Counted from the first letter of the whole stretch, positions 1 through 63,995 are shown. The stretch: DNA of 63,995 bases, filler included, from Octopus bimaculoides (GCF_001194135.2; 6 parts of 6 records of this genome joined end to end with filler, not necessarily neighbours in it); one strand, 5' to 3'. A program made the numbers and translations. The notes: a model not told the origin generated them from the sequence alone.

Positions 1-32
<32 letters not shown>

Positions 33-157
33 ATATAATACATATACTTGTACATATGTCTGTGTTATTTGATGTGTTCACTTGTTTTCAATAAAAGAAT
101 ACACACACATACACACACAACGTAAGTATACATACGTAATATGTCTGTATGTTGTCT

Positions 158-621
158 TTTATCTTTTACTTGTTTCAGTCACTGGACTGCAGCCATGCTG
201 GAGTACCGCCTTGATTGGCTTAGTTGAACAAATCAACCCTAGTACTTATTATTTTAAAGCCTCATACTTATTCTATCCATCCCTTTTGCCGAACCACCTC
301 TTCATTACATAGTCATAAACAAACCAGCACTGGTTGTCAAGCGGCGTGTATGTGTGTGGAGACACACACACACATATGCTCACACACACACACACACACA
401 CACGTTTTTTATTTACATACACACAGACGCACATGACGGTCTTTTTTCAGTTTTCGTCGACCGAATCCACTCACAAGGTTTTGGTCGATCCTGGGCTACA
501 GTAGAAGATATGTTACCCAAGGTTCCACGCCTTGGTTAACAAGATGCCCGAATTGTACAAGGTGTGTGGAAACCAGAACCATGTGCTTGGGAAGTAAACT
601 TCTTACCTCACAGCTGCGCCT
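158..621 (-). mobile_element. tRNA-derived SINE, working family B, near full length
   Basis: Matches other copies in the window (10630-11070, 18120-18480, 57060-57337, 57980-58378) at motifs such as GTTTCAGTCA..GGCCATGCTGG and CTCACAAGG..CCCAAGGT. A tRNA-like head lies at the right end on the minus strand. Confidence 0.85.
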
Positions 622-848
622 GTGTTTACTTTTCTCAAAAAGTCCCAAAGCAAAATACATTGTTAGTAGTGTGTGTTGATAGTGCTTCCATAAGTGAAGA
701 TTGTCATTAAAAAAAAAAAAAAAATTACATATCTATCAAAGTAGTAGTGTATATGCACAGAAGTATATATGTACATAAACACAATGTCCTACGAAGAAGA
801 AAGTTCAGTTAGCGAATATGATACACTTGAAAATACTGTCATGTTACG

Positions 849-987
<139 letters not shown>

Positions 988-1310
988 GTCATGTATACGT
1001 ATAAACACGCACCAGTTATTTCATTAAGACATCGTTTAAATTTGATTTACGGTAGGAAACCTGACAGGCTTATGGGAAAATTGCACGAGTTAGAGTGTGT
1101 TTGTATTTATATATGTGTATGTATATATGTCTGTGTGTGTGTGTCTATATATTGCATAGATATGTGTATGTATGTATAATATATAGATAGATACGTATAT
1201 ATATATATATATGTGTGTGTATGTATTGCATAGATGTGTATGTATGTATATATTATATATAGATAAATATGTATATNNNNNNNNNNATGTATAATATATA
1301 GATAGATACG

Positions 1311-1347
<37 letters not shown>

Positions 1348-1906
1348 AAAAGTGTGTATGGTGACGTACAGTGTCCCATCCACGAATGAAACAGCGTTCA
1401 AGCACGTTTTATAGGCGGGGAAACCCGACATACTTCCAAGGGACGAGACATTTCGGTGTGATAACAGCAAGGAATGTCTCTCATCTCAGATGGAGTATGC
1501 GAGGCATCCATGAAATGGAATGCGTACGTGCATGCACACATGTGCATAGGAAGAAGAGGAAGGGTGTCTTGTTTCCATTGATGCAACATGACTGTACGGC
1601 TGGCCTGCTAGCCGGCGGGCAGTTGTGGTGATGCAGCATGTTTACATTGGTGAAGAAATACAAATTCCATCGGCATGACAAAATGCCTGTGATGCCATTC
1701 CGATGTGATTGTGTTTCCGTTAACATTAACTGGGCAGATTATATTTATTGTCTACCAACACCCCTTTTGTTTCTTTCATGATTTTTTTCTTCTTTTGTTT
1801 TCTTTAATCTGTCTGTCAGCTCTATCCAGTTAAATCTCGCAGTCTATCCGTTTATCATTCTATCACAATCTAATCTCTCTCTTTTTTTTTCTGTCTTCTT
1901 GCTTGC

Positions 1907-1907
<1 letters not shown>

Positions 1908-1964
<57 letters not shown>

Positions 1965-1965
1965 G

Positions 1966-2022
<57 letters not shown>

Positions 2023-2088
2023 GTCTCTCTCTCTCTCTATCTATCTTCTCTTCCTCTCTCTATCTCTCTCTCTCCCTCTAGCTCTCTG

Positions 2089-2119
<31 letters not shown>

Positions 2120-2120
2120 A
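1908..2120. repeat. (CTAT)n followed by (CT)n microsatellite
   Basis: Read directly from the sequence. Confidence 0.97.
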
Positions 2121-2193
2121 TGTTTTTTGTTACGATCTCTTTTGATCGAAAATATATCCCCTTTTTTCTCTTTTTTCCCTTCTTTCTCCTCTC

Positions 2194-2255
2194 CCAAAAG
2201 AAAAGCTCTACTTTGTAACTTGTACCCTCTGTGTTCAGCCCTGTGTGGCTAATAA
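2194..2255 (+). mobile_element. retroposon 3' tail fragment
   Basis: AAAAGAAAAGCTCTAC..CCCTCTGTGTTCAGCCCTGTGTGGCTAATAAA is nearly identical to 46500-46565, and both end at a tetranucleotide microsatellite. Confidence 0.7.
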
Positions 2256-2287
2256 ACATATCCATCCATCCATCCATCTATCTATCC

Positions 2288-2366
<79 letters not shown>

Positions 2367-3217
2367 CATTTTTCTATCTAAATTTATATGCTGCTAAATA
2401 CCTATATATATACTAGAAACATTGTTTATGCATAGGTATTAAAATATGTGTGTGTCTAGATACGTGTATGTATATATATATGTATTTGTGTGTGTGAGAG
2501 AAAAATATTAATATTTATTCTTCTAGATTATGTTTCCAATATATTTTGATATTTAAACTGTGCACACATTTTACTTTCATCAACCACAGGATATCAAGCA
2601 TTATTCGTGACATTAGCATTCATATATCATCATGAATGTATTATAGATATGTCTATCTATACATATATATACATGCGTGTATCTATATGTGCACACACAC
2701 ACATACACGCGCGCATTTATAATACGTAACTTGTGATCTATCCATCAACTGTTTATATATTGCAATTGTTATATATATATATATATATAGCAGTATGCAC
2801 GTACGATGCAGTAAAACCATTGATTGGCTTCTTGCACTATTCTGAGCGCATTCTTCCAATAAAGTTAACGTTCCTCTACGTTTGTGCACGCGCACACATA
2901 CACACTCGCGCGCGCCTTGTCCCTTTCTTTTATTCTTTATAACTTTCAAATTTGGGTGTCGACCTCTCCCCTCTCTTTTCCTTCTCTCTCAAATTTTGTT
3001 TGTGGTTATTTGTTTCTTTTGCAGTCTTCCATAATCCAGGGGCTAGCTTTTCACAGTCTCTCCACGGCCCTAACCCCAAACTCCATCCATTACAACGATT
3101 TTGTGTACTTGTCAATATTATTGGAATTTCCGTTAGACCCTTTTGAACAAATACATGCCAGCTATAGCCTCCTGTCCATTATTTCAGACCTTATATATTT
3201 AAATCTATATTATCCCA

Positions 3218-3337
3218 GGTAAATTTTCAGATTAACACCCACACGATTTTCACTAGGGTGTTAGGGTTAGTTTTAGGGTTACGGTTAGGGTTACAGAATT
3301 CCGTCCCTAACCTTAACCGTAATCGTAACCCTAAATC

Positions 3338-3369
<32 letters not shown>

Positions 3370-3428
3370 CTAACCCTAACCCTAAAACCCTAGTGAAAAT
3401 CGTGCGGGTGTTAATCTGAAAATTTACC
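3218..3428. mobile_element. MITE with GG termini, 8-bp TSD and internal inverted telomeric repeats (Merlin-like, or MULE)
   Basis: TIRs match at 51/53 nt starting GGTAAATTTTCAGATTAACACCC. Exact TSD TTATCCCA at 3210-3217 and 3429-3436. TTAGGG units lie on the left arm and CCCTAA units on the right. Confidence 0.9.
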
Positions 3429-3529
3429 TTATCCCATGTATTATTCCCTTTTTAACGACATAAAATTTGTGCGATTCTCAAGAAGACATTAAACTGCTAT
3501 TTCTAGCGATTTTAGTGACTTATTTAAGG

Positions 3530-3686
3530 TAGTGGTTCTCAACCTTTTTAATCCAGATCCAAAACCTGGTTTTTTTTTTAGGGGCTGCACCAAAAGAAGT
3601 AAAAACACAAGGGAAAGAAATTTTTTTATCAATAAAGACCGTCGAGGGCCGCACGTGGCCCTGGGAGCCGCTGTTGAGAACCGTTG
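3530..3686. mobile_element. hAT (Charlie-like) MITE
   Basis: TAGTGGTTCTCAAC ... GTTGAGAACCGTTG termini and a subterminal GGGCCGCACGTGGCCC palindrome. No TSD recognised. Confidence 0.7.
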
Positions 3687-4469
3687 ACTTGGCCTTCCAC
3701 ATTGGTGTATGTTTATATGTTGATATATGTTGTCAGTCTTGTAATAAAACTTGCGTTAATGCAGCATCCTTTTAACGGTCCCTATCTGTGAGCCCCTGTA
3801 CAATCACTCTACCCCCCCCCCCCAAAAAAAAAAACAGGCGCAAGTATAACACTCCCAGAGGCCTTTCTACAACAGCATCATAAGGCTGTCCAACCAAGTT
3901 AGTTAAAAAAAAGTAACTACTAGTGGTTGTGGATGTAGTATTGAGGATGATGGCGGCGGTGGTGGTAGCGGTGATTGCAGTGGTGGTGGCAGTGATTGTG
4001 GTGGTAGGGGTGGTGGCGGTGATAGTGTTGATGGTGAAAGAAGCTTCCTGGGAACAATAATAGCGTAGCACATTAATCATCTTTTTGTTGTGACACATTA
4101 ACGCGCATGCATATACGCACACACGCACACACATGGACTCGCACATGTTCATATAGCGAGACATAGTGACACATACACTCCAACGCGTATAATCTATAAT
4201 TCACACATGCACATTATCATAGACACGTACAGTCACGCACAATGCACAACACAACACATACACCCACCCACACACTCCGAATGACAATAAAATTTAAATG
4301 AACAATTGTTGAAAGTTCAAATGTGTCAAAACATTTCAACTTTTGTCAAAATTAAACGATATATTAAAAATAAATGAATTTGTGTCCCTATTTTCATCTG
4401 TTTGGAAAAAACAAAATGGATTTCTCGACTAGGACGAGTGAAAGAAGCCTGTCCTATTTACGTTGACCT

Positions 4470-4612
4470 CAGTGTGCAACTGGTATTTATTTTGTCCACA
4501 CTAAAAAGCGAAGCCAACTTCGATGGAATTTGAAACCATAGTCTGAAGGCTGACGAAATATTGCTAAGTATTTTACTTGACATGCTAACAGTTCTGCCAG
4601 CTCGCCACCTTG
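4470..4612 (-). mobile_element. tRNA-derived SINE family A, decayed
   Basis: Contains GGAATTTGAA and ends in TTCTGCCAGCTCGCC, the reverse complement of the family A head. Confidence 0.75.
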
Positions 4613-4679
4613 GTCTGCCTAATAATAATAATAATAGTAATAATAATAAAAAACAAAAAAAAAAACAACTGAGTAAAAA

Positions 4680-4884
4680 TCTTGAAGTACGTGGAACAAA
4701 TAGGGGCTGCAATAAGGGTAGAGCCCTTGTAGAAAATAGCACTGCTTGGAACTGCTCAAATATTCCGGATGGTGCTCGAAAAATAAGGGGTGTTACCTTA
4801 GTTCACTGGTTGTGAACAGCTGACACTGTAGTACATCTCCAGTGTTAGAAGCTGTGCAAAGACAATAATAATAATAATAATAAT
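4680..4884 (+). mobile_element. R4/Dong-type LINE 3' end with (AAT)n tail
   Basis: Encodes KIALLGTAQIFRMVLEK*, the same C-terminal motif as the copies at 33.8-37.4 kb. It is flanked by (AAT)n on both sides. Confidence 0.7.
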
Positions 4885-5140
4885 CCTTTCTACTATAGGC
4901 ACAAGGTCTGAAATTTAGGGGAAGGGGGATAGTTGATTACATCAACCCCAGTATTTGGCTGGTATTTAATTTATCAACCTGAAAGGATGAAAGGCAAAGT
5001 CAACTTCAGCGGAATTTGAACTCAGAACATAGAGGCAGATAAAATACCGCTGAGCATATTGTCCAGCAATGTTTAGTGGTATTTTGTCAGTCTTTATGTT
5101 CTGAGTTCAAATTCTGCTGAAATTGCTGGCCTTGTGCCAA
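4885..5140. mobile_element. two family A SINE fragments head-to-head (minus 4885-5070, plus 5072-5140)
   Basis: GGAATTTGAACTCAGAAC is followed by its reverse complement GTTCTGAGTTCAAATTC. Confidence 0.8.
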
Positions 5141-5957
5141 AATTATTATTATATTTACCACAAAGACAGCTGATGAAGGAGATGTTACAGAGAAGAGAAA
5201 ATGAAAATGATGAAGCTTATGCAAAAATCGTTTATGAAGAAAACAAGCAACAAATTAATAAATGTCAGGCATGGAATTCATAAGGCAATCCATTTAGTAT
5301 TCTAACAGTAGGGAAGGCCAGTTAAAGAACCCTACAGATTCAGGATTACTCTGATTTCAAAGTACTCTCTCCAAGTAATCATACCCTGGCCTACACAAAT
5401 AGAGAGTAAACCTATTTATTTGTCTGGGCCATACTTGTCACTCTCACCCAACTTTCAGCAAATTCACTGGAACAGAATACCTCACCTCTCTCTCTCTCCA
5501 ACCTCTTCAACTTCTTCCGTCTCTCCAAGGTCCATCCGAAGAGGCTGATGACATTTTGACCAAAGTGGAAAGTCTCCCTCTCTCATTGAATCCTTTTACT
5601 CTTGTCTACCAAACAATCCCTTTTGCTATTGGCCACCAAATGGGCAAATTTATTTGGTGGACATCCTCATGATGGATTACCAATGGTTGGATTTATCCCA
5701 TATGCAGCAACAGCTTTTTTGATACATTTCCAAAAGTTGGTAATGCTTTGACATTGAGTGATTGCGAAGCAGTATTCTTTATTGTGCACATCTCAGAAAG
5801 GTTGAAGTTCCTACCTTGCTTATGGTGTTTATTCCAAACAGCATCCCATTCTGTATAAATGCCGGAGATGCATTCCTGGACGTTGTCCACAGTGTTCAAG
5901 CTGAAAGACTTCCAGAACTGAATGTTCAGCTGATCTTCATTGATGAAGCCTGATTGC

Positions 5958-6095
5958 TTGACCTGCTAGAAATAGCAGCCTATATATCTCAAGTTTCATG
6001 CTACTATTTTAAAGTAAATGGAGACAGTCATGGTTGGAATGCTTTTAGTCTATATCTGCTTCTCAGGGTTGATCTGGGGTTAAACTAAACACAGG
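5958..6095 (+). mobile_element. short interspersed repeat, working family F
   Basis: GACCTGCTAGAAATAGCAGCC head and TCATGGTTGGAATGC..GATCTGGGGTTAAAC tail, shared with 46985-47220 and 58555-58738. Confidence 0.7.
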
Positions 6096-6682
6096 ACCAG
6101 GCTATTTTGGAAAGAGAAGGGATTGGGGGTTGGGTAGTAAGTCAAAGCCATTGATATTTCGTTCCTTCACTTCAAAATTTAACAAATTCCACACGAGAAA
6201 TTTAAACCCGAGAACATCAAAATATGGCACTAAATAGTGTAACACCTTTAATATTAGCCCCCCCCCCACACCCACCTACCAACTACTTCCCAGGTTGACT
6301 CACAACATGTGGTTAATATGGTCTACATTGTCTCTACAGTCTTGTTCAGTTAGGATGTTGGTGTTGATGATGATGATGATGATGGATGTTAAACATCATT
6401 ATTGATTAGGATGATGACGATGACGACAATGGTGATGACAGTGATGGCGGCAATGATAATAATGATAAATGAAGATATTTGATTAGGATCATGATGATGA
6501 TGATAACGATAATGAGGATGATGATGCTGATATAAATAATGATGAAGGTTGGTGATAATTGATTGTGATGGCAATGGTGGTGGTGGTGGAGAGGAAGTGA
6601 TGATGTTGATGATGATGAAAGTATCAATGTCAGTGGAACCATCTTACCATAAGGGTTCATGTTAGCTCACTCTATCACACGT

Positions 6683-6717
<35 letters not shown>

Positions 6718-8032
6718 AACGCACACAACTCCAGCTAAATTCTCTTTAGATGTGAGTAAATGTTAGCCACCACTGCTGCCACCACCCATTAACCACAACC
6801 ATCTCCTCCACCATCACCATTCCCTATGCTCTCTCAATGCTACTATCATTTCCACCACCACCACCATCATCATCACTACCACTGTTAACATCATCATTAT
6901 CCATATCTTCACCACTGCCACCACAACCACCATCATTTTCGGTCTCTATGAGTTGCTCCAATTCAAATCTAGCTTTCTTCACCATTGTTTTGACATCCCC
7001 TTTTCTATGCCTGCATGGGTCAGACAGTTTTCTCAGGTAGATTTTCTATGGCCAGATGCTTTTCCTGTCACCAACCCTGACTTGAAGTTTAAAGGATACT
7101 GTATTTTCTGGCATACAAGTCGATATACAGCATAGAACATGAAGTGCAAACATTCAAACATTGTCTCTATCTTCCAAATCCTGCTGCTTTTCATATAGAA
7201 TTTTGGTCCTCCAAAGGTCATCTTGGTGTGTAAGTTGACCTACCTTTTTTGGGGTCTGGAAAATGTAAGAGGAAAAACACTTGAGTATAAAACAGTGTAG
7301 TGTCCCACCCATGCCAGCATGGAAGGCGAACGTTAAACGATGATGATGTGTAAATTTGTATTGTTGGACTATGAAATACTTATAGAATACTTAAATTCTT
7401 TCTCCTTTTACTATTTCCTCCCAAACCAACACCACCACTACCCCCCCCCCCACACCTGCACTATCTATCTCTGCTATGATTACTACTACAACTGCTGCTG
7501 CTGCTGCTGCTGTTCTGTGAAGCTGTATGGTATAAAAACTGTTCTCATTTTCTTTGGCAAGGTACACAACTCTGTCTACCTTTAGCAGAGATGAACTTTG
7601 AGAATTCAGTCTGATCCTGTACTGCAGTCGAAGTGAAGTAGTGACAGATATTCATTGACTCACCAAACATTCTCTGTTGGTGAAACAAATAACAGCGAGG
7701 AAGTTGCATAAGCCGTTGCAATGTAGAGCAACTTGTTAGTGTTTCTTTTTCATGCTGTATACCCAGAGGTCAGTTTGGTGGAGTCCAATACATCTAAAAA
7801 GTTAAATACTCCACAGGTGGGACTTGAAGACATCATTACAAGCTTTGGATTTACTCAACTGTTATTTAAGAATTTCAAGAAATTTCAGCATCGACCATTT
7901 TATCTTTTTATTTAAGCATAATTGTACCCACAACTTCATTATCCAATGTGTCGTTTCCCTTTTTGAGATAATAGTGTGTAATTTGAGAGGTTTTAGTGCT
8001 ATTTCTAGCAGGGCGAGTAGCTACATAGAAAA

Positions 8033-8225
8033 GTTGGTTGTGTGGTTAAGAAGTTTTCTTCCCCAACATATGGGTTCAGTCACACTGCATGGTACCTTGG
8101 GCATTATGGCCCTGGGATGACTAAAGCCTTGTGAGTGGATTTGGTAGATGGAGGCCCTGGAGTGACCAAAGCCTTGTGAGTGGATTTGGTAGATGGAAAT
8201 TGAAAGAAGCCCATCTCGTATATAT
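8033..8225 (+). mobile_element. family B SINE 5' part with an internal 45-bp tandem duplication
   Basis: GGCCCTGG....GAC.AAAGCCTTGTGAGTGGATTTGGTAGATGGA occurs twice in tandem. Confidence 0.8.
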
Positions 8226-8289
8226 ATATTGTGTGGTTGTTGTAAATGATTGTCGGTCATATGAGCAGTGTCATTCATTCACAATATTC

Positions 8290-8435
8290 TGCCAAAACAT
8301 GTCTGGCCAGGGGGAAAATATTAGCTTGCTTGGAAAAAGGAGAAGGTTGACAACTAGAAGGGCATCCAGCCATAGGAAATTGTGTTGTCCGTGCAAGACC
8401 CATGGAAAATAAACGTTAAAGTGATTATGAGGTTC
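8290..8435 (+). mobile_element. family D retroposon 3' end (RTE-like tail)
   Basis: AGAAGGGCATCCAGCCATAGGAAA..CATGGAAAATAAACGTTAAA is the reverse complement of the 14660-14790 tail. Confidence 0.65.
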
Positions 8436-9141
8436 TAATTGTTAACTGGTATTGTTAAGTTCAGACATTTGAGGATGACATGTTATCAAGTTAATGACTC
8501 CCAAAGTACAAGATATTCCAGTCATATGAAGAGAGAACATGGCTAAATCAATCGCAGATTCCCTGTGTGTGTGTGTTTTTTATTGTTATTTAGCCTCAGC
8601 TCAGTCTTAATCCAAGATCTCTAACTCAGCAAGTTGCCATTTACTTCCAGGTCAGTCTTTATCCAACATCTCTAACTCAGCAAGATATTTCCCTTGTTCA
8701 GTCTTCATCCAACAGTTCTAGATAAGCAAGTTGCTGTTTAACCCCAGGTCAATCTTGATCGAACGTCTCCAGATCAATGAGTTGACTGTGATCTAATAGA
8801 ACCAGATCAAATGTGTTTCAATAATGTTCATCTCAACTTTTCCAAGGCACTTTATCTATGGTAGTCTTTGAGGCTCACCATTGGACATTAATGAAACACT
8901 ATTTATACAGTATCTCTACCAAATCACCACTGTTAAACTGTTTACAGGTAGATGGACTGAGATACCTGTGACTTATAAAGTTATAGTTGGTTATTCTCAG
9001 GTGGACCCAGAATGAGTAAAAGGCTTCCCAGCAATTGCTATCCTGTCCTTTGTCTAGACTTTGTCCAGTGAGTACGTCTTAACATTTTTTAAGATAGTTG
9101 TGTATGAGTGACGACTTAGCTGCTATTTCCAGCAGATCAGG

Positions 9142-9260
9142 TGGCCCTATAGGCTCTTTCAGGGTTGATAAATTAAGTACCAGTTACGTACTGGGGCTGA
9201 TACATCGACTGGGCCCCTCCCCCAAGATTTCGGGCCTTGTACCTAGAGTAGAAAAGAATA
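9142..9260 (+). mobile_element. family A SINE 3' half
   Basis: GATAAATTAAGTACCAGTTACGTACTGGGG..GGGCCTTGTACCTAGAGTAGAAAAG, also present at 51880-52010. Confidence 0.85.
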
Positions 9261-9368
9261 TATGCTGTATGCTTTATTTCTGTGACAATGGCACTAGTGA
9301 GGTCACCAAGTAAGTTGCAAGACAAAGAAAGGACGAGGAAAGGCCATTTTGACTGAATGAGAGGGTAT

Positions 9369-9408
<40 letters not shown>

Positions 9409-9454
9409 GAGAGAGAGATAGAAAGAGAGAGAGAGAGTTGTGGTTTTGTGCCAG

Positions 9455-9607
9455 TGTTCAAGGCTAAGTATTATAGAGGGACTGGTGTCTTGCTATACAA
9501 GAGATACACGGCTACCCTACATCATGTGACAGTGGGTGGGAGTACCTTGAAAGGTGATAAAGATGGTGCCGGCAGGGTGTCAGAGCATACTCTGAAGGTA
9601 CAAGAAG
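9455..9607 (+). CDS. candidate isolated coding exon, product unknown
   Basis: Acceptor TTTTGTGCCAG and donor AAG|GTGAGT. It is 153 nt, phase 1-1, with an open frame (FKAKYYRGTGVLLYKRY...KVQE). No homology recognised. Confidence 0.2.
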
Positions 9608-10337
9608 GTGAGTACAGGGAAGAATATAACCTGTGGGTCATTTCATAGGAATGTCTGAGGAGAGTGATGAATGGTTAAAGATTGGGCTGGAGATGAATGC
9701 AGTGAGTGACAAAAGAGGGCGAAAGTGTGGTTGATGGGAAATACCAGAATGGCAGTGGGGAGGTGAGATAGATGTGTTAAAGAATTAGATATTTTCACCA
9801 CAGATGCAATGTGGTGGTGGGTTACAGGATTTGAACTGCTGGCCTTTAGCCATCTATGTTCTCAAGAACATCGGCATCGGTGTTCAAACGTGTAGACAAG
9901 CACAGTCTGCTGTACCAAAAGTCTAGTTGGTGGTAGTAGTGCATCCGTTGTAGAGCTGTCTGTCGGTGCTGACTGAAATAGTAACTTTATTGATTCTTCT
10001 GTCACTAGTTGATGTACTACTGCATTTCACACATCAACTTGATGTTGGTGTTGCTGCTGCTGCTGCTGGAGATGGGTAGATAGATGTTAGGTCAGGTCAC
10101 CTTGCTCACTCATGCTAGCCTGTTGCACCCTCCAAATAGTCTGTTGGAACAATAGAAAGAGAAAGAGAGAGAGAGAGAGAAGGCCCATTGACAACAGCCC
10201 AAGTCAGAAATATTGTTTGCAGCCTTTATTTTACTCCAGATCAATCTTGATTGAGCAGAGTTATGATTAAAGATGTTTTTTCAGCTGTGACTCATCCTGT
10301 CTTTTTTTTTTTAATATACCTAGAACTACATCGTCTC

Positions 10338-10612
10338 TTTTATCTTTATCTTTTTAGTTGCTTCAGTTGCTGGACTGTGGCCATGCTGGGGCACTGCCTC
10401 AGAGTTATTTGTACAGATTGATTTCAGTACATATTTTAAAAATCTGGTACTTATTTCATCAATCTTTTTTGTTGAACTGCTAAGTTACAGTGATGTAAAC
10501 AAACCAACACCGGTTCTCAAACCACGTGTTTGTAAAGAGACAAATGCAAAAACACACAGACACACGACAGGCTTCCACACAGTTTCTGCCTACCAAATTC
10601 GCTCACAAGGCA
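10338..10612 (-). mobile_element. family B SINE, 5'-truncated
   Basis: Contains GGCCATGCTGGGGCACTGCC, GTAAACAAACCAACACCGG and CAGTTTCTGCCTACCAAATTCGCTCACAAGGC. Confidence 0.8.
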
Positions 10613-10629
10613 TTATAATATTATAGCCA

Positions 10630-11070
10630 CAATATTTATGGCTATGTGGTTAAGCAGCTTGCTTTGCAACCATGTGGTTTCAGGTTCAGTCCAACTGCAT
10701 GGCACCTTGGGTAAACGTCTTCTTTTACAGCCCCAAACTGACCATTGCCTTGTAAGTGAATTTCATAGAAGCCCTTCATGTACACACACAGAGCGAGAGG
10801 TTTGTGTGTCTTTGGGCCTGTATTTGTCACTACCATCCGTCACTGCTTGACAACTGATGTTGCTTTGTTTACATCATCCTCATAACATAGTGAGTTTTGA
10901 AAAGAGACCAATAGAATTAGTACCAGAATAAATAAAAAAACCAAAAAAAACAAAAAAACAAAAAAAAAAAAACCTCAAACGTACCGGGGTTGGTTTGCTC
11001 CACAAACTCTTGAAAGGCAGTGCTCCAGCATGGCCACATTTCAATGACTGAAATGAGTAAAAGATAAAAA
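10630..11070 (+). mobile_element. family B SINE, near full length
   Basis: tRNA-like head TGGCTATGTGGTTAAG..GGTTCAGTCC and tail GCTCCAGCATGGCC..TGACTGAAATGAGTAAAAG. Confidence 0.85.
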
Positions 11071-12996
11071 ATGTTTGAATTCTTTTCTTTTGATGTGAAC
11101 TTGGGTTGGTTGAGTCTTTAAATTTATACATTTAAGGAATAGTTGCTGCTGGTATTTTTCTAACCAGGGGGACACTGCCTTCCCACGCAACCATAAATAT
11201 GTACAGAGTATATTGTTATACTTATTATTTTGACNNNNNNNNNNNNNNNNNNNNNNNNNNNNNNNNNNNNNNNNNNNNNNNNNNNNNNNNNNNNNNNNNN
11301 NNNNNNNNNNNNNNNNNNNNNNNNNNNNNNNNNNNNNNNGTGGGTGATGGGGGCTTTTGTTATTGCTTATTGTACTTAGACTGGATAATGTACTGATAGT
11401 GAATGAAGGTGGAGGATTTGTAGTGACAGATGAAACTGTATGATGTGTGTGTGTGTGTGTGTGTGTGTGTGATTGATAAAGTAAAAATTATGGTGTGTGT
11501 GTGAATAGATGGTAGGATGTGACTTGAGATATTTGGCTGTTATTTTTAGCAGTTCATGTAGAGGCTTCCTCATTGGCGTGTCTGTTTGTGTGTGTGTGTG
11601 TAAAAGAGAAAGATGTGTATGTGCAATGGTATTGTTGCTTGGTCCTGGATGTAGAGGACCTGCAGTGATTTGGCTGTTTGTAAGATGCTTTTGTGAAAGG
11701 CTCGAAAGCTATGGCAGGAACTTGAAAGACAGGTTGAATCTAGCTACCAGCCGATAACCCCTGGTAAAGTTGAAGGAGCCACATTAACCCCTGGTTAAAT
11801 CCACTTAGTGACAAGATAGCCATTAACTATTTAAAAAAAATCCCTATTGAATTCAATAATGTATGCATCAAGGCAAGCGCAATGATATGAAAATGTGATG
11901 TAACTAGACAAGACCTGCTTCAAAATAGTTGTGACCATTTTCAAAGAGTAAAGGGTAGAAAAGCACAGAGTTAATATAAAAAGTATAAATGACCCTACAC
12001 CATTTATTTCATGGTTTGACTGTCCAGGTATGGTTACGTGGTTTAAAATAGGTAAGAGATAAATCTCTCTCTCTCCTTAAGGACGGAATGTTGGGCTCGG
12101 TCAAATATTTGCTGTGTGTATCTGTTGTCTGGAACACACCCTGTGGAAATCTGTTCCCAACATTTCAAGGCAATCCCTCCAATGGACACTCCCCAGGGAG
12201 GTACATGCATGGCAGATGAAAAGCAACAGACTGTCAAGTGACTACACTCGGGAACAAGAACAATCCATTGCTGAAGATTGAGGTAAATGGAGATCTCTTG
12301 TTGGTTCCCTATGCTCCGTATGGTGTTTAAGGATTAAGAAATATTTTCTGTTCTTGAGAAGTGAACCCAACAAAGTACAGTCCAAGTACTTGCAAGAAAA
12401 TTGCTGTTATGGATTTGAACTCCAGCCCTTAAATCATTTCGTTTCTGTGAGGAATGTTTGGGTCATGACTTTTAAATTTTAAGATTGGTCAGAGTTGTTG
12501 GAAAGTTAAGAGCAAACTTCTCAGCATTTAACATTTGCATATCACATAGCACTTCCTTGGTGTGGAATGGCGTTGAATGGAGATTGACCCAACACTGGGT
12601 CATCTCTATCCTTATTAAACCTCATTATCAACATCATCTTCATCACCATGACTGACATGCATCATTGTCATCTAAAAGGAAAGCATCAAATTATTCACAA
12701 TTCCCTATTTTTCTTGTATTTTGAAGGGGAAAAAAATCTATGTAAAAAGGAGGGAAAATATATTTTCAATGCAAAAAGTATAAAAGCAAAGTATAAATGT
12801 GGAGTATCAGATTTTTTTCTTTTTTTACCCCTTTCCCTTGTCCCCTATCTGCTGCTACCATTACAAGTCAGGGTATATGGTGCCCTGACCCCTTGTACTT
12901 TTAAATAAAATTTAGTTCTATTTTATGTTGGCAGTGGTGGTGGTGGTGGGGGGGGGGTAGATCAGTTTACTTCTTCCTCATTATTCTACATGCATC

Positions 12997-13028
<32 letters not shown>

Positions 13029-14622
13029 GAAAGGCAACAGGGTGGAGACCCCCACTGAAAATAAAGCATGTAACATGTGTAGTTTGGTACTGTTACTGTT
13101 TATTGTTTTTTTTTTTATAAGTCAAAGGGGGTGGGGTGGATGAGATGAGGGGAAGGTTTGTGTATAATGGGTGTGTCACTTTTTGGAGTGGAGGATGCTG
13201 TGGTGTACATAGCATCTCCCTTGTTTTTCTCTTACACCACCACCACCACCATCACCATCCATCTTTCCATTTTGCCTCCCAACGTCTGCACCTCGCCATC
13301 AACCTGGGTGAAGAGGTGGCAACAGGGTGGGGTGAGGATTAGAAGGAGTCTTACAAAGCAGCTGTTTAGCTTTACTCATTTCTTAGAAGCAACAGCAATA
13401 AACTGTGGCCTGAACTGGTTGATGAGGGTGGGGGTTGGGGTGCAGACAGCAGAATGTACACACACACACACANNNNNNNNNNNNNNNNNNNNNNNNNNNN
13501 NNNNNNNNNNNNNNNNNNNNNNNNNNNNNNNNNNNNNNNNNNNNNNNNNNNNNNNNNNNNNNNNNNNNNNNNNNNNNNNNNNNNNNNNNNNNNNNNNNNN
13601 NNNNNNNNNNNNNNNNNNNNNNNNNNNNNNNNNNNNNNNNNNNNNNNNNNNNNNNNNNNNNNNNNNNNNNNNNNNNNNNNNNNNNNNNNNNNNNNNNNNN
13701 NNNNNNNNNNNNNNNNNNNNNNNNNNNNNNNNNNNNNNNNNNNNNNNNNNNNNNNNNNNNNNNNNNNNNNNNNNNNNNNNNNNNNNNNNNNNNNNNNNNN
13801 NNNNNNNNNNNNNNNNNNNNNNNNNNNNNNNNNNNNNNNNNNNNNNNNNNNNNNNNNNNNNNNNNNNNNNNNNNNNNNNNNNNNNNNNNNNNNNNNNNNN
13901 NNNNNNNNNNNNNNNNNNNNNNNNNNNNNNNNNNNNNNNNNNNNNNNNNNNNNNNNNNNNNNNNNNNNNNNNNNNNNNNNNNNNNNNNNNNNNNNNNNNN
14001 NNNNNNNNNNNNNNNNNNNNNNNNNNNNNNNNNNNNNNNNNNNNNNNNNNNNNNNNNNNNNNNNNNNNNNNNNNNNNNNNNNNNNNNNNNNNNNNNNNNN
14101 NNNNNNNNNNNNNNNNNNNNNNNNNNNNNNNNNNCGAAAAAGAAGTGGGTGAGTGTGGTGGAAGATAGGCAGATTCATCCATTGTGTATTAAATTGTGTT
14201 TGTGTGCCATGTGGCCATCACCATATCTCTTTCTTTCAACTCCACTCTCTCTCTTCTCTCTCTTTCCTTTTCTCTCATTCTGCTCCCCCCCCTCTTCCTA
14301 TCTAAACTAGTGCAGCCAATCTCAGCTGTTCCAATGCTTACTCACTGCTTCGCTGAACATCTTGTTAACAGGTTTGATTTTTTTTTTTCTCTGTTGGTTT
14401 ATATATGGTGTTGTTGTTGTTGTTGGTGGTGGTGGCAAAGTACAGGGAGAGTACTGTTGAATATGGATCACATTCAGCATCAACAAGCCGAATGGGGAGG
14501 AGAAAATAAAAAAAGAAGTAGAAGAAAGGAAATAGCTCATTAATGGCTTCTAAGACAAGGACCACCATCTCTCTTGATGTAGCATTTTGTAACCAATGAA
14601 TCATCAAACATATCAGAAGGTA

Positions 14623-14653
<31 letters not shown>

Positions 14654-14978
14654 GTCATCGTTTAATGTCCGTTTTCCATGCTGGCATGAGTTGGACGGTT
14701 TGACCGGTGACTAGCAAGCCAGGGGGCCACACCAGGCTCCAATCTGATCTGGCAGAGTTTCTACAGCTGGATGCCCTTCCTAATGCCAACCGCTCTGAGA
14801 GTGCAGTGGGTACTTTTTATGTGCCATTGGCATGGGAGCCAGTCAGGCGGTGCTTGCAATGACCACGTTCAGATGGTGCTTTTTACGTGCCACCGTTATG
14901 AGAGCCAGTCAAGTGGCACTGGCATCGGCCATGTTTGGATGGTGCTTTCTACGTGCCACCAGCACGGGCATCATCCAG
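14623..14978 (-). mobile_element. family D retroposon with (GAT)n tail and about 66-bp internal tandem units
   Basis: (CAT)n, then GTTTAATGTCCGTTTTCCATGCTGGCATG..TGGATGCCCTTCCTAATGCCAAC, then three GTGCTTTTTACGTGCCACC-type units. Confidence 0.8.
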
Positions 14979-15074
14979 TCAGGTGGCAACGATAGTAGTA
15001 GTAGTATGTTATAGTGTGTTGTTTAGCCCCAGGTCATCCTTGATTGAGAGGACCAACAATCAAAAGCATGCTGT

Positions 15075-15645
15075 TGTTCTCTGTCAACTGAAATACACCA
15101 TCAACATGTCTTAGCTACACTGTCCTGCATCATGTACTCTGTTCTCTATCATTCACACCAGTGGTTCTCAACTAGGGTCCTCAATGATCCTTGGGAGTCC
15201 CTATAAGATTTTGTCGTTCGAATTTATCTCCAATAAACTAGTTGTACTTTTACAATACACAAAGTATTTTAACAATTTTTCTTTATACAGCGCCTAATGA
15301 TATTTAATTATAAAACTATAATTGGATTTTTTTAAACATTGAATGGCTACCAGGGTTCATCTGAATGAAAACAGAATCAAAGAGGTCTATGGGTAAAAAA
15401 TGGGTTAAAAACTACTGATTTATATTGTCACATATCAAACTACACTGTCAGCTACAGTCACATATTAATGACACTGTCCTCTGTCATGTACTCTGTTCTC
15501 TATCAACTACATTGTCACAGGCCAAATATACACTGTCGTCTGTCATGTACTCTGTTCTCTATCAACTGCACTATCATATGTCAATGACACTGTCACCTCT
15601 CAAGTACATTCTCCATATACTGTCATACATACACTACACTGTCAG
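15075..15645. repeat. degenerate ~60-bp minisatellite interrupted by a hAT MITE
   Basis: ACACTGTC.TCTGTCATGTACTCTGTTCTCTATCA recurs near 15116, 15472 and 15529. Confidence 0.8.
15159..15417. mobile_element. hAT MITE
   Basis: CAGTGGTTCTCAAC ... GTTAAAAACTACTG termini. The flanks ATTCACAC and ATTTATAT differ only by C/T transitions, consistent with a decayed 8-bp TSD. Confidence 0.7.
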
Positions 15646-15649
15646 GGAG

Positions 15650-15915
15650 TGGTGGCGACCCCTGCTGTACTCTTTCACCATAACTTTCTCTCACTCTTTC
15701 TTCCTATTTCTGTTGTGCCTGTAATTCAAAGAGCCAGCCTTGTCACTCTCTGTGTCACGCTGAATCTCCCCCCCCCCCACCTGAGAACTACGTTAAGGGT
15801 ACCACGTGTCTGTGGAGTGCTCAGCCACTTGCACGTTACTTTCTCAAGCAGGCTGTTCCATTGATAGGATTGACTGGAACCCTTGTTGTTGTAACTGACG
15901 GAGTGCCACGACGAC
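15650..15915 (+). mobile_element. interspersed retroposon, working family E
   Basis: GC-richer block ending GTAACTGACGGAGTGCCAC followed by a short (GAC)n tail. I recall it as a common octopus repeat but have not verified that. Confidence 0.55.
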
Positions 15916-16007
15916 GACTGGCACACACACTTTTCCTCTCCACACATTCTTGTCAGTGTGTGTGCATGTGTTCATTCAGGTGGGTGATCTTTGTGCATCC
16001 CTTATAA

Positions 16008-16306
16008 CGGTGCTTCTCAAACTATCTGATGTGGCATACTGGCAGTTTTTTTTTTTTTTGTCAATGTGCCAGGAACTGGTAATATTTCTTAGTAATATTA
16101 ATTTATACCAGAAACAATTTATATAATGGATATAATAAAAGTTGACATTTTAAAAATCTTATATTTATTTTGTAAACAAACAACACAATATTACATAAGC
16201 ATTTTATAATGTTTCTTTCTTTTCTGGAAACTTGCTGCATACCGGCAGCTGATGGATGGCTCACAGACCAGCACCGGTCCACAGACCACCACTTTGTGCA
16301 GCACTG
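16008..16306. mobile_element. hAT (Charlie-like) MITE
   Basis: CGGTGCTTCTCAAAC ... CTTTGTGCAGCACTG termini. TSD CCTTATAA/CCTTATAG matches at 7/8. Confidence 0.85.
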
Positions 16307-17054
16307 CCTTATAGCAATTGTGCACCATTAGACTTGGTGGAGGTAAAATCAGCTGATATTACATTGCAAATTTCAGATCACGTTTTTTGTTGGTAAGTTA
16401 TCCCTTGCCATTGCTGCCCCTTTACAAACTACCCTTAAAAATCACATTAATACATTAACAAGCCGTTCTCCTCTTTCTCTATCCTAGCAGGGGAGTTATA
16501 TTTTGCAGTCCTTTATATGATGTCCTCCAGATCAGTTACAGACCACTTGTGGATATTTATTTGTGGATTATGGTCCTTTGTACTTTGGACATAAAATGGG
16601 TTTAATATCTGGGCCCCAATATGGCTGGTTTAAATAAATGCTAAAGGGTGATGACTGTATGCTGTTTGTGATGATGATAATGATGCTGATGTCAAAGAGA
16701 ATGATTAATTTTACACGGCTCTCCTTATAGCTATCGTTGTTCCCTATTCTATGGATTGCCTAGAAGAAAAGAAAAGCAAAAATAAACTGGGGGCACTGTC
16801 CCTTCCCTGTTACATTTCTTCCTTTGGTTAATGAAAGAAAAGAAAGGAAAAAATTACATGCTAATTTACTGTTCTTTTTTCTTCAAACGCACACACACGA
16901 GCAAATGTGTTGTATGCATGCACTTGTACATCATAATCATCATTTCCCTTGACCCCCCCCTCTCCTCACCACCCTGATACCCCACCTTCCCTCCATCTGT
17001 TCCATTCACCTGGCAGGCTAACACAAACTGTTGCCGCTACCAGCACACTGTACA

Positions 17055-17068
17055 GTTGTCATGGTAAC
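17055..17068. promoter_or_regulatory. candidate RFX X-box
   Basis: GTTGTCATGGTAAC fits RTHNYYWTRRNRAC exactly and lies in non-repeat DNA. Confidence 0.35.
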
Positions 17069-17306
17069 AGATGTGAGTGGTCCTGCAGTCCACGTCTAAT
17101 TAACTGTAGTAAAATAAAAAAATAAATAAATAAAATTAAAAAATAAAAAAGTAAACAAAAATGAAATGAAAGCAAAAATAAAAACTTGAAAAGCAAAGAG
17201 AATCAATCATCAGTTTGATGATGATGATGATGATGTTGGTTATAATTAATTTGATGACATGGAGTTTTTTTTTACACATTGTGTGCTCGTTATGTTTGTG
17301 AGTGTG

Positions 17307-17365
<59 letters not shown>

Positions 17366-17562
17366 TGAATATTGTTTTTCTAATCTACCTTATACCAGCT
17401 CAAATTAGCTAGTAGTAATAGTGGTGGTGGCGGTGATGGCAGCACCAGCAGCTGATGGTGGTGATGGTGGTGATGGTGGTGGTGATATTTCGNNNNNNNN
17501 NNNNNNNNNNNNNNNNNNNNNNNNNNNNNNNNNNNNNNNTGCTCGTTATGTTTGTGAGTGTG

Positions 17563-17621
<59 letters not shown>

Positions 17622-18119
17622 TGAATATTGTTTTTCTAATCTACCTTATACCAGCTCAAATTAGCTAGTAGTAATAGTGGTGGTGGCGGTGATGGCAGCA
17701 CCAGCAGCTGATGGTGGTGATGGTGGTGATGGTGGTGGTGATATTTCGTGTGCACCTCAGTAGAATTGTTGCCTTCAACAAATGGCCTGCTCGACCTAAG
17801 TAAAAACATAAACGCAAGGCAATGTAATGTGGTACAAATCTTTGACAGCCTCCAAACAGCAGGTACCCCTCTATAAAGCGGTGAGTGTTTCATTTTGTAA
17901 TTAGTAAAAGCTCTGGACGAAATATTTTGCTACATTTAGTTGTGTCTTTCTTACATTCTCGGTTCAAACCCTGCCAAAGAGGGAACCAAACTTTACGTTC
18001 TGTTTCTTGAAGGTTAATGAAAGTTATTTGTAATGTAAAGGGGTTGAGGCTTGCTTTTGTAGTCCTCAAATTTTTTGCCCCTCCCCTCCAATTACTAATG
18101 GAACGACAAAACAAATTTA

Positions 18120-18480
18120 TCTTTTACTTGTTTCAGTCATTGGATTGTGGCCATGCTGGGGCACCGCTATGAAGGATTTCGTCAACCAGATGAGCCCCAG
18201 TACTTATTTGTTTAATACTTATTTTGTCTGTCTCACTTTACTGAATCACTACATTATGAGGACATAAACAAACAAACACCCACTGTTAAGTGGTGGTGGA
18301 GGGACAAACAAATACAGATGTGCACTTGCGTACACACACACACGTGATGGCTTTCTTTCAGTTTCCATCTACCACATTCATTCACAAGGCTTTGGTTGGC
18401 CCAGTGATATAGTTCACGACACTTGCCCAAGGTACCACACAGTAGGACTGAACCTAGAACTATGTGATTTGGAACCAAAC
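18120..18480 (-). mobile_element. family B SINE
   Basis: Runs from CTTTTACTTGTTTCAGTCATTGG through CCCAAGGTACCACACAGTAGGACTGAACC. Confidence 0.85.
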
Positions 18481-18717
18481 CTCATGCCACATAGCCTCCA
18501 CCAGTGCCTATAGATTCTGTCCCTACAATTCTTCTGTTTGCATTTTGGTTTTGGATGAAAATAAAAAGTTGAAAACAATCACAGTTTTGTTAAACATAAG
18601 TGCAGGAGTGGCTGTGTGGTAAGAAGTTTGCTTCACAACCATTTGGTTCCAGGTTCAATCCTACTCTATGGCATCTATATATATACATATATATATATAT
18701 ATATNNNNNNNNNNCCC

Positions 18718-18880
18718 TTCCTAACGTCAACCACTCCGAGAGTGTAGTGGGTGCTTTTACATGCTACTGGCACGAGGGCCAGTCAGGTGGTTCTGCCAAT
18801 GACCATGCTCAAAAGGTGTTTTTTACGTGCTACCTGCACGGGAGCCAGTCAGGTGGCACTGGTAACGACCACGTTCGAAT
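18718..18880 (-). mobile_element. family D retroposon fragment
   Basis: CCCTTCCTAACGTCAACCACTCCGAGAGTGTAGTGGGTGC plus two of the ~66-bp units. Confidence 0.8.
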
Positions 18881-18881
18881 T

Positions 18882-18914
<33 letters not shown>

Positions 18915-19014
18915 NNNNNNNNNNNNNNNNNNNNNNNNNNNNNNNNNNNNNNNNNNNNTTAATTAATTAANNNNNNNNNNNNNNNNNNNNNNNNNNNNNN
19001 NNNNNNNNNNNNNN
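18915..19014. other. artificial scaffold linker
   Basis: 44 N + TTAATTAATTAA (stops in all six frames) + 44 N. Confidence 0.95.
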
Positions 19015-19048
<34 letters not shown>

Positions 19049-19308
19049 ACGCACACACATACATGCACACTCTAATATTTCGTTTAATATCCTACTTCCG
19101 ATCGGTTATATAATTGAAAAAATATATATAGATTTTTTGTTTTTGGTATAATTTTTGTGGTTAATTTAAATGTTTTTATTATATGGCTCTGTAATGTTTA
19201 TATTCTAGTTTTTATTTTTTTATTTGTTTTGTTTTATCCCTTATGTAAAATGACACACATATATACATATACACTCATAAGTAGACAACCATAAATTTGC
19301 TTTAATTC

Positions 19309-19356
<48 letters not shown>

Positions 19357-19847
19357 GGAGGTAGGTAGGTAGGTAGGTAGGTAGGTAGGTAGGTAGGTAG
19401 ATATGAGGATTCATAAAAAGGAAGACGCATCAACTCGCAGGACGCCAGAAATGGTTATGTCTGATAACACAGAGCTCACAGTAAAATAAACAATATTGAG
19501 GACATCAAATGTTGTTAGGATACTGTAGATATTCGACTACCAAGTTCCATTTAAACGGTAGATCCAACTCACGGCTTTAGTCCTTGGTGTGACGTCGATA
19601 TAAAAATTAAACATAAATGGCGTTTAAAATTATGTTAACTGTTACCGTAGAATTTTATTTAATGCGGTCATAAAAGATTACATCATAATATATAATCCAC
19701 CACGTCAGATAAAATTTTAAACAGGTAAGCTTTTAAACATTGACCCGGACATAGCCAAAATTAGCTGGAATATGACTACATTAAATAAACAAAATTCTTC
19801 TTAAACAGATGTCGTAAATTCTAAACGCCATTTGTATTTACTTTATG

Positions 19848-19895
<48 letters not shown>

Positions 19896-20993
19896 NNNNN
19901 NNNNNNNNNNNNNNNNNNNNNNNNNNNNNNNNNNNNNNNNNNNNNNNNNNNNNNNNNNNNNNNNNNNNNNNNNNNNNNNNNNNNNNNNNNNNNNNNNNNN
20001 NNNNNNNNNNNNNNNNNNNNNNNNNNNNNNNNNNNNNNNNNNNNNNNNNNNNNNNNNNNNNNNNNNNNNNNNNNNNNNNNNNNNNNNNNNNNNNNNNNNN
20101 NNNNNNNNNNNNNNNNNNNNNNNNNNNNNNNNNNNNNNNNNNNNNNNNNNNNNNNNNNNNNNNNNNNNNNNNNNNNNNNNNNNNNNNNNNNNNNNNNNNN
20201 NNNNNNNNNNNNNNNNNNNNNNNNNNNNNNNNNNNNNNNNNNNNNNNNNNNNNNNNNNNNNNNNNNNNNNNNNNNNNNNNNNNNNNNNNNNNNNNNNNNN
20301 NNNNNNNNNNNNNNNNNNNNNNNNNNNNNNNNNNNNNNNNNNNNNNNNNNNNNNNNNNNNNNNNNNNNNNNNNNNNNNNNNNNNNNNNNNNNNNNNNNNN
20401 NNNNNNNNNNNNNNNNNNNNNNNNNNNNNNNNNNNNNNNNNNNNNNNNNNNNNNNNNNNNNNNNNNNNNNNNNNNNNNNNNNNNNNNNNNNNNNNNNNNN
20501 NNNNNNNNNNNNNNNNNNNNNNNNGGATTCAATATAGCAGACTGAATGATACGGTTTATGATTTATATTGTTATATGTTCGTGCGAGGAGTTTACAGGTT
20601 GATTGGAGGTAAGATAGAATAGGTTAATAGAATTAGGACAATAAATAAATAAATTAAATAGAGACGGTAGAGGAAATTTAAATATAAATATAAATATGGT
20701 AATTTTATAGTTAAAAGAATGAAATATTTGTTTATAAATAAAGTTATGAAAATGTGTATGTATGCATGTACGCACGTATACAGATACACACATACATATT
20801 TGCATCCGTACGTCCATATATATATACACAGACATACGCATATACTCACACATATACATGCATTTACACGTACACACATATCCACGCATGTATGTATATA
20901 CGTATATCTATACATACACATGCGCGAATACATTAATACGTATGCACACTCACATATACATATATGTATATATATGTTTGCACTTTTTACCCA

Positions 20994-21048
<55 letters not shown>

Positions 21049-21248
21049 NNNNNNNNNNNNNNNNNNNNNNNNNNNNNNNNNNNNNNNNNNNNNNNNNNNN
21101 NNNNNNNNNNNNNNNNNNNNNNNATGCGCATATGTGTGTACGTGTACGTATGTATATAATTTTCGGTTGACGAATTCTAGACCCCAATTATAATCCGAAG
21201 TTTTAGATTAAAAAAAGTGAAGCTCAACAGTAAAAGAATTCTTTTGGG

Positions 21249-21700
21249 TTTCCCGCCAAACCAAGTTAGTAAAATATATTAGAAATACTTAACATTCATA
21301 GGATTTCATATAAATAAAGTTGTTGATGTCATTTCCGTTCTCATTTTCGGTTAGAATTTCAGTAGTTGCTAATTTGTAATGTCAACTAAGTCAAATATAT
21401 TCAAGTTATTTTTACCATTTCAGTTAATGAAAAACTATCGATGTTCAGATTCCGATGAAATTTCATCTTTATTTTTAATTGTGTAAAATAATGGATCTAT
21501 TCATTCTGAATATTTGATCGTGAATATCTGATCACTTGTTTTTCGTCGACGGAGGATACCCCCTCCTCCTTCTCCTCCTCCTTTTCGACGTTTTGTGTTC
21601 ATAACACACATGATTCACTGATTGGCCAAGCATCGTCTAAAGGGAGGTGATCTCCGGTGATGAGAAACAACAGCGATCAGATATTCACATTCCAATCAGC
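21249..21700. promoter_or_regulatory. possible promoter region (E2F site and two CCAAT boxes)
   Basis: TTTCCCGCCAAA at 21249-21260, TGATTGG at 21619 and CCAATCA at 21692, with local CpG enrichment. Confidence 0.3.
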
Positions 21701-22429
21701 AAGAACGTATTAAGAATGCATAGAGACCTTATTGTTTAGATTCTCGCTGTTCTGCATGCACCTCATAAATTATTAATTGCATAATAAACATTCTTCAATA
21801 AATTAACCAAAATTTCAGATAAAACAATTTTTAAAATCGAATTGTTTTGTACCAAGACGTGAATGAATACTAATTTGTCGTTTTCCATTGGAGAGTTGGA
21901 CAGAATACCTTGTGTCTTTTGTTCCGGCTCTTTGTGCTCTGAATTTACATCCAGCCGAAGTCACTTTTGCTTTCGCTCTTAATGAGTCTATAAAATAAGA
22001 CCCCCGTCTAATGTGGCAATCGGTTTAGTCGAGTCACACCTCTTCCTAGATCTGTGATTTTTGTGTCAATGTTAAGTAAAAATATTAGTGATTAGATCAG
22101 GCTGTAACTAAATGACACAAATCTAGAGCCGCCGTCGGTCGGGGTTGACCAAATATTTGTTCATGTAATGTGCAGGCATGGGCAAGCTGTTCGTAGAAGA
22201 ATGGCAGTTGGCCATATATATATAAATTTCAACTCTCAACCCAACCGATGTTATCTAAGAAAATGGCCACGTTCTTAGGGTTGCTGCAGCTTGGCACCAG
22301 TGCCGTCGCAGGTGTTGCTTTTAGAATACAAAAGGCCAGATGACACAAGGAAAGGATCAAATACCATAGTTCCATTGATTCCCCACCTCAGTTTTGTAAA
22401 TTTTTATCGATCCCGGAAGTAAGCGCGTG

Positions 22430-22530
22430 ACCTAGTTAGATTATTGCATTCACGATCTCAAGCGGTGTGTTGTGTTCTAAAATGAAATTCTTCATTTCAC
22501 GTTGCTCCAGTGCATTCACCTGTAAAGAAG
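22430..22530 (+). mobile_element. CORE-type SINE fragment, family C
   Basis: GTTGTGTTCT..TTCACGTTGCTCCAGTGCATTCACCTGTAAA matches 60465-60525. Confidence 0.65.
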
Positions 22531-22671
22531 TTCCAACCATAATTGAAAGGTTATCTCTGCGACGAACCGGCATCCGGCTGAGATAGGAATGTTGTAATCT
22601 CGGTTATTTATACACCAAGGAAATCCGGTTAAGTTTCAAGTTAAGTTTCGACTTAATGAGTCCTAAATTTC

Positions 22672-22736
22672 TTGATCTCCAGCGTAAGAAGCTGTGCAAA
22701 GGCAATAATGATAATAATAATAATAATAATAATAAT
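22672..22736 (+). mobile_element. R4/Dong-type 3' UTR end with (AAT)n
   Basis: ATCTCCAGCGTAAGAAGCTGTGCAAAGGCAATAAT is nearly identical to 4835-4869. Confidence 0.7.
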
Positions 22737-22739
22737 GGT

Positions 22740-22995
22740 TTGAAGGGCAACAATTTGGTGGGGAGGGGATGAGCTGATTACATCGATCCCGTTACTTAAT
22801 TTATCAACCCCCGAAAGGATAATTTTTACTAAAGTCACAAGGCCAGAAATTTTAGAGAAAAAGGATTAGTTGATTTTATCGACCCAGAAAGAATGAAGGG
22901 CAAAGTTGCTCTCGGCGGAATTTGAACTCAGAACATAAAGAGTGTCGAAATGCCGCGAAACATTTTGTCCAGCGTGGTAACGGCTCTGCCATCTC
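22740..22995 (-). mobile_element. family A SINE fragments
   Basis: Two overlapping decayed pieces containing CTCGGCGGAATTTGAACTCAGAAC. Confidence 0.75.
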
Positions 22996-23289
22996 TCCGA
23001 TGATGAGACAGATGAATAATGAATAAATAAAACGAAACATAACATGGACAAGGGTGAACAGGAGTAAATTATGTAGACACAAATCATGTATAAATGATTT
23101 ACTATTAAAACAAAATCCAGTTGTATTTTTGTTGTAATAAATAATCCAAACATATATAACCGACTAAGACTATTGTCGGGTCAGTTAACTGCATACATTG
23201 GGTAATTGTTGGAGAGTTTTAATCACTGAGGCTTTACAGTTGAGTGGAATCGACTCTGTGTGTATGTATGCACACACATATATGTACAA

Positions 23290-23322
<33 letters not shown>

Positions 23323-24043
23323 TGATTCTGTTACTATCATTTTAAAATTATGATAATAGCAGAGTCAACGGTATTTTCGCAAATTATTTTCGTGAATTAT
23401 TTTTTTTTTTCTCGTGAGTTATTTGCTCCGAATTGAAATATNNNNNNNNNNNNNNNNNNNNNNNNNNNNNNNNNNNNNNNNNNNNNNNNNNNNNNNNNNN
23501 NNNNNNNNNNNNNNNNNNNNNNNNNNNNNNNNNNNNNNNNNNNNNNNNNNNNNNNNNNNNNNNNNNNNNNNNNNNNNNNNNNNNNNNNNNNNNNNNNNNN
23601 NNNNNNNNNNNNNNNNGCAATGGATGTACTCAGGACTTCAAAGTCATGTCGACAGTCTCAGGGGAAGAAATATTAATCATTAAATAAAGCAGTCATACGA
23701 AGCCTTATGAATGGCTAGAAAAGAGCAATCGGCAAACCCAAATATATATATATATATATATACACATACAGCTATAAATACATATCCATATATACATACA
23801 TACTCACAAACACATATATGTACTTATATAAATCCATATATGTTTACGAGGATGTTCACATGACTGGAGTTAGAAACCAACGTACACGCACACATATGCA
23901 TACACACACACACACACACACGCACACACACATACATACACACACAAACACGCGCCAAGAATATTGCTGAAATATTCCCATCAAACTTCTATTAAATGTT
24001 GATTTATTGTACCCATCCTGTGTGTTTTAGACAGAAAATAAAT

Positions 24044-24694
24044 ATGGGGTGTTATAGAGGGCCTTATAGAGGTGGGTATTTCTTTGAAAATTAGTTGGGG
24101 ACTATTTACAGAAGATTGTTCTGAAGCCTATGGCTCCTCTTCCCAGCTTATACATTCTCATTAGCACCTGTAATTATTGATGTGCTTAACTATGTTAGTA
24201 AGAGTCTAAGTGACAATCTCGAAAACCTGGTATTTTCTGACAAAGAAAGTGACTTTGAAAATACAATCGGGGAGCGAAACAATAAGAACATTGAAGACAT
24301 TTTTAAAGTCTTATACGAGACACACCGCATTTTAATACAGATTCCAGGGAAGAAGCGCGTTTCGCTTTTAGAAACCAGTTTCTTCGGTAAGGAAAGAATT
24401 CAAAAATAATTCAGAAGAAAAATATACATAGATATAATAAAATGAACATAATTACATATATCAGACTCGTTAAAAATCTGTATCGAGAGCGCAAACCTAA
24501 AACGTACCTCCGAAAGTGAAGATTTGATAAATGCGCGACGACAAGAGTTGTCTTCTGTTGCTTCACCAACGGTCGGCCTAAACCGAGCAGAGCAAGGTTT
24601 ATCAAAGCTGATCTTTCCAGTCACAAGAAGTCTGTACCTTAATCTTTTCATGAAGTGTATATCTGGGACTACGTTAGGCAATATTTCTTTATAA
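24044..24694 (+). CDS. candidate three-exon gene, about 159 aa, product unknown
   Basis: Coding exons 24044-24071, 24165-24386 and 24465-24694. GT-AG introns of 93 and 78 nt, each containing in-frame stops, join all three in one frame: MGCYRGPYRAPVIIDVLNYVSKSL...TSFFDSLKICIESANLKR...NISL*. Confidence 0.4.
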
Positions 24695-24844
24695 TTTTAA
24701 GACGGGTGTATGTAATTTGATGAAGATTTAGCTGTTAATTCTAGCAGGTCAAGCGGCACTGCGTAGTCTCATTGTTTTGCATATCAAAATTCGTAAATGT
24801 AAGACATGTAAGGCACTAATAGGTTACGTCTGTATGGGAGTGTG

Positions 24845-25007
<163 letters not shown>

Positions 25008-25404
25008 CAGGAAATGTATATAAAGATAAACACCGGTTACAACTATGCTAATATATGCACTTATACTAAATTTAATTTTGCTACTCGCGTCCTATTTATA
25101 CATATAGTTTATATAACCTCCGTAGATAACAGGGAGAATCACAGATACATTACAAATTCGAATCACATAGCTAAAACCTAATAATTTCTTTGCCAAAAGC
25201 GGAAGAAGACAAAATGTACGAAAATATTTTTTTTAAATTCAGCATTTTTCACTTCTGGTTCATTAACGGTGTAACTGACTTTCAGATGACATATTGATTT
25301 AAAAGAGGAAATGATGGAAACACTACATACACTCATTCATATTCACACATGTATACAAATACATGCATCCTCATGTGTGTGTATATATATATATATATAT
25401 AAAC

Positions 25405-25435
<31 letters not shown>

Positions 25436-25470
25436 TACACATACATATGAAGATATATATGCGTTTGTGT

Positions 25471-25509
<39 letters not shown>

Positions 25510-25855
25510 NNNNNNNNNNNNNNNNNNNNNNNNNNNNNNNNNNNNNNNNNNNNNNNNNNNNNNNNNNNNNNNNNNNNNNNNNNNNNNNNNNNNNNNNNNN
25601 NNNNNNNNNNNNNNNNNNNNNNNNNNNNNNNNNNNNNNNNNNNNNNNNNNNNNNNNNNNNNNNNNNNNNNNNNNNNNNNNNNNNNNNNNNNNNNNNNNNN
25701 NNNNNNNNNNNNNNNNNNNNNNNNNNNNNNNNNNNNNNNNNNNNNNNNNNNNNNNNNNNNNNNNNNNNNNNNNNNNNNNNNNNNNNNNNNNNNNNNNNNN
25801 NNNNNNNNNNNNNNNNNNNNNNNNNNNNNNNNNNNNNNNNNNNNNNNNNNNNNNN

Positions 25856-25925
<70 letters not shown>

Positions 25926-26104
25926 GTATTTACATATTATATATAAATAAATGTAAAAACACACGCACCCACAAATTTATGTGTGTGTATGTGTGCATGT
26001 GTGTGAGCGTAGAAATGGCATCGACCGGTCTGAGTCATTTCATATAATTATTATACAATGATAGTGTCTAAGCAACATCCATACATAAGAATTCAGATGC
26101 TTAC

Positions 26105-26340
26105 ACATGTGGAAACAAAACTTTGCCATCACTAGTGATCACTCTCAACACCACGATGTTGACAGGATGTTTGACTTTTATCACTCTCGGTAAATGTCCT
26201 CAGATTGCACTGTCCTCAGATTGACACCCAAACACTCTGAAATGTTCGAATGCCAAGCAGTACAACATGTTCTTTCCAAATTTTTGGCCGAGTGTATTGT
26301 CATGGTGCTGTTTTTCTCACAGACGGTGCCCAACTGACCC
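26105..26340 (-). pseudogene. Tc1/mariner-superfamily transposase remnant
   Basis: The minus strand gives PRVIKVKHPVNIVVLRVITSDG, resembling the KTKHP..VMVFGVVTSDG segment of Tc1/maT-like transposases. The rest is disrupted. Confidence 0.55.
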
Positions 26341-27315
26341 TACTATACTGTGTAACCGACAAAATCAAAAACAAACAATGCGCATATGTATATATATATA
26401 TATATATATATGCGCATTGTTTGTTTTTGAGAGAGAGAGATTTCTAATGTTGATTCTTCATACTTTGCTGAGAGCTTACAGGCGTAAATTTGCCAAGGTA
26501 TGAAAGTAGTACTTGTATATAATGTATGGTGAATTTATGGAATGAAGTCCAATAAAACTCATCGATTTAGTTAAAGATGGAGGAGTCAAGTTATTAAAAC
26601 ATATCAGAAGCTGTTGGTGCTATTGAGTTAGTCCTTGCCTAGGCCGATCATGGCCTAAGTTACCTAGGGTATATATATTATACTACGCGAAGAGGGATTG
26701 AAAAGGTTTTATTACAAATCAGTACAATTGTTTCAACGCACATTTCCAGCTGTTCATTGCTGATGGTTATATAAATTATACGCAATATTGTATTAACATG
26801 ATTTAATTATAGCTGTATACATGCGCATCGTCGGGTGACCAGAATCAAAGCGCAGCTGCATCATATATAGTTTCTCCACATTTTTTTATCTTCGCTGAAA
26901 TGTTATTTACAATATTCCTCTGACAAAAAGAAACAAGGAAATACAAATATAGATAAAAATGATACAAAAACAAATTTTACGAAATAAAAAGTAAAAAATA
27001 AAGAAACTTCATTCATTCAATCTTTAACCAGAGATTTGTTTGGAATTTCAGGAAATATAAAAAAAGCAACCTGTAAAGATAAGCATATCGTAAAAGGATA
27101 ACCTTTAACAATTGCCCGTCTCTAGTTTCTGTTACCGTTCCACTTCAAAGAAAACCAGTTCACTTCCTTGACTCAGCAGGAGACCAAAACTGTCACCTCA
27201 CAGGATTAATTTTAGATACATAATATCATTATCACTGTCTTTAATCTGTTACTTTTCAAGTCATTAATAACGGTTGTTAAACTAACAAATTTACTTGTAC
27301 CACACACACACGTGT

Positions 27316-27359
<44 letters not shown>

Positions 27360-28176
27360 NNNNNNNNNNNNNNNNNNNNNNNNNNNNNNNNNNNNNNNNN
27401 NNNNNNNNNNNNNNNNNNNNNNNNNNNNNNNNNNNNNNNNNNNNNNNNNNNNNNNNNNNNNNNNNNNNNNNNNNNNNNNNNNNNNNNNNNNNNNNNNNNN
27501 NNNNNNNNNNNNNNNNNNNNNNNNNNNNNNNNNNNNNNNNNNNNNNNNNNNNNNNNNNNNNNNNNNNNNNNNNNNNNNNNNNNNNNNNNNNNNNNNNNNN
27601 NNNNNNNNNNNNNNNNNNNNNNNNNNNNNNNNNNNNNNNNNNNNNNNNNNNNNNNNNNNNNNNNNNNNNNNNNNNNNNNNNNNNNNNNNNNNNNNNNNNN
27701 NNNNNNNNNNNNNNNNNNNNNNNNNNNNNNNNNNNNNNNNNNNNNNNNNNNNNNNNNNNNNNNNNNNNNNNNNNNNNNNNNNNNNNNNNNNNNNNNNNNN
27801 NNNNNNNNNNNNNNNNNNNNNNNNNNNNNNNNNNNNNNNNNNNNNNNNNNNNNNNNNNNNNNNNNNNNNNNNNNNNNNNNNNNNNNNNNNNNNNNNNNNN
27901 NNNNNNNNNNNNNNNNNNNNNNNNNNNNNNNNNNNNNNNNNNNNNNNNNNNNNNNNNNNNNNNNNNNNNNNNNNNNNNNNNNNNNNNNNNNNNNNNNNNN
28001 NNNNNNNNNNNNNNNNNNNNNNNNNNNNNNNNNNNNNNNNNNNNNNNNNNNNNNNNNNNNNNNNNNNNNNNNNNNNNNNNNNNNNNNNNNNNNNNNNNNN
28101 NNNNNNNNNNNNNNNNNNNNNNNNNNNNNNNNNNNNNNNNNNNNNNNNNNNNNNNNNNNNNNNNNNNNNNNNNNNN

Positions 28177-28224
<48 letters not shown>

Positions 28225-28239
28225 GTTATATCTTAATAA

Positions 28240-28900
28240 TTCCGATGCGACACTTCCTATCTCTTTCTGTCTTTTTTCCTCAACTCTTTCGCTTCCTCTC
28301 TCTTCCTTTCTCTATTCTTTTTTATCTCCTATTCTCTCCTTTTCGTTTTCCTCTCTCATCCTTTCTTTTCCCCTCCCCTTCACCGTTCTCTGTCTATCCC
28401 TCTCTCTCCCTTACTCTTCCGCCTTTGCTCTCTCGGTGCTCGCACGTGACCGTCGCCCATCTTTCTTTTTCTAACTCGAATTTCCTTCTTTCTCTCTTAT
28501 CAGCCACAGGGATGGGACGCATTCTTGTCTGTCTCCTGTCAGAGCTTGTTTCTCCGCGTTCACCAACTCAACTCGTCAAGGCTTAGCAGCCCTCCTTGTT
28601 TGTTTTCACTGTCTTGTTTTTCTTACCAACTTTGACCCTCCGCAAAATCCCAAATTTTATTTTTTATTTATTCATTTTATTTTATTTGCTTTGCTGGAGC
28701 AACGGTTATGTGGAAACGTGAAATGCTCGAAATACGAAGTAGAAAAACTGCCAAAAACTGATGAAGGGTCGTTTTGTCATGTTACTTGTCTTGTTTTCCA
28801 TTTGTTTCTTTCCTTGTTCGCAAAAAAAGTTCGTATTCCATGTTTTCGTTTTTTCGTATTTCATGTTGTTAACGTTCCGTGGTGTCCTGTGCCCATATAT
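28240..28900. mobile_element. probable decayed repeat, possibly a Penelope-like terminus
   Basis: Pyrimidine tract plus CpG-rich blocks and a CTGATGAAGGG motif. The assignment rests on recollection only. Confidence 0.3.
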
Positions 28901-29158
28901 CCATGTATATACAAATATATGTATATACATATGTATATGTATATACATATATATATGTATGTATGCATATATATTTATATATTATTTATATTGTTATATA
29001 TATTTATATATATTAATCTATGAAATTCCAACACAGTCTAATTTTTACGTTTTATTATTTACAATTCTGACAATAATAATAGAAAATTATAATAGAATAT
29101 TATATATTTATTGTGATAAAACTAGTACATTCATGCGTTACGCAATTATCAGGTTTAT

Positions 29159-29225
<67 letters not shown>
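29159..29225. repeat. (GTA)n microsatellite
   Basis: Read directly from the sequence. Confidence 0.98.
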
Positions 29226-29227
<2 letters not shown>

Positions 29228-29343
29228 ACAGTCGTGTTACACAATTGTAGTGAAATGATTACATTTCTCCTTTAAATACCTTCCGATAGGCTTCAGCAGC
29301 CTGAATCTTATTTTGACCAATCATTATATATATATATATATTA

Positions 29344-29553
29344 TTGTATCTGGGGAGAGTCATTCAGTTTTAATGCTTTGTTAATTAATACACTCACCGG
29401 TTCGATTTCCATTCATTTACAGATTTATTTTTCTAAAATGTTCGTTGCCTCTTGCAAGCTCTTCAGTAGTCATTGACGAAATGAGTAGAAATTGAACTGG
29501 TGAGTGTGTTAATTGATAAGGCATTAAAGCAGAATGACTCTCCCCAGACACAA
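29344..29553. mobile_element. Tc1/mariner-type MITE with long TIRs
   Basis: Arms 29341-29418 and 29479-29556 match at 67/78 as inverted repeats, and TA lies on both sides. Confidence 0.85.
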
Positions 29554-29606
29554 TAAAACATGCTTCAACACACGAATTCACATAAAGAATCTTCCTAACC
29601 AAACAC

Positions 29607-29694
<88 letters not shown>

Positions 29695-29885
29695 NNNNNN
29701 NNNNNNNNNNNNNNNNNNNNNNNNNNNNNNNNNNNNNNNNNNNNNNNNNNNNNNNNNNNNNNNNNNNNNNNNNNNNNNNNNNNNNNNNNNNNNNNNNNNN
29801 NNNNNNNNNNNNNNNNTCTTCCAAATTCCAAAATTGAGCTTTTACGTGTATGGTTATATTTTTGAACAACTTCAGAGTGCTTGTG

Positions 29886-30126
29886 GATAATATTTAATTC
29901 TTTATTTCCCACAAGGGGCTAAACATAGAGGGGACAAACAAGGACAGACAAAGGGACTAAGTCAATCACATCGACCCCAGTACGTAACTGGTACTTATTT
30001 AATCGATCCCGAAAGGATGGAAGGCAAAGTCGACCTCAGCGGAATTTGAACTCAGAACGTAGCGTCAGACGAAATGTCGCTAAGCATTTCACCCGGCGTG
30101 CTAACGTTTCTGCCAGCTCGCCGCCT
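29886..30126 (-). mobile_element. family A SINE, full length, with the alternative 3' tail
   Basis: Intact head GGCGGCGAGCTGGCAGAAACGTTAGCACGCCGGG, B-box-like GAGTTCAAATTCC, and tail TTGTCCCCTCTATGTTTAGCCCCTTGTGGGAAATAAAG. Confidence 0.9.
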
Positions 30127-30265
30127 TTTTGATAATATTATCACCACAGAATAGGATGCACAGTGTCTCTTCCAAGCATAGGTTGCACGATTTCGGGTTA
30201 TGCATTCCATATCACTGACCAAGTCATGTTATATTGCATCTTTCTCTGTTCTCTCCGTCTACCCC

Positions 30266-30320
<55 letters not shown>

Positions 30321-30731
30321 GGAGTAGTGAAATAGAGTGAAATAGAGAGAAATAGAGAATTTTGAGATGGGTAGAAAGATGGTGATTATGGCGGTGGTTT
30401 GAAAGTTGACCAATCCCTATTCACATAAACAGTTATTTGCGAAAACCCTTTCTGGTGTGAACTGCTAATGTATTTTACATTCAATTTAATTGAGGAAGTT
30501 GTGCGGTGTGGATTTCACCTCAAAATATCTCCATTACATTTCATTAACTGACAACAAGCATTCATTAGGATTACAGTGGATTCATAGTCGGAAGAACAGC
30601 TAAGGTTTATGAGACATATTTCGCCTAAAAACATTTTACTCAGCCAACAGCGTTTGGCACAAAACAGTGAAGGTCATTACATTCTACTATTTAAGTCAAC
30701 AATTTCCTGAGTACATCTCTTCTTTCCACTC

Positions 30732-30910
30732 AGATCATAGCAGTTTGCTGAATAGATCATAACAATCTACTGTTAGATCATAATCATTCTATTAAATAGG
30801 TCACAGCATTCTATTAAATTTATCTTAACATTTCACTGGTTATATCATAGCATTCTCCTGATGAATAGACCATAGCATTCGACTCAGCAGATCATAACAT
30901 TCTTCTTAAT
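30732..30910. repeat. degenerate 22-bp tandem array, 8 units
   Basis: AGATCATARCATTCT-like units start at 30732, 30754, 30775, 30798, 30820, 30842, 30867 and 30889. Confidence 0.8.
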
Positions 30911-31479
30911 ATATTATACGTAACATTCATCTCAAAAATGTGTCGATCCGAATTATTAAGCCAGATTAAATACGAATTCACCAATAAGGTATATAATGTC
31001 TTTCAAATATTTTAACAATATTTTACATTATAACGATATATATTATGTATTACAACGACGTTATACAATATTACATTATCACGATATATTATATATTAAT
31101 ATTATAACTATATTATACATAATCATATTACACATGTTGATTATTCCAAATAGCGATATTATATATAGTATGACTATTTGACATATATCATACAGTATGA
31201 CCATAAAGATAATTATTGTTATCAATGAACCTCCCCAGATACAACGAAATAATATCGTACATGATGAGTGTATTACACATAAAAACGATATTTATATATA
31301 ACGACTATATTGCGCAGTACAAGGAGAGGCTTGAGTCAAAAAAGTTCTTCAGATTCATTGACAGAACTGGAAACATATCCTTTCGCATTAATGGCTCCTT
31401 TTTTTCTATCTCAGAATAATAAGTATAATGTCGAATGAAACTGAGTAAATTATCTCCTAGGTAACAGCAAGCTGGCAGG

Positions 31480-31625
31480 ACTTTTAGTACATCAGACAAA
31501 ATGCTTAATGGAGTTTCTTCCGGTTCCTTACGTTCTGACGTCAAATCTTCGAGGTCGATAAAATAAAGTACCAGCCAAATATTGGCACCGATGTAACCGG
31601 CTTGTCCCCTCGCTTTAAAGTCGCT
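31480..31625 (+). mobile_element. family A SINE, decayed and internally deleted
   Basis: Contains GCTGGCAG, AAATGCTTA, ACGTTCTGA and GTCGATAAAATAAAGTACCAG. Confidence 0.65.
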
Positions 31626-32145
31626 GGCTTTGAATCCCACAACCGACCGACGTTCCATTCAGGGGCAGAGTTGTGACCTCCAATGCTTCTGTGCTATAGA
31701 AACTGGGTAACTGGCCTTATGAGTCCTAGGGCTAAAGAATTAAATAAAAACTACCTCCTGGAAAAAAATAATACAAGATGTCACCAATGATGGAATATGC
31801 TGGAGCTCCCTAAATGCTGCGAGTTGATTTCCCATGAGGAATAATAAGGGGCCCATCCCCTTCAAAGTAAATGACCAGCTGAATGAAGGTCGGGATTGTC
31901 AAAACCAAAAAACTTCATCGACGATTTTCAACAGCAAAAATAAAACTTATATAACTGGAAAAGCTAACCACTCCCTCTTAGAAGCCATTCTTGATTCCAT
32001 CATAAAATGGTTGAAGCGGAACAGTTTGAAATAAGTCAGTTTTCATTTACACCAGCTTGCTAAAGAGATAATTAAAAACACTCATTCTTCTCTCCACCCC
32101 TGCTATACCCTCCCTCTCAGGGCATCAAATAACCTTACAGTTATG

Positions 32146-32253
32146 AGATCAGAACATTCCATTTGTTAAATCATAACATTCCACAGAGCAGATCACAGTA
32201 GTTTACTTAGTAGGTCATAGCATTCTGCTGAAGGGATCGTAATATTTTAGAAT
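32146..32253. repeat. second 22-bp array, 5 units, same motif
   Basis: Units start at 32146, 32168, 32190, 32212 and 32234, an exact 22-bp period. Confidence 0.75.
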
Positions 32254-33356
32254 GTTACATTAGAATTCAACAAATGATAGATAAACTTGAGCATCATAAA
32301 ATCCATTTAAAACAAATATAGAATTGATAGAGTTCAGAAAATGTCAACCTGAATATCCAAAATGATCTGGTTAAAAAATTATTGTTGTAATCATAGACGT
32401 CAGTCTTGTTGTTGTTGTTGTTGTTGCTGTTGATGGTGATTATAACACTGGTGGTGATAATGATCGTAGTGGTGGTGGTGCTGCTGCTGCTGTTGCTGCT
32501 ATTGCTGTGGTTGCTCCTATTGTTACTGGTGGTGGTGCTGGTAGTTGTAGAGGTTGTGGTAGCTTTAATGGTATAGCCTCTGAACAGCCCTGATCGAAGG
32601 GCAGATCTATGGCAGGAGGTTTATTTGACGGTGCTACAGATGTGTTCGATCCAAATGATTTGTCTGTTGTAGTTGGATACTCCATGCATCTCCAGCTGAG
32701 GGAACAACAACGTCATAATCATTTTATACTCCGAGTTAGAACACAATTTCAATGCATTTCAAAAGAAAGGAGGAAATACTTAACTCTAAAACTGTGCAGT
32801 TTGATCGCTGTGACCACCGTCTTTTAATAGTTTGACCAACAAGACTGGACTGCGATTAATGTTGCGAGACAGTCAGCGAGAGGAGGAAGGAAAGTAAGAA
32901 ATAAAGAAAAAGAATAACAGAAACAAACAAAAGGAAGGAAAAAAGAAAGAAAGAAAATTTTTCACTGGTTTGTACATAGAAATGTTGTACGGTGGGTTAT
33001 ACCAAATGAAATTTCAATTCCAGTATTTTTAGGACTTTTGTCAGGTGGTGTTCCACAGTGCTTTATTCATTATCCCTTCAATGTAATCGTACTTTGCTAT
33101 TGAACACTGATGTTGCGTCGAAGTTGCTCCATCGGAGGGTAATTCATTTTTCAGTTGATGGTTGGGTCGGGTTTCGATGTCCTGCACTGATCTGTTGAGT
33201 GGTTCTTAGGATTTGGAGTTTAGTTTAAGAGCGGCGTCCAAGGTGTTTGTTGTAAAGTTTACATGGTCTCTGATCCTCAGGCTGAATTTGGTGAATATCA
33301 TCATTCATCTTCTAGGTGTGTCAACAGTATATGTGCATGCGCATGTGTGTATACTG

Positions 33357-33389
<33 letters not shown>

Positions 33390-33679
33390 TATATATGTAT
33401 ATATGTGTACGTAGATATACACATGCATACGCATGAGTGAATGTATGAATGTATATTTGTATGTGTATATGTGTGTGTGTATATATATATATATATGTGT
33501 ATATATATGTGTGCGTGTGTGTATATTTATATGTGTGTGTATATATATGTGTGTGTGTATATAAATATATGTGTGTAAATATGTGCGTAGATATATATAT
33601 GTGTGTCTGTATGTGTGTATGTATGTATGTGTGTGTGTATGTGTGTATGTGTGTCTGTATGTGTGTATGTATATATACA

Positions 33680-33726
<47 letters not shown>

Positions 33727-33826
33727 NNNNNNNNNNNNNNNNNNNNNNNNNNNNNNNNNNNNNNNNNNNNTTAATTAATTAANNNNNNNNNNNNNNNNNN
33801 NNNNNNNNNNNNNNNNNNNNNNNNNN
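33727..33826. other. artificial scaffold linker
   Basis: 44 N + TTAATTAATTAA + 44 N. Confidence 0.95.
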
Positions 33827-34133
33827 TACAAAGACCTGGAAATAAAGATAACTCGAATGTGGAATCTAAAAACAGAAACAATTCCTATCATAGTAGGTGT
33901 CTTAGGTATAATAAAAAAATATTCAGACAAATACATAACAAAAATACCAGGACTTACAAATATATATAACATACAGAAAATTGCACTACTGGGTACTGCA
34001 CACATTCTACGCAAAACATTTTCAATACAGTAAACATAAGAGCACCACAGCAAACCACAGCACATACCCAAGGCGCACAGAGCTGCGCTCGGTAGTGAAG
34101 TGAAAGCACGTTATAAAAATAAAACTACTGAAC

Positions 34134-34187
<54 letters not shown>
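33827..34187 (+). mobile_element. R4/Dong-clade LINE 3' end, copy I
   Basis: KDLEIKITRMWNLKTETIPIIVGVLGIIKK...QKIALLGTAHILRKTFSIQ* (end of the restriction-like endonuclease), then a 3' UTR and (AAT)n. Confidence 0.9.
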
Positions 34188-34188
<1 letters not shown>

Positions 34189-34239
34189 TGATTACAAGCA
34201 CCACCACGATAAAGTGTATGTATATCTTCATTGACTCTC

Positions 34240-34700
34240 TATGCCTTAAATACGAATATGAAGTAACACAAAAGAAAAATTATGCAGGAGGCTGGAAAAG
34301 TAACGATATTCTGGGTCTATGATGTTCAGACGCATCGTGCAATAGAACACCGTCTTCCGAATATTTTCATATTGAATAAGACAGAAAAATACAGTCAGAT
34401 TATTGATGTAGCCATACCAAAATGACATGAATATTATGAGTAAAGAGGTTGAAAACATCACCAAGTTCTTCGAATTGAAAATGGAAATGTCAATTTTGTA
34501 TGGAATGTGAGAGGGTAATGTAAAAGTGATAGCAGTTGGTCTCAATCTCATTGTAACTTCAAAACTTCTTAAGGCAAGTGGAAATCCAATGCAAGATTGA
34601 TGTCTTGCAAAAAGTAGCCTAATTGGGCACAGCGCACAACTTAAAGAACGTATTATCCGTCTTAAAGCAAGTATCATCTCTCCTTGTTGTGCCTTGACAG
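34240..34700 (+). pseudogene. R4/Dong-clade LINE remnant, copy II
   Basis: ILWVYDVQTHRAIEHRLPNIFILNKTEKYSQIIDVAIP (decayed RPD..IIDV endonuclease motif) and DVLQKVA*LGTAH. Confidence 0.8.
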
Positions 34701-34759
34701 ATGACTAAAGACTGCGGTGCATTTTTACCTAGTAGGGAGAGTAAAAAGTGTTCAAGTGA

Positions 34760-35810
34760 GATTACGCATAATACCCAGGTTGAACAGCATGAGGGAAGTG
34801 TGGTCAGTGTAATTGTAAAGAAAGTGAAATCAAGGGCAAAGCGAAATACGCTTGAACAATTAGCTGGTAAGTGGGAACAAAAGCCTGTACATTGCAAATA
34901 TGTGGCCCGTAGCAAACACGCTAGTGTAGACCAGAAGCACACCCAGCAGTGGATAAGTATTCAGGGCTCAAGGCAGAGAGTGAAGGCTTTATCTTGGCTG
35001 CCCAAGGTCATATCTTATTGAATCGGAATTATGAAGCCAATGTAATGAAAGATGGTATAAATGCAAAGTGCTGATACTGCAACGATGGGATAGAAACGGT
35101 CGACCATGAAATATCTGGATGTAAGGATTTAGCACCTGTAGAGTACAAATCAAGACATGGCAGAGTTGACCAATATCTACATTGGATAATGTGTCGGCAT
35201 TATGAAATCAAAACTGCTGACAAATGGTACCCTGAAATTGTAACTGGGAGAACATGTAATTATTCTTTGGGACTTCTCAGTGTGTACAGAAAGACAAAAG
35301 CAATAAAGTATGCTTATTGATTGACATGAGCATACCCTGTGACCATAATATCTCGGCAAAAGCATTTTATAAGATCAGAAATTATAAAGATTTGCTAATT
35401 TAAATCGAAAAGATGTGGCATCTCAAGACGGTTACAAAACCAGTGACTGTAGGAGCACTAGGAATTATCAAAAAAGGAACTGAAAATTATTTTAGAATGG
35501 AACCTGGTTTACCATCTATGCGGGGAGTGCAAAAGATTGTCTTAACTAGAACGTCACACGTATTGAGAAGAGAATTGTCGCTGTAAATTGTTCTTCCCCT
35601 CCTTTATCTTATTTGTTTACTTTTCTATTTTTTATTTCTTTATTTTTCTTTCTGTCTTCCCCCTTTTATCTATCACATGTTTCTGTAAATGAACAATCTG
35701 TTGTGCTTGTTTTAATGACCTACCAATGTAAACAGTACGTTTTTCTACTGTTGTCTGGAAGACACTCGGCAAGAAATAGAAACAGAGTTGAAAGAAGATG
35801 CAAATGAAAA
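34760..35810 (+). pseudogene. R4/Dong-clade LINE remnant, copy III
   Basis: KWEQKPVHCKY, GLKAESEGFILAAQ, CCHC knuckle C*YC..ETVDH..SGC, ILWDF, IDMSIPCD and VGALGIIKK, followed by a 3' UTR. Confidence 0.85.
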
Positions 35811-37228
<1,418 letters not shown>

Positions 37229-37370
37229 TTATTGGGCACTGCACACATCCTACGCAAAACACTTTCAATACAGTAACCATAAGAGCATCACAGCAAACCA
37301 CAGCACATACCCAAGGCACACGGAGCTGCGCTCGGTAGTGAAGTGAAAGCGCGTTATAAAAGTAAAACTA

Positions 37371-37433
<63 letters not shown>
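37229..37433 (+). mobile_element. R4/Dong-clade LINE, extreme 5'-truncated copy V
   Basis: LLGTAHILRKTLSIQ* with a 3' UTR nearly identical to copy I, followed by (AAT)n. Confidence 0.9.
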
Positions 37434-37434
<1 letters not shown>

Positions 37435-40400
37435 GTCTGTTATTTACTGGTTTATAAAATATCTTAGATTTCTCTCCGAAGTTATGAATATTTTAGTAGA
37501 TATTGGATTACTGGACAGTTGTTTTCACATGTCCATTTCATTGAAGTTAAAAAGCATGTGATTCTATTTTCATGTAATCAATCCAAATAATTTCACATAT
37601 TGGTTCACTTGCTTTTAATATGGTTCGTGTACTGATTTTTACACAGAAAAATTGCTTCCGTAAGATGTTGTTATTGAGTTTTGGGTTAGAATATATTAGA
37701 TTTATATAAAGCTTGACACAATGATCCCATATGCATTTGTGTGCATTAATATACGTACCTCTTTATCGTTTTCAATGTAAACAAGAAAATTGTAAAATGT
37801 TTGCCACAGCCAATAAGAACAACAGAATTTTCCTGTAGAATATGTAAGCATATGCGAATTCTATTATTGTAAAATGCACTTGGCCAATATTTAATATCTA
37901 ATGATTTGGTTTGCACAAAAGAACACTTGTTTTCCACAAAAATAGAAAAAAAATCAATTTTTGCTAGACTAAACTTATTGCATTTCAGTCACAACAACGT
38001 ACACACTATCTATTGTAGAACAGACAACTTATTACAAAATGATACGAGTTTTTGTATCTTCAAAACCGAGAAAGACATATACTGCTTGCTGCAAAAACTG
38101 TATAAGCCATTCATCTCCACTTACTTGAAATGGAATTACTCTCAATTTGCTCCATACTTAATTGACACATTTCTTTCACAACTTTGCAACCACTCTACTA
38201 TCCCGTTCTCGTAAAGTAGTTCAAATAACCTGCCATATAAAACTGTGCAAATTACACGGTTTCAGTTAAATTCAACGTCTCCCAAGCCTTGTTTCTCAGC
38301 GCTGCTAATAAAAGAATGGTACTGAATCCAGTGTTTTTCAAAGGAACTGAAAGATAGGAGCAACCAGAATTTAAGAAGTGGGCTGACATATTGAAACTAA
38401 TGAAATTAAGTTATTTACCAAATTTTAAATTTGTGAAACACGATGTGGAAGAAATAAGAATGAAATGCATAATTGATTTTGTCAACACAAAAGTAAAAAG
38501 CGACAAAATATTTCAATAATTTTATTATCATTTTTTAGGTCAGTATTTCTCAGCAGTTGATACTGAGTAAGATAACATAACACATGCAGGCCACTCGGCA
38601 AGATTTCGCTAACAAAGTTTGGTGAGAGAATGTATCACGGCGTATAGGTCAGTACCACTTCTTGCTTATATCAATTATGATTTAATGGTGTTTGCATTCT
38701 GTGAATAATCTAGGAAGTTCCATGGTACTGGCTTCTTTTTTGAATGTGTAGCACCACAAGAGTGAAAAGATAATGGTTAAAAGTGATTCCAATTAATGAA
38801 TTTACTACCAAATATCCCCAACTCCAAGCCTCTGAATAACACATCGAGAATCGTTTTGAATATTTAGTTCCTAGTATAACGCCTAGGTAAGTGCAACCGG
38901 TATCAGCTCATCATTAAATCATATCAACCTGACGGAAGCCTGCATCTCGAGAGACGTTTTTATTTTACCACTGCAAAATTATACATGAGAGAAGATATAT
39001 GTTTTTTGTCCAATTCACAACAGAGGTATTGTACGTGTTCGGTGAATAACAACACGTTACAAATTGCAATACAATATAAGAAATAGATGTTGTATGGAAG
39101 GAAGTAGAGGATAGTCTGTTTATTCCGTAGGTGTATGAGCAGAGAGAAAAGTGATATAGTTCTGTTTTTAACTTCGACACAGATATAATCTGAGTCTATA
39201 ACTGAAATCGATTATTCAAGAATCAGCTTTATAAAATGATAGTTGCATTTTTATTTAGATTTCCACTTGGATTTTCTACAATATAACTATTTGTGCTGAA
39301 AATATGAGAGCAAAATAAAAAAATTAAAAATTCCTGTGTCGCTGTGGGAAGTAAAGAGTAATATTCAGTTCACAAGTAAGAATCTACAGATTTGGAAAAT
39401 TATTCAGTTACGAACTTAACATTTGAACACCCTCGCATATTATGATTTCACCTGATACAGAAATACAATTTTTTTAAAGACACATAAAGTGTGTTGAAAA
39501 AATACAATCTCATAAATTTATATAACTTAGGCTAAATGTAGGACCTATCCGCCTTCGTTTTATAATCACTGTGAATTGTTTGTACTTCTTGAAGTGGGAG
39601 TTCTATTTAAATCCTTACATATATTTGCTCTGAAATATCGCCATGTATTTAGATATGTATCATCTATATTGTTTCCTAAAGAAGAGGAGTGCTGCATATT
39701 ATATATATGTTTTTAACATTCTTTTAAACATAGAATGGGAGTAGCAATTAGCCAGTAGTATTTCGCATTTAAGTGTTGTGTTTTGTCTGGATTCAGTCTA
39801 ACTTTTCCCACAAAATTGTCAAATTAGCTCGTTTTCGTTTCCAAAAAATTTATATAATTGAGAATTGTTCTTAGTAACAATAAGCTGAAAGTAATCACTT
39901 CATGTGATAAGCTTTTTCAAAATCAATTTGCCATTTAATTCCAGATCCAAATTATATTAACGTGAATAATATAATTCCTTTCATAAATTGTAACTCCAAA
40001 GTATTAATCTCTGATAGTTAATTAGGATTCTAAGATAATCCCACCACTTCTCTAAAATGCAACGGGATAATATCAGCTCTGTCGAAATGCTTAACAGCTT
40101 CACCGATAATTGCGTTAAAGTTCCTTGAGTATCAGCAGTGCCCATATTCCTAAAGCCAAACGAAGTTGGGCTCCAGTTAGGGTCTGCGAAATTTGAGGTA
40201 GCACGGAACAGAATCAAACTGTATAGATACTATGTGCGTGTGTGTATTACCGCATCAACTTGATTATGGATAGTTCTGATGTGGGCGCTTCCTCTCATCA
40301 GATTTTAGCTGATGAATAAACCTCGTATTATATTATGCAGAAGCTTCTTCACAGAAAATTATCCGAGACGCTTACAATAGAACAGAGGAAATCCGATAGT

Positions 40401-40959
40401 TCTACTCTTAATACACCGCCGCAGTATTCGTTCAGAAAATTATATCCTTTTTCGGAATAGAGTGACGAATGGGAAACACGAAGACGATTCGAAGAAAACA
40501 TCGAAGAAGACAAAACAATAACCAAAAAGAAATTATAATTGAAAAATGAATATTGCCAGCGAAAAATGAACGGCAAAAGGGTTAAGGCACAATGCATGTA
40601 CGGGAATTTTATGGAGATAAATATTTATTTTTCTTTTTTAGTTTTTAAAGTATTTTCCTTTCTCGGCTGTTATTCTTTTTATCATTTCACCCTACACATC
40701 TAATTTTTTTCTATAGAAAAGAGGAAATCTGATACGCGATTGTAATTAAATCATTCCATTTTTCTGACTGTCTACTTACTTTTTGTGTGTCTGTGTATGC
40801 TTTATTTGCTTTCCTTTTTCATTTGCCTTATATATAAATACATATACAATTATGTATGTATGTATGTATGTATGTATGTATGTACATGCTTCTGGATTTA
40901 TGTGTCTATATTTCAGTGAACCTGTGTGAATCTTTGCTGAGCAGAGTGTTTGAGTGTGC

Positions 40960-41018
<59 letters not shown>

Positions 41019-41039
41019 TATAGCAAGTTAGCGAGAGAC

Positions 41040-41073
<34 letters not shown>

Positions 41074-41488
41074 GCGAGAGGAAATATTCCAATTACTGTA
41101 CTCATATGAACATGTTAGAAAATATGGAACACTAATACACGTTTTTAATATAATAGATATTGTCTTAATAAGTGAAGCAGATGGAGTTTTGGGAAAAGAG
41201 AAATTTGACGTTCAGGGATTTACATACATAAAAACAGCCTGAAGCAAGCTTTTTGAAAGATATCGCAATTTCGTGAATATTATTTTTGTTAGAACACGAT
41301 TCTTGCATAAATACATCAAGAACACTGTATTATATATAACTACGTATATTAAACATAAACATACATTCACACGCATCGATGCGCGTGTGTGCATAGCTTT
41401 CCTTGAATTTGTTTAATATGTGGAGATAAATAAAAAGCTGTATGACTACGTGAGAATGGTGTGTACACACACACACATATATATATAT

Positions 41489-41532
<44 letters not shown>

Positions 41533-41960
41533 TTAGATAGATATACTTATATGCAACGAGGGGTGGATGAGAGTGTTTGAGAGAGAAGAGGTAGTTATAT
41601 TTTTTTAAGATATACATTTATACATAACAGTTCATGTGTTTTCATATGTTTATTTATGTTTCTATGTGCCTCTTTCTATATATGTATATATGCATTTATA
41701 TCTCTGCTATTTGAAGTATACATTTTGCTTCCTCTTATTTTCTTTCAATCTATAAAGTGTAATTTCAGTTTGAATCGAAGCAGAGGAGACAATCTCTTGT
41801 ATAAATTGCTGATAATATTGTTCCTAATACAAACCCAATTTCACCTATATATGAATTTGTGCTTTGCATATATTTCCAGTACTATGCAAAAAAACAGTGA
41901 TTTCATTGACAGAATATATTGTTTCGCGGGGATACACACACACGCACACACACACACATA

Positions 41961-41992
<32 letters not shown>

Positions 41993-42159
41993 TCGGCAGT
42001 AACTTAATCATGATAGTTTTGAACGGTCACATTCCCATGCATCCAGGGTCGAAGAGAGTTTACTGAGGCTGATTTTCTACGTATGAATGTCCTTCCTGAC
42101 ACCGATCTCCACGAGCTTCTGACGAAGTCTTGGCATGTTTTTTTGTTTTTTTTTCAGAA

Positions 42160-42362
42160 TGCGAGGGGATACCCAAAAGGAAACGTTCTTTGTGGGACAG
42201 TTAGGTCAAAATATTTAGGGAAAAATTTGTGGCTCGCTCCCTTACGGAAGATCAAAATTAATCACGGCCGAATGCGTGTCGTGAGCTGAAAGAACAGTTG
42301 GATATTGATCCGGATCTTTTTCGAAGGTCATCACTGATGACGAAAGCCGGTGCTACGGAATT
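42160..42362 (+). pseudogene. mariner transposase remnant
   Basis: FVARSLTEDQN*SRPNACRELKEQLDIDPDL, then after a frameshift FSKVITDDESRCYG (the TGDESW region with the first catalytic Asp). Confidence 0.75.
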
Positions 42363-43299
42363 TGCAGATTTGGAAGAGGCGAAGTAAAAAACGACGGAGA
42401 AATTAAAGACATCAGTTTGCAAGAGCTCCAGCAAGAGGAAGAGATAGAGAGAGAATGAGAGTGGTTATGTATGTATGTATGTATGTATGAATGGCTTCAG
42501 TGACACACACTCACATACACGCACGCACGCAGGTTGTTTTAATCGATTTTATCGGTAACTATGGGGGCTAGTGTCCCAATCTATGTACCCGTCTCCACAT
42601 GTGTGCAATTTTGCACGCGAATCCACCCGCTGTTTGGCGGTGAACCCCGAGAAAGAAAGAATACAACGGTCGCCCATGCTCAATTTATATTATAGATTAT
42701 TGGCTAACCTATTCTATGTCCCATCAGATCGATCACTTTTTACAAACCTATTGTATAAATGCAAGAATTCGATAAGCACTGTGCAATTATACAAGCAATT
42801 ACAACTTTAAGAGAATTGTCAATTACGGACAGTTGGATAAAATGTAACAAAGCTTGACGCATAACTTAGCAATGAATAGTAGCCGAGGAACAATAGTAGA
42901 TCGATAGACACGATCTCCTGCGTTATCATGAATCAATACGCAATTTTCTAAAACGCAGTGTAACCGAAACTGTGAACTCATCGTTCCAAGGGGAACTTCC
43001 TTAAATTTCCTAATATATACAAGTTTTTACACATGTATATTTGTAGAGAGTTAAATTCGCTGTATATTTATTTGTTCACTACAATGACAAAATTTAGATA
43101 TACGTTTTATGCTAGCTTAGAATTCATAACGGCACTATTCTCATAGCTATGTTAGTTTAGATTTAACTCTCGATCTAAAGCAATACGATTTTGTATTTGT
43201 TCAGATGAAAGTAACCAAAATTCCTCCTACGTGTATATGTGAGAGGGAGTTAGAGAAATGGAGATGTAGCGAAAGAAACGGAGACATAGAGACAGCGAG

Positions 43300-43303
43300 G
43301 GAA

Positions 43304-43392
<89 letters not shown>

Positions 43393-43400
43393 GAGAGAGC
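43300..43400. repeat. (GA)n microsatellite
   Basis: Read directly from the sequence. Confidence 0.98.
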
Positions 43401-45326
43401 GTTTGTGCTCATTACGCACAACACCCACGACTCGCAACGAATTTAACAACAATGCTAACATGAGATAGGTTAATCGAGGGCCTGAAAATTTATGCACCAA
43501 AACTTTAAGACAGAATTAGTGTAGATGTAAGTTGAATACTATTTTCCATTCAGCCGTTTCCTTTTCACTGTTAAATGTCACCACATCATGCGGTGATATT
43601 TTATGCTGTAGAGGAGGGGGACTAGATTTTGAGTTGTATGGAACTTTCATGTTCTTGGATGATTAGATCTTATTATCAGTACCTAGATAAAATTTGATCA
43701 AAGAAATCAACCAGATAACATAAGTCCGTGTGACACCTAGTTCAATGTGACATTTCCTACTCTATATTACATTCAACTTTGGGTAACGAAATTATGAAAG
43801 ACAAACATAGATTCGGCAGTATCTGAGCTCATAGAGGGAGAAGCGCCTCGGATTTCATCAGACACTTTATACGACGCTGTACTGGTACTGCTGATAGACT
43901 ACCTACACAATATATCTATAATTTTACGTTACTTTAATGTGGAATCGACTGAATTCTATACGAATTCTTCCTTCATTACTGAATCATCTTTATAAATGTC
44001 TGTACCAAGTTGTTTGTCAGAGTCTAATGATCAGTGCCAAGTAAACCAGTCATTCTAGATTTACATGGTAACGGAGTAGTTATATAATGTATTATGAAAC
44101 TAAAACCTTTAAAATTACGTACAGTCAGTCACCACAAAACATGAGGCAAATAACATTTGTATCAATTTAGATGGCTACAAATGCAGAGTTAGCGATGACG
44201 AAATAATGTTATTCCAGTTAACACAACGGTATTATGGGTCTTCCATCCTGAATTGCAGTTTGCTTCAATGCCAAACCACCATACACTACAGAAATCTTCA
44301 CACTATGCAGTATCTAGCACCCCAAATCACAATTTCATCATAGCCCTTATCTACTCTTGAGCAGTGCGAAGAGATACATTCTTTCATTAAGTATGACGTT
44401 TCCCCAAAATTTCATTAGAGTTCTCAAAAAATCGACATGTAGTGATTTCTTTAAAAACATCGTTAATAACATACACATTTTATGATTTCATATAGTAATG
44501 TTAAAAATATTTCAACATGAACATACCTCTCGTTTAAAAGCTTTGAAAACTCTTAAGCATCTCGGAACGACAGGCCAAGCTATAGCCATTAGAATGTACA
44601 CTAAACATTCATTACCTTGCTTCGATTATGGATAAGTTTAGCGCACACAATTTGATGTAGTTATGCGGGATGATATCTGAAGTGGGATATACTAAATCAT
44701 ATGCATAACGCATTAGACGAGTTTCAAAGAACCCGGATAAAGTTCAATGTAGATATTATCCAAAATATTTGCTCACAGTACCTAACAACAGATGCTAAAG
44801 AGACTAATTCATACACAAAAAATCATCCTTCAGAGAATTCCTAAGGAAAAAAAAACAGGAGAGAGAAGCCAGATATTGTAAATTCACTTGATATTACTTA
44901 TAACTTAGACATCAACAGCGTCACGATTTCAAATAAATCAACGAATAACTACTCGTTAACACAAACTCTAATCACACAGAGATCATAATCAAGGATCTGA
45001 TTAGTAATATAAATGTACGTTTGTCCAATATATCCTGATACGTAGCTTCTCTTAAAAGATCTGCTGCGATTTATAATTCGTGCCCTGATATTAAGCTAAC
45101 TGAAAATGCAGTATGGAACAAGCACTACAATTAAAGCCAACCGCTCACTTTGTCTTAATTTGGAATGAATATTATCCCAAAATGTGCAGAATGAAACATA
45201 TCGAAAAATATCGAAATGCTTCTCAATTCATATACAGTTGCTGACCTTGATAAACTACACAGAGAGAGAACCCAAAATTTGCACATTCATACCAGTCACA
45301 AAATATGTGTGTGTGTGCGTGCGTTT

Positions 45327-45405
<79 letters not shown>

Positions 45406-46061
45406 TGAGTAAGTGTGTGAGAGTGTGTGTTTGAGTGAGTAAGCGTATGAGTGTGTGTGTGTGTGTGTGCAAGTGTGTGTGTAAGTGAGTGAGTGAGTGA
45501 GTGAGTGAGTGAGGAAGCGAGTGTGTGTGTGTGCGTGTGTGTGCGCGCGTGCGCGCACGTGTGTGAAACTATGTCTCCTATTCTCTACACGACTGTTTAT
45601 GCCTAGAAAAAGAACAGATCATTTTATTGGAAACAACACTGCTCTGAACTTTTAAATCAACCCGAGAGAAAACATCTTAAAAGTTTATCTTGCGAAAACA
45701 TCCACTCGTTCGGAAGCAAGAGACAGAATTACACTCTGTTAATGCGTATTTGACAACAGGAATCTTGGAGAACATCAAACAGTATAAATCAGAACATCAT
45801 AGACAGCGTAAAATATTACAAACAAAATGGAAAATCCTGTTTGTACACCATAGACTAATTGGCCATGATATTCCATCACAGGAAATTCCTCTGGTGTTCG
45901 CACGTCCAAGAAACTATTGAAGAATATTTCAAAATAATTCAAATGCAATGAACCCTATCTATCGCATTTCAGACCAAAGCTGCTTTCCGTATTTCATTTG
46001 CTTCATTTTTATTCCAGCAATTTTGCACAGTCGCCAGAAGTTAACATCCATTTTATTTAGA

Positions 46062-46095
46062 ACTAGCAGAAACACCCGGCGTTGCCCGGGTTAAA
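46062..46095 (+). mobile_element. possible non-autonomous Helitron-like 5' terminus
   Basis: ACTAGCAGAAACACCCGGCGTTGCCCGGG resembles known ACTAG..CCCGGC..GCCCGG starts. The matching 3' end is unclear. Confidence 0.4.
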
Positions 46096-46384
46096 GAGAA
46101 TAATGAAATCTAAAAACGCCGTCTAGACTACGCAACCCTCAACTGTTAGTAGCTACGATACCATATTTCTACGCTAATAACTCTCCAATCCATGCCAGCA
46201 TGGAACATAGATATTAAGTGGAATGCTAGAAGAAAGTTTTCAACTCATTGGTATATAAATTAAATACACGTAATTCAGAAACACGTTTTTGTGTATCTTA
46301 TTTCGTAACCAAACAAACAGGTACAGATTATAAATAATGAAAGGCCAATTTTGGTGATTCATTTGACAGAGGTAGTAGAGAGAC

Positions 46385-46484
46385 NNNNNNNNNNNNNNNN
46401 NNNNNNNNNNNNNNNNNNNNNNNNNNNNTTAATTAATTAANNNNNNNNNNNNNNNNNNNNNNNNNNNNNNNNNNNNNNNNNNNN
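46385..46484. other. artificial scaffold linker
   Basis: 44 N + TTAATTAATTAA + 44 N. Confidence 0.95.
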
Positions 46485-46604
46485 TTTCAACCCACTCGAA
46501 AAGAAAAACTCTACATTTGTATTTTGTCCCCTCTGTGTTGAGCCCTGTGTGGCTAATAAAGAAACATATCTTATCTACCTATCGAGATAGATAGATAAAT
46601 ACAC

Positions 46605-46656
<52 letters not shown>

Positions 46657-46984
46657 GTGTATATGCATATCAACATTAACCACAAAATAAGACACATATA
46701 CGCACACACACACATTTACGTATGTATGTACGTATGTATGTATGTATGTATGTATGAATGTATGTATGCATGTATGCATGTATGTATGTCCAACATTTCC
46801 CCATATTCAGCAATCTCATTGACGTTATTTTACCTTCTTAATCTCCCAATCCATCCATCCTTACAAAACCAGTCCACTGTCAGAGTCATTAGATAAACAT
46901 GACTCAGTTTCGATTTCCATTTGTAATCCGAGACTTCCCTTCACTTATGACGGACACATCTCGACTTGCATGGCAATGAGCATG

Positions 46985-47220
46985 CCGCCAGACGACATGC
47001 TAGAAATAACAACTAGATCTTCTTGAAAATCTCTCTCTACTTTCTTTAAAAAGGAATAGCAGGTTATGTGATATTATGTAATGTGTTCCCAGATGGGTGT
47101 TAAGTCTAAAAAAATAATAATGAAAATAAAGTAAAAATAATTGGCTTTGACTGGAGTACTTTTATACTTCTGTTTATGGTCTGCTTGAGCATGTCTTACC
47201 AGGGGCTAAACAACAGCAAA
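46985..47220 (+). mobile_element. family F repeat
   Basis: GACATGCTAGAAATAACAAC head and GGTCTGCTTGAGCATG..CCAGGGGCTAAACAACAGC tail. Confidence 0.65.
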
Positions 47221-47228
47221 GCAAGGTC

Positions 47229-47369
47229 TCATTTGAGCGCTACGTGTTCCATCGGCTGTTAAGAGAGTGGTGGTGGCGGTTGTGGGAGTGATAGTCATGG
47301 TGGTGGTGGTGGTAGTGGTGTCATTTGAACACTACGTATTCCATCGGCTGTTAAGAGAATGGTGGTGGT
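47229..47369. repeat. local tandem duplication, 92-bp period
   Basis: TCATTTGA.C.CTACGT.TTCCATCGGCTGTTAAGAGA occurs twice, each time followed by (GGT)n. Confidence 0.85.
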
Positions 47370-48361
47370 GGTGGTGGTGGCGGCGGCGGTGGAGGTGGTG
47401 ATGATTGTGGCGGTGGTAGTAGTACTATAGATAAAATACCTGAGTAGTTAACAGGAGAGATACGGTCATTTAATGTATTTTTCACGTAGATGGCAGAATG
47501 ATTAAGAAGTTCGCTTTGCAACCACGAAGACCCGTGTTCAATCCCGCTGGGTGGCATCTTCAGCAAATGCTATTTTCTTTAACCTCGGGTTTACCCATAC
47601 ATTCTGAGTTAAATTGGGTAAATGGAAACTATATGGAATCTTGGCGGGTGAATTGTACTTGCAATTTTAGATAGAATTGTGGTCTCACGTGGTGAAACCA
47701 TCTAATAACGACTCTGTTCAGAAGGCTGGAATAAGATATATAATGTGCCAGTTGGAAAAGAGAGAGACACAACGGAGTAGAATGTTTGAGAGAAGATTTA
47801 TTAATATGTTAACATGTGTGGCTGTGCGTACGTCATGTATACAGAATAACAGCCAGCCATCATGAGAACAAAGTGTATGTGTGCATAGGTATGGTTGCAT
47901 GCATGTGCGCCAAGTACATATAAGAATAGCAATGAAAGAGACAGCGAAAGGCCCCTGGGCAACGGCCTAGTGTGCCCCTGCCTCAAGACGGCACTGCATA
48001 TGACGGATAACCTTGGAAGTATACTGTTATCACCACAAGTAATAATCAAGAAATATGGCATCAAAATATCACGCAAACACGTAGCAATTATAGTTTAACT
48101 TTTATAGATTATTTTAGTGGCGAAATGGATTCCACTTTTCTAATGAAACATTTTTTATTACCTTAAAATTAAATGAAACAAATCTCTCGTTTGTACATTT
48201 CGAATAAATATATTATTTTTCTAAATTTGATCAACCTAATCGATATCTACTTCATCAAAAACCCATCTCTGCAAAATTTCATTAAAAAATGTATATTTTT
48301 TCAGAAAGTTATAAGAACACTCCTCCTTCACCTCAAATATTAAGTCTCTCTATATTTTTCG

Positions 48362-48402
<41 letters not shown>

Positions 48403-48753
48403 TTTCTTTCTCAGTATCTCTCTTTTACTCTCTTTCTCCCATGTAAAACGTGACAGAAGACACCAACCAGTCAACCAATATTTATATCGGCTGTTATAAT
48501 ACAAATACAATGACAACAACAATACCGTAAACAAAATCCCACTTTTTAAACAAGCATTTCCCCTCCGTAAATTCAGGAAGAAAAAACACAAACAAAACAC
48601 ATATACACGTTATTAAACTCATATTCCGTAACGCAAATCAAATTCGCAAAGCGTGTATGTGTGTATGTGGTTTGTATGAGTTAGTGTTGCATTGTAGATA
48701 TCTAATATGTTCACTACACACAACTATAACGCACACAACTAGAAACAAACAGG

Positions 48754-48810
<57 letters not shown>

Positions 48811-48825
48811 GGACAGACAGACAGG

Positions 48826-48859
<34 letters not shown>

Positions 48860-49162
48860 NNNNNNNNNNNNNNNNNNNNNNNNNNNNNNNNNNNNNNNNN
48901 NNNNNNNNNNNNNNNNNNNNNNNNNNNNNNNNNNNNNNNNNNNNNNNNNNNNNNNNNNNNNNNNNNCGGTATATGGTGAAGCAAATATTTGCTGATCCCT
49001 TAATTATATTTATAAATATATATGAGCTTTTAAATAAGTTCTCCACCAATAATGGTGCTTTCATACCGATGGGCTTGGTAAAAATTGTTAATTGTTAATT
49101 GATTTATTAATTAATAAATTGATAATCCTTTACCCTTTTAATTTATATATATATAGAGAGAG

Positions 49163-49201
<39 letters not shown>

Positions 49202-49226
49202 CAGATAGACAGACAGACAGACAGAC

Positions 49227-49257
<31 letters not shown>

Positions 49258-49271
49258 CAGACACATATATA

Positions 49272-50569
49272 CGTCTTTGAGGTACATCCCAGGAGTTTTG
49301 AGACTTTTTTTTAGGAGAGACAGCTCGAACTGTCTTAGATTGTCGCAATTTTAGTACATCATTACTATACATCTAATAAGCTGACCTGCCAACTTTTTGT
49401 TCCAAATTGAAGGAGACGACTTTAACATCACTTTGAACACATCCTATTAAACACCACTTGTCACAGCTGACTAGTTTGCAGGTTGTCGTCGAAATGGGAA
49501 GACAATTTGGGAGCTTACTATGCAATACGGAAACTTATGAAATGCTCCAGGCTACTTGTGGATTGACTTGTATGAGCCGAGCATCTGTTTCTCGCTAGCA
49601 CAAGCGGTCCAAGCACGGGGGAGGAGAAGAAAGAGCCGATAAGATGTGTGGGAGGGAGAGGAACTTCAAAGCATCAGAGCTGATTGAAAAAATTAGCAAT
49701 TTTTCTAGATGAAGATCGTCGTGTGTCTATAACGAAAATAAGCGTACAGTTTGGAGTTGGCGTGGAAACTGTGCATTGAATTATTCGCGAAGATCTGAAA
49801 ATGTGCAAAATTTGAGCAAAGTTTGTTCCTAAGGTGCACAGAAACAGACAAAAGGAAAGACGCGTCGGTGACAGCAACGAGATGATTGAGCTCATTACTT
49901 TACCTGAATCTCTGGCGACCTGTGATGAAAGCTGGATTTATTGTTATGATCCAGTGACCAAGTGACAGAGTGCCCAATAGAAGCATCCGGACTTCCCCGA
50001 ACCCAAGAGGGGCAGGCGAAGCAAGTTTACCAGGAAGTTTATGATGTTTCCTTTTCTAACATCAAGGGCATCATCTATATCTACTGGGTTCCCTCTGGCC
50101 AGTCGGTCAACAGAGAGTATTTTCTGAAGGTCCTGAGGGCGTTCAGGAAGAGATTTCGTTGCAAAAGGTTAGAGCTGTACCACTCGGGTCGGTGGCACCT
50201 TCATCAGAGCAATGCACTAATTCACAAAATCCGCCCTACAGAGATGGGTATCAAAACTATCCTTCACCCTCCTTGCACTTAAGACCTTGCTCCCTGTGAT
50301 TTCTGGTTGTTTCCCTGAGCTGAAAAATATCTCAGGACCAGTCGTTTTGAAAACACTGAGATGAAGGAGGCTGTGACAAGAGTCATGGAACTTTCCCTTT
50401 GGAGGGCTTGCATGGGGCCTTCACAAAGTGACTGGAGCGCCACAACAAGTGCATTGAAGTCAGAGGATCCTATTGTGAAAGAGATTAGAGTTTTGTGCTT
50501 CTTTGAAATTAATAAATGACTCATCTAAAAAAAATAAATAATTGCCAAAATTCTGGAATGCACCTCGTA
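49272..50569 (+). mobile_element. near full-length (~1.3 kb) decayed mariner transposon
   Basis: AKFVPKV, LATCDESWIYCYDP and HPPCT*DLAPCDFWLFP. Degenerate TIRs (TACG..GAGGTACATCCCAGGAGTTTTG and CCAAAATTCTGGAATGCACCTCGTA) are bounded by TA. Confidence 0.9.
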
Positions 50570-50770
50570 TACATGTATATATAAATATAGACAAACAGAC
50601 AAATTTGATACATGGATAAACAGAGGGAGGGACGGTGAGAAGTAGAGTTGTTTATCATATAGTTATTGAATATGAAAATATTTATTAATTACCTAGATAT
50701 CTACTGATGCGTTTGGTTGATTTTCTCATTTACGGAGACTCTAGAGTTTCTTGTCTGTCTAATGAGGTTT

Positions 50771-50807
<37 letters not shown>

Positions 50808-51164
50808 NNNNNNNNNNNNNNNNNNNNNNNNNNNNNNNNNNNNNNNNNNNNNNNNNNNNNNNNNNNNNNNNNNNNNNNNNNNNNNNNNNNNNNNNNNNNN
50901 NNNNNNNNNNNNNNNNNNNNNNNNNNNNNNNNNNNNNNNNNNNNNNNNNNNNNNNNNNNNNNNNNNNNNNNNNNNNNNNNNNNNNNNNNNNNNNNNNNNN
51001 NNNNNNNCTACATTATCTAATGTGTCATTTCTGCCGTTTGTAAAGTCATTTTTCATTTTTTGAAGATGGGTGGTATTTCAGGGTTGACATAATCAACTAG
51101 AAGCCCTGAAAGTGAACCCTCATCATAGCTGCACGAAAGGGTCGTCAAGTATGAAATTAGTAGA

Positions 51165-51822
51165 TAAGAAAAAAAGTTTGCTAATTTTTATAAATACAAA
51201 GAATAGTTTTATTCATCAAAGTATGCACCCATATTGTCAATACACTGTTGCCATTTCAGCGGTAGCTTGTCCAGCCCGGAACTATAAAAGCCAAGCAATC
51301 TTGAGTCAATAAAATCTTGGAAGGCCTGTTTTACAGCATCGTCGGAATTAAGTATTTTTCCTATCAAAAAGTTATCCAAATTCTGGAAGAAGTGGTAGTC
51401 ATTGGGGGCAAGATCAGGTGAGTATGGTGGATGATGGAGAACTTCCAACTTCAACTCTTGTAGTTTCGTCAATGTCACTTTTGCGATGTGTGGTCTGGCA
51501 TTGTCTTGTAATAAAATAGGAGTGGATCTGTTGACTAATCTAGGCTGTTTTTTGTAAGTTTCTGCATCATTTGGTCCAGTTGGCTGCAGTATACTTCGAC
51601 CGTGATTGATGAGCCAGGTTTAATGAAATCATAATGGATCACACCTGTGTCAGGCAACCAAACACACACCATTAGCTTCTTTTGATGAATTTTGCTTTTT
51701 GGACAGTGTTTTGGTGGCTCGGCTTTGTCCAACCATTATGCTGAACGTTTACGGTTGTTGTATTGGATCCATTTCTCATCATATGTTACAAATCGATTCA
51801 AAAATGATTCATTTTTGTGACG
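51165..51822 (-). pseudogene. mariner (DD34D, Hsmar1/Mos1-like) transposase catalytic-domain remnant
   Basis: FLNRFVTYDEKWIQYNN, KKLMVCVW..GVIHYDFIKPG and VLHHPPYSPDLAPNDYHFFQNLDNFL..KWQQCIDNMGAYFDE*. The 5' part is missing. Confidence 0.92.
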
Positions 51823-51879
51823 AAAAATTAAAAGTGTGTGTGCGGGATGAGTCCGTGTGGAAGATATTATGTGGGGTGG

Positions 51880-52012
51880 GGCCGAGGTCGACTTTGCCTT
51901 TCATCTTTTCGGAGTCGATAAATTAAGTACCAGTTGCGTACTGGGTCGATCTAATCGACTGGCCTCCTCCCAAAATTGTCGGGCCTTGTGTCTAGTGTAG
52001 AAAAGATTATAT
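51880..52012 (+). mobile_element. family A SINE 3' half
   Basis: GCCGAGGTCGACTTTGCCTTTCATC..GGGCCTTGTGTCTAGTGTAGAAAAG. Confidence 0.88.
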
Positions 52013-52121
52013 GGGGTGGGATAGGAAATCAAGAGAGTGGATACATATAATGATAGGAGGGGGAGGAAAACGAATAGAAGAAAGTAAAAGAGAAGTACTT
52101 CTCTTTCACCTTCTATTCGTT

Positions 52122-53189
52122 TGTACATGTGTGTGTGTATGTGTCATACTAAATGCATGCGTACTGTTAGAAGGCATGATGTTGTGGAATTATCTGAGAT
52201 AAAATCTCTCCATAGACATGGAGTATTAAAAACACATTACCAACCTACCTACCTACCTACCTACCTACCCACCTACCTACCTACCTACCTACCTACCTAC
52301 CTACCTACCTAACTACGTACGTACGTACCTACCTACCTACCTAACTACGTACCTACCTAACTACGTACTTACCTAACTACGTACCTACCTACCTACCTAC
52401 CAACCAACCAACCAACCAACCTACATACATACATACATACATTATTATACGTATCCAATCTCTTTCGTTTTCCTGCCTCCCCTCCCTTTTCTCCCTCTTA
52501 TCATCATACATATCCATCTTCTTGATTTCCTCCCCACCCCACATAATATTTTCCCCACGGACTCATCCCGCATACACACTTTTAATTTTTTCTTTTTTTA
52601 TTTCCTCCCGTACTTTCCTAACAACAAGGTCTGATTGACACACAAGGTAATAGCATACCTATGATGCAAATCTGAAGAAGTGCCTCTCCAATGCCTAAAA
52701 CCGCATACATTACGTAAGTTTTTTTTTTTTTTTTTTAGAGTTTTCACGTAAACTCGCGTTGCAAATGGAAATGGCACGGAAACATTTGTAACTTATAATT
52801 TAAAGATGTGCTAAAGAATTTTCTTTGCCTTCTTCTTTTCATTGGATATATATATATGACTCGTTGTACTCAAGTGAAACAACATTAGTTTAAAATCCCC
52901 ATCTATGCATCATATTAAATGTACACATACCGTTAGAAGGCACGATACTGTGGACTTGTCAGAGATAAAATCTCTTCATAAACACGTTGTGTTAAAAACT
53001 CAACGAACATCGCCATTGCTGCAGTGACTCACGAGAACAACGGACGCGTTTCACCGTTGTTGAGGCTTGTCAATACCGTGCACTCAATAGTCACCTGCAT
53101 AAAACGCGATTCATGTCTCGATTTATAGGAAACTGTGAATAATACATTGACTGTCGCCTTCGTGAGTCACCACAACGACATTTGTCACG

Positions 53190-53221
<32 letters not shown>

Positions 53222-53690
53222 NNNNNNNNNNNNNNNNNNNNNNNNNNNNNNNNNNNNNNNNNNNNNNNNNNNNNNNNNNNNNNNNNNNNNNNNNNNNNNN
53301 NNNNNNNNNNNNNNNNNNNNNNNNNNNNNNNNNNNNNNNNNNNNNNNNNNNNNNNNNNNNNNNNNNNNNNNNNNNNNNNNNNNNNNNNNNNNNNNNNNNN
53401 NNNNNNNNNNNNNNNNNNNNNNNNNNNNNNNNNNNNNNNNNNNNNNNNNNNNNNNNNNNNNNNNNNNNNNNNNNNNNNNNNNNNNNNNNNNNNNNNNNNN
53501 NNNNNNNNNNNNNNNNNNNNNNNNNNNNNNNNNNNNNNNNNNNNNNNNNNNNNNNNNNNNNNNNNNNNNNGTGTGTTTTTAATACTACAAGTCTATGGAG
53601 AGATTTTATCTCAGATAATTCCACAGCATCATGCCTGCTAACAGTACACATACATTTAGGATGACACATACACACACATGCATACACATA
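52122..53690. repeat. three copies of a ~115-bp unit, two direct and one inverted
   Basis: 52135-52236 and the reverse complement of 53572-53675 differ at 7 positions. A more diverged direct copy lies at 52905-53000. Confidence 0.85.
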
Positions 53691-53704
53691 TACATATATA
53701 TGTA

Positions 53705-53998
53705 TCACGGTATCGATCAGACTATCGGATGTTGTTATACATTGCTGGTCACAATGCGCTTCCTCACATTGTTTTAGCTTTCTAATGTCCGCCCCCCCCC
53801 CCAGCTGACTGGGCGAGAAAGCCAACATTTCCCCTGATCGGAAGGTTAGTCCATCACTGGGTGACCCATTTACAGCTGAATAGACTGGAGCAATGTGAAA
53901 TAAAAGTGTTTTGCTAAAGAACACAACGCGCTACCCATCTGAGAACCGAACCTGCGATCTAGCGATCGTGGGTGCAACACCCTAACCACTGGGCAACG
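53705..53998 (-). mobile_element. CORE-type tRNA SINE, family C
   Basis: Minus-strand A-box TGCCCAGTGG and B-box-like GGTTCGGTTC, then GTTGTGTTCTTTAGCAAAACACTT..CAGCTGTAAATGGG resembling the MIR CORE domain. Confidence 0.8.
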
Positions 53999-54397
53999 CT
54001 TATATATATGCATACACATTGCATACATCCACGCACACATGCATGCGCGCACCCACACGCATGCACCTTAGGAGGATGGAGGATGGCGGGTTACCTTAGC
54101 AGTTGTTTAACGTGGAGTTGCAACATGGTTAACGACATAAACTCAGGAACCTGAGTGTGGGTGTTAAAGACTAGGAGCTGAGTACGGAAACTCGATCGAT
54201 TTGGCAAGAAGTAATCTACGATGGTTGTAAAGCATTGGAAACATAAAAAAATCCGTCTTGAAACGAACATTTGGAAAACAAGACTTAACTTCAATCCCAG
54301 ACATTTTTCTGTCTGAAAAATGTTTGTAACATCAGCAACTGGGTCTTTTCGTACAAAGCCGGATCTGATACGAGATCTCATGACGGCACAATTGAAG

Positions 54398-54441
<44 letters not shown>

Positions 54442-55004
54442 NNNNNNNNNNNNNNNNNNNNNNNNNNNNNNNNNNNNNNNNNNNNNNNNNNNNNNNNNNN
54501 NNNNNNNNNNNNNNNNNNNNNNNNNNNNNNNNNNNNNNNNNNNNNNNNNNNNNNNNNNNNNNNNNNNNNNNNNNNNNNNNNNNNNNNNNNNNNNNNNNNN
54601 NNNNNNNNNNNNNNNNNNNNNNNNNNNNNNNNNNNNNNNNNNNNNNNNNNNNNNNNNNNNNNNNNNNNNNNNNNNNNNNNNNNNNNNNNNNNNNNNNNNN
54701 NNNNNNNNNNNNNNNNNNNNNNNNNNNNNNNNNNNNNNNNNNNNNNNNNNNNNNNNNNNNNNNNNNNNNNNNNNNNNNNNNNNNNNNNNNNNNNNNNNNN
54801 NNNNNNNNNNNNNNNNNNNNNNNNNNNNNNNNNNNNNNNNNNNNNNNNNNNNNNNNNNNNNNNNNNNNNNNNNNNNNNNNNNNNNNNNNNNNTATATATA
54901 TACATATATATATATACATATATACATATATATATATATATACATATATTCGAGTGGGTGCTGATAGCTCCTGGTTTCGGGTAAAAGAAAATACAGGAGG
55001 ATCA

Positions 55005-55135
55005 GTTAATTGTAATTTTATTCAACATATTCCCCTCTCAGATTCACAAACCTATTGCAGCAGTCCTTCAGTTTTTCTAAGCCTTGTAAAAGAGCTCGGA
55101 GCTTGGTAGGTTGGGCCTCCAGCCAAGAACTTTTC
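55005..55135 (-). pseudogene. mariner transposase C-terminal remnant
   Basis: The minus strand gives QGLEKLKDCCNRFVNLRGEYVE*. Confidence 0.75.
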
Positions 55136-55164
55136 AGCACCCCCTCGTATGGGTGTATTTATAC

Positions 55165-55370
55165 GTGCATGCATTTTGGTTTCGAATTTTGCCATAAGGG
55201 GTAGGTCGATTACATCGACCCTAGTTCTCAACTGGTATTTATTTTATCAACCCCATGAAGATGAAAGGCAAAGTCGACCTCGGCGGAATTTGAACTCAGA
55301 ACGTAAAGCCGAACGAAATGCTGCTACGCATTTTTACCGGCGTGCTAACGATCCTGCCAGCTCGCCGCCT
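55165..55370 (-). mobile_element. family A SINE, near full length
   Basis: AAAGTCGACCTCGGCGGAATTTGAACTCAGAACG..CCTGCCAGCTCGCCGCC. Confidence 0.9.
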
Positions 55371-55818
55371 TAACGTATGTACATATTGGGAACCGAGTGA
55401 CTGACTCACCTTAACGATAAAACTTATTGAGCCTCGCTTACTCATTTTATTGATTAATCTACTTTCACAGACACAATTCCTAATTTAGAGCTATTTATGT
55501 TTAGCCCAAGGTGGACGTAGGTATGTCGCTATGTGTGTTTCACTTAACAGATATTTGGTAGTATTTGTCACCTCCGCACGTATGTTTAGTTGTTGTCTTC
55601 CCTCTGACAGAGTGGTTGCATATCGTCATGCTAACTTATTAAACTGTGTGGGTAGGTACGAGTGGTGGTGAAGTTTACTGACCTGGCTGACCACTCCTGG
55701 ATTAGATGGATGGAGAATATTGTGACGTTCGTGCTTTCTCGAAGGTATTAACCACATTCAGTGAATAGAAACGTTCATAACCTTCTTTCAATAAAGACGC
55801 GATAAATGAAAGACAAAG

Positions 55819-55880
<62 letters not shown>

Positions 55881-56164
55881 NNNNNNNNNNNNNNNNNNNN
55901 NNNNNNNNNNNNNNNNNNNNNNNNNNNNNNNNNNNNNNNNNNNNNNNNNNNNNNNNNNNNNNNNNNNNNNNNNNNNNNNNNNNNNNNNNNNNNNNNNTCA
56001 ACAGTTGCTCGACCTACTTGGAATAATAGCTGAATTCCTTCAAATTGCTCCATCCTATTTCTTTTTTTTTAAAAATAATAAATGTTAAAGTTACGGAAAT
56101 TAGCGCTAACACAGACGGTTGTGGGGAGGAAACGATTAAAAAATCCGTCAGATATAATAATGAT

Positions 56165-56357
56165 TACAAATTTTGGCACAAGGTTAGTAATTTCGGGAGA
56201 GGGAATAAGTGATCGACTGGTACTTATTTTATCGATACCGAAAGGATGAAAGACAAAGTCGACTCCGGCCGTATTTGAACTCAGAACGAAAAGTGGGAAG
56301 AAATACCGTTAAACATTTTCCCCGGCGTAGTGAGGATTCTGGCAACTTGTCGCCTTA
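56165..56357 (-). mobile_element. family A SINE
   Basis: GGCACAAGG..CGAAAGGATGAAAGACAAAGTCGAC..TTTGAACTCAGAACG. Confidence 0.8.
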
Positions 56358-56378
56358 GTCTCAAAGAGATGATGATGG

Positions 56379-56427
<49 letters not shown>

Positions 56428-56667
56428 AAGAGGTCGAAAAAAGGTGTTAAAAATTTATTTTTTTTATCAATATAATCGTACTCTACACCCTCGAAAACAT
56501 GTCTCAGGCAAGTTTTATGTAATTTTATGAAAAAAAATATATGAATTTTTACGTAAGCTATGAGGAAGCAAATTAGAGGGCGGAGCACCAATCAGTAGTC
56601 GTGTCTAATCGATTAATTCTTTCACACGCCCGAATCGGTATAGAAACTTACTCATTCACTATTGTTA

Positions 56668-56700
<33 letters not shown>

Positions 56701-57059
56701 TGTGTGTGTGTGTATTTGTGTGTTTATCTCTAAAGGTCTCTAATGAGAGACATTCTTATGCCTGTTTGCATTTATACGTATCTACGTGTCACTTTTGGCT
56801 GCATTCGATCACGTGTTTATGTATGTATGTATGTATGTATGCATGCACGTATGTATGTATGTATGTATGTATGTAAGTATGTATGTATGTATGTACGTAT
56901 GCATGTATGTATACCTATCTCAGTCGCTCTCTGTCTCTTTCTGTCTGACTGAGTGTTTGTTTGTCAGTCTCTCTCCCCCCTCTCTCTGTCTATCGCTATT
57001 AGTCAATCGCTGTCTATCTCTGTGTCTATTTCTTTCCTTTCCTCTCCATACATACTCTT

Positions 57060-57337
57060 TTTTTTACTCTTTTACTTGTTTCAGTCTTTTGACTGTGGCC
57101 ATGCTGGAGCACCGCCTTTAGTCGAGCAAATCGACCCCAGGTCTTATTCTTTGGAAGCCTAGCACTTATTCTATCAGTCTCTTTTGCCGAACCGCTAAGT
57201 TACGGGGACATAAACACACCAGCATCGGTTGTCAAGCGATGTTGGGGGGGACAAACAGACATACAAACACTTACACATACATATATATATATATACATAT
57301 ATACGACAGGCTTCTTTCAGTTTCCGTCTACCAAATC
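57060..57337 (-). mobile_element. family B SINE, young-looking, cut by the scaffold end
   Basis: Close to the family consensus with CpGs retained. Confidence 0.9.
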
Positions 57338-57437
57338 NNNNNNNNNNNNNNNNNNNNNNNNNNNNNNNNNNNNNNNNNNNNTTAATTAATTAANNNNNNN
57401 NNNNNNNNNNNNNNNNNNNNNNNNNNNNNNNNNNNNN
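57338..57437. other. artificial scaffold linker
   Basis: 44 N + TTAATTAATTAA + 44 N. Confidence 0.95.
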
Positions 57438-57590
57438 CTCTAAAGGAGACTACGGCAGCGGTACTGGAAATTAATAGTTATCGCCAAGCCAACATGGCAG
57501 TCCCAAAATTAGGACGAAAGCTGCCGTGAATTAGCTCCAAGAAGCCATCGCCTCTAGCTAGCTATGTGACACACGAAACCTGTGTCCTTT

Positions 57591-57737
57591 ATAACCTTCG
57601 AACAGGGGAGGTCAGCAGTGTCCCCCTGCCGGTCTGGCATCTGCAGACTAGACTAGTTTCAGGGTGTTGCCCCTTGTCAATGCAGAGTAGCCAAGCCTTA
57701 GCCAGGCAGCGCTGCTGACTATCTGCTCGAAGGTTAT
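57591..57737. repeat. inverted repeat / possible MITE
   Basis: ATAACCTTCGAACAG..GTCAGCAG is complementary to CTGCTGAC..CTGCTCGAAGGTTAT. Confidence 0.65.
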
Positions 57738-57979
57738 TTATCTAATTTCAGTGGAATCTATCCACTGGTTTTCAGAAATAGAGTTATTAATATTTCTAAG
57801 TCTCTCTAATATATATATATATATATATATATAAACTTTTTATGTGTGTGTTTATAAATATTTAAAATAAGTACCAATAATTGATCTTGTTCTTTTACAG
57901 ATTTCTTTCTCAAAAGTCTACTGAAGCGGTGCTAAACCTACAATGGATTGTGTAATCTGCTAGAAATAAAAGACAAATG

Positions 57980-58378
57980 TCACTCACACTCTTCTGTCTA
58001 AGAAAATTATATAAATGGGTGGAAGGTTCAGTCCTACTGCGTGGCACCTTGGGCAAATATCTTCTACAATATCTTCGAGTCGACCAAGGCCTTGTAAGAG
58101 AATTTGGTAGACGGAAACTGAAAGAAGCCCGTCGTATGTGTTTGTGTGTGTGTGTGTGTGTGTATGTGTGTGTGTTTTGTGACTGAATGTGTCCCCCAAC
58201 CATCACTTGACAAGCAATGTTGGTGTGTTTACGTCCTCGTAACTTAACGGTTCGGCAAAAAAGTTCGGTAGACTAAGTAATAAGAATTAGTCCAGTGGTC
58301 GATTTGTTCGACTAAAACCATTTAAGGTGGTGCTCAAATGACTGAAAGAATAAAAGAATAAAAGAATAAAAGAATACC
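57980..58378 (+). mobile_element. family B SINE with (AAAGAATA)n tail
   Basis: GGTTCAGTCCTACTGCGTGGCACCTTGGGCAA..GGAAACTGAAAGAAGCCCGTCG, ending in an 8-bp tandem tail. Confidence 0.88.
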
Positions 58379-58554
58379 ACGATATCTGATAGATGGGCTG
58401 GCCACGATTGGAGTGCCTTACATCTTAAGTAGACTCGAGAAAAGCTGATTTGGCACTTAACAACAATAACATCACCATCAGCATTATCATCATTGCCACC
58501 AATATTGCCACCAACACCACCACGCGACAGCAACGGAGCGTTTATGAAGTCGTT

Positions 58555-58738
58555 CTATTTGTTAGAAATAGCTACCAAATCTTCCACAAATCACGTCTTA
58601 TTTCCTTTAAAAAGGACTCATCGAATAATGTGGTCCATTGTTCGCTGCAAACAGGAAAAAAGACAGGATGGTCACGGTTAGAATACCTTTGATCATACGA
58701 CTGTTCGATCAGAACTGACCTACTACTACGCAACAACA
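58555..58738 (+). mobile_element. family F repeat
   Basis: TAGAAATAGCTACCAAATC head and GGATGGTCACGG..CTTTGATCATA..TCGATCAG tail. Confidence 0.65.
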
Positions 58739-58779
58739 CCGCCTTTACCAACACCATCCACAACCCCGTTACTGCTGCC

Positions 58780-59790
58780 AACATCACCATTACCACCATC
58801 ATTGTCACCATCACCACCACCACTATCACCACTACCACCATCACCACCACCACCATCACCACCACCACCATCACCACTACCATCACTGCAACCACCATCA
58901 CTGTCGTCACCACCACTACCACTACCACGACCACCACCACTACCATCACTGCAACCACCATCACTGTCGTCACCACCACTACCACTACCACNNNNNNNNN
59001 NNNNNNNNNNNNNNNNNNNNNNNNNNNNNNNNNNNNNNNNNNNNNNNNNNNNNNNNNNNNNNNNNNNNNNNNNNNNNNNNNNNNNNNNNNNNNNNNNNNN
59101 NNNNNNNNNNNNNNNNNNNNNNNNNNNNNNNNNNNNNNNNNNNNNNNNNNNNNNNNNNNNNNNNNNNNNNNNNNNNNNNNNNNNNNNNNNNNNNNNNNNN
59201 NNNNNNNNNNNNNNNNNNNNNNNNNNNNNNNNNNNNNNNNNNNNNNNNNNNNNNNNNNNNNNNNNNNNNNNNNNNNNNNNNNNNNNNNNNNNNNNNNNNN
59301 NNNNNNNNNNNNNNNNNNNNNNNNNNNNNNNNNNNNNNNNNNNNNNNNNNNNNNNNNNNNNNNNNNNNNNNNNNNNNNNNNNNNNNNNNNNNNNNNNNNN
59401 NNNNNNNNNNNNNNNNNNNNNNNNNNNNNNNNNNNNNNNNNNNNNNNNNNNNNNNNNNNNNNNNNNNNNNNNNNNNNNNNNNNNNNNNNNNNNNNNNNNN
59501 NNNNNNNNNNNNNNNNNNNNNNNNNNNNNNNNNNNNNNNNNNNNNNNNNNNNNNNNNNNNNNNNNNNNNNNNNNNNNNNNNNNNNNNNNNNNNNNNNNNN
59601 NCACTACCATCACTGCCACCACTATCACTGTCGTCACCACCACTACCACCACCACCACCATCACCACTACCATCACTGCCACCACCATCACTGCCACCAT
59701 CACCACTACCAGCACGATCATTTCCTCCACTGTCACTGCCACCACATCACTGACATCACCACCACTACCACCATCACCACCATCACCACC
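58780..59790. repeat. CAC/CAT-rich minisatellite with a 63-bp higher-order unit, spanning a gap
   Basis: CATCACTGCAACCACCATCACTGTCGTCACC starts at 58881 and 58944, and a variant follows the gap. Confidence 0.9.
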
Positions 59791-60388
59791 AACACCCCAA
59801 GTCAATGAGGCAGCCTTCACGTGGTTGCTCAGCTGTAAGAAATTGTTGCTGCATCACTCAGTAACCACGTTCTACCATCTTTAAAATGGCATTGGAGAAT
59901 ATAATCCTACACGCAGAGTCTGAAAAAGGCAAAATGGTCACGGCTGGAACGCACTTGAACATTAGGTCTGCTCAACCAGCGCTGAGTTAACCTGATGTTA
60001 AACAATAACACCACAACAGTCATCATCATCATCACCACCACTACCATCATCATCAGCATTACCATCATCATCATTGTCGTCATCATCGCCATCAGCACTA
60101 TCATTACGACTGCCAGCATTGGTGACCCACACATCGGATCAGAGTGGTAGGGTCATCGCAAATGAAGGAAGAAAATAGCTTAAAGTTATGTTTAAAGGTC
60201 TACGAAAATCTAACATTGAGGACATTCCAGATGTGTAATGTGCTTGAATGAATTACCCACTGGCACGTTAGTTCGTAAATATACGCTCGCGTACATACAT
60301 ACATACATACATACATACGGACATACATACATTATATATACATTACGTACGGCACGCGCACACACACACAAATACACATGTGTATGAA

Positions 60389-60752
60389 GGCGCATGGCTC
60401 AGTAGTTAGAGCGTCGAGCTTACGATCGTGAGGTTGTGAGTTCGATTCCGGAACCGAGTTGCGTGTTGTGTTCTTAAGCAAGACGATTTATTTCACGTTG
60501 CTCCAGTTCACTCAGCTGTAGAAATGAGTTGTGACGTCTCTGGTGCCAAGCTGTATCGGCTCCTTTGCCCTTTCCTTGGATAACATCGGTGGCAGGGAGA
60601 GGGGAGGCCGGTATGCATGGGCGACTGCTGATCTTCCATAAAAACAACCCTAGGCTGTGTGTTCGCCGGTGAGATGGCTTTCCGCCCAGACTTGTACCCC
60701 GGAGGGGAACCTCTTAGGTGCACCCATAGTCATTCGTGACCGATGGAGTCGA
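60389..60752 (+). mobile_element. CORE-type tRNA SINE, family C, full length with long 3' part
   Basis: Head GGCGCATGGCTCAGTAGTTAGAGCG..GAGTTCGATTCC, a CORE-like block, and a GC-rich 3' region ending at (TA)n. Confidence 0.85.
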
Positions 60753-60753
60753 G

Positions 60754-60787
<34 letters not shown>

Positions 60788-61259
60788 NNNNNNNNNNNNN
60801 NNNNNNNNNNNNNNNNNNNNNNNNNNNNNNNNNNNNNNNNNNNNNNNNNNNNNNNNNNNNNNNNNNNNNNNNNNNNNNNNNNNNNNNNNNNNNNNNNNNN
60901 NNNNNNNNNNNNNNNNNNNNNNNNNNNNNNNNNNNNNNNNNNNNNNNNNNNNNNNNNNNNNNNNNNNNNNNNNNNNNNNNNNNNNNNNNNNNNNNNNNNN
61001 NNNNNNNNNNNNNAAAAGATAATAAGAGTGAAAAAACTACAGAAGGCTTGTGTTACATGGTTAAAGTATATATTTAAATTATGTCAGAAAAATGTAAGAA
61101 AAATGTTATAAAAATGTTATAAAATCTTTTTGGTATATAAACATTGTATTTTGAGAAATAACCGGTTTCGTGTTGTCTTTTCAAATTTCTCTACTTCATT
61201 GTGTCGTGTTGAGTTAGTTATAAAATCTCTGTAAGAGATGAATGAACACAGTAACTGTA

Positions 61260-61424
61260 CTGGCAAGTAATGCTTGTCGCCACTGCAACATGTACCATGT
61301 ATCCGATCTAGGTGGGCATCGTTAACCAGTTAGACGAAATGTCCTCTTGGCGTTAAAAAATCGCAATAAATTCCACTCGAACGGAACATCTATGTTGAAG
61401 TGGCGACAAACGTTACTTATCCAG
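61260..61424. repeat. inverted repeat / possible MITE
   Basis: AAGTAATGCTTGTCGCCACTGCAACAT (61265-61291) matches the reverse complement of 61392-61418 at 24/27. Confidence 0.75.
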
Positions 61425-61573
61425 CTTACACATATGCACTCGTACAGGCTTTTCTTTCTCTTGTGATTATTTCTCTTATTCTTCTTTTACGCGCTATCTC
61501 ACTGGTCGTAGCATTCAGTTCCCATCATCCCGTATTAAACATAAATACCGTTAAAAAGATAATAAATTCCACG

Positions 61574-61673
61574 NNNNNNNNNNNNNNNNNNNNNNNNNNN
61601 NNNNNNNNNNNNNNNNNTTAATTAATTAANNNNNNNNNNNNNNNNNNNNNNNNNNNNNNNNNNNNNNNNNNNN
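61574..61673. other. artificial scaffold linker
   Basis: 44 N + TTAATTAATTAA + 44 N. Confidence 0.95.
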
Positions 61674-62404
61674 TATATATATATATATATATATGGGTGT
61701 GTGTGTGTGCGTATGTATGTATGTGTGCGCTATTGTGTGTGTATGTATGTGTGTATATATATATAGACACACAAACACACAGCCTACACGCACACATATA
61801 TAAACATAGACGTATATGAACACGAGAGGTTCTGTTAAAAGTAGATGCGCGTCTTCTGCTGCGATATATTACACCTTATTTTAGCTGTTATCATACTGAA
61901 TATTCCGTGAATGAACAGATGCTACTTTTGACCGCATCTATCCAATTATTATCAATCGTAATTAAGAGCCTACTGAATAAGTGATTGAAAACGAAATATT
62001 TCATGGCAATATATATGTTGTTCAGCTTATTATTTTATAATTATAACTGCTTCTGTCCAGCCTCACGGAGTTTAGTAAAAAATAATGTTTACGAATGTGA
62101 AGTATATACTGGTTAATCCTCTTGATCACATATTGGCCTCACCTCTAATATTTTTATACTAAGCTTCAATCAAGATACTTACATATATATATTGAAACTC
62201 TCTTACGAGAAGCACCACTGCTCTATCGAGTTATATTTGGGACCAAAAGAAGGAAATAATAGACGTTACTTAAGCTGGAATATTTTACCAACGGTGAATC
62301 CGTACTTAAAAATCATTCGGCCTTGCAGACATTTCAGGTCACCCTGACATTGTGACGCGGTTTGTGCTCTCCATGTTGATTACATTCTGCAATTGAAAGA
62401 TACA

Positions 62405-62505
62405 TCATTTCGTCGATCCCACATGGACACAGACCAATGTCAACTTCGGCAGGATTTGAACTCAGTATGTAAAAGTACCGGAACAAAATTCCTCTCAAAG
62501 CATCT
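62405..62505 (-). mobile_element. family A SINE, decayed
   Basis: GTCAACTTCGGCAGGATTTGAACTCAG. Confidence 0.6.
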
Positions 62506-62734
62506 TGTTCAACATTAACGATACAGACATTTATTTCTTTAGCTCCCACAAGCACCGGTTTATTCAGAAATGTTACTAAACATATCTGGATACATGTAAT
62601 AGACAGAAATGGATCGACACCGTAAAAGAACAAATAAAATAACATAAATTTTAGAACAGCCATGTTATAGAGGCAAAAAAACATTACCTTCTAGAGATTT
62701 TAGAACTAGCTATTTTGCTCGTATATTTATATAT

Positions 62735-62765
<31 letters not shown>

Positions 62766-62955
62766 NNNNNNNNNNNNNNNNNNNNNNNNNNNNNNNNNNN
62801 NNNNNNNNNNNNNNNNNNNNNNNNNNNNNNNNNNNNNNNNNNNNNNNNNNNNNNNNNNNNNNNNNNNNNNNNNNNNNNNNNNNNNNNNNNNNNNNNNNNN
62901 NNNNNNNNNNNNNNNNNNNNNNNNNNNNNNNNNNNNNNNNNNNNNNNNNNNNACA

Positions 62956-62990
<35 letters not shown>

Positions 62991-63498
62991 TCTTTACGAA
63001 TGGTTTCATATAAGAATGATCCACTCAGTTGTTCAAGCGTGTCACATGGAAGTGTTGATATTAGTCTCCAGCCTGGGTGAGAATACATAGAACATATATA
63101 CACATACATGCCTACATACATACACACATTAATATAGAGAAATGCACGTAATTTGCCAGAATGAATAGAGCAGAATGAATGGAACAACAGCTAACATTAT
63201 GAACATAATAAAAACACGATATAAATATCCCACGCAACATTTGCAATGGTAGAGGGCGGAGCCGGTTCAAAGTTCATTCTTTTAAAAACTAAAAGACGGA
63301 GGAGCGGAGTGCAGAATTTAAATTGAAAATGATACAGTAAGGAAGCTGAATTCTTCAAAACAAACCAACTCCTGCTATATTTAGCGAAAAGGAAATCCAC
63401 AAAAAAGCTGAAGCTAAATTCAGAATATTTTAATGAATGTTATTGTTGGTGTTGAGTTAGCTGTTACTGGTTGGTCTTGTTGTTGTTGATGTTGTTGC

Positions 63499-63535
<37 letters not shown>

Positions 63536-63954
63536 GATGGTGGTGGTGGTGGTGGTGTGGTTGGTGTTGTTGCGGTTGTAATTACTGTTTACGGGGATGT
63601 CTTCTGACTGTTATGTTTATCGATTGGTTCCAAAGCTTCGTCTTTGAATTCCTTGTATGTGTTCTACTCATGCGATTGTATTGATGGCCAAGAATTTGAA
63701 AGATTTTGGCAGATTGCCTAATATTTCCTGTTTCATATCATATCATATGTGTCGGTGTGTGTTTATATCTCTCTATTTGTGAGTGTGTGTATGCGCATCC
63801 ATGTCTACATATATACACCCGTGCGTGTTCCCTCACCCACGACATTCATGCATGTATGCATACATACTTTTGCACATGTTAACAAACATGTAAACACTAC
63901 ACATATGTGTGTGTATGCCCACTATACTTTCACACACACACATATATATACATG

Positions 63955-63995
<41 letters not shown>

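What the first reader, a model, noticed from the sequence alone, without database searches (positions are those of the whole stretch)
3210..3436. MITE that carries a miniature telomere-fusion-like palindrome
Seen: a 211-bp element with 53-nt TIRs (51/53), GG termini, an exact 8-bp TSD (TTATCCCA), and an interior of TTAGGG units facing CCCTAA units, which is the geometry of an end-to-end telomere fusion. Known: GG termini with 8-9-bp TSDs typify Merlin/IS1016 (MULEs are also compatible), and TTAGGG is the usual molluscan telomere repeat. Inference: a DNA-transposon family may be dispersing interstitial telomeric sequence and telomere-protein binding sites. It could confound telomere FISH and fusion-site calls, and its transcript would form a long hairpin.
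Basis: partly seen in the sequence, partly recalled or inferred. Interest (0 to 1): 0.72.

Follow-up and report, generated by a model that had tools for sequence, protein, structure and literature searches.

The report
Octopus hairpin transposon with telomere-like repeats
A 211-base non-coding jumping-gene remnant in an octopus genome folds back on itself, so its two runs of degenerate telomere-type repeats face each other; this is an ordinary small DNA transposon, probably of the Merlin type, and not a relic of a chromosome-end fusion.

Summary
Window 3218-3428 is a 211-bp element with GG...CC termini, 51/53 matching inverted ends and an exact 8-bp target-site duplication (TTATCCCA). Its interior has about 6 TTAGGG-like units facing about 14 CCCTAA-like units.

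I reached 154 kb of Octopus DNA through Merlin transposase genes. That sample holds a second family member in O. sinensis: L001:161-3272, with the same terminal 38 nt (34/38) and its own 8-bp duplication (AAAAAAAT). It is also a near-perfect palindrome, but it has no telomere-like repeats. The family is therefore mobile, and the head-to-head layout follows from the family's foldback build, not from a telomere fusion.

The Merlin assignment is supported but not proven:
- GG ends and an 8-bp duplication.
- The first 15 nt match the ends of two transposase-encoding Merlins at 12/15 and 10/15.
- Three octopus Merlin families checked here also have GG ends and 8-bp duplications, but different end sequences. 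The autonomous partner was not found.

Only this one copy pairs the family's ends with telomere-like repeats. A similar repeat core sits in another O. bimaculoides palindrome. Family-wide spread of telomere-protein sites is unproven.

Verdict: a new member of a known kind, of modest interest.

The parts
3210..3217 (.). Left copy of the 8-bp target-site duplication, TTATCCCA
   Evidence: (family D4): exact direct repeat of 3429-3436, directly abutting the element.
3218..3259 (+). Left terminal inverted repeat proper (42 nt): GGTAAATTTTCAGATTAACACCCACACGATTTTCACTAGGGT
   Evidence: Positions 1-38 are 34/38 identical to both ends of the O. sinensis foldback L001:161-3272. The first 15 nt match Merlin ends at 12/15 (L008/L009) and 10/15 (L011).
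3260..3293 (+). Left-arm degenerate telomere-type array, about 6 TTAGGG-like units: GTTAGGGTTAGTTTTAGGGTTACGGTTAGGGTTA
   Evidence: 33/37 to a perfect array. 33/34 identical to L004:5931-5964 in O. bimaculoides.
3294..3304 (.). Centre of the palindrome, the unpaired turn (CAGAATTCCGT, contains GAATTC)
3305..3386 (+). Right-arm degenerate array, about 14 CCCTAA-like units. It is longer than the left arm, so the hairpin is asymmetric.
   Evidence: 78/88 to a perfect array; two runs of 3 perfect units.
3387..3428 (-). Right terminal inverted repeat proper (42 nt), the reverse complement of the left one with 1 mismatch
3429..3436 (.). Right copy of the 8-bp target-site duplication, TTATCCCA

Best explanation
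Window 3218-3428 is a non-autonomous, foldback-type miniature DNA transposon (MITE) inserted in an Octopus genome. It most likely belongs to the Merlin/IS1595 superfamily.

How it is proposed to work (inferred, not shown):
- A Merlin DDE transposase encoded elsewhere in the genome binds the roughly 40-nt ends.
- The binding site is probably the inner ...ACACCCNCACGATTTTCAC... half, because the sister element reiterates that motif subterminally.
- The transposase cuts the element out and reinserts it, with staggered cuts 8 bp apart.
- Repair of those cuts gives the TTATCCCA duplication.

The element has no coding capacity.

Its interior is a short degenerate (TTAGGG)n-type tandem array lying just inside one end. 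The family's members are built as near-perfect palindromes, one arm copied in inverted orientation, most likely by template switching or hairpin repair. The array is therefore present twice, head to head.

Later slippage made the arms unequal, about 6 versus about 14 units. The telomere-like sequence is cargo or a subterminal repeat, not a functional telomere and not a fusion relic.
For: Shown here:
- Exact 8-bp duplication, GG...CC ends and 51/53 matching inverted ends.
- A second family member, L001:161-3272 in O. sinensis, with ends 34/38 identical on both sides, its own 8-bp duplication AAAAAAAT, and arms 95.5% complementary over about 1.43 kb.
- That element carries poly-A plus three ~120-bp tandem repeats where the MITE has telomere-like units, and each of those repeats reiterates the inner half of the end sequence.
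- The host is an Octopus-like genome: a window SINE-like repeat hits O. sinensis and O. vulgaris loci and none of the non-octopus loci.
- Octopus Merlins have the same hallmarks:
  - the 8.7-kb element in L001/L002/L003 ends GGCGATG...GCC, with duplications GCAAATCT, GAAACTTT and CAAGGCTT;
  - the compact 1.6-kb element in L015 ends GGCACTG..., with duplication AAATTCAC.
- Terminal motif: MITE GGTAAATTTTCAGAT against the transposase-encoding Merlin L008/L009 GGTACTTCTTCAGAT is 12/15. After the obligatory GG it is 10/13, binomial P about 2e-4, with five Merlin end families compared. Against L011 it is 10/15.

From the literature:
- Merlin is defined by TIRs of 24-462 bp, a conserved 5'-GG and 8-9-bp duplications. 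O. bimaculoides has 191 Merlin proteins, the most named among protostomes (PMC8101967).
- Tandem repeats inside MITEs and foldback elements are well known (PMC5615363).
Against: - No autonomous element with these exact ends was found. The three octopus Merlin families sampled have different end sequences (4-6/15 for the one compared position by position).
- Only two family members were seen, in about 173 kb. Genome-wide copy number is unknown.
- GG ends, an 8-bp duplication and subterminal short tandem repeats also fit animal MULEs (PMC5225508).
- The 12/15 terminal match is short and was noticed after the fact.
- No empty orthologous site could be examined.
- The origin of the TTAGGG-type array (slippage, capture or telomerase) is not resolved.
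Confidence: 0.62

Rival explanations
1. It is the same kind of foldback MITE, but it belongs to the Mutator-like (MULE/Foldback) superfamily and is mobilised by a MULE transposase rather than a Merlin one.
For: Animal MULEs make 8-9-bp duplications. Their ends are built from a short terminal motif plus subterminal short tandem repeats, and non-autonomous derivatives have variable repeat numbers (PMC5225508). From my own knowledge, Drosophila FB elements are grouped with MULEs. The MITE and its sister are both foldbacks with subterminal tandem repeats.
Against: The terminal 15 nt match Merlin ends at 12/15 and 10/15. A conserved 5'-GG is a stated Merlin hallmark. Merlin is unusually abundant in Octopus, and all Merlin copies checked here make exactly 8-bp duplications. 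The sister foldback carries fragments of a Merlin element, though that may be incidental. No MULE data from Octopus were obtained.
Confidence: 0.15
2. One reading: a transposon family whose cargo is true telomeric sequence, which spreads interstitial telomeric sites and telomere-protein binding sites through the genome. It possibly arose from a telomere-capped or telomere-fused DNA end.
For: About 125 of the 211 bp is TTAGGG-type sequence at about 89% identity to a perfect array. TTAGGG is the only experimentally shown cephalopod telomere motif (PMC13218726 and PMC6160780). The family-specific end stops at ...CACTAGGG, so it runs straight into a telomere unit. The same variant-bearing 34-nt core (33/34) lies at the centre of another palindromic repeat in O. 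bimaculoides, L004:5565-6294, so the module exists in more than one place.
Against: The only other element with these ends has no telomere-like repeats. At most 3 perfect units occur in a row, and the left arm has none adjacent. The foldback layout explains the facing arrays without any fusion. The shared variant pattern with L004 shows the array was inherited by copying, not freshly added by telomerase in this copy. There are no data on protein binding. One other array in the sample (L005:7399-7488) is one-directional and lacks these ends.
Confidence: 0.12
3. It is not a mobile element. It is a chance or artefactual palindrome, for example an assembly or library hairpin artefact or a local inverted duplication of a microsatellite.
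For: The window is a draft assembly with N gaps, and one clear gap-flanking duplication artefact lies at 17284-17748. The interior is low-complexity sequence.
Against: The exact 8-bp direct repeat abuts the ends. The 42-nt non-repetitive ends have a homologue, on both sides of another TSD-flanked element, in an independent assembly of another species. The nearest N runs are about 1.9 kb (1277-1286) and 7.8 kb (11235) away. No shuffle reproduced the ends.
Confidence: 0.03

Closest known systems
Merlin/IS1595-superfamily DNA transposons and their MITE derivatives (Feschotte 2004, as summarised in PMC8101967)
   Same: 5'-GG termini, an 8-bp target-site duplication, end length within the 24-462-bp range, and a non-coding short derivative. 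The host genus is rich in Merlin transposases. The terminal motif GGTAnnTnTnCAGA is shared with two transposase-encoding Merlins.
   Different: No transposase-encoding partner with these ends was found. The whole element is a hairpin. The interior is a telomere-type hexamer array, which I did not find reported for Merlin in the searched library.
Foldback (FB-type) elements, e.g. Drosophila FB and Tetris (cited in PMC5615363); MULEs with subterminal tandem repeats such as Aedes Muta1 (PMC5225508)
   Same: The element is essentially two long inverted arms made of a terminal motif plus short tandem repeats. Repeat number varies between arms and between copies. The duplication is 8-9 bp. The 3.1-kb sister element L001:161-3272 has exactly this build.
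   Different: The terminal sequence resembles Merlin ends, not known FB or MULE ends. It is much smaller (211 bp), and the repeat unit is the telomere hexamer.
Molluscan MITE-like elements that carry internal tandem or satellite repeats (bivalve 'pearl'-type elements; general point in PMC5615363; specific names from my own knowledge)
   Same: A small non-autonomous mollusc element whose core is a tandem array that it can move around the genome.
   Different: Those carry satellite monomers of about 150-170 bp in one orientation. Several were later reassigned to Helitron-like elements without TIRs or an 8-bp duplication. Here the array is a hexamer and is mirrored.
Interstitial telomeric sequences from chromosome fusion (head-to-head arrays) or from telomerase-mediated break repair
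   Same: TTAGGG-type units in the chromosome interior. The head-to-head orientation looks like a fusion point.
   Different: Fusion relics and repair insertions are not bounded by 42-nt inverted ends and an 8-bp duplication. This one is about 125 bp and degenerate, and it sits inside a mobile-element frame whose sister copy has the same palindromic shape without telomere repeats.
Telomere-repeat-bearing retroelements (endonuclease-deficient Penelope-like elements; PMC4522978)
   Same: A mobile element physically linked to short species-type telomere repeats.
   Different: Those are reverse-transcriptase elements with repeats at the 3' end, and they reside at chromosome ends. This is a cut-and-paste-type element with internal repeats at an internal locus.

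Membership tests
Merlin/IS1595 superfamily | Conserved 5'-GG at both termini | tested here: met
   GGTAAATT...AATTTACC. Feature as stated in PMC8101967. Also seen on all five Merlin elements whose ends I defined.
Merlin/IS1595 superfamily | 8- or 9-bp target-site duplication | tested here: met
   TTATCCCA, 8/8. The sister element has AAAAAAAT.
Merlin/IS1595 superfamily | Terminal inverted repeats of 24-462 bp | tested here: met
   42 nt family-specific, 51/53 in total.
Merlin/IS1595 superfamily | Ends shared with an autonomous element encoding a DDE_Tnp_IS1595 transposase | tested here: inconclusive
   Three octopus Merlin families sampled (L001-3, L004/5/15, L016/17) have other end sequences. 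Two non-octopus Merlins share the first 15 nt at 12/15 and 10/15. A genome-wide search was not possible with these collections.
MITE (miniature inverted-repeat transposable element) | Short (under about 800 bp), no coding capacity, TIRs and a TSD | tested here: met
   211 bp. The longest ORF lying wholly inside the element is 40 codons and is made of repeat-derived residues. No protein relatives were found.
MITE (miniature inverted-repeat transposable element) | Many dispersed copies with different TSDs | tested here: inconclusive
   Two family members with different TSDs in about 173 kb of Octopus sequence. Only the window copy is miniature. No hits in metagenome, prokaryote-genome or viral contig scans, which hold no octopus DNA.
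Foldback-type element | The element consists almost wholly of two inverted arms containing tandem repeats | tested here: met
   The sister element's arms are 95.5% complementary over about 1.43 kb, with three ~120-bp repeats per arm.
MULE superfamily | 8-10-bp TSD, long TIRs (often over 100 bp) with subterminal tandem repeats, and an MuDR-type transposase in the partner | tested here: inconclusive
   TSD length and subterminal repeats fit (PMC5225508). The partner transposase is unknown. The terminal motif resembles Merlin ends instead.
hAT superfamily | 8-bp TSD with short TIRs beginning YARNG (CAG/TAG; my own knowledge) | tested here: not met
   The TSD length fits, but the termini are GGTAA, and no register gives CAG...CTG ends.
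PIF/Harbinger (Tourist-like MITE) | 3-bp TWA duplication next to GG-starting ends (my own knowledge) | tested here: not met
   The three bases flanking the element are CCA on the left and TTA on the right, so they are not a duplication. The 8-bp repeat is the only consistent TSD.
Telomere-fusion relic / interstitial telomeric site | Head-to-head telomere arrays not bounded by transposon ends, at a fusion or repair point | tested here: not met
   The arrays lie inside 42-nt TIRs plus a TSD. The palindromic sister element has no telomere units.

The most novel reading that the evidence does not exclude
The element may have been born from a broken or excised half-transposon whose free end (...CACTAGGG) was healed by telomerase. 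After replication, the two sister ends would have fused telomere to telomere. That would create a ready-made two-ended palindromic transposon that Merlin transposase could reinsert. In this reading the element is a mobile, literal miniature telomere fusion, and its descendants seed telomere-protein sites inside chromosomes.
Probability: 0.05. Interest if true: 0.75.

Novelty: new member of a known kind. Interest (0 to 1): 0.3.

Why it matters
This gives a concrete, TSD-defined example of a Merlin-like foldback family in cephalopods, whose DNA transposons are barely curated. It also shows that short head-to-head TTAGGG tracts in octopus assemblies can be transposon interiors.

That is a practical warning for anyone calling interstitial telomeric sites, chromosome-fusion points or scaffold-end telomeres from motif scans in cephalopod genomes.

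If many copies carried the array, the family could matter for telomere-protein distribution and for small-RNA production from hairpin transcripts. Nothing here shows that.

Tried and rejected
1. Exact scans for the 23-nt terminus and for the second end block in metagenome, prokaryote-genome and viral contigs gave 0 hits. These collections evidently hold no octopus DNA, so the result says nothing about copy number.

2. A search of the protein database with the 40-residue ORF that reads through the element found no candidates. Random ORFs of this genome are not in that database.

3. A search with a 4,844-residue concatenate of the window's non-repetitive ORFs, meant to find an annotated exon and reach orthologous loci for an empty-site test, gave no hit. 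The empty-site test was therefore impossible.

5. Rfam and tRNA scans of the window found nothing.

6. The ENA and Logan Merlin hits (L006-L014) turned out not to be octopus. They were still useful as complete Merlin elements for comparing ends.

7. UniRef-only octopus Merlins P0010 and P0039 are not on record as genes.

8. Alternative TSD registers (3-bp TWA, TA, TTAA) and hAT-type ends do not fit.

9. A local alignment hints that L004:5852-6034 could be an old degenerate copy of the same MITE, including weak end similarity. I do not rely on it, because the score is inflated by the repeat units and nhmmer finds no end sequence there.

10. Literature searches for a MITE or DNA transposon carrying telomeric repeats found none in the held library. 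That library is incomplete, and Repbase and Dfam could not be consulted.

Full report
**1. What is there**

- TTATCCCA occurs at 3210-3217 and again at 3429-3436.
- Between the two copies lie 211 bases (3218-3428) that begin GGTAAATTTTCAGATTAACACCC and end with its exact reverse complement.
- That 23-mer occurs only at these two places in the window, and none of 200 dinucleotide-preserving shuffles gave a match.
- The ends match 51/53. The tool reports 62 nt at 94%.
- Inside, the left arm holds about 6 TTAGGG-like units (33/37 to a perfect array). The right arm holds about 14 CCCTAA-like units (78/88).
- The longest perfect run is three units, and the left arm never has two perfect units side by side.
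- The arms meet at CAGAATTCCGT.
- As a single strand the element folds into one long hairpin: -66.3 kcal/mol as DNA and -110.7 as RNA, z about -15, with 0 of 200 shuffles folding as well.

**2. Host and surroundings**

The window is a draft eukaryotic assembly.
- It is rich in microsatellites and has N gaps.
- It has no tRNA or Rfam hits, and no ORF matches any database protein.
- A SINE-like repeat from the window (10321-10860) gives 43 blastn hits in loci from Octopus sinensis and O. vulgaris, and none in loci from other organisms.

With the homologous element described below, this places the window in an Octopus-like genome. TTAGGG is the only experimentally determined cephalopod telomere motif (PMC13218726 and PMC6160780). 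No other copy of the element lies in the window.

**3. Reaching related sequence**

The DNA collections hold no octopus sequence, and four exact scans found nothing. Protein searches with the ORF through the element and with a concatenate of window ORFs also failed.

The way in came from the literature.
- PMC8101967 states that Merlin elements have TIRs of 24-462 bp, a conserved 5'-GG and 8-9-bp duplications.
- It also reports 191 Merlin proteins in O. bimaculoides.
- I took one of those proteins (KOF79200.1) from its supplement and used it for the last protein search.
- I then fetched the DNA around octopus Merlin genes: L001-L005 and L015-L017, 154 kb from O. bimaculoides, O. sinensis and O. 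vulgaris.

**4. A second family member**

In L001 (O. sinensis chromosome CM016860.1) the MITE's first 38 nt match at 34/38, once forward at 161-198 and once inverted at 3235-3272 (nhmmer E about 3e-13).
- These are the two ends of a 3,112-bp element flanked by AAAAAAAT on both sides, an 8-bp duplication different from the window's.
- The element is itself a near-perfect palindrome, with arms 95.5% complementary over about 1.43 kb.
- Directly inside each end it has a poly-A tract and three ~120-bp tandem repeats, not telomere-like units.
- Each of those repeats reiterates the inner half of the end sequence (...CACCCCC...CGGAATTTTCACAAG plus poly-A). That pattern is usual for transposase-binding sites.

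Three conclusions follow.
- The end family is mobile: two insertions, two target duplications, two assemblies.
- Foldback architecture is a family trait, so the facing arrays in the window copy need no telomere-fusion explanation.
- Homology between the two elements stops at ...CACTA(G/A)G, about 40 nt in. The telomere-like array is therefore variable interior, not part of the conserved end.

**5. Superfamily**

I defined the ends of the Merlin elements in the fetched loci.

| Element | Locus | Terminal sequence | 8-bp duplication |
|---|---|---|---|
| Octopus 8.7-kb Merlin (354-bp TIRs) | L001 / L002 / L003 | GGCGATGTTTCG... | GCAAATCT / GAAACTTT / CAAGGCTT |
| Octopus compact 1.6-kb Merlin | L015 | GGCACTGTCATGCC... 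| AAATTCAC |
| Non-octopus Merlin | L008 / L009 | GGTACTTCTTCAGATCGACG... | TTTATTAT / TTCTCTTC |
| Non-octopus Merlin (Logan contig spanning the whole element) | L011 | GGTACTTCTACAGAAC... | not defined |

GG ends with exactly 8-bp duplications therefore hold for every Merlin checked, including those in Octopus.

In fixed register the MITE's GGTAAATTTTCAGAT matches the L008/L009 end at 12/15.
- After the obligatory GG this is 10/13, binomial P about 2e-4.
- Five Merlin end families were compared in all, four of them position by position.
- The MITE matches L011 at 10/15.
- It matches the L006 and L001 Merlin ends at only 4-6/15.

This is suggestive evidence that the MITE's terminus belongs to a GGTAnnTnTnCAGA subgroup of Merlin ends.

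None of the three octopus Merlin families sampled has the MITE's ends, so the autonomous partner remains unidentified. The sister foldback does contain pieces of the compact octopus Merlin:
- 49 nt of its reading frame at 96% identity;
- its left end from the GGCA terminus onward.

These pieces come from a Merlin with different ends and may be nested debris.

A MULE remains a fair rival. Animal MULEs also give 8-9-bp duplications and have subterminal short tandem repeats (PMC5225508). hAT-type and Harbinger-type parsings fail on the terminal bases and flanks.

**6. The telomere-like interior**

About 125 of the 211 bases are TTAGGG-type sequence at about 89% identity to a perfect array. The left-arm core is GTTAGGGTTAGTTTTAGGGTTACGGTTAGGGTTA, with its particular variant units.
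- It recurs at 33/34 in O. bimaculoides at L004:5931-5964.
- There it again lies at the centre of a palindromic repeat, about 5565-6294, with different outer arms and no recognisable copy of the MITE's ends.
- The module is therefore inherited sequence that exists in more than one place, not a fresh telomerase product in this copy.
- A third, one-directional array lies at L005:7399-7488.

The evidence shows that degenerate TTAGGG tracts sit inside octopus interspersed repeats, and that this MITE carries one. It does not show that the MITE family as such spreads them, because the only other member lacks them.

No data bear on protein binding. With at most three perfect units in a row, a single copy would not register in FISH. 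It could trip low-threshold motif scans.

**7. Mechanism**

Shown:
- inverted ends, target duplication and hairpin potential;
- a mobile sister element;
- the Merlin hallmarks, and Merlin transposase genes in the same genus.

Inferred:
- mobilisation in trans by a Merlin transposase that recognises the roughly 40-nt ends;
- palindromic members arising by inverted copying of one arm;
- slippage making the arrays unequal.

Unknown:
- how the TTAGGG-type array first came to lie next to the end. Because the conserved end stops in ...CTAGGG, either slippage from that seed, capture of an existing tract, or telomerase healing of a broken end is conceivable. I give the last, most novel reading about 5%.

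**8. Comparison and verdict**

The element works like, and probably is, a Merlin-derived foldback MITE. It differs from described Merlin MITEs in being almost entirely hairpin and in carrying telomere-type hexamers.

I found no report of such a combination in the held literature. Repbase and Dfam could not be checked, and the point rests on one copy.

I rate it a new member of a known kind with modest interest. It is useful mainly as a caution for telomere and fusion-site calling in cephalopod assemblies, and as an entry point to an uncurated transposon family.

Noticed in passing
L001:161-3272 (O. sinensis CM016860.1): A 3.1-kb near-perfect palindromic (foldback) element with the MITE's ends and TSD AAAAAAAT. 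Each arm has three ~120-bp subterminal repeats that reiterate the inner end motif. A nested inner palindrome has CAGTGGTTTTCAACC-type ends around 1389-2073. The arms also carry fragments of the compact octopus Merlin, including 49 nt of its ORF.
   Followed up: partly
L001:4266-12990, L002 and L003 (O. sinensis x2, O. vulgaris): An unusually large (8.7 kb) Merlin element with 354-bp TIRs. It encodes an identical 305-aa transposase at three loci in two species, each with a different perfect 8-bp TSD. Copies are 99.2-99.6% identical, so it looks recently active.
   Followed up: partly
L015:9557-11179 and L005:9577-11720 (O. sinensis): A compact, roughly 1.6-kb Merlin (301-aa ORF, ends GGCACTGTCATGCC..., TSD AAATTCAC). 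The L005 copy is interrupted by a ~470-bp insert (about L005:10780-11250) that matches the long TIR of the 8.7-kb Merlin.
   Followed up: partly
L004:5565-6294 (O. bimaculoides LGKD02092233.1): A nested palindromic repeat whose centre is a head-to-head degenerate telomere-like array sharing a 33/34 core with the MITE interior. Its outer-arm sequence also occurs inverted at 4505-4563, directly abutting the right end of a Merlin copy. No TSD or GG ends could be defined.
   Followed up: partly
window 17284-17492 and 17540-17748: Two 209-bp stretches are 100% identical and flank the N run at 17493-17539. This is almost certainly a gap-closing or scaffolding duplication artefact, not biology.
   Followed up: no
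window 3530-3685: About 100 bp downstream of the MITE lies a second small inverted-repeat structure (GGTTCTCAAC ... GTTGAGAACC, 129 nt apart). Its motif resembles the CAGTGGTT(C/T)TCAACC ends seen inside the L001 foldback. It is possibly another degraded MITE, but no TSD was identified.
   Followed up: no
window about 60-560, 8020-8280, 10320-11130, 18030-18500; also 14709-15000 and 18715-18875: Several copies of octopus SINE-like repeats are present, matching each other at 82-90% and hitting O. sinensis and O. vulgaris loci. A separate ~66-bp-unit repeat family (GGTGCTTTTTACGTGCCACCGGCA...) occurs at two places.
   Followed up: partly
L006:2070-9480 (ENA ERZ26222911, non-octopus): A Merlin element (ends GGCGCTCTTATCTTAGAAC..., TSD GGACTTTG) whose 3' part, including a 104-aa transposase fragment and the right end, is tandemly repeated four times at about 1.47-kb spacing.
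   Followed up: no
window 4880-4985 and 9156-9261: A 107-bp inverted repeat pair at 78.5% identity, 4.2 kb apart. It is probably two old copies of another interspersed repeat.
   Followed up: no
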